From the sequence record PZ357121.2: a DNA stretch of 64,000 bases; one strand, given 5' to 3'. This DNA comes from a phage. The position numbers and the translations under genes are program-made. The first letter of the stretch is position 1. Every line of letters begins with the position of its first letter. Below, piece after piece: positions 1 through 64,000 of the stretch. Below the pieces are notes generated by a model. That model ran no database searches, had not been told where the DNA came from, and saw only the letters and a list, made by a program, of their open reading frames with translations.

Positions 1-72
1 ATAACAAAAGGCCATTGAGCAAAGTTACTTAATGCACATGACGGCCATTTGAAATTGCTTCTTATTTCTAAT

Positions 73-285
73 TCAGACATCTTTAACACTTATAATTTCA
101 ACATCGGCCCAATGACCGTAACTAGGCAGACGGTCTTCAATAGATAAACCACCGTCATTTTTAAGCATTTTAATTGTCTTGATAAACGGTTCATCCTGTG
201 GATGAATAGGCGAGCAGTCAGTCACACGATAAGTAACTTCAACCATTTCCGTGCCTAACAATTTCTGGATTAGTTTATTCAACAT
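73..285 (-). CDS. hypothetical protein (gene 30.x region)
   Basis: 70-aa ORF in the co-directional minus-strand early block; no recognisable domain. Confidence 0.45.
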   Translation of the reverse strand: MLNKLIQKLLGTEMVEVTYRVTDCSPIHPQDEPFIKTIKMLKNDGGLSIEDRLPSYGHWADVEIISVKDV

Positions 286-286
286 A

Positions 287-481
287 TTATCCTCGCTTTA
301 AACATTTGATTACAGACAGTTCACCACCCATGCGAACGTCTTCAGTTCCATCGACCCATAGGACGGTGTAGGCTTCTTTAATTTGAGTATTACCTAATTT
401 AAAAGCAGGTAGAACCTTTGAAATCATTCCAGGAATACCTATGCCTTTTAACTGGACCGTTTGCGATAAAAATAGTTGCAT
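287..481 (-). CDS. hypothetical protein
   Basis: 64-aa ORF tightly packed with neighbours on the same strand. Confidence 0.4.
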   Translation of the reverse strand: MQLFLSQTVQLKGIGIPGMISKVLPAFKLGNTQIKEAYTVLWVDGTEDVRMGGELSVIKCLKRG

Positions 482-801
482 TAGAACCTCATCTGGAAAC
501 CGTGTGATTTAACATTACCACCGTAGATGTCAGAGGTATTGACTTCACGGGCGACACTTGGGTCGATATTGACACCACGGTTGAGCTTAGTGATTGCCAG
601 GGTATCACGTCCATTAACAGTACGGAATTCTACCGGGCATACAACATCAGCATAAGCCTTAATAGATTCACGAGTAGGTTGTTTGTCAGCAGGAACATCT
701 TTACCCGCTTTAGAGAAAACAACTTCACAGAAATTTTTACGAGTATCAAAATAAGTGGTCATAAACATAATATTTTCCTCAAAGGAGGCCGAAGCCTCCA
801 T
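481..801 (-). CDS. hypothetical protein
   Basis: 106-aa ORF, stop/start junction with the upstream ORF; no domain recognised. Confidence 0.5.
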   Translation of the reverse strand: MEASASFEENIMFMTTYFDTRKNFCEVVFSKAGKDVPADKQPTRESIKAYADVVCPVEFRTVNGRDTLAITKLNRGVNIDPSVAREVNTSDIYGGNVKSHGFQMRF

Positions 802-809
802 TTTTAAGA

Positions 810-1175
810 TTAGATATCGAATTCGTTCAGAACTACATCAAAGATTGCTTCCAGGTGTTCAGGTTTAGCTCGATTGCTCAGGATGTGACGAATCCAAGTT
901 TTGACCAGAAGCTTACGATTAACACCGTTCCAGCAAGGATGGGTACCTAAATCACGTTGACGGAAATCGTCATCTAATGCAATTTTGAAGTTGGAACCTT
1001 CCATCGTGATTGAAACCGTGATGCCATTTTCAAATCGCATATAAACATAATTAGGAGCCATGCACTGCTCAATTTCACATACTGAACCATTTTTATGCTT
1101 CCACAAACAAACCATATCGATAGAACCAGCGATACCGTTAGAAACATATTTGCGTTCGAAGTTGGTGTAGTTCAT
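810..1175 (-). CDS. hypothetical protein
   Basis: 121-aa ORF immediately downstream of an early-type promoter (1204-1245). Confidence 0.55.
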   Translation of the reverse strand: MNYTNFERKYVSNGIAGSIDMVCLWKHKNGSVCEIEQCMAPNYVYMRFENGITVSITMEGSNFKIALDDDFRQRDLGTHPCWNGVNRKLLVKTWIRHILSNRAKPEHLEAIFDVVLNEFDI

Positions 1176-1203
1176 TTTATTCTCCAGATGTTTAAGTTGT
1201 TTG

Positions 1204-1245
1204 TTGGTACAGGTCTATAATAACAAAACCTGTACCAAAGTAAAC
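1204..1245 (-). promoter_or_regulatory. T4-type early promoter with flanking inverted repeat
   Basis: Minus strand reads GTTTAC (plus 1240-1245), 17-nt spacer, TATTAT (plus 1217-1222); inverted repeat ttggtacagg (1204-1213) / cctgtaccaa (1229-1238) brackets the -10. Confidence 0.5.
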
Positions 1246-1249
1246 ATTT

Positions 1250-1621
1250 TTATTTGATTTTTGTCCACTTAGCTGAATCAATAACACCTTTTGCTTTAAT
1301 CTTCTCGATTAATGACTCTGCACGATTTCTGGCATTTTCGTACCATACAACATCTTCAGAGTAACCAGTTTCTTCATCTTCGTAAGTTTTAGAACGAATA
1401 CAACCATAAACTGTAGAATTCAGACGGTAAATTTCACCAGTGAAAAAGTTTTCGATTTCGATATGATAACAAAAATCGTCTGAAGGGCCATCAGGAGTTG
1501 TACAATAAACTACATCACCTTGAACCGAACGAACCATCCACTGTAACTCGTTAACAACTTGAGATTTATATCCATCATGGTCACGGCATTTAATTGTAGC
1601 ATTTAAATTGATAGTGTTCAT
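1250..1621 (-). CDS. hypothetical protein
   Basis: 123-aa ORF; early-type promoter just upstream (1660-1691). Confidence 0.55.
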   Translation of the reverse strand: MNTINLNATIKCRDHDGYKSQVVNELQWMVRSVQGDVVYCTTPDGPSDDFCYHIEIENFFTGEIYRLNSTVYGCIRSKTYEDEETGYSEDVVWYENARNRAESLIEKIKAKGVIDSAKWTKIK

Positions 1622-1659
1622 TTTATTCTCCGGTTGTTTTATTGATTAGGTGGTACAAG

Positions 1660-1691
1660 TCTATAGTAACACATCCTACAGGAGAGTAAAC
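1660..1691 (-). promoter_or_regulatory. T4-type early promoter
   Basis: gtaaac at 1686-1691 (GTTTAC on minus), about 17 nt from a TACTAT-like -10 (plus tatagt 1663-1668). Confidence 0.4.
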
Positions 1692-1727
1692 ATCTTTTTA
1701 AACTTTTTCTGCCCTAAACGCACAAAA

Positions 1728-1745
1728 GGGAGACCGAAGTCTCCC
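1728..1745 (-). terminator. intrinsic terminator hairpin
   Basis: Perfect palindrome gggagaccgaagtctccc; on the minus strand it is followed by a T-run and lies just after the stop of the small gene 1751-1930. Confidence 0.6.
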
Positions 1746-1750
1746 TAAAA

Positions 1751-1930
1751 TTATGCAACAACCTTTCCAAAACGAGAAGCATCATCTCGAAGAACTGCAC
1801 GTGCTCTGCGCATGATCTTCTCAACGGTTTGATTAATACGAGAGTTCGACCCACGCTTGTATCCAGCGCGTTTAGAGGTACCATCAACTTTCTTTTCAAC
1901 TGCTTTCTTTGCTTTAGCTTGTTTTGCCAT
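1751..1930 (-). CDS. small highly basic protein (59 aa), absent from the ORF track
   Basis: ATG at 1930 with AAGAG upstream, 60 codons, stop at 1751-1753 directly followed by the terminator hairpin; translation MAKQAKAKKAVEKK...; the overlapping track ORF 1714-1899 is in another frame and probably spurious. Confidence 0.5.
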   Translation of the reverse strand: MAKQAKAKKAVEKKVDGTSKRAGYKRGSNSRINQTVEKIMRRARAVLRDDASRFGKVVA

Positions 1931-2295
1931 TATAAATTCTCTTTAAATGAAAATGCAGGACTTATTGACATTGCCTGCTCAAGCCCTCAAGGGGAACATA
2001 GGTTTTGGATATTTAACGACAGGATAACCATAAACCCGTCATCATACCTTATAGCTCTTATCTGTTGCACACCGTTAGCTTAAAGGTTCCGGGTTCGATT
2101 TCTCGAGGATAAGATATATACTGATGGATATATAGGCCTTGAGGCGTACTCCCGATTGGCCATCACCTCGGGGTAGCATGCACTTGCCGCTATAAGAATA
2201 ACATTCAAGAGGTACACCGTAAAACTGCCGGGGTCTTAAAACTATAATGATTCGCAAATCATTAATCAGACAGTTCGACGGCTCCTCGATTTAAC

Positions 2296-2544
2296 TTACT
2301 TCAGGGTAATAACAAAATGACGAACTGCTTTACGTGCGGCAGAAGCCAGAGGCTTAGCATATTTCAATTCATCTTTCTGGACCAGGATATCGCGAAGATC
2401 GGCTTGTGCTGGATTCAGATGTTTGAAATACTGTAAGATTTCAAGAGCTTCGGCTTCAACATCAATAGATGCACCGTAATTGTCATGGCCATTATTCCAT
2501 GCATGGCGTTGCAGTTCAAGAGCGTGTTGTAATTGTTTAATCAT
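2296..2544 (-). CDS. rIII: rIII lysis-inhibition accessory protein
   Basis: 82 aa, near-identical to T4 rIII as I recall it (MIKQLQHALELQR...VRHFVITLK); correct position upstream of gene 31. Confidence 0.9.
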   Translation of the reverse strand: MIKQLQHALELQRHAWNNGHDNYGASIDVEAEALEILQYFKHLNPAQADLRDILVQKDELKYAKPLASAARKAVRHFVITLK

Positions 2545-2668
2545 TTTAAATTCTCAATTCGAGATAATATTTAGTAGCCACGTTCTTCTGAATTTCACCT
2601 TCTTTCGACAAGTCTCTCAGTTGTAGGCTACCGCTTAGAAGAGTGTTCTCTTCATATAGTTATTTATA

Positions 2669-3001
2669 TCACTTATAAAGACACGGAATAGCTTTATAGT
2701 GGCATGTTACGAATTTCTGTTTAATTTCTTTAGGTTGTTTAAGACCTAAAGCCACAAATGGATGTGGAACATTTCGAATTTGTCCAACTGGTAGTGGAGT
2801 CAAATCACCGACTTCAACAAAACCTTCAGGAACATCAGGACCTACAGAATGAACTACACATAGTTCAGGAACTTCACCTTGAACACGTTTACCAATCACA
2901 AGTCCTGATTCTGTAACTTCTTCATCACCTGCTTGAGCGGGTTCAGAAACCAGAATGACATATTCACCAACAGCACGAATTGGGAGTTGTACTTCAGACA
3001 T
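2669..3001 (-). CDS. 31: gp31 co-chaperonin (GroES analogue for capsid folding)
   Basis: 110 aa, near-identical to T4 gp31 ([29 protein letters not shown]...). Confidence 0.95.
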
Positions 3002-3058
3002 CTTATTTCCTTGTTGTTTGACGATAGATTAATAATACCATACTATTCGTAAAGCATA

Positions 3059-3367
3059 TTACATAAGAAGCAAACGTTCTACAGGAGTACCATCAACCGA
3101 AATTACTTTATCAAGGCGGAAAGAACGCCACTGACCTAACTTGGTATCGAATGCTCGAACTGATTCACGAGGTTCATAACGAACTTCTGTTGCCGGATTG
3201 TTATTTTCATATTTGACTTCAAGTTCATCACGAGAAGCAAACATCGTGCGAACATCACCATTAGCCTTTTCAAATATAACACAATGAACGCCTACAGACA
3301 GAATAGTTTTAATACGTTCACGAAGAACCATAGTTTCTTGTTCAGTTAAAATCATATTATTCACCAC
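3059..3367 (-). CDS. hypothetical protein (31.1-like position)
   Basis: 102-aa ORF between gene 31 and cd, same strand. Confidence 0.55.
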   Translation of the reverse strand: MVNNMILTEQETMVLRERIKTILSVGVHCVIFEKANGDVRTMFASRDELEVKYENNNPATEVRYEPRESVRAFDTKLGQWRSFRLDKVISVDGTPVERLLLM

Positions 3368-3938
3368 AAAAGTTTCGGATTTGTTCCCAATTCAGAGAAC
3401 GAAGATTATTACGAGAGTACTGAATTACTTCAATACCGGCTTGTTTAAGAATGTCTGCCCAATTTTCAGGAGATCTGTCATATAACTCAGCGTATACAAC
3501 CTTTTTAATACCTGACTGCGTAATAGCTTTAGTGCAATCAGGACATGGAGAAAGCGTAGTATATAACGTAGCACCTTCAATAGAATTACCTTTACGAGCT
3601 GCAAATAAAATTGCATTCAATTCTGCATGGATTTCGTTATTAGCAGACCATGCACTATGAGCAGCCCGATGTTCTTTAGCCAAAACAAAATTATCTGCCC
3701 GTCCAAATGCTGTAGTACCTTCTTTATGACCAGCAACGATGACCGGGCTTGGTTTATTCTTCAACCAACCGTTTTCGGATGCATGTTCGCAACAGTTTGT
3801 ACCACCTGAAGGAGAGCCATTATAACCTGTAGAAATAATGCGTCCATCTTTTTCAATGACTGCGCCAACTTTCCATGAACAACATTTTGATTCTTGAGAA
3901 ATCAGATATGCAATCTGAAGGTATGTGCTAGCTTTCAT
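3357..3938 (-). CDS. cd: dCMP deaminase
   Basis: 193 aa with zinc-dependent cytidine/dCMP deaminase motifs HAE (HAELNAILFAARKG) and PCxxC (SPCPDCTKAI); T4 cd position. Confidence 0.9.
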   Translation of the reverse strand: MKASTYLQIAYLISQESKCCSWKVGAVIEKDGRIISTGYNGSPSGGTNCCEHASENGWLKNKPSPVIVAGHKEGTTAFGRADNFVLAKEHRAAHSAWSANNEIHAELNAILFAARKGNSIEGATLYTTLSPCPDCTKAITQSGIKKVVYAELYDRSPENWADILKQAGIEVIQYSRNNLRSLNWEQIRNFCGE

Positions 3939-4930
3939 TATTGAACCTTATTAATATAAGTTAACAGCTCTTTAGTTTGTTCCCAACTGATGCACGCATC
4001 GGTAATGGAAACGCCATAGGACATATTATCAGAAATTTTTTGATTTCCTTCATGTAGGAACGATTCTATCATAATTCCTTTGACCAAATCATTAGATGCT
4101 AAATTTTTACCAATACCAATTTGATTGCTATAATGCCCAGCAGCGTTTGCATGGCTACAGTCAACCATTACATAATGATTCAGACCTACTGCACTTGCTT
4201 TGTTAGAAGCTTCTTGAATATCAGAAGAATGATAGTTCGGGCCGTTAGTCCCACCACGCAATACGATATGCGTATTCTGATTACCTTCAGCTTCAACAAT
4301 GCCTACAGTACCATCGACGTCCATACCCATATACCGATGAGGCCAGGCGGCACTATACATCGCGTCTGTAGCTACTTTAATAGAACCATTGGTTGCGTTC
4401 TTGAAGCCTACGCACATCGGTAGACCTGAAGCAATTTCACGATGTGTCTGACTTTCAGTCGTACGGGCGCCAATAGCAACCCATGAGAAAATACCAGAAA
4501 GATACTTAATCGTGAATGGGTCTAATACTTCAGTTGCTAATGGAAGTCCCATACGTAGAAGTTTACGACACAATGTTCGTGCAACTATAAGACCGTGGTT
4601 CATATCAAAACTTCCGTCAAGATATGGATCATTTACAAGACCTTTCCAACCTACGGTAGTTCGAGGCTTTTCAAAATAAACGCGCATCACTAACAGAACA
4701 TTAGGAAGACGAGTTTGAAGTTCAGCCAGACGTTTGCCGTATTCAACAGCAGCAATAGGGTCATGAATTGAACAAGGACCTACAACAATAAGTTTGCGTG
4801 GGTCTTCACCATTCATAATCGAATTAACTTGTTCGCGATGAGAAGCCACTTGTGATGCGTAAGCTTCCGACAAAGGAATAATCTCAGCCAGTTCTTTTGG
4901 AGAAATAAGTTTTCCGACGACAGGTAACAT
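3938..4930 (-). CDS. 3-deoxy-D-arabino-heptulosonate-7-phosphate (DAHP) synthase, class I AroG/AroF-like
   Basis: 330 aa with strong AroG-like blocks: VVGPCSIHDP, MRVYFEKPRTTVGWKGLVNDP, WVAIGARTTESQTHRE, GFKN, IVLRGG; start has AAGGA RBS; not part of the T4 gene set. Confidence 0.85.
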   Translation of the reverse strand: MLPVVGKLISPKELAEIIPLSEAYASQVASHREQVNSIMNGEDPRKLIVVGPCSIHDPIAAVEYGKRLAELQTRLPNVLLVMRVYFEKPRTTVGWKGLVNDPYLDGSFDMNHGLIVARTLCRKLLRMGLPLATEVLDPFTIKYLSGIFSWVAIGARTTESQTHREIASGLPMCVGFKNATNGSIKVATDAMYSAAWPHRYMGMDVDGTVGIVEAEGNQNTHIVLRGGTNGPNYHSSDIQEASNKASAVGLNHYVMVDCSHANAAGHYSNQIGIGKNLASNDLVKGIMIESFLHEGNQKISDNMSYGVSITDACISWEQTKELLTYINKVQ

Positions 4931-5050
4931 AACAATCCTTAGGAGATATAAACAGATTCTGATTCAACAATACCTTTAACCGGATTAGACAGGCTAAGTT
5001 GGTAGTGCTCAGATTTATGACCATTCTCGATAGTAATGAGATAACTCTCA

Positions 5051-5287
5051 TTATAGTGTTCCGTATACTCGAGTTGCTTCAACAAGACCATCACTGCCTA
5101 ATTTAAGATTAGTAATTTGGTCACCATCTTTAGGATTAACGATTACGAGAAAAGAACGTGGAGATTCTTGAATAACTCGTAATGTTGCATCTTGGAAACG
5201 TTCAGACACTTTATTGATGAGTGCTTGAGCAAATTCTTTTACTTTAATCTGAAATTCGTGTACTGTAATTGGGTTTTCACTTAGCAT
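5051..5287 (-). CDS. hypothetical protein
   Basis: 78-aa ORF on the gene strand. Confidence 0.5.
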   Translation of the reverse strand: MLSENPITVHEFQIKVKEFAQALINKVSERFQDATLRVIQESPRSFLVIVNPKDGDQITNLKLGSDGLVEATRVYGTL

Positions 5288-5347
5288 TTCTATTTCCTCA
5301 TTTGTTGGTAGAGTTATAGTATCACAACTCCACCGTGTTGTAAACCA

Positions 5348-5623
5348 TTAAATTGCTTTGCATTCAATTTTTTGTGTACCGAAATTGATATCACATTGGA
5401 TAACTAAATCGCCGTCAAGATCAAATACCACTATGACGTGTGCAGACCCAGGGAGAAGAGTAATAGCAATAGAATCTACTTAGTCTGGGAGCAAAGCATT
5501 GAGTACATGAGTTAGTTGAGCATGAACTCTGAGTTCGGCTGCATTATCAAGCACTTCAAACATATTATTAGCAATAATCTGACTGAAGACTACCTTTACA
5601 ATTTCAGAATAAGTTGGGAACAT
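5348..5623 (-). pseudogene. small ORF interrupted by an in-frame TAA (possible pseudogene or read-through gene)
   Basis: ATG at 5623 with GAGGTAATT RBS, 46 codons to TAA at 5480-5482, then about 43 further sense codons in the same frame to a stop near 5348, ending right at an early-promoter gtaaac. Confidence 0.3.
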
Positions 5624-5630
5624 AATTACC

Positions 5631-5855
5631 TCAGTGTACAGTATTTACTTTAACTCGAACAACAAATCGCTCGGTCGGTTCACCTACAGGAACAAACTCT
5701 ACATGATATTCGCCTTTGTAACGAGTATTCAGATCATTACGAATTCCTGCGAGTTTGTTAATTAATGTAGGACTCATATTAAGTCCCACTAGTTTACGAA
5801 GCATTTTGTATGCTTCATCTTCGATTTCATGATGTTTATCGTACATAGTTTTCAT
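5631..5855 (-). CDS. hypothetical protein
   Basis: 74-aa ORF; its stop overlaps the RBS of the downstream small ORF. Confidence 0.5.
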   Translation of the reverse strand: MKTMYDKHHEIEDEAYKMLRKLVGLNMSPTLINKLAGIRNDLNTRYKGEYHVEFVPVGEPTERFVVRVKVNTVH

Positions 5856-6036
5856 TTAACCATTCAATTGCCTGGTCGACGTTATCAAATATACCGCCGT
5901 CTAAACGTTCTTCATGCTCATAGTCCAGCACATCAATACCGAACTGTCCATTTACTAAAGGCCGTACGCCGAAGAAAAAGCATTTACGTTTTTCAATTTC
6001 TTCGATTGTACGAAAAATCTTTTCGATATTATTCAT
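5836..6036 (-). CDS. hypothetical protein
   Basis: 66-aa ORF on the gene strand. Confidence 0.45.
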   Translation of the reverse strand: MNNIEKIFRTIEEIEKRKCFFFGVRPLVNGQFGIDVLDYEHEERLDGGIFDNVDQAIEWLNENYVR

Positions 6037-6763
6037 TAGTTTTCCATTTGCGGCCTAATTGCCAATCAGGATGGCTCAATCTAGGGTCGTTTTCATCTGT
6101 TGTAGAAGATTTCTTACCTGAAATATGGATAAGCCATTTTCTGGATTTAGCTGCTTTAGAATAGTTTTCTTTTGCCTCATCTGAACGAATCTTACCTTTA
6201 TTCGCTTTGGATATTTTATTACCCCATTCTATAATAGCTTCTTCGCTCATAAAATCTTTTACATTTTTACCGTACATAGGATTATTTTCGCCTTCAAATG
6301 AATTACCATTTTTAAGACGACTTTCTTTAGATTTAATCCCATGCCCTGGTAATTTCTTGCCTTTAATCCATGGCACGGCACCGTTTTTATATCTCTGTTT
6401 TTGTGTTTCTGAAATTTTTAATGAAGTTTCAGGACTGGAATTAACATTAATACGGTTTTCATTGATATAATCCCAGCCTCCTTCTCCGCCGGGTTTCAAA
6501 TTATAATTAGTATCCAATTTTATAAATTCTTTAGTTACTAATTCAGCTTCTAAATCATATGCTTCTTGTTTAGTTTCAAATATTTTTATGATTTCTTTAT
6601 TAAAAGAATCTTTACCATATTTTGATTCGGCATTTTTAAAAGCTGTACCGGAACCTAAATAAGAATCATTTTCTTTTAAGGTGGTCTTATGAACCCCTAT
6701 ATAAATTTTGTTGTTAACCAAACACGTGGTTTTATACACAGTGTATTTTTCCATTAGAATCAC
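6029..6763 (-). mobile_element. GIY-YIG homing endonuclease (Seg-like), free-standing
   Basis: N-terminal GIY-YIG module (KIYIGVHKT...YLGSG) followed by basic K/G-rich repeats typical of Seg DNA-binding tails; track start is GTG, probable true ATG at 6754 with GAGGTG RBS. Confidence 0.75.
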
Positions 6764-6772
6764 CTCTATAGA

Positions 6773-6780
6773 TATTTATA
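6773..6780 (-). promoter_or_regulatory. T4 late promoter (TATAAATA) for the GIY-YIG gene
   Basis: Plus tatttata = TATAAATA on minus, about 18 nt upstream of the ATG at 6754. Confidence 0.4.
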
Positions 6781-6801
6781 CTTAACTATGGAGATTTCTA
6801 A

Positions 6802-7888
<1,087 letters not shown>

Positions 7889-7889
<1 letters not shown>

Positions 7890-8191
7890 TATTTTATTCC
7901 TAAGAAAGCTTCAAGAATACGAATGTTGAGTTCGCGCCGGCCTTTATTAATTTCAGCAACGTTTTTATTAATTGACGTACTTCTAACGTTTGAAGAAATA
8001 AATTTAATCATATGACTTTTGAGTTGTTGCAAATCCAACCCTTTTTCTTTAGCAGCTTTACGAAGAGCTTTACCTGCTTCATCTAGTGCCTTTGCTGCAT
8101 CTTTGTCATAATTGACAAGTGACGACGTTCCACGGCAGATATCAATATACTCATCAGACCGTTTGATGTAATTCTCTAGTAATGTTTTCAT
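7889..8191 (-). CDS. hypothetical protein
   Basis: 100-aa ORF downstream of the promoter cassette at 8215-8249. Confidence 0.5.
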
Positions 8192-8214
8192 TTAGATTTC
8201 CTCAATTATCCATA

Positions 8215-8249
8215 GGAGCATTATACTCTGCTCCCGAGAGTTTGTAAAC
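8215..8249 (-). promoter_or_regulatory. early promoter with hairpin cassette
   Basis: Minus GTTTAC (plus 8244-8249), 18-nt spacer, TATAAT (plus 8220-8225); inverted repeat ggagca (8215-8220) / tgctcc (8229-8234) around the -10; near-identical copy at 37382-37417. Confidence 0.5.
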
Positions 8250-8473
8250 TATTTTACTAAAGATTCAATATACTCATGAAGAGCTTTAGTCGCTACTGCC
8301 CACTTATTCTGATATTCATTTTTCAGATTAGCACGAGACTGAACTAACAAGCGGTCATTAGTCGGAGGCAAAGATTCTAATCGTTGAATCTGGCGCCCAT
8401 AAATCATAGCCGCCATTTCAGATTCATAGATAAGCCCTTTAATGTATTCATGCTGTTCTTTAGTCATTGGCAT
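8249..8473 (-). CDS. hypothetical protein
   Basis: 74-aa ORF. Confidence 0.5.
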   Translation of the reverse strand: MPMTKEQHEYIKGLIYESEMAAMIYGRQIQRLESLPPTNDRLLVQSRANLKNEYQNKWAVATKALHEYIESLVK

Positions 8474-8754
8474 TTTTCCTCTTTTAAACCACTACGATAA
8501 TAACATAACATAGTCTTCTGGTCATGTATATATCTTTTTACGTCGTTTAACCAGATACGAAATTCTTGAGAGTCTTCAAATGGCATTCCAACCCACGGAT
8601 TACCATCAATAACCTTTACTTGCCATTTCTGGTTGTATTCTGAAATAGGCGTAGGCCATGAAGGATGTAAAGTTTCTTTAGGGCTTACTGGCACATCCTG
8701 AGTACATCCAACTAGGAGACCAATAGATAATACAGCCACAGTTAATTTAATCAT
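8464..8754 (-). CDS. putative lipoprotein
   Basis: N-terminal signal with lipobox-like LLVGC (MIKLTVAVLSIGLLVGCTQ). Confidence 0.5.
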   Translation of the reverse strand: MIKLTVAVLSIGLLVGCTQDVPVSPKETLHPSWPTPISEYNQKWQVKVIDGNPWVGMPFEDSQEFRIWLNDVKRYIHDQKTMLCYYRSGLKEEKCQ

Positions 8755-9107
8755 TCTGAGAGCTTCCTGAGGTCTTCTGCAAAGGAATCGAAGGACTTGT
8801 TGATTTGTTTTTCGACCAATCCTGGTTTACTTGCCACCACGTTCTTCTTCTTCGAATCCTTACGGAGCTTTTCATTTTCGGCCTTAAGTTGGTCAACTAA
8901 AACACGGTTCTTGTAAGTCATTTCTTCGATTGACCGATATTGAGCCTTGAAGTCGTCTAATACTTTAGCATTGTTTTTAGCGGTCTCTTTGACAGAAGCT
9001 AATTCAGTATTCAACGAATCAACTTTGTTGTTTAAGACAACTATTGTTACCGTAGAAACTAGAGCAAAAGCTGCTACTATAGCATAAATCGGATTTACTT
9101 TAAGCAT
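8751..9107 (-). CDS. membrane-anchored coiled-coil protein
   Basis: N-terminal hydrophobic helix (IYAIVAAFALVSTVTIVVL) followed by charged heptad-like sequence. Confidence 0.5.
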   Translation of the reverse strand: MLKVNPIYAIVAAFALVSTVTIVVLNNKVDSLNTELASVKETAKNNAKVLDDFKAQYRSIEEMTYKNRVLVDQLKAENEKLRKDSKKKNVVASKPGLVEKQINKSFDSFAEDLRKLSE

Positions 9108-9595
9108 GTTTTAATAATCTCAATGATTTCATCTCGGGATAATCTATTGATAAGAACGGTTTTCGGACCATCGCACTGGATTTTGTACGATTCAAACAAT
9201 ACACACAACTCTTCTGCTGTATGATACGGACTTGAGATTCCGAGACGGTTGAATTTGTCGGTAAGAGGATCGCAAATAATGTAGAATTTTATACCTGAGA
9301 TATGTACGTTTGGTTGACTAATATTAATGAACACATTGGCGTCATATTTAGTCAAATTGTTTTGAAGAAATTCTACCATGGCATTAACTGCTTCCGGCAT
9401 CGCTTCACGTTTCTCTTCGGTGTAACGTGTTGAATATTCCTTTTGCTTTAACTTCTTTTTAGCATTTTTCGCTAGAGTAACACGTAGGTCAGTAAGATAA
9501 CCAACTGCACGGCCTTTCTTAAAGACTCGGATTCCGTCTGTAGAATCACCAAATGCTGCCACAACCATATCGTTAGTAATCAATTGCATATTCAT
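9095..9595 (-). CDS. alc: Alc-like protein (host transcription elongation inhibitor), called by position and size
   Basis: Track ORF 9095-9658 overlaps an early promoter; ATG at 9595 (MNMQL...) with GAGGAG RBS gives 167 aa, the size and position of T4 alc between pseT and rnlA. Confidence 0.5.
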   Translation of the reverse strand: MNMQLITNDMVVAAFGDSTDGIRVFKKGRAVGYLTDLRVTLAKNAKKKLKQKEYSTRYTEEKREAMPEAVNAMVEFLQNNLTKYDANVFINISQPNVHISGIKFYIICDPLTDKFNRLGISSPYHTAEELCVLFESYKIQCDGPKTVLINRLSRDEIIEIIKTCLK

Positions 9596-9625
9596 AATTT
9601 TCTCCTCGTGTTGTTGATAAAAGCC

Positions 9626-9655
9626 ATAGTAACACCTTCCTTGGTGTTTGTAAAC
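9626..9655 (-). promoter_or_regulatory. T4-type early promoter
   Basis: Minus GTTTAC (plus 9650-9655), 18-nt spacer, TACTAT (plus 9626-9631). Confidence 0.45.
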
Positions 9656-9657
9656 CA

Positions 9658-10791
<1,134 letters not shown>

Positions 10792-10836
10792 TCAGTTAGT
10801 TTTTTAAATTGTACCACAATCCTTGTGGCATGTAAA

Positions 10837-11247
10837 CTACTTTTTCTTATGTTGGATATTCCAAGGCGGGTTGAACTTTTTGATAAAAAGCGGTTCTTCA
10901 AGGTCCATTGTTGCGATGGTCATTGAACCAAGTTCGTTGGTGACTGAAAGGTCAAAACATTGGCGGGCCCAGAATTCAACCTTTTTGCCTTGCATTAAGG
11001 CATCCAAAATCATAAGTGATTTTCTTGAATCTGAAGTCTGGTCTTTTCGATTTATGGCTGTTCGATAATAGTTAATGCGTTTCTTTAAATTCTTGGTTTT
11101 ACCAATATACACAAGTTCGTCATCTATAGCAATAGCGTATATGACATTTTTCTTATTAGGGACATCAACTGTTTTAATTGTTGCATCTTCTAATAGCTCC
11201 AATTCTGTATATTTAATAAAGGAATATTCGGCGGCAATATCTTTCAT
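10837..11247 (-). CDS. denA: endonuclease II (GIY-YIG family)
   Basis: 136 aa with GIY-YIG-like core (YAIAIDDELVYIGKTKNLKKRI); T4 denA size and position next to nrdB. Confidence 0.8.
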   Translation of the reverse strand: MKDIAAEYSFIKYTELELLEDATIKTVDVPNKKNVIYAIAIDDELVYIGKTKNLKKRINYYRTAINRKDQTSDSRKSLMILDALMQGKKVEFWARQCFDLSVTNELGSMTIATMDLEEPLFIKKFNPPWNIQHKKK

Positions 11248-11255
11248 AATAAAGT

Positions 11256-11269
11256 GGGACCGAAGTCCC
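11256..11269 (-). other. intergenic stem-loop between nrdB and denA
   Basis: gggaccgaagtccc palindrome with a CGAA/UUCG loop, 13 nt from the denA ATG region. Confidence 0.4.
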
Positions 11270-11273
11270 GTCC

Positions 11274-12413
11274 TTAGAAATATTTTTTGTATGAATTGAT
11301 TACATTTTGGTCTACATCATTATCAATTTGTGCGACAAGATAAGAACTGATTTCAACTTCCTGAGGAGCTGCTTGAACTAAATCAGAGTTCAGATATTCA
11401 CGAATCCAAGGATACGGATGCTTGGTCGGAGCATCAGTGATTGGGCATGGCAAACCACACTGTTTCATACGAGACACAGTCAAGTAATCAACAAAAGCAC
11501 ACATACTCTGCGTATTGATACCTGGGCATGTACCGTCTTTAAAGAGGTGTGCAGCCCATTCCTTCTCTTGTCTATTTACTTCCATAAAAATGTCAACTGC
11601 TTCTTGTTCACATTCTTTAGCAATTTGAACCCACTCATCACCATCAGTACCAGATTGAAGTTGACGGATAATGTACTGAGTACCCTTGAGGTGGAGTTGT
11701 TCGTCACGAGCAATGAACTTCATAATCTTTGCATTACCTTCCATAATTTCCATATTTTTATGGAAGTTGAAAGTACATGCAAATGATACGTAAAAACGAA
11801 TAGCTTCCAGAGCGTTGATTACATGCAGACAGAGGTAAAGAGAACGCATTAGTTCGTATTTAGCCTGTTTTACGCCTTCGCTAAACTCGTGATATTCTTC
11901 TAAAGCATTCTGGTAAAGGCGAGTCTTGACTAGAACATCATCGTAATATTTACCTATTGATTCAGCTCGTTTCATGATTGCTTCGTCTAATACAATTTCA
12001 TCAAATACCTTAGATGGATCCGTATAAAGATTTCGCATAATATGAGTATACGAACGAGAGTGAATAGTTTCACTGAATGTCCATGTTGCAACCCACGTAT
12101 CTAATGAAGGGTCGGAAATCAGTGCCATAAGTACCGCAGATGGGGCCCTGCCTTGGATAGAATCTAATAATGATTGATACTTAAGATTGTTTGTAAAGAT
12201 GTCCTGTTGGAACTGAGGAAGCTTATTGAACTGCGCAGAGTCCAACATCAAGTTTACCTCTTCGGGACGCCAGAAAAATGACAAGGATTTTTCTATAAGT
12301 TCTTCAAAAACTTTATGACGCTGAATATCATACCGTGCGAGGCCAAGACCAGAACCAAAGAACATTGGTTCATTCAAAACATCGACTTGTTGTGTGTTAA
12401 AAACTGTACTCAT
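11274..12413 (-). CDS. nrdB: ribonucleotide reductase small subunit
   Basis: 379 aa, uninterrupted; strong similarity to T4/E. coli NrdB. Confidence 0.95.
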   Translation of the reverse strand: MSTVFNTQQVDVLNEPMFFGSGLGLARYDIQRHKVFEELIEKSLSFFWRPEEVNLMLDSAQFNKLPQFQQDIFTNNLKYQSLLDSIQGRAPSAVLMALISDPSLDTWVATWTFSETIHSRSYTHIMRNLYTDPSKVFDEIVLDEAIMKRAESIGKYYDDVLVKTRLYQNALEEYHEFSEGVKQAKYELMRSLYLCLHVINALEAIRFYVSFACTFNFHKNMEIMEGNAKIMKFIARDEQLHLKGTQYIIRQLQSGTDGDEWVQIAKECEQEAVDIFMEVNRQEKEWAAHLFKDGTCPGINTQSMCAFVDYLTVSRMKQCGLPCPITDAPTKHPYPWIREYLNSDLVQAAPQEVEISSYLVAQIDNDVDQNVINSYKKYF

Positions 12414-12466
12414 TATATTTTCTCACTTAGTTTAACTCATCCATGAGTAAATTATAATCAAAAGTC

Positions 12467-13456
12467 TTAAAGCTTACAAGCAGAACAATCTTCAGCTTTA
12501 GGTGTTTCTAATTCATAGTCATCTGTACCTGACCCATCACGAGTGTTATGATAGTAGAGGTTTTTTCCGCCAAAGTACCAGAAGTAAAGTAGATCGTCAA
12601 GCATTACTGACATTGGTACTTTACCTTTCTCAAATACTGCAGGGTCATAGTAAGTATTAGCAGAAGCAGATTGGCACACCCATTTCAACATGATAGCAAC
12701 TTGGGTCAAATAAGGTTTATTACCTTTCTTAGCAAGTTTCCACGCATAGTCGTAAAGACTCATATTATGTTCGATATTAGGAACAACCTGTCGGAAGTTG
12801 CCTTCTTTAGATTCTTTAATACTTACTGGACCACGCGGGGGCTCAATCCCGTTTGTAGAGTTTGATACTTGGCTGCTTGACTCACAAGGCATGAGTGCAG
12901 ACAACGTTGAGTTACGAATTCCGTGTTCTTTGAGTTCAGCTCGAAGTTCTTCCCAGTCACAGACGTAGTTCGGGGCTGCGATTTGGTCAATCTTTTTATT
13001 GTACCAGTCGATAGGTAATTCGCCTCTAGACCATTTAGTGTCTGAATAATACTCGCAACATCCTTTTTCTTTGGCGAGTTTGATTGAAGCTTTGATAAGG
13101 CCATATTGCAATCTCTCAAACAATTCATGAGTCAAATCGTTAGCGTCTTCATACGAAGCAAAGTTAGAAGCTAACCATGCAGCATAGTTCGTAACACCAA
13201 TACCGAGGTTTCGACGCTTTTTAGCTTTTAAAGCTTCTGGAACCGGATAATCTTGATAGTCTAACAGGTTATCAAGTGCACGTACTTGTACTTCAGCAAG
13301 TTCATTAATTTTATCTTGGTCTTGCCAATCAAATTTATCAAGAACAAAGGCAGAAAGAGTGCAGAGGCCCACTTCACCTTTGTTTTCAATAACTTGTATT
13401 GTTGTATACTCATCATCTTCGTAAAATTCATCTACAAATTCATAATCAATATTCAT
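12467..13456 (-). CDS. nrdA: ribonucleotide reductase large subunit, C-terminal piece
   Basis: 329 aa aligning to the C-terminal third of NrdA (GLCTLSAF..., SALMPCESSSQVSNSTNGIEPPRG, C-terminal CSACKL); has its own ATG. Confidence 0.85.
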   Translation of the reverse strand: MNIDYEFVDEFYEDDEYTTIQVIENKGEVGLCTLSAFVLDKFDWQDQDKINELAEVQVRALDNLLDYQDYPVPEALKAKKRRNLGIGVTNYAAWLASNFASYEDANDLTHELFERLQYGLIKASIKLAKEKGCCEYYSDTKWSRGELPIDWYNKKIDQIAAPNYVCDWEELRAELKEHGIRNSTLSALMPCESSSQVSNSTNGIEPPRGPVSIKESKEGNFRQVVPNIEHNMSLYDYAWKLAKKGNKPYLTQVAIMLKWVCQSASANTYYDPAVFEKGKVPMSVMLDDLLYFWYFGGKNLYYHNTRDGSGTDDYELETPKAEDCSACKL

Positions 13457-14156
13457 TTAATTCTTCTACCTTTTTTCGAGATATTCCTAGAGCTTTAGAT
13501 GCTCGATGTATTGATTGATATTCTATACCGTTTATTTTTACAGCAATTAAGTTATGGGGTTTTAATCCCTTTGGATGAGGTTTACTGACGTATTCTTGAT
13601 TATCGTTTTCAGAGATATTATCAAGCTTTCGACACTTAAAGCCTTTATGTTGAGACCTTTTGCCTTTGCATACGGCCGACATTGCCGAAGCATTGAGTGA
13701 ATGTAGTTCGCAAAATTCTCTTAGGCCTTTATGGATTTCTTCATGACCGTCTGGGAAAGTAAATACCCAAGTTGTTTGAAGTTTTTCTCTATGCTCGTCA
13801 GTTACCGGAATACCTTTGTTCCAAGCTGGTTTGCCTTTATTATTTTCAGATACAGAAATAGCCAATTTTCTTCTAAGCCACCCATGGCGTTTATTGGTGT
13901 TCTTTCGTTCAATATTATCTTCAGAATAAACACACATCATATTAGCGGCAAATACCAATTTATAATTATCTGGATATATCTTTACTAATAATTGATGAGC
14001 TATGTAATGCTCTTCGGGTGTCAAATCTACCAGGTTTTCCTTTGTATCAGAACCACCAATACACAGAGGTATAATATGGTGTGATTCGGTATAGCAATCT
14101 AATTTTCTGTTCTTAGCTTTAGAAATAAGGTTATTGTAAATTTTAGAATAATCCAT
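13446..14156 (-). mobile_element. HNH homing endonuclease (MobE-like) inserted within nrdA
   Basis: 236 aa with HNH core (ESHHIIPLCIGGSDTKENLV...EEHYIAHQ) plus repeated NUMOD-like DNA-binding modules; ATG at 14156. Confidence 0.8.
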
Positions 14157-14201
14157 AACTTTTCCTCTTGTTATGGATTATTTATTAACGGTCTGTGTAC
14201 T

Positions 14202-15635
14202 TTATTTGCTTTGAATTATACCGCCAGGATTAGCTTCATAAAACTTAGCTACATCCGACTTCTTAATTTTGATTAAACGGGTTTGTTGGCTATTCACATC
14301 ATTAGTTGGAATAGCGATTTCACAACATAAGTTACTCTGACGAATTGGAGCTTTTTCACGAATAAATGGAGTGTAGTTATTCGTGTTATCAACGAATTGT
14401 GGATAAATTCGAGCAGTGCCAGAACGTTCAGTCATGAACAATTCAAAGAGTTCTAGTGCTTTGATTCTTTTCTTTCTGATTGTCGGGTCTTTTTCAGCTT
14501 TCTCATAAAGCTCACGGAATTTATCTTGATCTTCAAAGAACGAGTAGTATAGTTCGCCTGACATTTCGTGAGGGCTAAATAAAGTAATATAATCATTTTT
14601 ACCAAGGCGTTCCATCATAAGGTCATTAATCTGAATTCCGTAGTCCATATGTCGAATACGGTTTTCATCCACGCCTTTGTTATTTTTCAGAACTAATAGG
14701 TTCTCTACTTCTAAGTGCCACATCGGATAATACGCTGTAGCAGCACCACCACGAATACCACCTTGAGAACAAGATTTTACTGCAGTTTGGAAATGTTTCC
14801 AGAATGGAATAACACCTGTATGTCGAACTTCACCCATACCGATCTTAGAACCTTCTGCACGAAGCATACCAACGTTGATACCGATACCAGCTCGTTTAGA
14901 AATATATTCAATAATTGATGCTGAAGTTTTGTTAATAGATTTTAACGAATCACCGGCTTCAATAACTACACAACTAGAGAACTGGCGAGTTGGAGTACGA
15001 GCACCTGCCATAATTGGAGTAGGCAATGAAACTTGATGAGTAGAAACGGCATCATAAAAACGAATAATATGTTTCAAACGGTCATGAGTTTCGTTTTGGT
15101 GTAAGGCCATGCCAATAGCCATGATAGCAAACTGGGGAGTTTCATAAATCTTCCCAGTTGTTTTATCTTTAACTAGATATTTTTCTTTAAGCTGCATAGC
15201 ACCAGCATAAGTCAGGTCAAAGTCTCGTTCATGTTTAATCTGTGAATCGAGATAAATGATTTCTTCTGCTGAATATTGAGACAACAGCTCAGGGTCATAT
15301 TTGCCTTCATTAACACAATAAGAAATATGGTCGATAAAAGCAGGCGGTTCAAACTGCCCATATACATCTTTACGAAGTGCAAACATTAGCCCTTTGGCGG
15401 CGACATACTGATAATCAGGTTCTTCGACAGAAATCGAGTTAGCTGCAACTTTAATACAAATCTTCTGGATATCTTTGGTGCTCATCCCGTCGACAAGATG
15501 GGTCTTAATTTCTTCGTACAATTCATATGGGTCAATTTGTGTTCCTTCACACTGCCAAGTTAAGACTTGAATAATTTTCTGTGCATCAAAATTTTGGGAT
15601 ACACCTGAATTTTTCACTACTTTAAAATTATACAT
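14202..15635 (-). CDS. nrdA: ribonucleotide reductase large subunit, N-terminal piece
   Basis: 477 aa aligning to the NrdA N-terminus through the active-site block SNLCCEIAIPT, then ending in its own stop. Confidence 0.85.
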   Translation of the reverse strand: MYNFKVVKNSGVSQNFDAQKIIQVLTWQCEGTQIDPYELYEEIKTHLVDGMSTKDIQKICIKVAANSISVEEPDYQYVAAKGLMFALRKDVYGQFEPPAFIDHISYCVNEGKYDPELLSQYSAEEIIYLDSQIKHERDFDLTYAGAMQLKEKYLVKDKTTGKIYETPQFAIMAIGMALHQNETHDRLKHIIRFYDAVSTHQVSLPTPIMAGARTPTRQFSSCVVIEAGDSLKSINKTSASIIEYISKRAGIGINVGMLRAEGSKIGMGEVRHTGVIPFWKHFQTAVKSCSQGGIRGGAATAYYPMWHLEVENLLVLKNNKGVDENRIRHMDYGIQINDLMMERLGKNDYITLFSPHEMSGELYYSFFEDQDKFRELYEKAEKDPTIRKKRIKALELFELFMTERSGTARIYPQFVDNTNNYTPFIREKAPIRQSNLCCEIAIPTNDVNSQQTRLIKIKKSDVAKFYEANPGGIIQSK

Positions 15636-16275
15636 AATAATTCCATGTTGGATAATTTGATGATTTTAGACGGCGTCTAACCGTTTGGGTGCTCATAGAT
15701 AAAGCTATTGACGCTTCATTTAATGTATCATATATTACGTCGTTTATAATTACTTTCTTTGCAAATGGATTCTTAGCTCCTATCATAGCATTAGAAATAG
15801 CTTGCTTAGTTGATTCTTTTAATGGGACTCCTTTAGAAATTTTTGATTTAATTTTTATATTGTATTGTCCACGTTTTTTACCTAATAAAGAATTTCGTAT
15901 CTTTTCTTTAGTCTCTTCAGATTTAACATGTCCTAGTTTGGAACGAGATATTTTATCTTTTGTTTTTTGGTCTAATTTTCGCCCTTTAAGCAAATCAACC
16001 ATTTTTGCTCTAGCCCATCCAAATTCTTTATTATTTCTAGAACTCATTAAATTAACCGCGGTTGCTAAACCTAAATTGTTCGGATATATTTTTAATAAAA
16101 GAAGATGAGCCAAATAATGTTCTGAATATGTTAATTTAACTAGATTGTATGACTCATTGGTGCCACCTAAACATTTTGGGATTATATGATGCCATTCACC
16201 ATCTATATCTTCAAAATTTCTTTCTTTATTTACCAAGTTTTTATATATTTTTAAATAATCCATAATATAATCCAC
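15628..16275 (-). mobile_element. HNH homing endonuclease, free-standing, upstream of nrdA
   Basis: 215 aa with HNH core (WHHIIPKCLGGTNESYNLV...SEHYLAHL) and K-rich NUMOD-like repeats; track start is GTG, probable ATG at 16263. Confidence 0.75.
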
Positions 16276-16338
16276 TTTGTAGTATCAACGGGATAGTATT
16301 TATCCCGTTAATTTATTATACACTTTTAAACTGAAGCG

Positions 16339-16593
16339 TTAATTATTCTTAGCAATAATTTCTTTGTATTCTTTAGGAGTCAAAACTGTGATATCGAAAT
16401 AAACCAATGGTTCTTTTTCCATACCGTAACCACCACAAAATTCACGATATTCATAAATTCGTTCATGTGAATAACAAATGAATCGTTCACCTTTAACTGT
16501 GATTTCACTATTTGGTGAAGGGATATCTAGTTCGGTAGGATTTTTCATTTCAAAAATTGTGGTGCCATATGAATTAATAAAACGTAAAATCAT
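16339..16593 (-). CDS. hypothetical protein
   Basis: 84-aa ORF abutting td. Confidence 0.5.
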   Translation of the reverse strand: MILRFINSYGTTIFEMKNPTELDIPSPNSEITVKGERFICYSHERIYEYREFCGGYGMEKEPLVYFDITVLTPKEYKEIIAKNN

Positions 16594-18289
<1,696 letters not shown>

Positions 18290-18353
18290 TTTATTCTCCG
18301 CTTCACTTTTGATTTGATAGGGCTACTATAACATAGCCCTATCTTGTTATAAA

Positions 18354-18746
18354 CTACTTTTTAAAAGTTTTTTGCAAAAGTTTGATGATTTCGTCGACGT
18401 TGGTTTCATCTACGATACAATGGATTTTTGTTACACCTAAAGTTATACCTTCGTTAGTAGGTTGAGGCTTTACTAAATCTACCTCAGTAAAGTATTTGAA
18501 CTCGTCAGGATAAATCTCAAAATAAGTTTCAATTTCACCGCCGGCAGAGCATACAGTACCGTCTTCCATAGTTACACTTACTACATTTGGCGTATCGTCA
18601 TCATAATCAGGTTCCATTCCGTTTACAACAAAACTAGGCCCGTGGAGTTCAATCAATTTTAACATCTTAGCGTTATTGTGCGGCGCTTCTTGAACAAAGT
18701 CGTCTTTAAATAAAGGGTTAATGATATAAGATTTTCCGATTTCCAT
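18354..18746 (-). CDS. hypothetical protein
   Basis: 130-aa ORF with an early promoter upstream. Confidence 0.5.
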   Translation of the reverse strand: MEIGKSYIINPLFKDDFVQEAPHNNAKMLKLIELHGPSFVVNGMEPDYDDDTPNVVSVTMEDGTVCSAGGEIETYFEIYPDEFKYFTEVDLVKPQPTNEGITLGVTKIHCIVDETNVDEIIKLLQKTFKK

Positions 18747-18775
18747 TTTGATTTCCTCATGTTGTTGATAAGTCT

Positions 18776-18804
18776 ATATTAACACATCCAGGGAAGAAGT
18801 AAAC
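18776..18804 (-). promoter_or_regulatory. T4-type early promoter
   Basis: Minus GTTTAC (plus 18799-18804), 17-nt spacer, TAATAT (plus 18776-18781). Confidence 0.45.
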
Positions 18805-18829
18805 AGCTTTTTCGGCAATTTACAGATAC

Positions 18830-18853
18830 TCAAAAGGGAGACCGAAGTCTCCC
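18830..18853 (-). terminator. intrinsic terminator downstream of gene 32
   Basis: gggagaccgaagtctccc (18836-18853) followed on the minus strand by CTTTTG. Confidence 0.6.
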
Positions 18854-18859
18854 GATTTA

Positions 18860-19762
18860 TTATAGACCTGCTAACAGGTCATCGAGGTCACCATCATCAG
18901 AGGATGAGGTAGAGCTCATGAAGTCATCTTCAGTTTTTGCAGAACTAAAGGCTTCCATGTCTTTATCAAAATCGTCAAGGTCAGAAGCAACTTTATCTGC
19001 AACAGAAGCTGCTGCGGCTGCTGCACCACCAAGAGCGGCAGTACCAAGAACCTTAGCGAAAGATTCATTTAATTTTTCAAAGGATTTGAACTGGTCTTTA
19101 GCCGTCAAAGTGGTAAGGTCTACCATCTGGTCATATAGTTCTTTCTGGAATGCTTCATCATTAATACGAGGAATTTCAGATTGACCCAAGAATTTAGATT
19201 CGTCATAGTTGCTAAAACCAGAAACCTGCTTAGCTTTCAGAACGAAGTTAGCACCTTCAAACGGACAAGTAACATCAACTGGAGTTTCACCCATTTCGGT
19301 ATCAACTGCAATCATTGCATTGATTTTGTCCCAAATCTTTTTACCGAAACGATATTTAAATACTTTACCTTCGTTATCTGGAGCTTGAGGGTCTTTAACA
19401 ACCAGAATATTAGCCCAATAAGAAGTTTTACGTTTCAGTTGAGAATATTCAGCTTTGTTGGTATTGTACAGGTCATTTTTACTAATGTACTGACATACAG
19501 GACAAGAGTCGTAATCACCATGTGTAGAAGAGCAATTTTCAATATACCATTTACCATTTTTCTTGAAACCGTGGTTAACAAGAATTGCAAATGGTAGTGC
19601 ATCATCAGTTTTTGCTGGCAAGAAACGAATTACCGCTTGACCATTACCGGATGCATCTAGCTTCAGCTTCCATTCGCCTTTATCTTCTGAAGAGAAACCT
19701 TTGTTACCATTCAGTTTAGCCATTTGAGCAGCGAGGTCAGCAGTAGATTTACGTTTAAACAT
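18860..19762 (-). CDS. 32: single-stranded DNA-binding protein gp32
   Basis: 300 aa, strong similarity to T4 gp32 including the zinc-site residues (H...CPVCQY) and acidic C-terminus. Confidence 0.95.
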
Positions 19763-19879
19763 GGATTATTACCTTTTATTTAGATTATTTAATTATTTAC
19801 AGTTGGTTGCTACGACACTTATACCTCGTAGCTGGTATGATTTATTTATAAAGTAATTTTAACACACAAGAAATAAAGC

Positions 19880-20533
19880 TTAATACTTACATGATTTGAT
19901 TGTTTCTATGAACAATTTCTTAGCAGCATTTCCATCGATTTGAAGTATTTTTCGATATGCCTTTAATTTGGTAGAATAATTTTGCCAGACTAAGTTATCG
20001 GTGAGTTCGTCGTGCTTATCTATAATATTCAAAAATGAATCTAACAACAAGAAAGTCTCAAATGAAATTATATTGCTTTGTAGCAATTTGAATATGTAGC
20101 TTGACTGAACGTTGTTATTATAATCAAATATCTCTTGAAGCGCACTAACTTCAACTTTCTTACTGAAATAGTAGATGTTACGTACGTCTTCAGCAAACGA
20201 CTCTTTAGCTTGTTTGAGACGTCCAATATATTCCCTATAGAAAACTAATGCATCAGCGTCCGATATCTCACCAATCCATGCGTCTTGGTTAGCAACTAAG
20301 TTGCTTATGAATATCAAGGTGAGTTCCTTCAATTTATATTTCTCTGCTAGTTTTTCAAAGAAATATTTATCTCGGCGTTTTTGATACGCATTATCCGAAA
20401 CACGCATGCACCAGTTATATTTGATTACGTCATACCGACCATTAAAATGTTGTTTGCACATCAAGTATAGTTTGTATACCGATTTTCCGTTAATATAACG
20501 TTCTCCGTCAGGAGGCATGCGTATTTTAATCAT
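19880..20533 (-). CDS. 59: helicase loader gp59
   Basis: 217 aa, same length as T4 gp59 with high similarity (MIKIRMPPDGERYINGKSVYKLY...). Confidence 0.9.
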   Translation of the reverse strand: MIKIRMPPDGERYINGKSVYKLYLMCKQHFNGRYDVIKYNWCMRVSDNAYQKRRDKYFFEKLAEKYKLKELTLIFISNLVANQDAWIGEISDADALVFYREYIGRLKQAKESFAEDVRNIYYFSKKVEVSALQEIFDYNNNVQSSYIFKLLQSNIISFETFLLLDSFLNIIDKHDELTDNLVWQNYSTKLKAYRKILQIDGNAAKKLFIETIKSCKY

Positions 20534-20868
20534 AATAAGAAATCTAACGTATTAGTTTTTTCACCACGAGCAACTGATGGGCGAAGCATGTTTTCGTCAA
20601 TTGCTTCGCTTGTAATTTTTTCAACAATTCCTGTAGGAATAAATTTAGCAAATTGTGTTTCTGGAATAGAATTTTCTTCCAAGAAAGCAGTTGTTGCTTC
20701 TAAATAAGACATACCAAATTGTTCAACCATGGATTCGATAATGAATCCATTTTCTTGTCGGTCAAGCAATTTAGCGATATCATCTTTATCGTGTTTTACT
20801 GCTAATTCTTGTTCAGATAAACCGGCCTCATCAACCGGTTTAATATCACTTAGTGAAAACTGTGTCAT
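20530..20868 (-). CDS. 33: late transcription co-activator gp33
   Basis: 112 aa, T4 gp33 size and position, acidic protein. Confidence 0.8.
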   Translation of the reverse strand: MTQFSLSDIKPVDEAGLSEQELAVKHDKDDIAKLLDRQENGFIIESMVEQFGMSYLEATTAFLEENSIPETQFAKFIPTGIVEKITSEAIDENMLRPSVARGEKTNTLDFLL

Positions 20869-21133
20869 AAAGCTCGACTACCTCTTCGTTTTCAGCTTCA
20901 AATTGGTCACGTGCGTCTTTATGATAAAGAGCTAACAAACGATTAAACATTTTTCCATCGACGCCAAGCTCTTCTTTAGCACGAGTACGAATGTCTTTAA
21001 TCAGTTCATTATAACCAGAAATTTTAAGTTTGTTATCGGAAGCTTCCTTGACTAGTTTAGCCAGTTCTTCACCGTGCACATCTTGATTAAATTCAACTGC
21101 TTCTTTCTTAGCCATGTTTACCTCAGAATTCAT
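20846..21133 (-). CDS. dsbA: dsDNA-binding late transcription enhancer DsbA
   Basis: About 90 aa from MAKKEAVEF...; T4 dsbA position between 33 and rnh. Confidence 0.7.
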   Translation of the reverse strand: MNSEVNMAKKEAVEFNQDVHGEELAKLVKEASDNKLKISGYNELIKDIRTRAKEELGVDGKMFNRLLALYHKDARDQFEAENEEVVELYDTVFTK

Positions 21134-22040
21134 TAATTACACTTGTTAATTTAGAAAGACCAGATTTTACAAAATATGAATAAATCTTGCCTTTAGGTTG
21201 TTGTTTATATGAGTTATAATACTCTATAATGGTTGAAGCAATATTATCAGGGATATAATCAAAATCAATGAGAACCAAATTTTCTTGATACCGTTTATAT
21301 TCTTCTGCACTTAATAATACTTCAGCTTGAGAACGGTCATTGGCAATTGCTTCAATAATCGATGTTTTCATACTCGGAGTTCGTTCACCATCAACTCTGG
21401 TAAACCAGAAGTCGCCACGAACTCGAACAGATGCAACACCATCCTTACGGTCACCTTTAAGAATTTTAGTCATGCAATCAATTTCAGCAGAACCGTTCTT
21501 AATTTTAACCCATTTTTTCTGTGGTGGCGACCACTGTTTAACGTTAGGATATTTGTGTAATTGTGTAAAGTCGCCATCTGATGCAACAATACATACTTTA
21601 TGTCCAGCTAATGACAAATATTTAGTTAATACACCGATATGGTCATCCGCTTCATATTTGTCAATATCCATTACAACGTATGGCATGTATTTCTTAATCT
21701 CATCAACAACTTGATGGAGTGCAGTAAAATATCCTTCCCAATCCCACTTTGAAGCTTCACGATCGGTTTTACGATTTTTCTTGTAATAGTAAGCAAAGTC
21801 ACGACGCCAATAACCTGAAGTAGCATTATCCATACACAATACAAATTTTGTATAGCCTTGCTTACGGAACATCACTACGTTTTTACGAATTGAATTCAAG
21901 ATTACATGGCGAACCATTGGAACGGTAATTTTATCACCGTCTTCAAAGTTGTTTAATGCGGCTGCCAATGCAATGTTACTAAAGTCGGCAAGTGCAATAC
22001 CTTCTTTGTAATCTTCATCCAACATCATTTCTAAATCCAT
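21123..22040 (-). CDS. rnh: RNase H (5'-3' exonuclease, FEN-1 family)
   Basis: 305 aa, T4 rnh size and position. Confidence 0.85.
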   Translation of the reverse strand: MDLEMMLDEDYKEGIALADFSNIALAAALNNFEDGDKITVPMVRHVILNSIRKNVVMFRKQGYTKFVLCMDNATSGYWRRDFAYYYKKNRKTDREASKWDWEGYFTALHQVVDEIKKYMPYVVMDIDKYEADDHIGVLTKYLSLAGHKVCIVASDGDFTQLHKYPNVKQWSPPQKKWVKIKNGSAEIDCMTKILKGDRKDGVASVRVRGDFWFTRVDGERTPSMKTSIIEAIANDRSQAEVLLSAEEYKRYQENLVLIDFDYIPDNIASTIIEYYNSYKQQPKGKIYSYFVKSGLSKLTSVINEF

Positions 22041-22071
22041 ATGAACCTCTTGTTCAGTTAGTCAACTTGTC

Positions 22072-22102
22072 TATAGTAACACACTCATTTGAAAGCGTAA
22101 AC
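22072..22102 (-). promoter_or_regulatory. early promoter for rnh
   Basis: Minus GTTTAC (plus 22097-22102), 18-nt spacer, TACTAT; divergent from the late promoter of gene 34. Confidence 0.45.
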
Positions 22103-22105
22103 TGG

Positions 22106-22113
22106 TATAAATA
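22106..22113 (+). promoter_or_regulatory. T4 late promoter (TATAAATA) for gene 34
   Basis: tataaata about 30 nt upstream of the gene 34 ATG, with AAAGGAAAAA RBS between. Confidence 0.55.
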
Positions 22114-22143
22114 AGTATTATTGAAACAATAAAGGAAAAACGA

Positions 22144-25100
22144 ATGGCCGACATCAAACGTAAGTTCAGAGCCGAAGACGGTCTGGACGCCGGTGGCGAC
22201 AAGATTGTTAACGTAGCATTAGCCGACCGTACAGTAGGTACTGATGGCGTAAACGTTGACTTCCTGGTACAAGAAAACACCGTTCAAGTATATGATTCTA
22301 CGCGTGGATATAACAGAGGATTTGTTGTTCTTTATGACAATCGTTTATATCAAGCAATAAATGATATCGTGTCTCCTTCCGGGGCATTTAACCTTTTACA
22401 ATGGCGTGCAGTTCGTACCGATGCACAATGGATAACTGTCGCTTCTGGGACTTATCAACTTTCTTCAGGTGAATCGATTTCGGTTAACACTGGTGCCGGC
22501 AATGATATGGTTTTCACGTTGCCAAATACGCCGGTTGATGGTGATACTGTTGTTTTGGCTGATATTGGTGGAAGAACCGGGACAGTTAAAGTACAGATTA
22601 ACGCGTCTGTTCAGAGTATTTTAAACTTTAGAGGTGAACAAGTTCGTACAGTTTTAATGACGCGTCCGCGTTCACAACTATTGTTTGTGTTTAGTAATCG
22701 TTTGTGGCAGATGTATATTACCGATTATGGTAAAGAATCAATCACTGTTACACCTGCGTCACCATATCAAGCACAAGCAAATGATTTTATCGTTCGTCGT
22801 TTTACTAGTGCAGCACCAATCAACATTACACTTCCACGTAATGCTAACAATGGCGATATAATCAGCCTAGTCGATTTAGATGGATTAAACCCACTGTATC
22901 ATACAATTGTTAAAACATTTGATGATACAACGTCTATTGGTGAAGTCGGGACTCATATTGCCGAAGGCAGAAATGACTCTGACGCGTTTTTTGTTTTTGA
23001 TGCTGCAAGTAGTTTATGGCGTATATGGGAAGGCGACCAGAAATCGCGTCTTCGTATTATCCGTGCGGATTCAAATATTCGTCCAAATGAAGAAGTTCTT
23101 ATTTTTGGCACAAATAACGCTACAGCCGGAACTATTAATCTTACGCTGCCTTCCGGAATTTTGAGTGGTGACACTGTTAAAATTTCAATGAACTACATGC
23201 GTAAAGGCCAAACAGTAAAAATTAAAGCTGCCGAAGGTGATACAATTGCTTCTTCTGTTGCATTGCTTCAGTTCCCTAAACGTTCTGAATATCCACCTGA
23301 TGCTCAATGGGTCTCTGTTACTGAACTAGAATTCAATGGCACTACTTCATATGTTCCTGTATTAGAATTAGCGTATATCGAAGACACCGTTGCTGGTACA
23401 CGTTATTGGGTTGTTCAACAAAACGTCCCTACTGTAGAACGTGTTGATGCTGGAACTGATGCTACACGAGCTCGTTTAGGTGTTATTGCTCTTGCTACTC
23501 AAGCGCAAGCAAATGTTGATTTAGAGAATACTCCAGCTAAAGAAGTTGCTATTACTCCGGAAACATTGGCAAATCGTACAGCAACTGAAGCTCGACGTGG
23601 TATCGCTAAAATTGCCACAACAGCACAAGTTAACCAGAATTCCACAGCAACATTTGTAGATGATACTATTGTTACGCCTAAAAAACTAAATGAGCGTACA
23701 GCAACTGAAACTCGTCGTGGTCTTGCCGAAATTGCTACTCAGACCGAAACCGATGCTGGTCTTGATGACACAACGATTATTACACCTAAGAAATTGCAGA
23801 CACGTCAGGGCTCTGAAACACTATCTGGTATAGTTAAATATGTATCAACTACTTCTGCTACTCCTGCTGAAACTCGTGGTGCTGCAGGCACTAACGTTTA
23901 TAATAAAACCGTAAATAATTTAACTATTTCTCCTAAAGCCCTTGACCAATATAAAGCAACTTATGCTCAACAAGGTGCAGTAATTTTAGCTGTCGATAGT
24001 GAAGTAATTGCTGGTCAATCCCAAGCAGGTTATTCTCATGCTGTAGTAACTCCTGAAACACTACATAAGAAAACTTCTACTGATGGACGTATTGGTTTAA
24101 TTGAAATTGCTACGCAAGCAGAAACTAATGCTGGGACTGATTATACACGTGCAGTAACACCTAAGACGTTAAATGATAGGAAAGCTACGGAAGGATTATC
24201 CGGCATAGCCGAACTTGCTACGCAAGTCGAATTTGATACTGGAACTGATGATACTCGTATCTCGACTCCACTGAAAATTAAAACTCATTTTGATTCTTCT
24301 GACCGTACCAGTGTTAATTCTGATTCCGGACTTATTGAAGAAGGAACCTTGTGGAACCATTATACTCTTGATATTTCTAAAGCAAATGAAACACAACGTG
24401 GTACACTTCGCGTAGCGACTCAGGCAGAATCTAATGCAGGAACTTTAGATGATGTTCTTATTACTCCTAAAAAGCTTTTAGGGACTAAGTCCACTGAAAC
24501 GTCTGAAGGCGTAATTAAGGTTGCTACTCAGGCTGAAACTGTAACAGGAACTTCTGCTAATACCGCTGTATCGCCTAAGAATTTAAAATGGATTGTCCAG
24601 TCTGAACCAACATGGGCTGCTACTACAGCAATTCGTGGATTCGTTAAAACTTCATCTGGTTCTATTACATTCGTTGGTAATGATACAGTTGGTTCAACAC
24701 AACCTTTAGAATCATATGAAAAAAATAGCTATGCTATATCTCCATATGAATTAAACCGTGTACTTGCTAACTATTTGCCATTAAAAGCAAAAGCTGCTGA
24801 CGCAAATTTATTAGATGGCCTAGATTCATCTCAGTTCATTCGTAGGGACATTGCACAGACGGTTAATGGTTCACTAACCTTAACCCAACAAACGAATCTG
24901 AGTGCCCCTCTTGTATCATCTAGTACTGCTACGTTTGGTGGTTCGGTATCTGCTAATAGTACACTGACTATTTCTAACTCTGGAACAGCTACTCGTCTGA
25001 TTTTTGAGAAAGGACCTCAAACTGGAACTAATCCAGCACAGACGATGACTATCAGAGTTTGGGGAAATCAGTTTGGTGGCGGATCAGATACAACACGTTC

Positions 25101-26019
25101 TACTGTATTTGAAGTTGGTGATGAAACGTCTAATCATTTTTATTCTCAACGTAATAAAGATGGGAATATAGCGTTTAGCATTAATGGTACTGTGATGCCA
25201 ATAAACATTAATGCTTCCGGTTTGATGAATGTTAATGGCGTTGCAACATTCGGTCGTTCAGTTACTGCTAATGGCGAATTCATTAGTAAGTCTGCAAATG
25301 CTTTCAGAGCAATTAGTGGTGATTACGGATTCTTTATTCGTAATGACGCTGCTAATACCTATTTTATGCTCACTGCATCAGGCGATCAGACTGGCGGATT
25401 TAATGGATTACGTCCTTTAGCTATTAATAATGCATCCGGTCAAGTAACGATTGGTGAAGGCTTAATCATTGCCAAAGGTGCTACTATAAATTCAGATGGT
25501 TTGACTGTTAACTCTAGAATTCGTTCTCAGGGTACTAAAACATCTGACTTATATACTCGTGCGCCAACATCCGATACTGTAGGATTCTGGTCAATTGATA
25601 TTAATGATTCAGCCACTTATAACCAGTTCCCTGGTTATTTTAAAATGGTTGAAAAAACTAATGAAGTGTCTGGACTTCCATACTTAGAACGTGGCGAAGA
25701 AGTTAAATCTCCTGGTACATTGACTCAGTTTGGTAACACACTTGATTCGCTTTACCAAGATTGGATTACTTATCCAACAACTCCGGAAGCACGTACCACT
25801 CGCTGGACTCGTACATGGCAGAAAACTAAAAATTCTTGGTCAAGTTTTGTTCAAGTATTTGATGGGGGTAACCCTCCTCAGCCATCTGATATTGGTGCTT
25901 TACCTTCTGATAATGCAACAATCGGAAACTTGACAATAAGGGATTTCTTAAGGATTGGTAATGTCCGCGTTATTCCAGACCCTGTGAATAAATCTGTTAA
26001 ATTCGAGTGGATTGAATAA
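22144..26019 (+). CDS. 34: long tail fibre proximal subunit gp34
   Basis: 1291 aa (T4 gp34 about 1289 aa); internal reiterated fibre motif (IAxATQAET.AG.D) occurring about 8 times. Confidence 0.9.
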   Translation: MADIKRKFRAEDGLDAGGDKIVNVALADRTVGTDGVNVDFLVQENTVQVYDSTRGYNRGFVVLYDNRLYQAINDIVSPSGAFNLLQWRAVRTDAQWITVASGTYQLSSGESISVNTGAGNDMVFTLPNTPVDGDTVVLADIGGRTGTVKVQINASVQSILNFRGEQVRTVLMTRPRSQLLFVFSNRLWQMYITDYGKESITVTPASPYQAQANDFIVRRFTSAAPINITLPRNANNGDIISLVDLDGLNPLYHTIVKTFDDTTSIGEVGTHIAEGRNDSDAFFVFDAASSLWRIWEGDQKSRLRIIRADSNIRPNEEVLIFGTNNATAGTINLTLPSGILSGDTVKISMNYMRKGQTVKIKAAEGDTIASSVALLQFPKRSEYPPDAQWVSVTELEFNGTTSYVPVLELAYIEDTVAGTRYWVVQQNVPTVERVDAGTDATRARLGVIALATQAQANVDLENTPAKEVAITPETLANRTATEARRGIAKIATTAQVNQNSTATFVDDTIVTPKKLNERTATETRRGLAEIATQTETDAGLDDTTIITPKKLQTRQGSETLSGIVKYVSTTSATPAETRGAAGTNVYNKTVNNLTISPKALDQYKATYAQQGAVILAVDSEVIAGQSQAGYSHAVVTPETLHKKTSTDGRIGLIEIATQAETNAGTDYTRAVTPKTLNDRKATEGLSGIAELATQVEFDTGTDDTRISTPLKIKTHFDSSDRTSVNSDSGLIEEGTLWNHYTLDISKANETQRGTLRVATQAESNAGTLDDVLITPKKLLGTKSTETSEGVIKVATQAETVTGTSANTAVSPKNLKWIVQSEPTWAATTAIRGFVKTSSGSITFVGNDTVGSTQPLESYEKNSYAISPYELNRVLANYLPLKAKAADANLLDGLDSSQFIRRDIAQTVNGSLTLTQQTNLSAPLVSSSTATFGGSVSANSTLTISNSGTATRLIFEKGPQTGTNPAQTMTIRVWGNQFGGGSDTTRSTVFEVGDETSNHFYSQRNKDGNIAFSINGTVMPININASGLMNVNGVATFGRSVTANGEFISKSANAFRAISGDYGFFIRNDAANTYFMLTASGDQTGGFNGLRPLAINNASGQVTIGEGLIIAKGATINSDGLTVNSRIRSQGTKTSDLYTRAPTSDTVGFWSIDINDSATYNQFPGYFKMVEKTNEVSGLPYLERGEEVKSPGTLTQFGNTLDSLYQDWITYPTTPEARTTRWTRTWQKTKNSWSSFVQVFDGGNPPQPSDIGALPSDNATIGNLTIRDFLRIGNVRVIPDPVNKSVKFEWIE

Positions 26020-26027
26020 GAGGTATT

Positions 26028-27155
26028 ATGGAAAAATTTATGGCTAAGTTTGGACAAGGATATGTCCAAACGCCATTTTTATCGGAAAGCAATTCGGTAC
26101 GATTTAAATTAAGCATAGCGGGCTCTTGTCCGCTATCAACATCTCCTGCTTATATTAAGTTCCAAGATAATCCACTTGGGTCCCAGGTTTTTTCTGTTGG
26201 ATTAAACGTTCGTGTAATAAATCCTACAACAGGTGCAGTAGTTGAATCTAAGTCATATAATTTCTCTACTGAAAACGACGCCACGTCAAGTGCATTTGTT
26301 ACTTTCATGGACACATATGCTTCAAATTTTATATTTGCTCTTGTTACTAACGCTAAAACAAACTTTCCACCTGAAGTTCTTACATGGTTTAATAAAGCCG
26401 GAAGTTCTGCTATTCCATTAGCTCAACAAGTTTTAAATATAGTGGACATTTCTTATTCTGCGTTTTATATTTCTGGTAAGAATGCTATAGCACTAGAACA
26501 TATTAAGTATAGTAATAAGAAAACTTCAACCGACTATAGTACACCACTTGATGTTGTGTACGACACGATCGATGATATTGGTGCTACCGGCTTCCCTAGA
26601 CGTACGTACGAATCGACAGACACATTTTTATCTGCTGTTGGAGGTGCTAATAATGAAATTAAAAGGATGCCTACAACATCCATTATTACACCTCTCGCTG
26701 GGTATAAATTGAAGCCTGGAGATTTCCTTTATATGAAATTCCAACTAATGGCCGATGCCGATTTGTTAGCACAAGGGACGACACGACTTTCTATTCGTTT
26801 CTTTAAATCTCCTTCTACTTCACCTATTTCATTTAAGGATACAAACTTTGATGGGGCTGCAGGTGAATGGAAGATATATGAAGACTACATAGAAATTCCT
26901 GCTGGTGCTGACGGGTTCACGATTTATTGTTATCGTACAGCTCCAGTCGGGCAAGGTGGATTAAGAAACGTTATATTCACTGAAGTATCATGTAATGGAA
27001 GCGTTTCAAAACCTGCTGAGTTTGGTGTAAATGGTATTCGTGTAAATTATGTTTCAGAATCTTTAAGTGCTCCAGACATAATGACACTACCTACTCAATC
27101 TTCAACTGATACTGGTAAGGTATTTGGACAAGAATTTAAAGAAGCATCGGAATAA
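26028..27155 (+). CDS. 35: long tail fibre hinge protein gp35
   Basis: 375 aa, position and size as T4 gp35; start 8 nt after the gene 34 stop. Confidence 0.85.
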   Translation: MEKFMAKFGQGYVQTPFLSESNSVRFKLSIAGSCPLSTSPAYIKFQDNPLGSQVFSVGLNVRVINPTTGAVVESKSYNFSTENDATSSAFVTFMDTYASNFIFALVTNAKTNFPPEVLTWFNKAGSSAIPLAQQVLNIVDISYSAFYISGKNAIALEHIKYSNKKTSTDYSTPLDVVYDTIDDIGATGFPRRTYESTDTFLSAVGGANNEIKRMPTTSIITPLAGYKLKPGDFLYMKFQLMADADLLAQGTTRLSIRFFKSPSTSPISFKDTNFDGAAGEWKIYEDYIEIPAGADGFTIYCYRTAPVGQGGLRNVIFTEVSCNGSVSKPAEFGVNGIRVNYVSESLSAPDIMTLPTQSSTDTGKVFGQEFKEASE

Positions 27156-27160
27156 ATTTA

Positions 27161-27178
27161 GGGAGACTTCGGTCTCCC
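27161..27178 (+). terminator. intrinsic terminator after gene 35
   Basis: gggagacttcggtctccc followed by ATTTTTG on the plus strand. Confidence 0.6.
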
Positions 27179-27185
27179 ATTTTTG

Positions 27186-27193
27186 TATAAATA
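27186..27193 (+). promoter_or_regulatory. T4 late promoter (TATAAATA) for genes 36-37-38
   Basis: tataaata about 25 nt upstream of the gene 36 ATG. Confidence 0.55.
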
Positions 27194-27217
27194 TGGTATA
27201 CATATAAGGAGACAACT

Positions 27218-27883
27218 ATGGCCGATTTAAAAGCTGGTAGTACAACTGGCGGTGCTGTCATATGGCATCAAGGTAATTTCCCTTTAATGCCAGCAGGTGA
27301 TGACGTCCTGTATAAAACGTTTAAACTCTATTCAGAATATAATAAACCACAAGCGGCTGATAACGATTTCGTTTCTAAAGCTAATGGTGGTACGTATGCC
27401 GCTCGAGTAACATTTAATAATGGTGTGCAAGTACCTTATGCCGTAAATAACACAAATCAAAGTGGTATTTATCCTGGCAATGGCGATGCTGCTACTTTTG
27501 ATACAGCAAATATTGATATTGTTTCATGGTATGGCATTGGTTTTAAATCATCACAAGGATCTGCAGGTAGAACTGTTGTTGTTAACACTCGTACTGGTGA
27601 TATCAGCACTAAAGGTGGTATTTATGCAACTGGTCCTGTCCGTTCTAACGCTACTGCTCCGGTTGCAGCAAATGATCTCACAAGAAAAGATTATGTTGAT
27701 GGACGAATAAATATTGTTACGGATAACGCAAATTCCCGTGTATTGCGTAAAGGCGATACCATGACTGGTACTTTAACAGCACCAAACTTTTTCTCACAGA
27801 ATCCGGCGTCTGAGGCTAATCATGTTCCTCGTTTCGACCAGATTGTAATTAAAGATTCTGTTCAAGATTTCGGCTATTATTAA
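27218..27883 (+). CDS. 36: long tail fibre distal connector gp36
   Basis: 221 aa, same length as T4 gp36. Confidence 0.85.
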
Positions 27884-27891
27884 GAGGACTT

Positions 27892-30800
27892 ATGGCTACA
27901 TTAAAACAGATACAATTTAAAAGAAGCAAAGTAGCAGGAGTTAATCCTACTGCAGCACAATTAGCCGAAGGCGAATTAGCGATAAACTTAAAAGATCGAA
28001 CTCTTTTTACTAAAGATGACCTCGGTAATATTATTAGCCTAGGCTTTGCTAAGGGTGGGGATATTAACGGTAATGTAACTCAAACTGGTGATTATTTACA
28101 AAACGGCACGTATAATCTCAATGGAAATCAGTTTGTTTATGCAGGAAAATACATTGAATTTTTACCTAAAACCACTGGAAATGGCGCTTGGGCTAACCAA
28201 CATTCGAATAAAGCCCCTATCTTTACAGATTTAAGTTCAACTACTTCTGTTTCAGAATACCATCCGCTGATTAAACAACGCTATAAAGATGGAACTTTTT
28301 CTGCTGGTACATTAGTAAACGAAGGTAGTTTTAAATTCCATTATATTGATGAAACCGGGACTTCAAAATACTGGACTTTTAATCGAAACGGTAATTTTCA
28401 AGTTGATTCCGGAAGTTTATTAGTATCTAATGGATATTTAGTTACTCAAAGTAATATTGAAACTAAAGCTGGTTCTTTAATTGGTCCTAAAGTTATTACC
28501 AAAAATATCAATGTGAGCACTAAATCTTGGGACACTAATATTGATACTGCATATGATTTAGTTTCATTACCGACTTGGCAGTATACTCCAACCGAAACGG
28601 ATTTGGATACTAATGGTATAAACTACCTTCGTAAATTCCGCGGACATGTTTCTTCTGCTATTTTCCATGAAGTTGCTGATGCTCGTTCAGGTAAACCACA
28701 GAATATTTCGTATTGGACGGGACGTAATGCTGAAGTTTATCAATGGTCTTATACCACAGATGGGCGTATGTCTGTTGCTAATTCGATAGGTATAGGTCTT
28801 GCTGATGTTGGTGACCAAGGACGTTATCCATTGGTTTCGTTTGGTAAAGGTATTGCAATTGGTGACAATGATACTGGTATTAAATGGGTTCGTGACGGGG
28901 TTATCGATTTAGTTGCGAATGGTATTTCTGCCGGCACTATTCTTAATAACGGTATTAACAGTACTAAAAAATTGATGGTTGGTTATAGTCGAGATTCTGG
29001 TTCTACTTGGGATTACCCAAATAACAACCAAGCAATGTTTACTGCGCGTACCGATGTTGATGGTAATAATAACGGTGACGGTCAGACTCATATCGGTTAT
29101 AGCAGCAATTCTAAAATGTATCACTATTTCCGTGGTACAGGTCGTATGTCCGTTAGTATGGGCGATGGGCTTCTTGTTGAGCCGGGTATTTTAGATATTA
29201 AAACAGGTTCAAATACATTAAGTTTGCGTGCTGATGGTACCGTCGCTTCTGTTCAAACATTAAAGCTTAATAACGGATTATATTTTAATAGTGATGGAAC
29301 TAACGCTTCTCTAATTTTTAAAGCAGCTTCAGGTATTGATGGTACTAAGCAAATTTTGTGGGAAGGCGGTACCCGAGCGGGCCAGAATAAGAGTTATGTA
29401 ACTGTTAAAGCATGGGGTAATTCATTTAACGCCACCGGCGATAAAGCTCGCGAAACGGTTTTTGAAGTAGCTGATGGTCAAGGTTATTATTTTTATTCTC
29501 AACGCGTAGCTCCGAGCGGTTCCGAAACTACTGGTCCTGTTGTAACCCAGTTTGCGGGAGCTGTTAACGCTAGAGGAAGTATTATTACTGATGGAAGTTT
29601 TAAAGTTAATGGATTAAGCACTTTAGTCGGTAATGTTACTATGTCTAACGGTCTGTTTGTCCAAGGCGGTTCTTCTATTCTTGGACAAGCTAAATTTGGT
29701 GGAACGGCAGATGCATTAAGAATTTGGGATGCCGAATATGGTGCTATTTTCCGTCGTTCTGAAGATAAGCTTTATATTATTCCAACTCCGCGGAATGCTG
29801 GTGAAACAGGTGGCATTTCTAATTTACGTCCGTTCTATATTACATTAAGTAATGGTAAAGTTTCCATGGATCATGATGTAGATATCGGCGGCGGTAGATT
29901 TAAAGTAGATACAACCGGTACTACGGCTGGCCAACGTATTACAGTTAATACTGCCTCCGATGCTATTAGAATAAATGCCCCAACACAAGAATCTTCTAAC
30001 TTCATCCAAGGACGTAAAGCAGATGTTCCGAAATGGTATTTAGGTATTGGCGATGGCGGTAACATCGTTCGTATGCACAGTTACACCTACTCCCACGGTA
30101 TTGCATTAAACTCTGATACGGTTGATATAGCTAAACCTCTTAAAGTCGGTAATGCTCAATTCGGTACTGACGGTAATATCACTGGTGGTTCCGGTAATTT
30201 TGCTAACTTGAATACCACAATAAATAACCTTAAGACGGATATTGTCTCAAGTTATCCAATTGGTGCTCCGATTCCTTGGCCTACTGATACACCTCCTGAA
30301 GGTTATGCCATAATGGAAGGTCAAACATTTGATGCTGACTTGTATCCTAAGTTAGCTGCGGTGTATCCTTCTGGCGCTCTGCCTGATATGCGTGGTCAAA
30401 CTATCAAGGGTAAACCATCTGGTCGTGCTGTATTAAGTACAGAAGCAGACGGTGTTAAGTCACATAGCCATAGTGCAAGTGCATCAAACACAGATTTGGG
30501 TACTAAAAATACGTCAAGTTTTGATTACGGTAGCAAAACGACTTCAAGCTTTGATTATGGTACTAAGACCAGTAATACCACTGGTAACCATAACCATACA
30601 GTGAGCGGTAATACTAGTTCCGCCGGTGCGCACCAACACGCGCGTTCGGGTCCACAGGTCACTGCTGCATGGGCAGACGATTTGTTTAGAGACGGGGTTA
30701 CTACGATAGGTGCAAACTCATATGCTAAAATTAACTCAGGTATCACTGGTTCGACTTTAGCAACTAAGGTCGGTAAAACATCAAATGACGGTGCCCACAC

Positions 30801-31008
30801 CCATAGTTGGTCAGGAACTACTAGCTCTACGGGTAACCATGCTCATACGGTAGGTATTGGTGCTCATACCCATTCGGTAGGTATTGGTGCTCATTCTCAT
30901 ACTGTTGCAATTGGTTCCCATGGTCATACAATAACTGTAAATGCCACAGGAAATACAGAAAACACAGTTAAAAACGTTGCTTTTAACTATATCGTTCGTT
31001 TAGCATAA
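27892..31008 (+). CDS. 37: long tail fibre distal subunit / receptor-binding protein gp37
   Basis: 1038 aa; C-terminal His-x-His boxes (GNHNHTV, GAHTHS, GAHSHT, GSHGHT) like the iron-coordinating needle of T4 gp37. Confidence 0.9.
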
Positions 31009-31038
31009 GGAGAAGGGGCTTCGGTCCCTTTTTATAAT

Positions 31039-31590
31039 ATGAAACTCTATCACTATTATTTTGACACTAAAGAATTTTACAAAGAAGAAAATTATAAACC
31101 ATTAAAAGGCGTAGGATTTCCGGCTCATTCGTCACCAAAAAAACCTTTAGACCCTAAAGAAGGCTATGCTGTTATATTTGACGAACGCGAGCAAGAATGG
31201 GTATATGTTGAAGACCATCGTGGAAAAACAGTATGGACTTATGATAAGCAAAAAATTGTTATTGACACTCCAGGTACTCTTCAAAATGTTACTACAGAAG
31301 AACCTGGTGAATTTGACATTTGGACCGACGACGGGTGGAAGGAAGATGAAGCATATAAACGTGTAGTTCAACGTGATAAGAAAATTCATGAACTCTATAA
31401 ATTATTCAGTGTTTTAAGTTCTCTTATTGACGCAGAGGTTGCTAATAGAGAAGAAAAACGAAAATTTAAAGAGCTCAAAAAATTCTTTGCCCTTTTAGAA
31501 AAACATGAACATCTTGGCGGCGAATTCCCTAAATTCCCTGACCTTGAAAACAAATCTATTATCAAAGCGATTATAAATATCTTTAAGTAA
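31039..31590 (+). CDS. 38: tail fibre assembly chaperone gp38
   Basis: 183 aa, same length as T4 gp38 with a similar N-terminus (MKLYHYYFDTKEFYKEENYKP...). Confidence 0.85.
   Translation: MKLYHYYFDTKEFYKEENYKPLKGVGFPAHSSPKKPLDPKEGYAVIFDEREQEWVYVEDHRGKTVWTYDKQKIVIDTPGTLQNVTTEEPGEFDIWTDDGWKEDEAYKRVVQRDKKIHELYKLFSVLSSLIDAEVANREEKRKFKELKKFFALLEKHEHLGGEFPKFPDLENKSIIKAIINIFK
31572..31579 (+). promoter_or_regulatory. T4 late promoter (TATAAATA) for holin t
   Basis: tataaata inside the 3' end of gene 38, about 20 nt upstream of the t ATG with AAGGAGG RBS. Confidence 0.45.
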
Positions 31591-31599
31591 GGAGGTATT

Positions 31600-32259
31600 A
31601 TGGCAACACCAAAAGTATCATTTTCGCTTAGTGATATTCTATTTGGGTTGCTAGATCGTATTTTCAAAGATAACGCTACTGGAAAGGTTTTAATGTCCCG
31701 AGTAGCGGTAATTATTCTTTTGTTCCTAATGGCACTAATATGGTACAAAGGAAGTATTTTGCTGGATTATTATGTAAGAGCTAAGTATGATACTTATACT
31801 GAAATAATCCAAAAAGAACGAGCTTTACGTTTTGAATCTGCGGCTCTAGAACAACTGCAAATAGTTCATATCTCATCTGGTGCAGATTTTAGTGCTGTGT
31901 ATTCTTTCAGACCTAAAAACTTAAATTATTTCGTCGACCTTATAGCTTATGAAGGCAAACTACCTAGCACAATTTCTGAAAAGTCCCTTGGCGGATTCCC
32001 GGTGGATAAAACGGCCAATGAATATATAATTCATTTAAGTGGCCGTCATTTCTCATCTAAATCAGAATTTGCATTTTTGCCTACAAAATCTAAGACTGCT
32101 GAACTTTCTTATATGTATAGTTGTCCATACTTTAATTTGGATAACATCTATGCTGGAACTGTGACGATGTATTGGTATAAGGGGAGTAATATACTTGAGG
32201 AGGATCGCTTAGCGGCTATATGCAACCAAGCGGTCCGAATACTAGGAAGGGCTAAATAA
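31600..32259 (+). CDS. t: holin
   Basis: 219 aa, strong similarity to T4 holin T, single N-terminal TM segment. Confidence 0.95.
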   Translation: MATPKVSFSLSDILFGLLDRIFKDNATGKVLMSRVAVIILLFLMALIWYKGSILLDYYVRAKYDTYTEIIQKERALRFESAALEQLQIVHISSGADFSAVYSFRPKNLNYFVDLIAYEGKLPSTISEKSLGGFPVDKTANEYIIHLSGRHFSSKSEFAFLPTKSKTAELSYMYSCPYFNLDNIYAGTVTMYWYKGSNILEEDRLAAICNQAVRILGRAK

Positions 32260-32532
32260 TTAGTTGTTAGAATACATCGCTAAATGACGATAAATATTTT
32301 CAAAACCTTCATTGAATTCACTAATTAGTGTTTTCTTTTCTTCGGCAGTTAAATTTGTAATTAGTTTTCTAAACGAATTCTGATTTAGCTGCCGACCATC
32401 TTTTTTAATTCCAATCTCATTCAAGAATCCGATGAAACTTGCTCGGTCTTCAACAATATCTTCCCTAGAGAATTTAATCAAAATAGAAGCAATAGTAATA
32501 ATTTCACGTACGATTTCAATGTCTTTATTCAT
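32260..32532 (-). CDS. asiA: anti-sigma70 protein AsiA
   Basis: 90 aa, same length as and high similarity to T4 AsiA; convergent with t. Confidence 0.9.
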   Translation of the reverse strand: MNKDIEIVREIITIASILIKFSREDIVEDRASFIGFLNEIGIKKDGRQLNQNSFRKLITNLTAEEKKTLISEFNEGFENIYRHLAMYSNN

Positions 32533-32578
32533 AACGTTTTATTCATTCCATTTAGTTGATATGGATATAGTACCAATA

Positions 32579-32794
32579 TTAGTGTTGATTGTAAACGGCC
32601 TTTTCTACGCTTTTAACGTAATTGGTATAGTCTTCCTGTTCATACGAGTGTAAGGCCAAGAACGGAACTAATAGTTCATTATAGACTAAAGCCTCACGCT
32701 CACGTTCGGCCTCTACTACGTTCTGGAGATTATGACTCATATCGTTCCTTATAACTATCAATGTAGTCCTGTATGTCGAAGAATGACATTTCAT
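32579..32794 (-). CDS. hypothetical protein
   Basis: 71-aa ORF overlapping arn at its 5' end; true start may be the internal ATG near 32740. Confidence 0.4.
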   Translation of the reverse strand: MKCHSSTYRTTLIVIRNDMSHNLQNVVEAEREREALVYNELLVPFLALHSYEQEDYTNYVKSVEKAVYNQH

Positions 32795-33029
32795 ATTCTA
32801 GGGCATTAAGAGCCCGTTCTTCAGTATAGTCAGAACCAAAGACGATAGTGATTTCACCAGGCTTCATGTGATTGAAATCAACACTAAAAGGAATACGAGA
32901 ACATACTTCGTCTGCCATATCTGCAACAACACTACGATATACTTCTCGGTTAACCTGATAAAGCTCTGCAAGTTCTTCGCATCGAATAACAAGTTCAGTG
33001 GCAGGATTTTCTTTGATTTTAGTAAGCAT
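32730..33029 (-). CDS. arn: Arn-like acidic protein (anti-restriction DNA mimic), called by position
   Basis: 99 aa, strongly acidic, in the T4 arn position between asiA and motA. Confidence 0.5.
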   Translation of the reverse strand: MLTKIKENPATELVIRCEELAELYQVNREVYRSVVADMADEVCSRIPFSVDFNHMKPGEITIVFGSDYTEERALNALEYEMSFFDIQDYIDSYKERYES

Positions 33030-33103
33030 AGTCTTTACCCTTATGTTTTTGTTTACGTTTAGATTGAAGTTCTGATTTCTTCTTGTCCTTATGGACGGAA
33101 GCC

Positions 33104-33331
33104 TTATTGAAATCGTGTTTTGCTACAAGATTGTTCATAATGATTTATAACCTCATTTAAACATTTATCGGTAAAAGAAAACTTTTTAGCCACAGAACAT
33201 TCGATAATGTGCTCTTTCAAATCTTTAGAGTCGGTATATCCCATCTCAGTAATAAAGTGGCGAATTAAAGCTTTATTCTTATCATTAACAGAATTAAAAT
33301 AATCTACTTTAGAATCAATTATTCTCATCAT
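33104..33331 (-). CDS. hypothetical protein
   Basis: 75-aa ORF. Confidence 0.5.
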   Translation of the reverse strand: MMRIIDSKVDYFNSVNDKNKALIRHFITEMGYTDSKDLKEHIIECSVAKKFSFTDKCLNEVINHYEQSCSKTRFQ

Positions 33332-33596
33332 CTAATTTCCTTAATTGGTATTGCAACGAGCTAATAATTTCTTCGTTCATTTTAATATACATGTCACGCA
33401 AGAAAGGTTTTAACCCGTCACGAATAATTGCTAATGTATCACCTTTACATAAATTAACCAAATAAGGATGGTCTAAAGCGTCCCAACCAGGCTGGTTAGC
33501 ATACATACCATAGTTTTCTTCCATCATATGATTAAGACGTTTGATATCTTGGATACGTGATTCAATAGCATCTTTCTGGAGTTGTTTAATATTCAT
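33315..33596 (-). CDS. hypothetical protein
   Basis: 93-aa ORF. Confidence 0.5.
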   Translation of the reverse strand: MNIKQLQKDAIESRIQDIKRLNHMMEENYGMYANQPGWDALDHPYLVNLCKGDTLAIIRDGLKPFLRDMYIKMNEEIISSLQYQLRKLDDENN

Positions 33597-34057
33597 TAAT
33601 AAAGGTCCTCTGAATAAAGTTCTTTCTCACTTCCGCCACGTTCAATACGTACCTGTCCAGCATACGTTGCAATAATCATTGCTTCTTCGCGAGTCCAGTA
33701 ATTAGAGTATTGGTCGATAAAGCCTTGGTCGTCACCACAAACTTGTTGCGAGACTAATTGAGGACCAACTATATCAAGTACTTCAGCCATATCTTTAGAG
33801 TAATGACGAACTCCAGGAATAACCAGAGTTCCACCACTCTTCAATTTAAACCTATTAGCTGCACATACTATAACACGTTGAACTTTTTGGTCATTATTCC
33901 AATAGCACGTTTGCCAACAGATTTCAGGAACTTCATTCATTATATCATCAGCAGAATAATTATAACCGTAGGACTGGAATTTTTCTGCTAGACTTTCAGG
34001 GGTCTCACGAGACAAGGCCAAATCTAATAGCTCTAAACGTTCTTTAAATGATTTCAT
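33596..34057 (-). CDS. hypothetical protein
   Basis: 153-aa ORF, stop/start overlap with neighbours. Confidence 0.5.
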
Positions 34058-34398
34058 TTAAACCATTCCTTAATACGTTGCCAAATAGATTTTTGTGCTT
34101 GTTTATTTACACCAATCGAACGAATAACCGGTTGTGACTGCTGATATTCTTTATAATCTTCTTTATAGATTTCGTAAGCGGCATCAACAAATGAACTGAT
34201 CGCTGCCATAAAGTTTTTACGTATACCGCCAGGAGCTACTCCATTAGGGAATTCAGAATTTTCGCGAATAATTAAATATAACCCAGCTTTAACTTTAACT
34301 ATAGTTCCAAGATAAGCCCCGTGGTACCAAATATCCCATCCTTCCTGAGTAGGTTCTGCACATTTACGAAGTTCGTTAATAATATTCAGCTTATTCAT
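34054..34398 (-). CDS. hypothetical protein
   Basis: 114-aa ORF. Confidence 0.5.
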
Positions 34399-34408
34399 TA
34401 TGTATTCC

Positions 34409-35041
34409 TCACAGTACGTTAGTTACAAGGGTAATGATTTCTTTGGACACATTAGGGAAGTCAATGTAAGTATATTTACCACCGATCTTAATCTTAACAT
34501 CATTTTCAAGAGAAGTAAACAGCTTTGATTCAGTTTCTGACATGTTGTATGCAAAGATTCTAAGAGAACCATCTCGACGAATTTCGATCTGACGAATACC
34601 TAGAACTCGTTTTGCAAATCGAACTTCCAAGTTACTACGGTTTTCACCGATTTCTTTAACTTCAACTTTATCTTTAATATTTTCAAAAACAAAGTTTGCT
34701 AGTTCATGCATTTCAGGAGTAACTCCACGTGCTTTTCTGGTGTTACGTTTCTGAAGAAGTTCTGGAGCATTTTCTTGGGCAAAAAGGTCTGCAGCTTTTT
34801 GGATAATATCCATTGCTTCGCCTGTTGCTATAAGTCCATCACCAGATTTTTCGACTAAACCTTTCTTAATCAATACACCAATGTTAGAGTTAACAACCGA
34901 TGCATTGTATTCCGCTTCCAGAGCTTCACGGACATTGGCAGCAGTGGTGAAGTTGTTCTTAATGATATAAACCATTATTGCAGCAGTTTTTTCATTCAGA
35001 GCGTTTTCGGAAGCTTTGATGATGTAAGCAACTTTAGACAT
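34409..35041 (-). CDS. motA: middle-transcription activator MotA
   Basis: 210 aa (T4 MotA 211 aa), conserved N-terminus MSKVAYIIKAS... Confidence 0.8.
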   Translation of the reverse strand: MSKVAYIIKASENALNEKTAAIMVYIIKNNFTTAANVREALEAEYNASVVNSNIGVLIKKGLVEKSGDGLIATGEAMDIIQKAADLFAQENAPELLQKRNTRKARGVTPEMHELANFVFENIKDKVEVKEIGENRSNLEVRFAKRVLGIRQIEIRRDGSLRIFAYNMSETESKLFTSLENDVKIKIGGKYTYIDFPNVSKEIITLVTNVL

Positions 35042-35080
35042 TTTATTTCTCCAATTTGGTTGTTTTGTTTTGATAGGTCT

Positions 35081-35109
35081 ATAATATCATGTTTGAAGCA
35101 CATGTAAAC
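35081..35109 (-). promoter_or_regulatory. early promoter for motA
   Basis: Minus GTTTAC (plus 35104-35109), 17-nt spacer, TATTAT (plus 35081-35086). Confidence 0.45.
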
Positions 35110-35120
35110 TGTTTTGTGAG

Positions 35121-35152
35121 AAAAAAATGCACAAAAGGGAGCTTCGGCTCCC
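35121..35152 (-). terminator. intrinsic terminator downstream of gene 52
   Basis: gggagcttcggctccc (35137-35152) followed on the minus strand by TTTTGTGCATTTTTTT. Confidence 0.55.
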
Positions 35153-35228
35153 TAATCATGTTTGTCCAACCAATACAGCCAAATCACTAGTACAGCTATT
35201 GCACCGAGAAATCCTAAGGCTATGGCAC

Positions 35229-36554
35229 TCAAAGTGCCTCCAAGTCTTTAGTGTACTCTGTCACAACATCAGTAGACTTCCAATACTCATTTTCTTCTTT
35301 CTTAGCTTTAGCTTCTTCCGCTAGTTTACGTGCTTCGTCAGAAGTGATATGGAAGATGTTAAGGCCTACCAGTTTATCGACATGTTCTTTATACATTTCG
35401 ATTTGTGCTAGCTCTTCAGTCAAAGCTTTACGAGTCTTGCCCTGAATCACAATTTCGCCACTGATAACTTTTTTGATGAAGTGTGCCTTAGCAAAAGCCA
35501 GTTTAAATGCTTTTTCAGATTCAAGGATTTTGTTGTCAATACGTTTCTGAACGTAAGTCTTACGGACTTCAACAAAATCTTTGATTAAGTCCACTACATT
35601 ATCATAGACTGCTAATTTACCCTTTTCATTAATCACTGTGATGTTTTGTGAACGACGTTCGATGAGACTAAAATCTTTCATGATTTTTTCATGACGTAGC
35701 TCTTCATCATCAGGAAGCGAGTACTCTTTACGGAACTTCACCTTAAACCCAAAGCCGTGTTCACCGCAATCATCTTCCCATGAGATTAGACCTTTGTCTT
35801 CCAACGGGTCAAGAACCTTACTCACATACGTTTCACGGTCAAATTTATATGGGATTTCAGTTATCTGCATTTGAGTGCGAGATGTGAACTTATATGTTCC
35901 GTGAATCTCATAACGCCCATCAACTTCATGTACTTCACCACGGAATTCTGGGAATTCAACTTTTGGCTTAGTAACATTTTTACCTTGAAGAGCTTGTAAT
36001 ACAGCCTTTTTGACTGATTTAAAACTATGAGGCAGAATATTTGTTGCGTAACCGGTTGCAATACCAGAGACACCATTCAAAAGAACTGTCGGAATAATAG
36101 GAAGATAGAATTTTGGTGGAATGTGTTCTTTATCTTCATGAGCTGGAGCATATTCAGTATCTTTATATACGTTATAGAAATTTTTACTTACACGAGCAAA
36201 AATATAACGAGATGCTGCAGCTTTTTGGACTGTTCTAGAACCAAAGTTGCCTTGGCCATCTAACAGTGGATAGTTGTTGTTCCATGTGTTAGCCATCAAT
36301 GCACCTGCATCTTGTGCAGAGATTTCACCATGGTGATAACCTAAATCTGCAACACCGCCTGCAATTGACGCAAGTTTATGAAATTTTTCTTTATTACCAC
36401 GAGCCAAATCTAACGCACGATGAACCACAAAACGTTGAACCGGCTTAAATCCATCAATCATGTTTGGGATTGCACGGTTTTCAACGGTGTACATCGCATA
36501 TGCTAAGGCTTCGTTATCAATAATACTTTTTAGATTACGAGAATTCAATTGCAT
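35229..36554 (-). CDS. 52: DNA topoisomerase II medium subunit gp52
   Basis: 441 aa, GyrA-like N-terminus with active-site region (AMYTVENRAIPNMIDGFKPVQRF). Confidence 0.9.
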   Translation of the reverse strand: MQLNSRNLKSIIDNEALAYAMYTVENRAIPNMIDGFKPVQRFVVHRALDLARGNKEKFHKLASIAGGVADLGYHHGEISAQDAGALMANTWNNNYPLLDGQGNFGSRTVQKAAASRYIFARVSKNFYNVYKDTEYAPAHEDKEHIPPKFYLPIIPTVLLNGVSGIATGYATNILPHSFKSVKKAVLQALQGKNVTKPKVEFPEFRGEVHEVDGRYEIHGTYKFTSRTQMQITEIPYKFDRETYVSKVLDPLEDKGLISWEDDCGEHGFGFKVKFRKEYSLPDDEELRHEKIMKDFSLIERRSQNITVINEKGKLAVYDNVVDLIKDFVEVRKTYVQKRIDNKILESEKAFKLAFAKAHFIKKVISGEIVIQGKTRKALTEELAQIEMYKEHVDKLVGLNIFHITSDEARKLAEEAKAKKEENEYWKSTDVVTEYTKDLEAL

Positions 36555-36558
36555 ATTT

Positions 36559-36699
36559 TCACCATATTAATGAACGAATAACCATTATAACATCTGAAAT
36601 GAAAAGCACTACTTGGATTAGCCCAAACATCACACCGTAGTACAGAACCGTAAGCAAAAACAAGAGCCCGAAGGCTCCTGCTAAGATTTTCTTAATCAT
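36559..36699 (-). CDS. small hydrophobic peptide (46 aa), absent from the ORF track
   Basis: ATG at 36699 overlapping the stop of the upstream peptide (ATGA); single TM-like segment; stop 5 nt before the gene 52 ATG. Confidence 0.4.
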   Translation of the reverse strand: MIKKILAGAFGLLFLLTVLYYGVMFGLIQVVLFISDVIMVIRSLIW

Positions 36700-36845
36700 T
36701 GCTCGCCTTTTAATACGTTAAGAAGAGCTAAGACCGCTAAGGTACCTTGTGACACAGCCTGTTGAAATACTGTTGTTTCGCCTGTAACTAAAGTGTTAAC
36801 GAATAAAAACGACCAACACAGCAATGCAATAATCCATGCTACCAT
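36696..36845 (-). CDS. small hydrophobic peptide (49 aa), absent from the ORF track
   Basis: ATG at 36845 with GAGGTAATT RBS; predicted TM helix (MVAWIIALLCWSFLFVN); T4 has the 51-aa ac gene in this region. Confidence 0.4.
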   Translation of the reverse strand: MVAWIIALLCWSFLFVNTLVTGETTVFQQAVSQGTLAVLALLNVLKGEQ

Positions 36846-36897
36846 TTTAATTACCTCAAAAATAAATTAAAGGCCTAACTTAATAGGCCCGTATAAA

Positions 36898-37344
36898 TTA
36901 GTAACTCTGCAGAACGAATTTGAAATTATCTGCCAGAAGACGGTTCATTTCAGTGAGTGTTTGATATTCTGATGTATGATTGCGAGTGAATGCCAGAGCC
37001 AATTGTCCTTTACCATAACCAGTAGTCAGGGGTTTCATGTTCTTAGCTGCAACAAAGATTACATCATATTCAATATTGTTAGTGCCCATAGTACGGGCTA
37101 GTTGCGAACGGCCTTGACGAATGTGAGAAAGAATTGCATCCAACCCTTGTTTAGAACGTTGACGTCCTACAAAGAATCGTGCTGCTACTTGTCGCCAGTC
37201 AGATGAACCTTTAACAAAGAAGTAAAAACCTTCACGAGAACGAAACTCTTTAGAAACTTCAGAACCGTATTCGCCATTACGAACTACTGCAACAACTTCA
37301 CCGCCAACTGCCAGAAGGTCTTTACGAGTTAAATATTTGGACAT
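36898..37344 (-). CDS. ndd: nucleoid disruption protein Ndd
   Basis: 148 aa, high similarity to T4 Ndd as recalled (C-terminal ...[12 protein letters not shown]). Confidence 0.85.
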
Positions 37345-37381
37345 GCTAATTTCCTCAATTGATTAATGTTTTGTAATCCAT

Positions 37382-37417
37382 GAGAGCATTATACTCTGCT
37401 CTCAAGAGTTTGTACAA
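37382..37417 (-). promoter_or_regulatory. early promoter with hairpin cassette (second copy)
   Basis: gagagcattatactctgctctc; TATAAT on minus (plus 37388-37393) and TTGTAC -35; about 90 percent identical to the cassette at 8215-8249. Confidence 0.5.
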
Positions 37418-37419
37418 TT

Positions 37420-37620
37420 TTATTCGGTTATATCAGAACGTTCAAAAAGCTCTTCAACAGTTAAACATTCGGTGTCATCCTCAATAAAGAATCGGGTCCA
37501 ACACGTTGGGGCGATGCAGTTATGAGTTTGTCCGGCTATAGAAGCTACACGAATAAGCTGCTGACCATTATTCAGGACAAATTTTTCACCAATTTCAACA
37601 TCTTTAAAAAGCTTAGCCAT
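37420..37620 (-). CDS. hypothetical protein
   Basis: 66-aa ORF with two CxxC-like pairs. Confidence 0.5.
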   Translation of the reverse strand: MAKLFKDVEIGEKFVLNNGQQLIRVASIAGQTHNCIAPTCWTRFFIEDDTECLTVEELFERSDITE

Positions 37621-37680
37621 TTTGTATTCCTCGTGTTTTGATAGGACTACTATACCATAATCCTACCTTGATGTAAACAA

Positions 37681-37791
37681 TTAAATTACATTAAAATATG
37701 TCAAAGCCAACCATGTTCCAGTGAACGAACATGCGATGTAAAACCCCGTATCACAAATTGTTCTTAGTACAATAAGAAGTGCATTTTTCAT
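37681..37791 (-). CDS. small hydrophobic peptide (36 aa)
   Basis: ATG at 37791 with GAGGTA RBS, translationally coupled (ATGA) to the upstream 28-aa peptide. Confidence 0.35.
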   Translation of the reverse strand: MKNALLIVLRTICDTGFYIACSFTGTWLALTYFNVI

Positions 37792-37874
37792 AAGTACCTC
37801 AATACAATTGAAAATATTATACAAATCATAGGGATACTAAGCAACCATATTCCGATCCACATTTTAGAGCTCAT
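37788..37874 (-). CDS. small hydrophobic peptide (28 aa)
   Basis: ATG overlapping the stop of ORF 37871-38134; sequence MSSKMWIGIWLLSIPMICIIFSIVLRYL. Confidence 0.35.
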   Translation of the reverse strand: MSSKMWIGIWLLSIPMICIIFSIVLRYL

Positions 37875-38134
37875 ATCTCAACTTCCGCGAGTTCCATATA
37901 TCCTTTGTTGATAACCTCTTTAAGGTCTTTAGAAAGAATAACACTAAAATGGTCGTTCATATGTCCATTAACCAGACGAGTTATTTCGGCTTCAGATGAC
38001 ATATAAGGCACGTCTGAGTCCCAATGAGATAGACCCAAATGGGTATAAATCATCCCTTCGTCATCTGCAGTGTTGTACATTGAAACAAATTCGCCTGTTA
38101 CTTTATGTTTTGCGTAGAAAAATTTAAATTTCAT
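37871..38134 (-). CDS. hypothetical protein
   Basis: 87-aa ORF. Confidence 0.5.
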   Translation of the reverse strand: MKFKFFYAKHKVTGEFVSMYNTADDEGMIYTHLGLSHWDSDVPYMSSEAEITRLVNGHMNDHFSVILSKDLKEVINKGYMELAEVEI

Positions 38135-38202
38135 GATGTTATCCTCTTTTAGATAGGACTACTATATCATAGTCCTACTTAGTTGTAAACACTTTTATGA
38201 AA

Positions 38203-38823
38203 TTAAAGTTGAAGATACCACCCGTTGTAGTTGCTCTTGCGGACGATTTTCTTTAGGTCTTCATGGTCTCCCACGAACTTTATAGAATAAGAGAAGACGT
38301 CAGGTGAGGTTTCTTTGACATCTAATATAATAATGCAATCTGCGACTCGATGGTTCAAGAAGGGCCCTATGTTGATTCCGTTGCCGCCTGGATAATCACC
38401 ACTGTATCCTGTGGTAACAGAAATCCATTTAGAATCCATCTGATGTGTCTTGACTTCTACACGAATTCCACAATATTTGGGATGGGCCAACACGTCCCAT
38501 GCATACGTGTACGGGTCTTCTACGTCTTCAATACCTTTATTAACATATCCGTCTAGCCAATTTGCTACTACATACTCTGCAAAGACTGCAACCTTACAAC
38601 GTCGAACTACATCTTCTTTGTTTTGGTCTGGATTTTGGCTCAACGAATATCGAGCAGTGTCAGCAATCTTCACCTTCATTTCACTAGTCAAAAACTCATT
38701 CGACAGGATAAATGTCGGAAGACTCTTCAGTCTCAACAATCCCAAGTTCGTCTTTACCATAGATACCTCTGATGTGTAGTTCGCCAAAATAAATGCGGTC
38801 ACCTTCTTCAAGATATTCTGCAT
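38203..38823 (-). CDS. hypothetical protein in the denB position (possible nuclease)
   Basis: ORF in the position of T4 denB upstream of ndd; the track start is probably over-extended (internal ATG near 38679). Confidence 0.4.
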   Translation of the reverse strand: MQNILKKVTAFILANYTSEVSMVKTNLGLLRLKSLPTFILSNEFLTSEMKVKIADTARYSLSQNPDQNKEDVVRRCKVAVFAEYVVANWLDGYVNKGIEDVEDPYTYAWDVLAHPKYCGIRVEVKTHQMDSKWISVTTGYSGDYPGGNGINIGPFLNHRVADCIIILDVKETSPDVFSYSIKFVGDHEDLKKIVRKSNYNGWYLQL

Positions 38824-38983
38824 CTACCGGTGGGATTTCAATAACAACTTCGTCGCATTCTAACCAGCCGTAGTGTGCATCACCAGGATGTTTTACCAAT
38901 TTAGCACAATAAACTGATTTACACTTATGATGACCACGAAGATTAGCAATTTTGGATTCTGACACGTCAAATGGATGAATCAT
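38696..38983 (-). CDS. hypothetical protein
   Basis: Track ORF 38696-39022 runs into the rIIB terminator; ATG at 38983 with AGGGG RBS gives about 95 aa. Confidence 0.4.
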   Translation of the reverse strand: MIHPFDVSESKIANLRGHHKCKSVYCAKLVKHPGDAHYGWLECDEVVIEIPPVDAEYLEEGDRIYFGELHIRGIYGKDELGIVETEESSDIYPVE

Positions 38984-38994
38984 AATTACCCCTA

Positions 38995-39020
38995 AAGAAA
39001 AAAGGGGGACCGAAGTCCCC
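38995..39020 (-). terminator. intrinsic terminator downstream of rIIB
   Basis: ggggaccgaagtcccc followed on the minus strand by CTTTTTTTCTTT. Confidence 0.6.
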
Positions 39021-39025
39021 AATTA

Positions 39026-39973
39026 TTATTCTGCAAATAATTCAGTAACATCTGAAATTACTTCATAACGGCAAGTACGCATCTTAGCATCACCATAGTC
39101 AACTGGGATGGATACAACATCACGTGGATGAACTTTAACTTTCACAACTTTATCTGAGCTTGAACCAAAGTGGCGAATATAAGATTTAGCACAAACGTGG
39201 AGACCGCGAGAACAGGTTTGAGTATCATCGTCATTAACTCGAGTACGAGGCATTGAAACAACTTTACCTGGGGAGTTATCAAATGTACCACTATAGCAGT
39301 CTAAATAGTCCTTACGAACTACTTTCCATGCATAGAAATACCCATCTTCAGTGATTTCAATATCATTTGCAACCAAGAAGTCGAATAAACGTTGTACAGC
39401 TTTTTCGCTTGGGTTTTCTAACAGGTTTTCAAGGAACGGCAGATAGAATTTAAAGTCTTCACCTTTTTCCATGGAATCAATAATACGATTAACCAGTCCT
39501 GAACGAATTTCTATACCTTGATAAAATAAACTACCACCTTCAATAGTAACATTACCATCAACAAACTTACTAATAGCTTTCTTGATGTTAATAAGTTCGA
39601 CAGCTTTACTAAGGTTTCCTGCGACCAGATTAGCTTTAATTTCTTCAAAATTTGCATGACTTGATGGGGTCGCATTGTATGCTACGCGTCCTTCAATAAT
39701 TGAAATAAATTTAGATGACGCGTTCCATACGATTTCAGGACGATGTCCGCCGATAATAGGTTCATCATTTTCTGGAACTTCTTCGATTACATAAGAGGCA
39801 TCGTTTGCTTCAGGGACAACGCCTTCTGCTTTAAAATTCTTAACAATCTTACGAAGAGTATCTGTTGAAATGTCGAAGTAATCGGCAATTTCTTTACGAG
39901 TCCATTTGCCTGATTCAACCAGGCCGTAAGCTTCTAACTGTTCTTCTTGGGACAAGCATTTGATATTGTACAT
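39026..39973 (-). CDS. rIIB: rIIB
   Basis: 315 aa, high similarity to T4 rIIB (MYNIKCL..., C-terminal half nearly identical). Confidence 0.9.
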   Translation of the reverse strand: MYNIKCLSQEEQLEAYGLVESGKWTRKEIADYFDISTDTLRKIVKNFKAEGVVPEANDASYVIEEVPENDEPIIGGHRPEIVWNASSKFISIIEGRVAYNATPSSHANFEEIKANLVAGNLSKAVELINIKKAISKFVDGNVTIEGGSLFYQGIEIRSGLVNRIIDSMEKGEDFKFYLPFLENLLENPSEKAVQRLFDFLVANDIEITEDGYFYAWKVVRKDYLDCYSGTFDNSPGKVVSMPRTRVNDDDTQTCSRGLHVCAKSYIRHFGSSSDKVVKVKVHPRDVVSIPVDYGDAKMRTCRYEVISDVTELFAE

Positions 39974-39982
39974 AATGTTTCC

Positions 39983-42196
39983 TTATTTGGCCGCTTCCAC
40001 GGCCTTCATGAATTTAACGATTTGAGCGACCTGTTCTTTAGAAAGAGTACCACGTCGTCCCATGTATTCTGACACAATATGATAATTGGTTTCGAATTCA
40101 ATAACCATTTTATCATCATTATCGTAAGCATTATCTTTAAGCTTATCGAAAATTTTAGCACACAATTCTAACTTCCTGTTCAGGTCTCTGTTTTCAGCAC
40201 CTGCGAATCGATTCCATCCCCAACGATTATTTACTGTTGAGAGTTTTGCAAAATCTTTACTGATTTCTTTGTTTTTAGAGCTAAAATACTTACTAAGGAA
40301 GTTAAGCTCTTCATTACGAGTAATATGATTCAAATAAGGCTGTGCTCTACGACTTGGTGATACATACTCATCATAATCCACTTTATCGATTAGCGTAATA
40401 TAGTCATTAATTGATTTTTCGAACAAGCATTCTACTTCACCAAGTTTACGAACTTTCTTAGCAATCTGTGGACGAACTACAGTGAACTCTTTAATACCTG
40501 ACAAATCAGCAATACGAGTCAAGAAATTGGAGTCATAGTTCAACCAACCTTTATCTGCGTCAAGACATTCAGCGTTAGAACGATTACGAACTATAGCATA
40601 ACCTTGGATTTCATCTGCTTCACTTGCCGGAATAAAGAGGTCTTCTGATACCCAAACATCGTTTTCATTCTTAAAGAATCGATGAGCACTTGGCGATTTA
40701 GGACGAGGCTCATTAGTCCGTTTCCTGACTTCAATCCATGGCTTAACGATTTGTAAAAGCTCTGAAGTCTTGTACATGTTAATGTTGTCGCCATCAAAGA
40801 TAACTTTAAGGCGTTCCAGAAGTTTCATTGCATCTTCGTCTGTAGGGTCAACGAATAGTACGCTTTTACCAAAACCGCGTGGAACTTTACCAGTTAATTT
40901 AACCTCGTCTTTAGACATTTCAATTGAATTAAGAGCTCGCATTAATGGAACGCGTCCCTTAACGTCGTCAATAACGATTTCAACATTTTTAATGTTAATG
41001 CCAATCAGGCTGTTAATTGAAATGGTCGATGATGAGCTACCACTTTCACGAATACGACGAAGACGAGGGGATTCAACGATATCATATACGACGCCAAGAT
41101 TACACCACTCAGGCCCCATTTTAAAACGTTTGTACAACTCAGAATAAGTTAGTTGTTCTTTAGAGTATTTCAGTGATTCAATATTAGACCCGGCCTTTTC
41201 CATGTATTTACGAGCTGTATAGCCAAGAGAATCAATTTCACGGAACACATGACGTGGGTATTTACAATCAATCCATTTCTTAGAATCTTCAGCAAATAAT
41301 TTTGCATCGATTTCTGCAACACGTTTATGGATATTTGCTACTGTACGTTTATCAAATGACAATGCTTCACGAGACGGGGCGACATCTAGTTCACCCATAG
41401 GGAATTTAATATAAGCTGTAGTGCATCGCGTCATCATCCATGTTTGTTCTTTAATAACACTTCCGATTGGATATACAATACCACCGTAAACGGCCATGAT
41501 ATTACCACGTTCACCCCATGGAGCTTCCTTGGCCAAATATACATCGTCAAATTCAGGAAAGTATTTAATATCTTTAACACCACGAACTTCTGCAATATCA
41601 CCTAGAGGACGCATAACATATGCAATTTCAGATGCGAACTTTTCAAAATCTTCTGGGTTAACAGGCACAACTACTTCAACGCCAGTCCGGTCATCAGGAC
41701 CCATCTTATCTACGAAGGTCGGCTTAATCTGTGGACCACTGTCATCTTGATAAATTACATAACCACGAACTTCACCGTTGTGATAAGACGTAAGGTTAAA
41801 CGTATCGGTATATGCTAGTGGAGCTTTAGAGCCTAGTCCGAATCCACCAATGAAATCATTACTCGATGTTTTAGTTGAAGCAAAATATGAGTTATAGATT
41901 CCTGGCTCTTCGTCATTACCTCGAATGGTGAAATCACTCATACCAGGACCAAAGTCTCGAACTACAAAACGTGGGTCTAAACGACCTGGAGCCTGAACAA
42001 TAAACTTATCAGTGCAACCATTAAGAATTTGTCCATCGATACAGTTTGTGATTAATTCACGTACACAAGCCAATTCTTTGTTTGTATAAAGGTCATTAGA
42101 CAAAATCTTATAAACTTTACTATTGCCTTGAATAGTAAATGCTGTGCTCTTACCGCCTGAACCAATAATCGTTTCTTTAGCCGTTTCAATAATCAT
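39983..42196 (-). CDS. rIIA: rIIA
   Basis: 737 aa, N-terminus MIIETAKETIIGSGGKSTAF as in T4 rIIA. Confidence 0.9.
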   Translation of the reverse strand: MIIETAKETIIGSGGKSTAFTIQGNSKVYKILSNDLYTNKELACVRELITNCIDGQILNGCTDKFIVQAPGRLDPRFVVRDFGPGMSDFTIRGNDEEPGIYNSYFASTKTSSNDFIGGFGLGSKAPLAYTDTFNLTSYHNGEVRGYVIYQDDSGPQIKPTFVDKMGPDDRTGVEVVVPVNPEDFEKFASEIAYVMRPLGDIAEVRGVKDIKYFPEFDDVYLAKEAPWGERGNIMAVYGGIVYPIGSVIKEQTWMMTRCTTAYIKFPMGELDVAPSREALSFDKRTVANIHKRVAEIDAKLFAEDSKKWIDCKYPRHVFREIDSLGYTARKYMEKAGSNIESLKYSKEQLTYSELYKRFKMGPEWCNLGVVYDIVESPRLRRIRESGSSSSTISINSLIGINIKNVEIVIDDVKGRVPLMRALNSIEMSKDEVKLTGKVPRGFGKSVLFVDPTDEDAMKLLERLKVIFDGDNINMYKTSELLQIVKPWIEVRKRTNEPRPKSPSAHRFFKNENDVWVSEDLFIPASEADEIQGYAIVRNRSNAECLDADKGWLNYDSNFLTRIADLSGIKEFTVVRPQIAKKVRKLGEVECLFEKSINDYITLIDKVDYDEYVSPSRRAQPYLNHITRNEELNFLSKYFSSKNKEISKDFAKLSTVNNRWGWNRFAGAENRDLNRKLELCAKIFDKLKDNAYDNDDKMVIEFETNYHIVSEYMGRRGTLSKEQVAQIVKFMKAVEAAK

Positions 42197-42208
42197 ATTT
42201 TTCTCTCA

Positions 42209-42409
42209 TCACAAGTTACGTTTAAAAATTTCTGCTACTTCAAGAAGTTCTTCTTTAGTAGCTGTATCGGTTTGTATTTTATATCGAATTTCCTTAAAGC
42301 GTTCTTTAAAGGCTTCGGCTGATTCGATATCAAAAAATCTTTGGATAAGCCGGAATTCCCGGAGCACTGCTTTATCAAAAAGTTCCAAGTCCACGTTATA
42401 TGTTCTCAT
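42209..42409 (-). CDS. hypothetical protein (rIIA.1 position)
   Basis: 66-aa ORF immediately upstream of rIIA. Confidence 0.55.
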   Translation of the reverse strand: MRTYNVDLELFDKAVLREFRLIQRFFDIESAEAFKERFKEIRYKIQTDTATKEELLEVAEIFKRNL

Positions 42410-42501
42410 AATATTCTCTTCAGTAGATTCCTAGGGCACTATTACTAAAGACCATATAATCTATCATCTTATGTGTAATAGTGCCTCAGGCGATTCAGGA
42501 T

Positions 42502-43602
42502 TTACGCTGTGAAGATTTTATCCCACATCGCAACAACTGCATCTCGATTATACTTCTTCCATACTGCTTCAGCACGTTTAACTCGAGCTTCGTATGTGTC
42601 AGTGAATTCTAATACAGCTTTTGTGTAAAGCGCAACTACTTCTTTCTTAGGAGTAGAGGAATCAATTTCTACACGCACAGTATCTGGGTCGTATTCGAAT
42701 GTCGCATGAGGATAATCCTTAAAAACTAACTGGATTACAGGGACACCTTTAGAGATGGCTTCAATAGAACTATTCTCTACCGTACCTGTGTCAGGACACG
42801 TATTAATAAGTGCTTTAGCTGTTTTAAGACGTTCCATGATTTCACTGTGTGGAGCATCAATAATAACAGGATACTTAGCCGGTGGTGCCCATTTGCTTGG
42901 ACAGTATCCTGCACCATTTTCGCCTAGTGCTTTAATAGCTTCAAGAGCAACATCAGTACGACGCATTTTAGTGTCATAACGTTGTGCACTAATAATCAGA
43001 TCAGTCGCCGGGAGAACTTCTGGCTTTTCAGTCAAACAAATAACCGGATAATCTTCGGCTTCAAACAACGGATTTGCTCGCCAATAATCATAATCAATTT
43101 TGTCAGTCAGACCTGAAGTCATATAACAATATTTGCGTTCAAATTCACGGAAGGCTTTAGTAGGAGCATAACTCTTACCACCATTCTTATGAATTTGAAT
43201 AGTTTGGTCCCAAATTTGAACAATGCCACGAGATACCGGTTCAAATGGTGTTGCCATAAAATTCTTATGAACTTTAGAGAGACCTACGTCTTTAATTGCC
43301 TGAACGGTTAGTTTAGTCGGTTCCATAGTAACAACAAAATCGTATTCATGGATGCCGGCTAGTTCAACAATCTTACGAGCCATAGTATAACTCATACCTA
43401 GACTGAATTTAGTCAGATGACCAACAGGATGGTGTGTAACTTTCCAGTCACCAAACGTGTCATTATCAAAGCCGATATAATCAATATCAGCACCGATGGA
43501 CACAAGATATTTCAACACATTTAAATGTACTGCTTCAAGGCCACCTTGTACACGGTCAGGATTAAATGGGACTGCACGAGATGGGATAAACATAACTTTC
43601 AT
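42502..43602 (-). CDS. GT-B fold glycosyltransferase, candidate DNA sugar-modification enzyme
   Basis: 366 aa; C-terminal nucleotide-sugar-binding block resembling the GT4 E-x7-E motif (TGTVENSSIEAISKGVPVIQ); not a T4 alpha-gt or beta-gt homologue by eye; lies between rIIA.1 and gene 39. Confidence 0.65.
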   Translation of the reverse strand: MKVMFIPSRAVPFNPDRVQGGLEAVHLNVLKYLVSIGADIDYIGFDNDTFGDWKVTHHPVGHLTKFSLGMSYTMARKIVELAGIHEYDFVVTMEPTKLTVQAIKDVGLSKVHKNFMATPFEPVSRGIVQIWDQTIQIHKNGGKSYAPTKAFREFERKYCYMTSGLTDKIDYDYWRANPLFEAEDYPVICLTEKPEVLPATDLIISAQRYDTKMRRTDVALEAIKALGENGAGYCPSKWAPPAKYPVIIDAPHSEIMERLKTAKALINTCPDTGTVENSSIEAISKGVPVIQLVFKDYPHATFEYDPDTVRVEIDSSTPKKEVVALYTKAVLEFTDTYEARVKRAEAVWKKYNRDAVVAMWDKIFTA

Positions 43603-43644
43603 AATTAAGCCTTATTAAAATTAAAATGAAGCTCCCGAAGGAGC

Positions 43645-45462
43645 TTAGGACATCCATTCTTTACGAAGTTCTGAATCATCACCCAACAACATTTCAAAGA
43701 GTTCTTTCCAATTTTCAGGAAGTTTAACTACGTCGTACACAGGATTCTGAATCATTTCACGATATTCTGACTTTTCAAGGGAGCCCAATCCCTTGATGTA
43801 TCGAATACTATGCTTAGGCAGTGTATCTTTAACTTCTTCATACTCAGCTACAGTATAAAACCATTTTTGAGTTTTGCCAATTTGTGCAATAATTACAGGC
43901 GTTTTAACAAAGCGAATACGTCCTTGTTCGAACAATTCGGGCCAATTACTAAAGAAAGCAAGCAAAGCCGGATAAATACTTCCAAGACCATCATGATCGG
44001 CATCGGTCATAATTGCAATATTACGATAGTTCGTATTCTCTGCCTTTTCACCAAGAATAAGACCTGTGATAGCACAGATATCAAAGAGCTCTTTGTTCTT
44101 CATCATATCAGCATATGACATACCCCAGCTATTCATCACCTTACCACGTAATGGGAATCCACCGTGTAGTTCACGGTCACGAACATCAATGAGATAACCA
44201 ATTGCCGAATCACCTTCTGTTAAAAACAATGTCGTATCTGCATCTTTACCACATTGGTTAGCTTTAATATGCTTATGAACCTTAGCTTTAGTTGCCTTTT
44301 TAGCTGCTTTAGTTTCTGCAGCCTTTTCTGCTGCCAATTTACGAGCTAATGCTGCTTCAACAATAGGCATAATCAAGGCTTCGTTTTTAAGAAGTGCCTG
44401 AGCAATTTTCTTAGCATCTAATTGGATATGATTACGAATATCGCCATACGTTGACGTTAAACGTTCTTTAGTCTGAGAATCAAAACGCATGTTGCTCATG
44501 TCTCTAATAAACATCAACATTGTGAGACATTCTTTAACACGAGCTTTAGTGACTTCAATACCCTTATATTTCTTTTTAATGCCGGGCAAAAGATGTTCGC
44601 AGATATCATCCATTACACATTCAACATGATGACCACCATTTTTAGTATGGATGTTATTCACATAAGTTAAATGACGGAAGCCATCTGGTGATGTTGTGAA
44701 TGCTATAGAGACTTTATCATTTTCTTGAATGATGTTATCTTCGCCAAATTGTTTAGCAAATCGTTTAAAATTACCATCAACCTTTTTACCATTAAATGTG
44801 AACTTGATATCAGGATAAACGACTGCCAATGTTTGAAGACGGTCTAAAGTAATATCTAAATAAATTTGAGATAAATTATGCTCTTCAAATGAAGAGAAAT
44901 CAGGAGTGAAGATTACTTTAGTGCCTTTACCTTTAGATTTCTTAGAAGACCACGATTTGTTTTCCATTCCGTTTGAACAGTTAACAGTGATTTCATTTTC
45001 GCCATCTGACGTTATGCCTGTAAACAACGTAGAGAAGATATTAGTTAAACTACTCCCGACGCCGTTCATACCACCAGTCTTGCGTTCAGAGTCATCACCA
45101 AAGTTACCGCCGGCCTTTGGAATAGTCCAGGCTGCTACAGGCCCAGGAATTTGTTCACCTGTTTGGTCGGTAACTAAACCTTGAGGAATACCACGTCCGT
45201 TATCTTCCACCGAAACTTGATTATTTTTAATTTGCACATCAATTTTATTTGCAAACTTAAATGATGTACGAATAGCTTCATCAACCGAGTTGTCAATAAT
45301 CTCATCGATTAATTTAACCAGACCAGGAACATATTCAACTTGTTGATATTTACCAAACAAAAAACGCTCGTGGGCTTCTTTGGCCGAAGAACCAATATAC
45401 ATGCCACTACGTTTCTTAATATGTTCTACATCTGACAATACCTTAATTTCATTTTTAATCAT
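43645..45462 (-). CDS. 39: DNA topoisomerase II large subunit, fused gp39 + gp60 equivalent
   Basis: 605 aa continuous ORF with GyrB-like ATPase and Toprim regions; the length corresponds to T4 gp39 plus gp60 in one polypeptide. Confidence 0.9.
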   Translation of the reverse strand: MIKNEIKVLSDVEHIKKRSGMYIGSSAKEAHERFLFGKYQQVEYVPGLVKLIDEIIDNSVDEAIRTSFKFANKIDVQIKNNQVSVEDNGRGIPQGLVTDQTGEQIPGPVAAWTIPKAGGNFGDDSERKTGGMNGVGSSLTNIFSTLFTGITSDGENEITVNCSNGMENKSWSSKKSKGKGTKVIFTPDFSSFEEHNLSQIYLDITLDRLQTLAVVYPDIKFTFNGKKVDGNFKRFAKQFGEDNIIQENDKVSIAFTTSPDGFRHLTYVNNIHTKNGGHHVECVMDDICEHLLPGIKKKYKGIEVTKARVKECLTMLMFIRDMSNMRFDSQTKERLTSTYGDIRNHIQLDAKKIAQALLKNEALIMPIVEAALARKLAAEKAAETKAAKKATKAKVHKHIKANQCGKDADTTLFLTEGDSAIGYLIDVRDRELHGGFPLRGKVMNSWGMSYADMMKNKELFDICAITGLILGEKAENTNYRNIAIMTDADHDGLGSIYPALLAFFSNWPELFEQGRIRFVKTPVIIAQIGKTQKWFYTVAEYEEVKDTLPKHSIRYIKGLGSLEKSEYREMIQNPVYDVVKLPENWKELFEMLLGDDSELRKEWMS

Positions 45463-45505
45463 GTTGTCTCCTCGTTATGAAGGTATTCTATCATCCGAAA
45501 TCTAA

Positions 45506-45527
45506 AGCAAAAAGGGCCGAAGCCCTT
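45506..45527 (-). terminator. terminator-like hairpin upstream of gene 39
   Basis: aagggccgaagccctt followed on the minus strand by a short T-run; overlaps the stop of ORF 45526-45948. Confidence 0.45.
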
Positions 45528-45948
45528 ATTTAAATTTAATTTTCTGAAGTGCATCAATTGCAGCCAAACGCCCTTGTTCACTTTTAACTGTAATGACCAC
45601 ATCGCCTGATACGATCACCGAACCATCAACAAATTCTATAGAGCCTTTTTTGAAATCGACAGCTGTATCTGGTTCCGGAACTTCTTCAAAGAATTTAAAT
45701 TCTGCACCATAAAGCAGAATATCACCTTGCATACTAATGATTGTACGCCCAGGTCCATCGGTTTCAGCGGCAATCATTGAAACACCGTAACCAATCATCT
45801 CTTCTACAATAAAATCTCTTGATAATAAAACTGTATGCAGAGTAGTGTTAAGACGTTTACCAGTTGTATTAAGAATTCTCAAGAAATTATCTTCTTGACC
45901 TTTGATAATACGATATTTCTTACCAACTTCAAAACCTTTAAAAGCCAT
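45526..45948 (-). CDS. hypothetical protein
   Basis: 140-aa ORF. Confidence 0.5.
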   Translation of the reverse strand: MAFKGFEVGKKYRIIKGQEDNFLRILNTTGKRLNTTLHTVLLSRDFIVEEMIGYGVSMIAAETDGPGRTIISMQGDILLYGAEFKFFEEVPEPDTAVDFKKGSIEFVDGSVIVSGDVVITVKSEQGRLAAIDALQKIKFK

Positions 45949-45950
45949 AA

Positions 45951-46130
45951 TTAACCCTTCTTAAGTAAGTCGTAAAAACCACCGTTCACATGTTTAGGAG
46001 CAGAAACCCGACGAGTAGACAGACGATGACATTCAGGGCAAACATCGTTTTCTCGTTCAGAAATTCTTTTAATTTTTTCATATTCATGACCACAATCTTC
46101 AGATTGGCATTTATAGTCGTATAACGGCAT
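45951..46130 (-). CDS. zinc-ribbon protein (FmdB-like CxxC...CxxC), 59 aa, absent from the ORF track
   Basis: Minus ORF MPLYDYKCQSEDCGHEYEKIKRISERENDVCPECHRLSTRRVSAP...; two CxxC pairs about 22 residues apart. Confidence 0.5.
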   Translation of the reverse strand: MPLYDYKCQSEDCGHEYEKIKRISERENDVCPECHRLSTRRVSAPKHVNGGFYDLLKKG

Positions 46131-46132
46131 TA

Positions 46133-46561
46133 TTATTCCTTAAAATGTGCTTTCAACATTTGATACAAAGACCATGCCTGGTCATTATTTTCGATAGTAA
46201 TCGTCATCACAGGAAATTCAGACAATTCGCCAAGTTCACCAGAATCTTGCTCTTCAGACGCTTGATATGGATTTTCCACTTCATCAAAAAACTCTGCTTC
46301 GTTCGTGGAGAGCCAGATAAAGTTTTCATCAAGGATATCACCGCCTGTGGCGTATCCAACAGTGCCAGTAGATGTCACAATTTTAGTAGGACGTCCAAGA
46401 TGGTCAACATCTAATACTTTAAACGGTTCCATGCCAAGACGTCGTGCATAAATCCCATTATCAGTGTGGTCTTTAATAAACTCTTCTTGGGCACGTTTAT
46501 CTATAAATTGATACCATGAGTTAACGCGGAATTTATTAGCCATTAGTAAGTTTCCTTCCAA
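46133..46561 (-). CDS. hypothetical protein
   Basis: 142-aa ORF; likely true start at the ATG overlapping the upstream stop (46543). Confidence 0.5.
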
Positions 46562-46815
46562 TAAGTTGTACCATTTTCAGTGATTTCACGGAAGATACCA
46601 TAGATAGGCATTTTGTCACCGAGTTTTTCATAAACGTAAACCACTTCGGTGTAGCATAAAAATTCAGTCCAGTTTTTCTGTACAACAACTAAATCAGGAT
46701 TAAACAGAACATCTTCAAACTCATCGATGTTTGAATCAGTGGTTACGTTTTTAATGATTTGACGTTTCATAATATTCTCCTCTTGTTTTGATAGGTCTAT
46801 AGTATCATAGGCCAT
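46543..46815 (-). CDS. hypothetical protein
   Basis: 90-aa ORF downstream of an early promoter. Confidence 0.5.
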
Positions 46816-46827
46816 AGTTGTTGTACA

Positions 46828-47409
46828 TCATTTTAGCAAAATAAAATCAACTTGTTCTGCCAATGAACGTCTAAACATTAATTGACAACTTCCGAGGATG
46901 AAATCAGGTGCTTCATAGACCGCGATGTAGTATCCTTTAGCTTTCAAAAGTTCAACATCCACCTGGTCATCAAACCATGCATAAACCGCGTCAACACTTT
47001 CAAATCCAAAATAGAACCCTTGGGCCCAATCTTCACTCAATTCAAATGTGTGCTCAATTCTATAGTATCTTAAGATATTTTGTTCAAGGAGTTTGTCTTC
47101 ATTTACTGTAGGACGATTAGGGACATTATAGTTGTCACCGTGATGGTAGAAGTTACCTGAGATTATTCCATGTTTATCAAGGAACTCCCATGTTTCTTCA
47201 GAGTTGTCGGTGCCCGACCAACCGTATGGCGAACGAGGTTCTTTATTCCAAGAGGTTTCCCAAATTCTGACGGCTTTACCATCTTCGATAGCAATTCCTG
47301 GTAATGATTCACGTTGAGTACAAAAACTACGTTCTACGCGGTAAACTAACATATTATTCTCCTCTGGTTGATATGGGTATAATATCAAAACCAGAGGAGA
47401 AGTAAACAA
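46828..47409 (-). CDS. hypothetical protein
   Basis: Track ORF overlaps an early promoter; probable ATG at 47352 (MLVYRVERS...) with GAGGAG RBS gives about 174 aa. Confidence 0.5.
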   Translation of the reverse strand: MFTSPLVLILYPYQPEENNMLVYRVERSFCTQRESLPGIAIEDGKAVRIWETSWNKEPRSPYGWSGTDNSEETWEFLDKHGIISGNFYHHGDNYNVPNRPTVNEDKLLEQNILRYYRIEHTFELSEDWAQGFYFGFESVDAVYAWFDDQVDVELLKAKGYYIAVYEAPDFILGSCQLMFRRSLAEQVDFILLK

Positions 47410-47411
47410 CT

Positions 47412-47831
47412 TTATGCGAAAGCAGCTGGGGTATATTTTTTAATTTGGAATTCAGGAACTACCATGAACTGACCAGCGAAAACGATGTTATAAAGCTTAA
47501 CACCATCTTCTACCCAACGGTCGCTGATAAATCCGGCGATTTGCTTAGTTTTCCACGGTGTTCCATCAGTTGCCGCAGCAATAGTGAATTCATGGTCTTT
47601 TTCAACAGAAACTGATCTGCATAGTCCCCATTTGAACGCTTTTTCTTCTGGTTCAATGAACTGGCTTGAGACGTAGCCAATATTACCATTAGCATCACGA
47701 ACTTTAACTTGGTTACGACCAAAAACCGGATCACTCACAGAAATAACTTCAACCAACTTCCCGGCAACTTTAGAGCGAGAAGCAACAGATACATATACGT
47801 AATCACCTGTAGAGAGATTTACAATATTCAT
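47412..47831 (-). CDS. MotB-like protein, paralogue of the adjacent gene
   Basis: 139 aa; shares motifs with ORF 47841-48338 (VSxASRSKxAGKLVEV, KLYNIVFxGxFxVV). Confidence 0.55.
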   Translation of the reverse strand: MNIVNLSTGDYVYVSVASRSKVAGKLVEVISVSDPVFGRNQVKVRDANGNIGYVSSQFIEPEEKAFKWGLCRSVSVEKDHEFTIAAATDGTPWKTKQIAGFISDRWVEDGVKLYNIVFAGQFMVVPEFQIKKYTPAAFA

Positions 47832-47840
47832 AATAATTCC

Positions 47841-48338
47841 TTAAGCTTTATGAGGAGACACATAGCGAGTGATTTCAGATTCTTTAACAACTCGGAAGTC
47901 ACCTAAGAATACGATATTGTATAACTTTTCACCATCTTCAACCCATTGGTCACTAATGAAGCCACACATAGTATCAGTTTTGCTTGGATAACCGTATTCG
48001 TCGATGTAATCAAATTCTTTATCGGTTATAAATTCAACGCCTTTGCAAAGAGCCCATTTGAACTGTGTAGTAGGCTCAACGATATCGCTTGAAGCAAAGT
48101 GTGCAGGTGCAACTTCTTCGCTTGAAGCAAATTGGACTCGTATATGTTTTTCCAGGAATTTAGGACTTACGTAAGCATACTGGGCATCTTGTCCGCCAAA
48201 ACTGGGCATGATTCGAACTTTAACTTCTTTAATACGTCCCATGCCATTTGTGCGAAGTCCGACAACTTCAACCAGACGACCTGCGGCTTTAGACCGGGAT
48301 GCAGTTGATACACGCTTAATTTCACCAATAGTAATCAT
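47841..48338 (-). CDS. motB: MotB (modifier of transcription)
   Basis: 165 aa (T4 MotB 162 aa), N-terminus MITIGEIKRVS...; directly upstream of dexA as in T4. Confidence 0.65.
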   Translation of the reverse strand: MITIGEIKRVSTASRSKAAGRLVEVVGLRTNGMGRIKEVKVRIMPSFGGQDAQYAYVSPKFLEKHIRVQFASSEEVAPAHFASSDIVEPTTQFKWALCKGVEFITDKEFDYIDEYGYPSKTDTMCGFISDQWVEDGEKLYNIVFLGDFRVVKESEITRYVSPHKA

Positions 48339-48404
48339 AATTTTTTCTCTCTTTGTTTAAGTTGAATTCATTATACTCCATCCATCCTTGGATGTAAACT
48401 GATT

Positions 48405-49082
48405 TTATCGCTGTTTTACACTTAACGGGTCAGGATTCTCAGGGACATCTTCAAGGCCAAGCGCATAACGCTGAGCATATTTTAACATCAAAATATCTTT
48501 AGCACAATCATGAATACTATCATGGGCAACGAATCCTTTTAGCGTACCCATCGGTAATGGACACATACTTAATCCTCGTGTCAACGAGTAAGCTTCGATT
48601 GCCGTACGAATATCGCGTTGAGCCCAGAATTTAACCGGTTCTAATTTATCAGTATCAATCTCTGGTTCAAGAACACCTTCATCACGATAGAGGTCACGAA
48701 TCAAATCGACCAAGATCGGGAAGTCAAAGCTCATACCACGGCACCACATCTGTGATTTCCATTGGTCAACTTTATTAGCTCGGCAATAGTCTAAAAAGAT
48801 TTTAATGCCTTCAAGCGTAGTGACGTCGTCTTCAGACGGAGCCAAGTTTTTACGTGCTTCAGCCGATTGTTCTTTCCACCATTTCATAGTGGATTTAGCG
48901 AAAACTCGCTTCCCTTTCTGAGAAGCTAAATTAAATTTAATTCGCTTACCTCGTTGAACAAGTTCTTCAAATGATTCAACAACTTCAGGGTCGGAATTAT
49001 ATGCAATAACCGCAAGGTCAATAACAGCCGCTTTTGATGTATTGCCGAATGTTTCAAAATCTATAATAACATCAGTGCTCAT
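48405..49082 (-). CDS. dexA: exonuclease A
   Basis: 225 aa (T4 DexA 227 aa), DnaQ-like exonuclease in the T4 position. Confidence 0.8.
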   Translation of the reverse strand: MSTDVIIDFETFGNTSKAAVIDLAVIAYNSDPEVVESFEELVQRGKRIKFNLASQKGKRVFAKSTMKWWKEQSAEARKNLAPSEDDVTTLEGIKIFLDYCRANKVDQWKSQMWCRGMSFDFPILVDLIRDLYRDEGVLEPEIDTDKLEPVKFWAQRDIRTAIEAYSLTRGLSMCPLPMGTLKGFVAHDSIHDCAKDILMLKYAQRYALGLEDVPENPDPLSVKQR

Positions 49083-49091
49083 AATTTTCTC

Positions 49092-50405
49092 TCAAATAAA
49101 ATGGACGTCAAACCGACCACGAGTTGTGCCGACATACAATAACTGTTTAGCTAATTCTGAATCGGCGTAATGGATACACGGTGTATAAACAAAGGCCGTG
49201 TCAACAGACATACCCTGGGCCTTATGGAAGGTCGATACTGGTAGTGCCTTCACCTTAGTGAACATACGTTTAGCATCCCAGAATTCGCTCCATGGGGCTT
49301 TACCACCTTTATTCCAAAATTTGTATGTTTCTGCGGTCTTAGCCAAAAACAAATTGAATTTATAAAGCTCTTCTTCAGAAGAAATAACCTTTATATCTTC
49401 GCGGATGTATTCTTCATCATCCCCATATGTTTCTACTGTAAGATTCCAGTATCGTATCATATATTCGCCTGAAACACCACGTGCTTTAACGAATGTAGAC
49501 GTTTCTACAGCATCTCGAATACGAACGAATTGACCGTTATTGAAAAGCATTTCGGTCATATTTTTACCATCTAGCTTATATGTCTTAGTAAATGGCTCTT
49601 GTAGAACAATGACTTCGTCTTTAATAAATGGTTTTTCTGTTTCAAGAAGTTTTCGGCGAATAATTGAATTTAACTTGTTCACCGACTTATTTGTGAATGC
49701 CATCATTCGATTTTCGAAAAGGTCTTCAGGAGTTTTAACGACGTTAAAATAGTTCATCATATACGATTTAAGGTCTGTATATCCGTGAACACCATGTCCA
49801 TCAACTACTTTATCATAAATCCATTTGCCATTACGAATATCAGTCGCAACATCAATAATCGGTGCATTGCTACGTTTAACTTCTGTAAGGTTGCATTGCA
49901 CGAAGTCTTTGTGGGTGAAGAAAGGACTTAGATACGCAGTTGATTCACCTGGGTCTACCGGACGAATCTGACATCGGTCGCCGATTCCAATTACTGTACA
50001 CCATTTAGGGATACTAGCTAACATTATTTTAAACAGAGAACGGTCGCACATTGACGCTTCATCAAATAACAGTACACGGCACAAGGCTAAGTCAGGAACC
50101 TTTTTCTGTTCAAACAATACGTTTTCTTCGTATGTAGTTGGGTTGATTTTAAGAATGCTATGAATAGTCGATGCTTCTTGACCCGCAAGTTTGCTTAGAA
50201 CCTTTTTAGCAGCATGTGTAGGGGCTGCTAAAATAATACCTGATTCTCCGGAAGAAATAAGGGCTTCAACGATGAATCTAGTAAGGGTTGTTTTACCTGT
50301 ACCAGCAGGCCCATTAATAGTTACGTGATGTTTCTTTTCTTTAATAGCGTTCATAACAACGTTGAAGGCGTTTTTCTGACCTTCAGTCAAATCATCAAAT
50401 GTCAT
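49092..50405 (-). CDS. dda: Dda DNA helicase (SF1B)
   Basis: 437 aa, Walker A GPAGTGKTT, high similarity to T4 Dda over full length. Confidence 0.95.
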   Translation of the reverse strand: MTFDDLTEGQKNAFNVVMNAIKEKKHHVTINGPAGTGKTTLTRFIVEALISSGESGIILAAPTHAAKKVLSKLAGQEASTIHSILKINPTTYEENVLFEQKKVPDLALCRVLLFDEASMCDRSLFKIMLASIPKWCTVIGIGDRCQIRPVDPGESTAYLSPFFTHKDFVQCNLTEVKRSNAPIIDVATDIRNGKWIYDKVVDGHGVHGYTDLKSYMMNYFNVVKTPEDLFENRMMAFTNKSVNKLNSIIRRKLLETEKPFIKDEVIVLQEPFTKTYKLDGKNMTEMLFNNGQFVRIRDAVETSTFVKARGVSGEYMIRYWNLTVETYGDDEEYIREDIKVISSEEELYKFNLFLAKTAETYKFWNKGGKAPWSEFWDAKRMFTKVKALPVSTFHKAQGMSVDTAFVYTPCIHYADSELAKQLLYVGTTRGRFDVHFI

Positions 50406-50713
50406 CGTAAAGTCCCTGCAATTGGAATACTAACAATACGGCCTGTATCCAGGATTCGTTGATACAATTTTTGCGTCTCCGCATCTAGTTTAATGTGTTT
50501 CATTTCAAGCTTATTAAACCAGAACTTACGCGGAGTTTCGACCATTCTTAGAACTCCCATTTTTAAATCTGTTTTATACTGTGTTTTCAAAGTATCGAAA
50601 ACTTTATCTGCAATATCCTTTCTAAAAAATACTGCAGGACGATGCTCATCAAGTGGAACCGGGACAGTAAATCCTTCCATATCTCGATAAACTATTGCAT
50701 ATACATAAACCAT
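50402..50713 (-). CDS. hypothetical protein (dda.1 position)
   Basis: 103-aa ORF with 4-nt overlap onto dda. Confidence 0.5.
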   Translation of the reverse strand: MVYVYAIVYRDMEGFTVPVPLDEHRPAVFFRKDIADKVFDTLKTQYKTDLKMGVLRMVETPRKFWFNKLEMKHIKLDAETQKLYQRILDTGRIVSIPIAGTLR

Positions 50714-50715
50714 AA

Positions 50716-51462
50716 TTAACCTTTAATCAGTTGGAATAATGATGCGCTAAGTGGTAAGCCACGTTTCAATTTTAATTTACCAATGAAACCAATCTTTTCA
50801 AAACGTTGCAGACCTTGGATAACTTTATCATATGTATCGAAAAGCGATTCAGCGTCAGTTAATTTAGTTTTAGTTTTCCAGTCAGAGCCTTTAAGAAGAA
50901 CGTTGAGTTTAGTAAGTTCATGGCCTTCTGCTTGATGTGAGCCATTAATGCGTGCTTTCAAAGCAACAATTCTAAGTTTAGATTCGTTAGATAAAGGTTG
51001 ATTTTTCATCATGTTCGCCATATGCTTAACACGATTTTCACGTTTTGCTCGGATTTTTAAAATAGTGCCATAAACCTTTTTAATTTGGGCCCATTTCTTC
51101 TCGTCGAGATTAAGTTTCTCTACTTTACGGACAGAAGGATTAGCGATACGTCTTGCAATGGCATCACGTTTCTCAATAAGTTCTTCTAATGTTAAATCAG
51201 AACGAGCCGTGTTATATTTTTTCTTAACTGGGATAACATTACCTTTAATGTAGCCGATATCGTTATTAAAACGTTCTAAGGATAATTTCTCACCTTCAAC
51301 AGAGTTATTGAAAGATTCACCTGAGTAAGCGCAGACCTTTTGATCAAGAATGTTTTTAAGGTAATTAAAGTCTAAGTTAAAATCCTTAGAGCGTCTCTTC
51401 GCAGAAGCTCTGGTGTGGTCAAGACGACGATTGATTTTGTTAATTTTATTATTTGATAACAT
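50716..51462 (-). CDS. srd: Srd-like protein, called by position and size
   Basis: 248-aa basic protein between dda.1 and mod, matching the T4 srd locus. Confidence 0.5.
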   Translation of the reverse strand: MLSNNKINKINRRLDHTRASAKRRSKDFNLDFNYLKNILDQKVCAYSGESFNNSVEGEKLSLERFNNDIGYIKGNVIPVKKKYNTARSDLTLEELIEKRDAIARRIANPSVRKVEKLNLDEKKWAQIKKVYGTILKIRAKRENRVKHMANMMKNQPLSNESKLRIVALKARINGSHQAEGHELTKLNVLLKGSDWKTKTKLTDAESLFDTYDKVIQGLQRFEKIGFIGKLKLKRGLPLSASLFQLIKG

Positions 51463-51615
51463 AATATTTTCCTCTGTCTTACGGACGTTAAGGTCATTTA
51501 GCTGATAAGCTTATAATATCATGCCCTCAGGTAGTGTACACTCTTTTTTCATAAAATGCTTTAATTTTTTATGTGTTATAATGGTTCTGAATTCCATCCG
51601 GTTATTCCAATCCAG

Positions 51616-52224
51616 TCAGTAACCAACAATAGACAGATTCCAGATTGTATAACGTCCATCTTGAATAATAGAATCTACACGCAGTGTAGTCCCTATAGGG
51701 AGCATAAATTCACATTCGTCAGATATAAGTCTAGCATTAGACCGTCTTGTCGCTTCAGGGAAAGCTCCATTGAACTCACAAGATGGCGCAGCCAGAATCA
51801 TGTTAAGCATATGTTCACGGAAGTTGAAAGCAAATGGTGCATCTTTGATGCAGAACATAGTAAATGTTCCGTAAAAATTATACGAAGCAAAGTTACGTGC
51901 TACACCGAACACTGGGCTGAAGCTCATTACTCTGTCAAATTTAATAATACTACCAATGCCTTTATCATCGAGTGTGGCCATAGTTTTCTTAGAGATTCCA
52001 CGATACATTGTCTCAGGAACAGAAGACGTCCAATTTCTACGAACGATTGAACTTAACTCCTGTTGAATACAGTCTGGCTTGTTTTCCATACATTGCCATA
52101 GTACACTTTGTTCAATGTCGCTGAATTGACTATCAATTTCGTACTGCAATACATCTTGATATTCGGGGTTTTGAGCACGACGAACCATTTCTTCAATTTC
52201 ACACTCATTATACGGCATAAACAT
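51616..52224 (-). CDS. ADP-ribosyltransferase ModA/ModB family
   Basis: 202 aa with R-S-E-type elements (YRGIS, SFSP, ECEF) in the T4 modA/modB position; only one copy seen here. Confidence 0.6.
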   Translation of the reverse strand: MFMPYNECEIEEMVRRAQNPEYQDVLQYEIDSQFSDIEQSVLWQCMENKPDCIQQELSSIVRRNWTSSVPETMYRGISKKTMATLDDKGIGSIIKFDRVMSFSPVFGVARNFASYNFYGTFTMFCIKDAPFAFNFREHMLNMILAAPSCEFNGAFPEATRRSNARLISDECEFMLPIGTTLRVDSIIQDGRYTIWNLSIVGY

Positions 52225-52571
52225 TTAGGTTTCTCCTCTGGTTGATAAAAGTATAGTATCATCGTCGGTAGAGTTTGTACACTAAAAATTCAATATTTTC
52301 AAATGAATGATTTTGTTAGGTATTCGCGTTCTTGAAGTTCAGATTGACATGTCATGATAGACCTCCATTTAAAGATAAGCCTATCATAACACGAGAGGAG
52401 GGAATGTAAACTACTTTTTAAGCTTTCCTACTAAAGGTCCTGATGGACCTGGTTGTTCTAACATGAATAATGATGCTTTAAAAAGCAATGCCAACCCTTT
52501 CACCATTCGATACCATGCCTCAAAGTCTTTTTCCTTGATTTCTAGTAAGAATTTCTCTTTAAATTTCTCTT

Positions 52572-52760
52572 TCATTTCCAAGGACTCCATGGTGGAGGGT
52601 CGTCATAATAAGAGGCAAGGTCTTTCAGGGCTTCAACAGGTAAACTAAAGCCGTGACGTTGTATAATACTATCTAGTTCATCAACAAGTTCACTACGATG
52701 CACTTTAGGAGCCTCAACTTCGGGCTCATCAAACATACTCATCAAGTCCATATTATTCAC
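52572..52760 (-). CDS. hypothetical protein
   Basis: 62-aa acidic ORF. Confidence 0.4.
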   Translation of the reverse strand: MNNMDLMSMFDEPEVEAPKVHRSELVDELDSIIQRHGFSLPVEALKDLASYYDDPPPWSPWK

Positions 52761-53217
52761 CGAGATAAAAACTAGCAGGTTCAGAGAATGTTTCTAGTGC
52801 TACACCTTTTGTCTTAAAAAATTTCCAAATAGCCCGTTGCAAGTGGATTAAATCTGCTAATGATGTAATAAAGTATTTTTTGGCAAAATACTTATGGTCT
52901 CGCTTTTCAAACAAGTCTAAACGCTTTTCAGGATTCACATAAACTGCATTTTCCGTGGATTCATAACCTAAGTCCTTTATGCCTTCTTCAAGACTAAACG
53001 GAGAATTTTTAGAATGAGTAATAGCTCCAACTCGCTCTACACGAATTTTGTAACCTTTAGGAATCTGCAATTTACAGAATTCTTCTACGATATATTGCGG
53101 ATTATTTAGACTTTTGTTAATGAGAATAGCTATTTCTAGTGGAGTCTTATCTTCTACTGGTATATGTTTAAACGACTTGGCTTCAAGCAAATACATTTTA
53201 AATAACATAGCATCCAT
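52753..53217 (-). CDS. hypothetical protein (mrh-region)
   Basis: 154-aa ORF. Confidence 0.5.
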   Translation of the reverse strand: MDAMLFKMYLLEAKSFKHIPVEDKTPLEIAILINKSLNNPQYIVEEFCKLQIPKGYKIRVERVGAITHSKNSPFSLEEGIKDLGYESTENAVYVNPEKRLDLFEKRDHKYFAKKYFITSLADLIHLQRAIWKFFKTKGVALETFSEPASFYLGE

Positions 53218-53392
53218 TATAATTTCCTCGATGGTTCACCCATATAAAGTTTTACAATACGTTCGCCTTCATCTTCGATGAGCTTCTCTTCGTGTTTCTG
53301 GAATTCTTTAGCCATATTCTCTTCAAGAACATCCAGCCAATCTTCTGGTTCGACTCCATCATTCCAGCTTTTAAACCATTTTACTATTTTGT

Positions 53393-53716
53393 TCATTCAC
53401 AGCTTCCTGAGCTTGAACCACAATCAGAATAACTTGACCCAGAATCACCAGGCCAAGACGATACATATGAATGATTATAATCGGAAGAGCTTGAAGCATT
53501 AACCTGTTTTGTTTTTGGACGAACAACTTCTTCCATCATTCCGTCACCGTTATATTCCCAACTTTTTTCATGTGTATCAGGAATAGGCATCATACCTTCG
53601 CCTGGATTAACAGCAAACAACTTCTTCAGCATCGTAAGCATTAATTGTTCCTCGAACAAAACGAACACCACCATCATCCCAACGAATTTCGGCATTAAAT
53701 TTGACGTCTTCACCAT
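53393..53716 (-). CDS. hypothetical Ser-rich protein
   Basis: ORF with a C-terminal S/G/C-rich tail; track start probably over-extended (internal ATG near 53641). Confidence 0.4.
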   Translation of the reverse strand: MVKTSNLMPKFVGMMVVFVLFEEQLMLTMLKKLFAVNPGEGMMPIPDTHEKSWEYNGDGMMEEVVRPKTKQVNASSSSDYNHSYVSSWPGDSGSSYSDCGSSSGSCE

Positions 53717-53834
53717 CCATCATGAATGAGTGTACGACTACATCATCATAGTATCCAAGACCGTATTTCAACGAAACTTCTTGAGCAATCAAAGCCCCTA
53801 ATGTGTTATTAGGTTTAATCCAACGATTTAACAT
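53607..53834 (-). CDS. hypothetical protein
   Basis: Track ORF 53607-53903 begins with TTG; ATG at 53834 (MLNRWIKP...) with GAGGAG RBS gives 75 aa. Confidence 0.45.
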   Translation of the reverse strand: MLNRWIKPNNTLGALIAQEVSLKYGLGYYDDVVVHSFMMDGEDVKFNAEIRWDDGGVRFVRGTINAYDAEEVVCC

Positions 53835-53901
53835 ATTGTTCTCCTCTTGAGTAAGTAAGAATATCTTAACACAGTTTTTAGTGGTTGTAAACTGTAGAAA
53901 C

Positions 53902-53932
53902 AAAAAAAAAAAGGAATCCCGAAGGATTCCTT
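53902..53932 (-). terminator. intrinsic terminator downstream of soc
   Basis: aaggaatcccgaaggattcctt followed on the minus strand by a run of about 10 T. Confidence 0.65.
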
Positions 53933-53939
53933 AAATTAT

Positions 53940-54176
53940 TTAACCACTTACTGGTGTAGGGGTAAACATTGCAGCGTTCTTAGTTTTCCAGGCAGCCGCA
54001 TCAGAAACTACAGTAGAATAAGCTGCCTTTTCTGATGGAAAGATTTGGTAATGAGAATCTGCAATCCGATGTTCGTTTGAATAAATCTCAAACGGCACAG
54101 AAACTTCCATACCTTTAACTTCTTTGCCTTCACCAGCAGGATGCGTAAAGGTTTTGATGTTTACATAACCACCCAT
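53940..54176 (-). CDS. soc: small outer capsid protein Soc
   Basis: 78 aa, similar to T4 Soc (GYVNIKTF..., HYQIFPSEKAAYSTV). Confidence 0.85.
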   Translation of the reverse strand: MGGYVNIKTFTHPAGEGKEVKGMEVSVPFEIYSNEHRIADSHYQIFPSEKAAYSTVVSDAAAWKTKNAAMFTPTPVSG

Positions 54177-54207
54177 AATTAACTCCTTTGTTGTTTAATT
54201 ACAGGTG

Positions 54208-54215
54208 TATTTATA
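54208..54215 (-). promoter_or_regulatory. T4 late promoter (TATAAATA) for soc
   Basis: TATAAATA on minus about 30 nt upstream of the soc ATG. Confidence 0.5.
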
Positions 54216-54221
54216 ACTTAA

Positions 54222-54743
54222 TCAGTAACCATTATCCTGGCGTTCAAAGTTGTGTTGGTTTTTCAAGTAGTAAAGTTTAAAGATTTCTTCAGCGGAAAGA
54301 CCCAGACCTTGGAACATGTTCAGGACAAAGTGCAGAATATCAATCATCTCGAATTTAATTTCAAGCTGGTCTTCAGGAGACAGTTCATCGATACGACGAT
54401 TTCGATATTCAGCATGTTGAGCTTTCCACGGCTTCCATACAGAGCTAGCGGCTTTTTCACCATTGCTCATACCACCAAGTGAAGTCAACAGTTCACGGAA
54501 TTCATCATCAATATAATCTTTCTGATTACGCAGCCAATCAACAACATCACCAGCAGTGGCTAATTCATCGGGATGTTTGTTATGTTCAGGCTTGTCATTT
54601 GCCAGACGAACCTGTAAAGATTTCTGCATATCAAGCATTACCTGCAGAGGGTCTTTATCTTCGTGAATCAGAGCATTAAAATAAGCTTCTTCTGCTTTAT
54701 CAACACCAGAAATAAGTTGTGAACATTCGTTAAAGTGCGCCAT
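54222..54743 (-). CDS. 56: dCTPase / dUTPase gp56
   Basis: ATG at 54743 (MAHFNE... as in T4 gp56) with AAGGAAAAA RBS; the track ORF extends 5 codons further to 54758. Confidence 0.9.
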   Translation of the reverse strand: MAHFNECSQLISGVDKAEEAYFNALIHEDKDPLQVMLDMQKSLQVRLANDKPEHNKHPDELATAGDVVDWLRNQKDYIDDEFRELLTSLGGMSNGEKAASSVWKPWKAQHAEYRNRRIDELSPEDQLEIKFEMIDILHFVLNMFQGLGLSAEEIFKLYYLKNQHNFERQDNGY

Positions 54744-54833
54744 TATTTTTCCTTTCAATTCAGTATAAGAGAGTTTAATTCTAACATTAATTTTATAAAG
54801 CGTAATAAATAATAAGGTAACTAAGGAGATATT

Positions 54834-55031
54834 ATGTTTAAACTTCCATCGTTAATCAACGCTATTAAAGGCAATAAAAAGAAAACTGCTATCGCTGCAA
54901 TAGTTGTAGGTGGCATTATTTCGTGGAACTTCGGGATTGCGCCATTGTTAGTTGCCCATGGTGTTATGGTTCCTTCTGTTCCATTGGATACTGTAGTTGA
55001 TTTGGCCTTTGCTATTATAGGGCTTGTTTAA
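54834..55031 (+). CDS. small membrane protein on the opposite strand
   Basis: 65 aa with strong AAGGAG RBS and two hydrophobic segments; convergent with gene 61. Confidence 0.4.
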   Translation: MFKLPSLINAIKGNKKKTAIAAIVVGGIISWNFGIAPLLVAHGVMVPSVPLDTVVDLAFAIIGLV

Positions 55032-56050
55032 ATCTTAGAATAACGAGATAATCTCATTTTAGCATGCAACCCACTTGAAATATTCTGTTTCATATATTCT
55101 AAAATTTCTTGTGGTGTTGCATTTTCTTTCATTACCATATCATTCACATCCTTTGATCTCCACGGAGCTCGGTCCCAGAACATGACACGTTCGCCTGCAT
55201 CAACTAATCGCTTCATGCGAGCTATAGTATCTGGATGCCTAGGTTCATTATCCATTACCCATACCCTACGTTCTTTAAATGGTACCACATCTAAATCTAT
55301 TGAGCCGCCTGTAATAGCGATTGCATTGGGTATGAATAAACTATCAATAGGGCCTTCCATTACCCAGACGTCTCCTTCCTTAACACGTTCAACACCATAA
55401 ATTTTTGTTGCAGACTCAAACGCTTTAATAGTGATATATTTCTGAGGAGCATCTTTACGAAGTGCACGTCCTTGGAATGACTCAGCCTTCCCATCTTTAT
55501 TAAAAATAGGAATCACTAAACGTGGTTCGGGAATCTCTTTCTTATACGTACCAGGTTGAATCTTGTTGACCAATTTAGGCCATTCTAATGTGAACCATAG
55601 TCTATTCCATGATTCTTTAGGAATACACCGAGACTTAACATATTTCACAATAGGATGCTCTTCTGGCAGTTTGTCCAGGCGAGAACAAGACGGCAAAGAA
55701 TTTATAGTCTTTTTCTCTGGCTCCGGCTTAGCTTCAGGAACCTTTTCAATCTTTGGTTCCATTCTAGCTTTTTCTTTACGAACTTCCATTAGATATTCGC
55801 GATAAAGCTCTTCATCATATTCTTTTAAGTATCCGGAAATTGTATTGTGGTATTGGCAGTTATAGCAATGTACATTACCAGGAGTACCGCCATAATACCA
55901 ACCGCGAGCTTTCATTGCATCTGTCTGGGAGTCGCCACAAACTGGACATCGAAATGTTAATTTAAATGTGCTTGAATTATTGATTTGTCTAAAACGAGGT
56001 AGGTGAGAAAACGCACGATAAGCAAATTCATTATCTATCCATTCAGCCAT
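55028..56050 (-). CDS. 61: DNA primase gp61
   Basis: 340 aa (T4 gp61 342 aa), N-terminal zinc ribbon CPVCGDS...CYNC and Toprim region. Confidence 0.9.
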   Translation of the reverse strand: MAEWIDNEFAYRAFSHLPRFRQINNSSTFKLTFRCPVCGDSQTDAMKARGWYYGGTPGNVHCYNCQYHNTISGYLKEYDEELYREYLMEVRKEKARMEPKIEKVPEAKPEPEKKTINSLPSCSRLDKLPEEHPIVKYVKSRCIPKESWNRLWFTLEWPKLVNKIQPGTYKKEIPEPRLVIPIFNKDGKAESFQGRALRKDAPQKYITIKAFESATKIYGVERVKEGDVWVMEGPIDSLFIPNAIAITGGSIDLDVVPFKERRVWVMDNEPRHPDTIARMKRLVDAGERVMFWDRAPWRSKDVNDMVMKENATPQEILEYMKQNISSGLHAKMRLSRYSKI

Positions 56051-56089
56051 AGTATTCTCCAGAGGCCTTAAATTAATAAGGCCATCATA

Positions 56090-56584
56090 TCACAACTTAT
56101 TAATATTTACTTTAATTCGCTTTCTTTTCTTGGAAGGAATTTGTTCTGGACCTTTATTTACTACTGCACCTGTAGTTGTTCCTGATGCAATAGCTTGAGG
56201 GTTGCCACCTGAATCACCAGCAACCATATCCTCAAATAAAGGGAGTTCTTTAAATATTTCTTTCTGCTGTTCTTCCGTAATGTTATAGCGTGAAGCTACA
56301 GCACTCCAGGCAGACATCATTGAGGCCATTCCATTAAGACCTGGAACAGTGCTCATCATTCGCTTCATTGAACGAACTGAAGCATGAAAAGGTGTATAAG
56401 CCGCTTTCTCTTCAGGAGTGGAAGGGCGTTTAAGAACACTTCCACGTTCATCGATGATTTTGGCTTCGTATGCTTTCCATTCGGTAAAAGGTTTTTGCAT
56501 TAGTCGAATAAACTTATATGCATAAACAGAATCTATTGCAGTGTTAATAATACCCATAGGTACCTCCTGAGTATATTTAATCAA
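56090..56584 (-). CDS. hypothetical protein
   Basis: 164-aa ORF upstream of primase. Confidence 0.5.
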   Translation of the reverse strand: MIKYTQEVPMGIINTAIDSVYAYKFIRLMQKPFTEWKAYEAKIIDERGSVLKRPSTPEEKAAYTPFHASVRSMKRMMSTVPGLNGMASMMSAWSAVASRYNITEEQQKEIFKELPLFEDMVAGDSGGNPQAIASGTTTGAVVNKGPEQIPSKKRKRIKVNINKL

Positions 56585-56774
56585 TTACAAAGATTGCTTT
56601 GTCACCATTTATATCTGTGACTTCATACGTAGTGCCTTCATACTGTGGAATATTCCAAATTACACCATCATTAGCTTTTACGCTAATATGGCATTGGTGT
56701 TTTGAAACAACTTCATAATCTTCAAAACTTGTAAAAACACTAATTTTAGAACCCGTGCAAATTGCAGTAGTCAT
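56577..56774 (-). CDS. hypothetical protein
   Basis: 65-aa ORF. Confidence 0.45.
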   Translation of the reverse strand: MTTAICTGSKISVFTSFEDYEVVSKHQCHISVKANDGVIWNIPQYEGTTYEVTDINGDKAIFVID

Positions 56775-56775
56775 T

Positions 56776-57435
56776 TTAACCTCGATTCATAAATGCATTA
56801 AATATTTGGTCATCAACAGAAATTTCTAATTCGACTTCAATTGCTTCAGCCTTTTCTTCAGGTGGTAATTCGTATCCACACACTACAATTTTTTCATCGA
56901 TATCAAAATATACAGAAGCAATATGATTAATGTTATTTTCGGTTAAGTCTAAATCAACATCAACATCTTTTTGACCTACACTTAAAGGATAACTAATACG
57001 GGTTATTTTATTATCTTTAACAAAGAGTCCGCCAACATACTCTGTACTACGTTTGAAGTTTACACGTTTCCGAAATGAAAGATATGATGCATCTTTACCG
57101 TGAGCTCGGCTCATAGGACATAATGAATAGCTAGAATAAGAGATGTCAAATCCTACGCCTTCAATATGAGCCAACGTGTCATGAGTAAACCAATTATAAT
57201 CATATGCCAAATCCATTATATTGTAATATGTGAAAGGCACAGGATTAACATCATATGTTGTACCTTTAAAATCTGCCCAGGCAACGATTTCATTATCTTT
57301 AACAATTACAAAAATTACACCAATATGGTATCCGTTATTATTTTCATTCGGCGTTATATTATAACATTGTGCATTAGGAAATTTACCATATTTAAATGGT
57401 GCGTTTTTGTGCATGTAATAAATCATATTATTCAC
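56776..57435 (-). CDS. hypothetical protein
   Basis: 219-aa ORF (61.2-like position next to sp). Confidence 0.5.
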   Translation of the reverse strand: MNNMIYYMHKNAPFKYGKFPNAQCYNITPNENNNGYHIGVIFVIVKDNEIVAWADFKGTTYDVNPVPFTYYNIMDLAYDYNWFTHDTLAHIEGVGFDISYSSYSLCPMSRAHGKDASYLSFRKRVNFKRSTEYVGGLFVKDNKITRISYPLSVGQKDVDVDLDLTENNINHIASVYFDIDEKIVVCGYELPPEEKAEAIEVELEISVDDQIFNAFMNRG

Positions 57436-57721
57436 CTGTGATTTCGGTTACGATATCTTTGTTATCGAAATTAGGGTCACAATACAAAACATAGTTGTAC
57501 TGCATGATACCGCCAGACTTAAGTTGTTCAACAACTTTATTAACCATATTAGGACGGTCTCGTTTAGTGATGTTCATGATATCAGAGAAGATTTGTTGTT
57601 CAACATCTTCTTGATTTGCAGTCATTGACCACTCACAGAGGTCTTTATCATAACCTGCTGTAACTGGAGCCGGTGCACATGATACTGCAAGTAAGATTGC
57701 TGCCAATGATAACTTTTTCAT
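57428..57721 (-). CDS. sp: Spackle periplasmic protein
   Basis: 97 aa with signal peptide and strong similarity to T4 Sp (GYDKDLCEWSMTA...QYNYVLYCD). Confidence 0.85.
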   Translation of the reverse strand: MKKLSLAAILLAVSCAPAPVTAGYDKDLCEWSMTANQEDVEQQIFSDIMNITKRDRPNMVNKVVEQLKSGGIMQYNYVLYCDPNFDNKDIVTEITGE

Positions 57722-57784
57722 TTTAACTCCTTAGTTGATTTGATAGGACTACTATACTATAGTCCATTTATAATGTAAACAACT

Positions 57785-58033
57785 TTATTCTTTTTCGCGA
57801 ATAATAATTACTTGTTGAGGCTGCTGAGCAGATTTCTTTTCGGCAACGATAGACCAAATTAAAGTTCCAATCCAACCAATCATCGTCCAGTTAAAGAGTA
57901 AAGATACAAAGAAGATTGCCGTTGTGCTTTTTGTGCCACGAATAAGTGCGATTACCCAAGGCAACATGTAAATGATGATTGAACCAATACCTGCGATTAA
58001 AACTGCTACTGAACTAGCCACGAATAATTCCAT
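57785..58033 (-). CDS. small membrane protein
   Basis: 82 aa with two or three hydrophobic helices. Confidence 0.5.
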   Translation of the reverse strand: MELFVASSVAVLIAGIGSIIIYMLPWVIALIRGTKSTTAIFFVSLLFNWTMIGWIGTLIWSIVAEKKSAQQPQQVIIIREKE

Positions 58034-58094
58034 GTTAATTTCCTCTTGATTTGTTATGTTTATAGTATCTTATTTTAACTTTGGTGTAAACCAA

Positions 58095-58463
58095 TTAATT
58101 AAATTTGTTTAAACGTTCAATACACTGGACGTAGTTATTTGCGATTTGTTTCTGGGTAGGCTCTTTACCAGTTGTTTCAACATAGCGAATGAATGCGATT
58201 TCAGTAGCCTGTAAGCAATGTTCTTTAACGCGCTGTTCTTTTGACATAGCTACAGTATCGGAATCACGATAACGTTGAGCATGAGCATCAGCTTGAATCA
58301 TTCGATTACCTACAGTAACCGGGTCTTCCACTTCAACTTTAGGTTGTTCATACTGTTTAACATTCGGATTGTAAATCAGTTGGCCGACGTTATTAGGAAT
58401 AAAGCCATGGGCACCACATCCGGTTAATCCAAATACCATTGCTAAAGCGATTAATTTTTTCAT
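58095..58463 (-). CDS. putative lipoprotein
   Basis: Signal peptide with lipobox LTGC (MKKLIALAMVFGLTGCG). Confidence 0.5.
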   Translation of the reverse strand: MKKLIALAMVFGLTGCGAHGFIPNNVGQLIYNPNVKQYEQPKVEVEDPVTVGNRMIQADAHAQRYRDSDTVAMSKEQRVKEHCLQATEIAFIRYVETTGKEPTQKQIANNYVQCIERLNKFN

Positions 58464-58523
58464 TTCAATTTCCTCTGTAGTTGATAGAAAGATAGTAACA
58501 CAGTATGTGGGGCTTGTAAACAG

Positions 58524-58781
58524 TTATTTTAAACTTTTGCGAAATTTGCGTTTTTCTTGACGAATCTGTCGTTTAGTCGGACGTACAGCAAATTTAACGA
58601 AGTCCACTTTGCCGTGTGGAAACTTTTCAGATGCTTCACAGTCCATCATTAGTTCCCATCCTTCCAGAATAAGAGCTTTCCATTGTGTAGTTGATGCAAA
58701 TTCGTATGTTGATGGTTTAAACACAGTTGAATACATATTATCCTCTGAAATCAGCTTCGAAAACTTTCTCGTCATTAACAA
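58524..58781 (-). CDS. hypothetical protein
   Basis: 85-aa ORF overlapping the 3' end of dmd; start uncertain. Confidence 0.4.
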   Translation of the reverse strand: MLMTRKFSKLISEDNMYSTVFKPSTYEFASTTQWKALILEGWELMMDCEASEKFPHGKVDFVKFAVRPTKRQIRQEKRKFRKSLK

Positions 58782-58929
58782 ATGCTTTAACTAATGCGTT
58801 GTTCACTTCAGCAAGTTGTACCGCAACCCACTCGATTTCTTCACGGTCGCCTGATAACATGATATCTTTAGTGAACGTATTATCATTTTTAAACCAGCCA
58901 ATAAAAGTAACTTTAGTTAATTTGCTCAT
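58738..58929 (-). CDS. dmd: Dmd antitoxin (inhibitor of host RnlA/LsoA toxins)
   Basis: ATG at 58929 with GAGGAAAT RBS gives 63 aa (MSKLTKVTFIGWFKNDNTFTKDI...ALVKAFVNDEKV), resembling T4 Dmd as I recall it. Confidence 0.7.
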   Translation of the reverse strand: MSKLTKVTFIGWFKNDNTFTKDIMLSGDREEIEWVAVQLAEVNNALVKAFVNDEKVFEADFRG

Positions 58930-59243
58930 ATTTCCTCGCAAAATGCCCATTCAGCGTGATAAACTGTAGCACCTTTAGTATTATTCATTTGAACTACATC
59001 TACCGGAGAAATTACTCGATAGAGACGTGGTTCACCTCCATAAGAGCGTGCTGCTCGTCCTGCATAAATCTTTGCTAAACCGATATCTTCGGTAAAGAAT
59101 ACACGATCCAAGTTTTTCTTACGTCCTGTTTCAGACAGAACTCCTGTTTCTTCAGGAGGACAAAGCATGTTTTCGATGTTAGCTGAACTACTTGAACCGT
59201 GATAAAAAATCTTAAATTCTGCTTTACAATCGATGGTTTTCAT
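58926..59243 (-). CDS. hypothetical protein translationally coupled to dmd
   Basis: 105 aa; its stop overlaps the dmd ATG (ATGA); contains FYHGSS and a downstream E-rich segment. Confidence 0.5.
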   Translation of the reverse strand: MKTIDCKAEFKIFYHGSSSSANIENMLCPPEETGVLSETGRKKNLDRVFFTEDIGLAKIYAGRAARSYGGEPRLYRVISPVDVVQMNNTKGATVYHAEWAFCEEI

Positions 59244-59298
59244 TTTGTTCTCCAGTAGTTGATAGGTCTATAATAACACAACTACTGGAGAAGTAAAC

Positions 59299-59673
59299 TT
59301 AAAAACGTAATTTAGATATATCTGCGTTGATTTCGTTTTGGTTTGCGTCGTATGCAATTAAACGAACCGCTTTAGATGGGTCATTCAATGCATAGAAATG
59401 ATGGAACATTGCTCGAACGATATCACCATTTACGAGTTCTACCTGGACAGGAGAACCTTTTTCGAGTTGGAAATGTTCATAAGCTTTGATGGTTCGCAGA
59501 TAATCAAGTTTTTGATTTCCGGCTCCAACAATTTGTACGATACGTTTGCCCATGTTTTCCATACGAGATACAATAGTTTTAGGAGCAAGAATAACGTAGG
59601 TTGCCAGCGGAGAAACTACTTCAACAGTTGTGTTTTCGGTGATTGCAGTAAAAATTGCTTGAGACATATTCAT
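59299..59673 (-). CDS. hypothetical protein
   Basis: 124-aa ORF downstream of gene 41. Confidence 0.5.
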   Translation of the reverse strand: MNMSQAIFTAITENTTVEVVSPLATYVILAPKTIVSRMENMGKRIVQIVGAGNQKLDYLRTIKAYEHFQLEKGSPVQVELVNGDIVRAMFHHFYALNDPSKAVRLIAYDANQNEINADISKLRF

Positions 59674-59738
59674 AATGTTTTCCTCTTGGTTTGTGTAAGT
59701 ACATCATATCATGCCTAGAGGAAGATGTAAACCCCGAA

Positions 59739-59757
59739 AGGAGACCGAAGGTCTCCT
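59739..59757. terminator. GC-rich hairpin (possible bidirectional terminator) after gene 41
   Basis: aggagaccgaaggtctcct; T-run on the plus side and U-rich tract on the minus side. Confidence 0.45.
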
Positions 59758-59762
59758 TTTTA

Positions 59763-61205
59763 TTAAAATTTTAACTCATTGGCTAAGCTATCTAGGTCAG
59801 CACGTGTTGCTTTGGCTTTACCTACGCGTTCCGTACGATTCACCTCTGCCTGACGCATCTGAGCACCTGCGTTTTCATTTACTGTGTTAGGTGTGTTCAT
59901 GCCTTCTTGCTCAATCTCAATCCATTTCTGGTTGCCTTTGCGTACACCCATAAGGAATTTATTCCACTTATTTTTATCACCATATCGTGATTTGATTTGT
60001 TTGATAAGTTGTTGTTCAGCTTGTGCAAGTTCTTCGGTTTCAATTACAGCCAACATGAAATCTGCCGTTGCTGGTAAACCTGCTGATTCTGCAATATCAC
60101 TCATGTTCATATCCGAAGCATCCCATGCTGCACGTCCTACTTGAGCTGCAGTCCATAGAACTGTTTCAGATTCTACTGCTAATGCACGAAGTTCTTCTGC
60201 GATAGCTTTAACTAATGTGTAGCTATTTTCAGTGTAAACTCTGATACGACAAGACCCACAAATACCTAAGTAATCAACCATGATTACAGACGGCACAAAG
60301 TTCTTCTTAAGTTTTAACTCATTAAGCAATGCACGGAATGTATTAGCATTAGCTCCACCAGTAGGATACTGCTTAACTACTAAACGTCCTAATGTGGATT
60401 TTGAACGCCATTTTTCCATCTTGGCTTTATATTCAGCATAAGATACGTTACCATCATCGATATCGTCGAGCGATACGTCAAGCATGTTTGCATCTATACG
60501 CTTAGCACAAACTTCTTCAGCCATTTCCATAGAAATATAAAGAACATTATGACCTGTTTGAAGATAATCTGCAGCAAGTGAACAAAGGCCTAAAGATTTA
60601 CCAACGTTAACGCCTGCCATTAAAACGTTTAGTGTACCGGTTTCAGCACCACCTTTAGTGATTTTATTCAGAATGTTTAATTTGAACGGGACCTTACGTG
60701 CTTTGTTCAGATAAGAAAGCCAGCGTGCTTCATAGTCTTCCATCCAGTCGTGTCCAACATAACTATCAAACGAAATTGAAAGTGCTTGACGCATAATATC
60801 AGGAATAGCTCCTACGTCAGGCATTTTCTTGTTACGTTGTTCTGGAGGTAGTTCAGCATTAGACTGAATCTCAATGATTTTGGACGTAGCGTTATACATC
60901 GCTTTTTGCTGGACATATTTCTCAGTTTCTTTAACCAACCATTCGTGGTCTTCAGGAGTATCAGCCAATTTTTCAATTAGGTCTGAAGTTCCTTTATATT
61001 CGGCTTCAGTTAAAGAACTGTTATCTAAAGCCACCTTTAACGCATTGATAGATGGCATTGCATTATATTCGTTAACGTGGCTCTTTATAATTTTAAAGAC
61101 GTTTTTTGCCGGTCCACGCTCAAAATACTCAGAATCCATATAAGGCCAGACCTTAGAAAAATAAGCCTGGTCATATACTAGATGAGACAAAATAATTTCT
61201 ACCAC
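59763..61205 (-). CDS. 41: replicative DNA helicase gp41 (DnaB family)
   Basis: 480 aa, high similarity to T4 gp41 over full length, Walker A GVNVGKS. Confidence 0.95.
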   Translation of the reverse strand: MVEIILSHLVYDQAYFSKVWPYMDSEYFERGPAKNVFKIIKSHVNEYNAMPSINALKVALDNSSLTEAEYKGTSDLIEKLADTPEDHEWLVKETEKYVQQKAMYNATSKIIEIQSNAELPPEQRNKKMPDVGAIPDIMRQALSISFDSYVGHDWMEDYEARWLSYLNKARKVPFKLNILNKITKGGAETGTLNVLMAGVNVGKSLGLCSLAADYLQTGHNVLYISMEMAEEVCAKRIDANMLDVSLDDIDDGNVSYAEYKAKMEKWRSKSTLGRLVVKQYPTGGANANTFRALLNELKLKKNFVPSVIMVDYLGICGSCRIRVYTENSYTLVKAIAEELRALAVESETVLWTAAQVGRAAWDASDMNMSDIAESAGLPATADFMLAVIETEELAQAEQQLIKQIKSRYGDKNKWNKFLMGVRKGNQKWIEIEQEGMNTPNTVNENAGAQMRQAEVNRTERVGKAKATRADLDSLANELKF

Positions 61206-61214
61206 GATAACTCC

Positions 61215-61577
61215 TTAAAAGAATTTAAATTTTTTCTTGGTCCGTTCATTAAAAGCTTGTTGTACTTGCATTGTAACACATTTTTCAACATGTGGTGCAA
61301 GTTCTGCTTTTCTGTCCTGGTCAAGAACTGCAAAGTCCATTACGATTTTACCATCAACCCAGTCTAGTTTTGTAATATAGACTATATGATGAGAACCATC
61401 TTCAAGTGTAATCAGAATCTCTTGAATGACATTTTCCATTGCTGAACGGATAATTTTAAGAGATTCATTAAACACTCGTTCTTTGCGAATGTCTTCCCCT
61501 TCCGAAGAAGGGGATTCATCAACGATTTCTAGATTTAAATCATCGAGATTATTCATCGAAATCTTCCATTTCGTCAA
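61215..61577 (-). CDS. 40: gp40 head assembly protein
   Basis: T4 gp40-like from MNNLDDLNLEI...; true start probably the internal ATG near 61556. Confidence 0.65.
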   Translation of the reverse strand: MTKWKISMNNLDDLNLEIVDESPSSEGEDIRKERVFNESLKIIRSAMENVIQEILITLEDGSHHIVYITKLDWVDGKIVMDFAVLDQDRKAELAPHVEKCVTMQVQQAFNERTKKKFKFF

Positions 61578-62721
61578 GGTCGTTTTCTATATCTGCTGCA
61601 GACGGAGCATCAGAAGTTTTAACCGGAACTTTAGTTGTTGCTTTGCAATTAATAAGGTCGTTAACAGCGTCATCAACTTCTTTAATAGAAGAGATAGCAC
61701 CTAGTTTATATTTAGTTTCAATTGCATCTCGGAAAGGTTTGTGTTTAAACAACGGTCCCCAGAATTCTACACAATCAGTAGCTTTAGCACGCCATGATTT
61801 TTCTTCACGAATCATTTCGCCTGTTTCTTCGTCAAGGAATTCTCGAGCATACCACCCGGCTTTAGGCTTAACTACAAAACCAATTTCAGTTGCCATTTCT
61901 AACAAGCCACTGAATGGGTCAATACCACCATCGAAATTAACCGTGATTGGGAAAGTAGATTTTTCTTTAACGGTGCGAGATTTTTCTGCTTTCAACGTGA
62001 AGTCATAACCGGTCAATTCTGTACCTTCTTTAACCTGACGTTTAGAGATAAAGAATACAGTGTTAGCAGAGTAAAGAATACCTGTACCACCACCCATAAT
62101 CTCTTTAGGATACAATCCGCCGATTTCCATTGCTGTATGGTTGATTGCAACACATGGAATATCTTTAATAGTCAGATAAGGAGTCACAATGCGGAACAGA
62201 GATTTAAGTGCCTTAGCACGAGACATATCACCTACAACTTTCTCGTTCAATGCATCTTCAGTTTCTTTCTTAGATGCAGTATTACCGATTGAATCGATAA
62301 AGATAATAACTTTATCACCGCGTTCAATCGCGTCAAGCTGATTAGTCATATCAACTTTAAGTTGTTCGACAGATTGAATCGGAGTATGAACTACACGGTC
62401 TAAATCAACACCCATTGAACGAAAATAAGATTCTGAAGCACCAAATTCCGAATCATAGAACAAACAAATTGCATCTTTATATTTCTTCATATATGCTGCA
62501 ACCATGGTCAGTCCAAACAACGTTTTAAAGTGTTTAGAAGGAGCAGCAAAAATAGTTAAGCCTGATTGCAACCCAGCATTCAGTGCACCACCTAATGCAA
62601 TATTCAACATCGGAATACGAGTAGGGACTTCATCACGATTATTAAACAGCTTAGACTTAGTCAAGTCTGCAGTCATTTTAGAAGTAGAAGCTTTAATCAG
62701 ACGAGATTTTAAATCAGACAT
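61549..62721 (-). CDS. uvsX: UvsX recombinase (RecA family)
   Basis: 390 aa (T4 UvsX 391 aa), near-identical blocks (MSDLKSRLIKASTSK..., FDGGIDPFSGLL...). Confidence 0.95.
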   Translation of the reverse strand: MSDLKSRLIKASTSKMTADLTKSKLFNNRDEVPTRIPMLNIALGGALNAGLQSGLTIFAAPSKHFKTLFGLTMVAAYMKKYKDAICLFYDSEFGASESYFRSMGVDLDRVVHTPIQSVEQLKVDMTNQLDAIERGDKVIIFIDSIGNTASKKETEDALNEKVVGDMSRAKALKSLFRIVTPYLTIKDIPCVAINHTAMEIGGLYPKEIMGGGTGILYSANTVFFISKRQVKEGTELTGYDFTLKAEKSRTVKEKSTFPITVNFDGGIDPFSGLLEMATEIGFVVKPKAGWYAREFLDEETGEMIREEKSWRAKATDCVEFWGPLFKHKPFRDAIETKYKLGAISSIKEVDDAVNDLINCKATTKVPVKTSDAPSAADIENDLDEMEDFDE

Positions 62722-62820
62722 TGTATTTTTCCATAGGCATCATTATATTTTACTCATGTTTAAAAGATAAGACGATTATATACTAAGGGTTATACAGCAT
62801 TTAAAACTTTAAACAGGCTC

Positions 62821-63369
62821 TTAACGAGCCCATTTGATAATTTCTGTAATCAAATTATTACGTTCGCTTGCATTAAATCCTATAACTTTGTTAGCACCAT
62901 CATGATTAAGTAATTGATACGTTTGGATTTCGTTATGAATTGCAAACTCTTCAAAATACGAAATGACTGTATTAAACCTGAATGAAGACAAAGTAATAAG
63001 GTCGTCTTCAAAACTTTCAGTCATTTCGTTACGTGTTAAAATAATTGTGAACACATCATGGTTTTGGCAAAGACGAACATAATCCTGTTCATAAACGTCA
63101 AGAACCGAGTCCGCATCTTGTCGAATACGTCCATAAACCCAGTTACTAATATATCCACGGTCTAACAGATAAATCTTAGTAGGGTCTAAATAATTCAACA
63201 TCGTTTCGAAACAGCCAACTTCATTTCGAGACTTAACATCGAAACGTCCATCAACTGTTCGTTTAGGGAAATCAATCTTTACATATCTTTCACTAATTTC
63301 CATTATGTCATTAATGAAAGTTGTTTTACCAGCATTATCCGGGCCATCTACTAAAATAATTTTAGCCAT
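62821..63369 (-). CDS. P-loop kinase-like protein (unknown substrate)
   Basis: 182 aa with Walker A at the N-terminus (IILVDGPDNAGKTTF) and a downstream LLDRGY block reminiscent of small nucleotide/sugar kinases; sits where T4 carries beta-gt. Confidence 0.55.
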   Translation of the reverse strand: MAKIILVDGPDNAGKTTFINDIMEISERYVKIDFPKRTVDGRFDVKSRNEVGCFETMLNYLDPTKIYLLDRGYISNWVYGRIRQDADSVLDVYEQDYVRLCQNHDVFTIILTRNEMTESFEDDLITLSSFRFNTVISYFEEFAIHNEIQTYQLLNHDGANKVIGFNASERNNLITEIIKWAR

Positions 63370-63370
63370 T

Positions 63371-64000
63371 TTATTCCTCGATTACGACATCTTCATATTT
63401 AGGTATATTATACGGCGAAGAAATTAAAGCATTAAAGTAGATGAACTCGCCAAGACCTGGATGGAATACTTCTTCAGGATTTTCGAAGTATTGAATCTTC
63501 GGACGTCCTTTAAGAATTTGATAGTACTCAGTTTTAGTTGGTTTAAAAATTCGAATCAGCGCTTCTTCAGGATACTTATTTCTGTCGAAGCTATTATTTG
63601 GATCGGTTATATAAAGCGGTTGACCTAATTGAATTGCACATTCAACCACTTGTTCAAAACGATAGCACGGGTCACTAATTCGAAATGGATGAAAAATACC
63701 ATCTAGATGAATAGGAGCCAAATCACCTACAAGACGCTGCATGATGGAAGGACGTATAACTTTCTGCGTTACGATAATCTTATTACCATCTGCACCTGCG
63801 TTAACCAGCACTTCTTTTTGACGTTCATTCAACACAGTAGTTTGAAGTGAACGATTAACAGACAACATGTCGGTTTTTAAGAATTCGTCAATATAAAAAC
63901 GTGGTTTATTAGGGTCTGCAGTGATATTGAAATTGAATTCTACGTCAAAATTGCCGTCATATCCAGTGATATCTGTGATTAGAAAATCACAATCATAATA
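63371..64000 (-). CDS. partial CDS of unknown function, 5' end beyond the window
   Basis: The reading frame stays open upstream of the track ATG (63868) to the window edge, so at least 209 codons; not recognisably beta-gt or dCMP hydroxymethylase by eye. Confidence 0.45.
   Translation of the reverse strand, partial: YYDCDFLITDITGYDGNFDVEFNFNITADPNKPRFYIDEFLKTDMLSVNRSLQTTVLNERQKEVLVNAGADGNKIIVTQKVIRPSIMQRLVGDLAPIHLDGIFHPFRISDPCYRFEQVVECAIQLGQPLYITDPNNSFDRNKYPEEALIRIFKPTKTEYYQILKGRPKIQYFENPEEVFHPGLGEFIYFNALISSPYNIPKYEDVVIEE

Follow-up and report, generated by a model that had tools for sequence, protein, structure and literature searches.

In the genome of bacteriophage T4, the genes from the DNA polymerase to the UvsX recombinase are ordered 43, imm.1, imm, 42, beta-gt, segA, uvsX. 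An RB69-specific module between polymerase and uvsX was flagged by Thomas et al. (2018) as a likely source of UDP-arabinose. RB69 and the Acinetobacter phage DLP3 have DNA with mono-/poly-arabinosylated 5-hydroxycytosine (5hoC) and without hydroxymethylcytosine, and in RB69 virion DNA mono- and di-arabinosyl-5-hydroxycytosine replace cytosine (Lee et al. 2026 NAR, PMC13326640); modified virion DNA has been shown by LC-MS/NMR for RB69, DLP3 and NP. The gene-42 homologue of RB69, gp48, is a flavin-binding, O2-using 5-hydroxy-dCMP (5hodCMP) synthase, and gp159, a dNMP kinase of the T4 gene-1 type, converts 5hodCMP to 5hodCDP (Lee et al. 2026, PMC13326640). The same authors identified gp45-gp55 as the cluster for the modification. 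They predicted gp45 to be a 'nucleotide kinase' with a thymidylate-kinase fold and gp46:47 to be 'arabinosyltransferase 1' with a GT-B fold matching 3c4q and 6kih, and they cite He et al. for the assignment of the NTP-transferase domain to UDP-arabinose synthesis (Lee et al. 2026, PMC13326640). A search of the literature found no substrate tested for a gp45-type kinase.

The window analysed here is a stretch of 64,000 nucleotides of phage DNA (sequence record PZ357121.2). Over positions 62700-64000 it matches Escherichia phage F2, which is closely related to RB69, at 100% identity, phage HY126 at 98.8% and RB69 at 98.2%. An earlier note, made from the window's sequence, had drawn attention to a 182-aa Walker-A protein upstream of uvsX and to a larger ORF that runs off the window; both genes are where it placed them, as is uvsX, and the Walker-A assignment is borne out by GPDNAGKT in the kinase (Table 1). 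In the F2 genome the larger ORF is completed to a glycosyltransferase (GT) of 299 aa (L001:6672-7571), with the 90 N-terminal codons outside the window and the stop codon at 63371-63373. The upstream order in F2 is gene 43, SIS isomerase, a small ORF, a 561-aa NTP-transferase/kinase, HAD phosphatase, a Peptidase_U32 protein, the small ORF049, a ThyA homologue, the 299-aa GT, the 182-aa kinase and uvsX. Gene 42, raised in the earlier note as a possible next gene, is represented by this thymidylate-synthase homologue directly upstream of the GT gene, with one base common to both ORFs.

Table 1. Features of the window that bear on the kinase and glycosyltransferase genes, by position
Feature	Position	Strand	Basis
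AroFGH-type DAHP synthase	3938-4930	minus	Pfam DAHP_synth_1 1e-74; TIGR00034
Second glycosyltransferase, RB69 ORF003c / gp3 type, 366 aa	42502-43602	minus	
gp41 helicase	59763-61205	minus	
gp40	61215-61577	minus	
uvsX recombinase, positional landmark	61549-62721	minus	Pfam T4_UVSX_C 1e-38, RecA 2e-11
Possible stem-loop over kinase stop codon	62800-62830	minus	Sequence inspection
182-aa P-loop kinase, thymidylate-kinase fold	62821-63369	minus	ORF; RB69 gp45 / DLP3 gp78 / Thanatos TH1_064 orthologue
Kinase D70-R71 in LDRGYISNxVY motif	63157-63162	minus	Alignment with 1tmk
Walker-A / P-loop GPDNAGKT, kinase residues 9-16	63322-63345	minus	Family alignments
GT stop TAA, one spacer base, kinase ATG	63367-63373	minus	Sequence
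299-aa GT, C-terminal 209 codons and stop (open at 64000)	63371-64000	minus	RB69 gp46:47 / DLP3 gp79 / Thanatos TH1_063 orthologue

The kinase and the GT are the final two genes of the gp45-gp55 cytosine-hypermodification operon between DNA polymerase and uvsX, and both are already known, the module having been described in 2018 and in 2025-2026. The 5hodCMP synthase is adjacent, and the SIS isomerase, NTP-transferase/kinase and HAD phosphatase lie between gene 43 and uvsX. At the protein level the kinase shares 179/182 residues with RB69ORF045c, the GT 177/182 with ORF047c and 116/116 with ORF046c (the two parts into which a 1-nt insertion splits the gene in the RB69 record, but which are one intact gene in F2), and the F2 synthase 235/238 with RB69 gp48; RB69 gp45 with gp46:47 and DLP3 gp78 with gp79 have the same gene order as the F2 pair. 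Near-identical structures exist in the PDB for the synthase (9iqc, 9ir2 and 9iqu, E 3e-161) and for the 366-aa second glycosyltransferase (9iqz, 9ir0). By orthology to the RB69 cluster, F2 DNA is predicted to carry arabinosyl-5-hydroxycytosine.

The second glycosyltransferase, which the earlier note had suspected of belonging to the same pathway, is indeed a member of it, being near-identical to the solved HY126 enzyme 9iqz. HY126 itself has reportedly been characterised by He et al. in 2026 (Nat Chem Biol). The HY126-type enzyme is encoded near a topoisomerase gene, and the role proposed for it is addition of the second arabinose; at 11% identity it is a different protein from the 299-aa GT. 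The supposition of a dispersed pathway for a non-glucose sugar or for nucleotide metabolism proved sound in both of its branches, as arabinofuranose on 5-hydroxycytosine, but probably not in giving the DAHP synthase a part in making the sugar.

The locus is where RB69-like phages have swapped T4's glucosylation gene for another sugar-modification module. T4 beta-gt has the same genomic position as the GT, between a gene-42 homologue and uvsX (with segA there too in T4), and both are sugar-adding enzymes for the 5-substituted cytosine of phage DNA, by prediction in the case of the GT; yet they are unrelated in sequence (hhalign probability 0.6%), and HMMs of the kinase and the GT gave zero matches in the two stretches of T4 examined, that from uvsX to gene 43 and that surrounding gene 1. 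The earlier note's equation of this site with the beta-gt slot is thus apt as regards comparable position, but directly upstream of uvsX in T4 is segA, not beta-gt. That the larger ORF matches no T4 protein is correct at the sequence level; calling it unknown is not, for it encodes a predicted GT-B glycosyltransferase, so that the slot still holds a DNA-modification GT. The completed ORF is neither an ordinary beta-gt nor gene 42, and the kinase is not an accessory gene unrelated to sugar or nucleotide metabolism.

No family was recognised for the GT in Pfam and NCBIfam even at E<=1, Glycos_transf_1 and Glyco_trans_4 included, and none of its 138 homologue clusters has a Pfam domain. Sequence searches against PDB chains returned no structure of the 299-aa GT or the 182-aa kinase, with P-loop noise at most, and because these searches were uninformative for both proteins their structures were predicted instead. 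The AF2 model of the GT, built from a 40-sequence alignment (pLDDT 94.5), shows a cleft between two Rossmann-like domains, as in GT-B enzymes. Its best structural matches include MshA, SPS and BGluT but not T4 beta-gt. The invariant residues comprise an N-terminal SMRSYETGxY...KDGN motif, for which we know of no counterpart, and R197, K246 and H270-P-G272 of the C-terminal domain (followed by E275 in F2), which may correspond to the donor-diphosphate Arg/Lys pair and the EX7E-type acidic residue of GT4 enzymes. On the strength of the model, the protein is probably a GT4-like GT-B glycosyltransferase of the retaining type. It differs from the GT4 enzymes MshA, BshA, PimA and sucrose-phosphate synthase in being 60-100 residues shorter, in sharing 8-12% identity with them, and in lacking a match to Pfam Glycos_transf_1 / Glyco_trans_4.

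A role for the GT as the base-proximal arabinosyltransferase is proposed because phage Thanatos is mono-arabinosylated and has the GT orthologue as its only arabinosyltransferase (Lee et al. 2026, PMC13326640); the authors of the Thanatos study could not fix the configuration of the sugar. Two published assays cut against the simple picture of a transferase acting on DNA. The DLP3 orthologue was inactive on 5hoC-containing DNA with either UDP-Araf or UDP-Arap as donor, while the later glycosyltransferases do act on DNA (Lee et al. 2026, PMC13326640). The Thanatos orthologue TH1_063 (47.8% identical to the F2 GT) was reported, by LC-MS in vitro, to form UDP-xylose from UTP and xylose-1-phosphate, and it did not glycosylate DNA, dCMP, dCTP or cytosine, all of these acceptors being non-hydroxylated.

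The kinase is named thymidylate kinase in RefSeq and matches PHROG 761, 'thymidylate kinase', at 4e-45. Its AF2 model (pLDDT 86.6) has thymidylate kinases (TMPKs), dCK and dNK as its best Foldseek matches (TM 0.5-0.64), with a probability of 1.0 to 3ld9, 2v54, 3tmk, 1e98 and the dCK/dNK structures. When a profile of the kinase family was compared with the PDB, G-x-D-x-x-GKTT...FPxR aligned with the vaccinia, yeast and human TMPKs, and GPDNAGKT with the TMPK pattern G(L/V)D(K/R)xGK(T/S)T; HMMER placed D70-R71 opposite the DRY motif in yeast TMPK (1tmk; VMDRYVYSGVAYS). The kinase has the fold of the type-I TMPKs of human, yeast and vaccinia and aligns with them at the GxDxxGKTT, FPxR and DR(Y/G)xxSxxxY motifs. 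However, where the latter have Arg or Lys in the P-loop the kinase has an invariant Asn, and their base-contacting positions are not kept. The 22 family members compared, very distant ones included, all have D11, G14, K15, K36, D70, R71, R113, D122 and D123, and R113 may be a lid residue. R37, which aligns with the phosphate-binding Arg of FPxR, is variable in the family alignments. There is no match to Pfam PF02223 at E<=1, and the score against TIGR00041 is 15.6 bits (cut-off 83.25), over an aligned region consisting of the P-loop only. Because it fails the curated TMPK models and the FPxR Arg is not conserved, we infer that the protein acts like a dNMP kinase and do not class it as a thymidylate kinase.

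An exhaustive profile search found 45 representative kinase homologues at E<1e-10, and homologues occur exclusively on phage contigs. An HhH-GPD DNA-glycosylase-like domain is fused to distant kinase relatives. No homologue of this fusion partner was found in the window or in the F2 sequence, and the fusion was rejected as a sign of a DNA-acting kinase.

By tblastn, 344 phage records have the kinase and 349 have the GT, and their genus counts are near-identical; uvsX, by comparison, is present in 1848 records. The kinase occurs solely in phages that have the 5hoC module, and in all lineages examined it lies within the modification operon. The kinase/GT pair, or the trio with the synthase, is adjacent in Thanatos, DLP1 and KLB31; in JS10 the order is kinase, synthase, GT, and the kinase is kept where the isomerase is absent. 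Four distant metagenomic phages (contigs of 122-356 kb) have the same arrangement of synthase, GT and kinase; their GTs are 36-39% identical, and their kinases match the kinase HMM at E 1e-25 to 1e-30. In Rhizobium phage RL38J1, which has hexose-modified 5hoC with galactose instead of arabinose (Lee et al. 2026, PMC13326640), the synthase and GT (hhalign 99.3%) are followed by a TMPK-fold protein, RL38J1_214; this protein was rejected as a clear kinase orthologue at an hhalign probability of 47%, and retained as positional and fold support (Lee et al. 2026, PMC13326640). On one further contig (L012) the gene after the synthase encodes a kinase relative, and the GT is not in view. Taken across phages, these linkages make the 5hodCMP synthase the constant partner of the kinase. 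Synthase, GT and kinase make up a single module that is conserved and tightly packed, and the second, TMPK-like kinase stays tied to the synthase and the first GT in phages that otherwise share little.

The tight packing of the GT and kinase genes suggests translational coupling: the last codons of the GT gene contain a GAGG, before the kinase ATG (junction sequence ATCGAGGAATAAAATGGCT), and the two genes overlap in Thanatos, DLP1 and KLB31 and on four other contigs (L004, L006, L010 and L011). Across the kinase stop codon a GGCTC-GTTAA-GAGCC stem-loop with a T-rich tract after it can be read from the sequence; it failed a formal terminator scan, and is a weak feature that may possibly mark the end of the modification operon ahead of uvsX. 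A scan of 62400-64000 for promoters and terminators found none exceeding shuffled expectation.

The preferred reading of the locus as a whole (an operon in which the GT is the first arabinosyltransferase and the kinase is a modified-dCMP kinase) is given a probability of about 0.6. The synthase makes 5hodCMP, as shown for RB69. The GT would move Araf from UDP-Araf onto the 5-hydroxyl of the modified cytosine as the first, alpha-linked sugar. Less securely, the TMPK-fold kinase would be dedicated to a non-canonical dCMP derivative, taking 5hodCMP to the diphosphate and on toward the polymerase. The logic is that of T4 genes 42 and 1, in which a non-canonical dCMP is the product of an enzyme of the thymidylate-synthase family and is taken to the diphosphate by a phage kinase; but T4 gene 1 belongs to a different kinase family, and RB69-type phages carry both kinases. 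Since gp159 already converts 5hodCMP to 5hodCDP, a second kinase for the same substrate looks redundant, and this redundancy is the main weakness of the preferred reading. The reason for keeping the second kinase decides between a first sugar added to the nucleotide and a first sugar added to DNA.

In the alternative that places sugar addition before replication, the GT would arabinosylate 5-hydroxy-dCMP, not DNA, the kinase would be dedicated to arabinosyl-5-hydroxy-dCMP, the polymerase would insert a sugar-bearing dCTP analogue, and only the second sugar would be added on DNA. A gene-1-type kinase could not, on this account, take so bulky a substrate, which would explain why the second kinase is retained despite gp159. 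The same scheme would account for the abutting or overlapping of GT and kinase genes in most lineages, and for the inactivity of the first DLP3 GT on 5hoC-DNA while the later ones work on DNA. It was explicitly left open by Lee et al., according to whom the acceptor of the first sugar, mononucleotide or DNA, cannot be told (PMC13326640). Some of the best structural matches of the GT are enzymes whose acceptors are small phosphorylated or heterocyclic molecules, and the GT family is acidic, with a median pI of 5.1 compared with 9.05 for T4 beta-gt; protein charge was, however, rejected as a weak test of DNA versus nucleotide acceptors, the presumed DNA-acting second GT being mildly acidic also. 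Free 5hoC in DNA is a substrate for endonuclease III or Nei in the base-excision repair of the host, and the timing of the first sugar bears on how such phages keep 5-hydroxycytosine unexposed. Pre-replicative glycosylation of a DNA base would, to our knowledge, be the first such route, and the scheme is considered unlikely.

It is improbable that the kinase is directed at something other than a nucleotide, whether as the kinase for the sugar in the arabinose pathway or by phosphorylating a hydroxyl group of the DNA or of the sugar attached to it. The broad P-loop kinase fold does include DNA- and hydroxyl-directed kinases, the HhH-GPD fusion of distant relatives could be read in this direction, and the phosphatase step of standard nucleoside LC-MS would strip a phosphate from the sugar. 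Yet the kinase shares with type-I TMPKs both the DR motif and the P-loop Asp, which in those enzymes contacts the deoxyribose 3'-OH. A role as sugar kinase, which the earlier note had entertained, also conflicts with the thymidylate-kinase fold and with the presence of the pathway's sugar kinase further upstream, in the form of the APH-like domain at the C-terminus of the gp52:53-type protein. Moreover, the galactose user RL38J1 has its weakly homologous TMPK-fold protein at the same position, JS10 has the kinase without the isomerase, and O-glycosylation from an NDP-sugar requires no phosphorylation of the acceptor.

Very little probability is attached to the kinase being a plain thymidylate kinase that supplies dTDP for an AT-rich genome. 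The database names and the TMPKs among its best structural matches speak for such an enzyme, but the curated dTMP-kinase models are not passed, the family has no match in the T4 regions examined, and dTMP is already covered by the T4-type gene 1, according to its annotation. The roughly 1:1 distribution with the GT of the 5hoC module, rather than with T4-like phages generally, and the position of the gene inside the modification operon in each lineage examined argue against a housekeeping role. Least credible of all is that the 299-aa protein makes the sugar donor as a UDP-pentose pyrophosphorylase, as the UDP-xylose formed by TH1_063 would imply, given that this assay was a single end-point with a surrogate sugar, that the fold is GT-B and not that of a nucleotidyltransferase, that the cluster already has an NTP-transferase domain (Pfam PF00483), and that Thanatos is without any other arabinosyltransferase (Lee et al. 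2026, PMC13326640).

The DAHP synthase, which the earlier note had linked to sugar synthesis, is an AroFGH-type enzyme of the shikimate pathway (TIGR00034 aroFGH, 427 bits, cut-off 173) and is found in 213 records, with a distribution that parallels that of the U32 gene of the modification cluster. The product of the latter, a gp50-type protein, matches Pfam Peptidase_U32 (PF01136; 42 bits, gathering threshold 22.4) and was called a 'sugar or heterocycle reductase' by Lee et al. (PMC13326640). Identity of the U32 protein does not fall below 82% in any of the 222 phage records that have it, compared with lows of 48% for the neighbouring GT and 43% for the kinase. At most of the positions where UbiU, RlhA and TrhP have their Fe-S ligands, the phage U32 proteins keep a cysteine; a shallow profile of them gave 1-2% probability against E. 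coli RlhA and TrhP, and their assignment is based on PF01136. Members of the U32 family include RlhA (5-hydroxycytidine of 23S rRNA), TrhP (5-hydroxyuridine of tRNA) and UbiU/UbiV, all of which are prephenate-dependent, O2-independent hydroxylases. Prephenate is the product of chorismate mutase, and a chorismate mutase gene lies beside the U32 gene in KLB31 and Thanatos (Pfam CM_2, 38.5 and 34.7 bits, threshold 27).

The DAHP synthase therefore probably feeds prephenate to a putative anaerobic hydroxylase of the U32 family, which is more plausible than a part in sugar synthesis. An O2-independent route to 5-hydroxycytosine, serving as a backup to the O2-dependent synthase, is put forward tentatively, at somewhat less than an even chance; no paper linking the U32 protein and DAHP synthase to such a route was found in the literature searched. 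The link between U32 protein, chorismate mutase and DAHP synthase could explain how gut phages manage an O2-dependent modification without oxygen. A strict rule by which hosts are divided into aerobes and anaerobes was rejected for the U32 gene, which is missing from Acinetobacter phages but also from the coliphage JS10. A phage contig that is unrelated has a U32 homologue (55% identical, with 92% of the F2 protein aligned) and, immediately after it, a DAHP synthase of another subclass, type I-beta, and on two other contigs the U32 gene comes immediately after a dCMP deaminase gene.

The Peptidase_U32 protein of the arabinosyl-5-hydroxycytosine modification cluster, which lies between gene 43 and uvsX, is conserved at 82% identity or higher across 222 phage records. 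In KLB31 and Thanatos the gene that follows U32 encodes a chorismate mutase (CM_2), the AroFGH-type DAHP synthase of the window co-distributes with U32, and a U32 homologue adjoins a DAHP synthase of type I-beta in an unrelated phage contig. RlhA, TrhP and UbiUV are hydroxylases that depend on prephenate and not on O2. The conservation of the cluster U32 protein, its chorismate mutase neighbour, and its co-distribution or adjacency with DAHP synthases suggest that it may be a cytosine-5 hydroxylase of this prephenate-dependent, O2-independent kind, a role for which no proposal concerning phage U32 proteins was found in the literature searched.

Features of the modification cluster and related loci (L001, F2 stretch reaching past the window end; L002, RB69; L003, Thanatos-1; L006 and L011, distant metagenomic phages; L012, contig with a kinase relative)
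Feature	Location	Strand	Remark
Peptidase_U32 gene of modification cluster	L001:8566-9735	-	F2, just past window end
AroFGH-type DAHP synthase gene	window 3938-4930	-	
U32-neighbourhood loci compared	L013:4983-6394; L003:7462-8852; L022:6001-7891		
Small gene between U32 and synthase	L001:8330-8569	-	F2
RB69ORF049c	L002:8330-8569		RB69 counterpart of F2 small gene
Flavodoxin_2 or FMN_red gene by ThyA-type putative 5hodCMP synthase	L006:4739-5293; L011:3715-4275; L012:7068-7613		
Kinase-relative gene with fused C-terminal domain	L012:6001-7074		MAG contig
Glycosyltransferase frame difference	L002:6990-7060		versus L001
Divided recombinase	L003:8917-11317		

In F2 the small gene that separates U32 from the 5-hydroxy-dCMP (5hodCMP) synthase is broken by an in-frame stop into 49 aa and a remainder, and the 79-aa RB69 version has no match to CM_2. 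At the equivalent position, proteins of KLB31 (79 aa) and Thanatos (85 aa) do match CM_2; Mosigviruses may be losing their chorismate mutase through gene decay. Flavodoxin_2 or FMN_red genes flank the ThyA-type putative synthase in distant phages, consistent with a requirement of this enzyme for reduced flavin; enterobacterial phages have no such gene.

Five distant relatives of the 182-aa thymidylate-kinase-fold protein (P0178, P0180, P0185, P0187 and P0189; E 1e-11 to 1e-19) carry an extra C-terminal domain, in which Pfam finds HhH-GPD in two. A GxGKYxxDS...DKEL pattern, in most cases GLGKYAxDS...EPxDKEL, is present in each of the five and resembles glycosylases of the MBD4 type. The fusion gene of the MAG contig is flanked by a ThyA homologue on one side and FMN reductase, SIS and AfhE-like genes on the other.

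The modification cluster is modular, as comparison of Dhakavirus JS10 with F2 and Acinetobacter phage DLP1 shows. JS10, in which the genes stand in a permuted order (kinase, synthase, glycosyltransferase), lacks the SIS isomerase, U32 and chorismate mutase; DLP1 possesses the isomerase and two extra glycosyltransferases but no U32. The glycosyltransferase reading frame is unbroken (299 aa) in F2 and most relatives; one extra A in the RB69 GenBank record (cac-cta versus cacacta) divides it into ORF046c and ORF047c. The F2 RefSeq record (NC_054913) is filed under Tequatrovirus, yet this region shares 98% identity with RB69, a Mosigvirus, and includes the arabinosylation cluster, which the uvsX-43 region of T4 lacks.

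The Thanatos-1 recombinase, the positional counterpart of uvsX, is annotated in two parts, separated by a gene for a GIY-YIG homing endonuclease; T4 has the homing endonuclease segA in the same neighbourhood.
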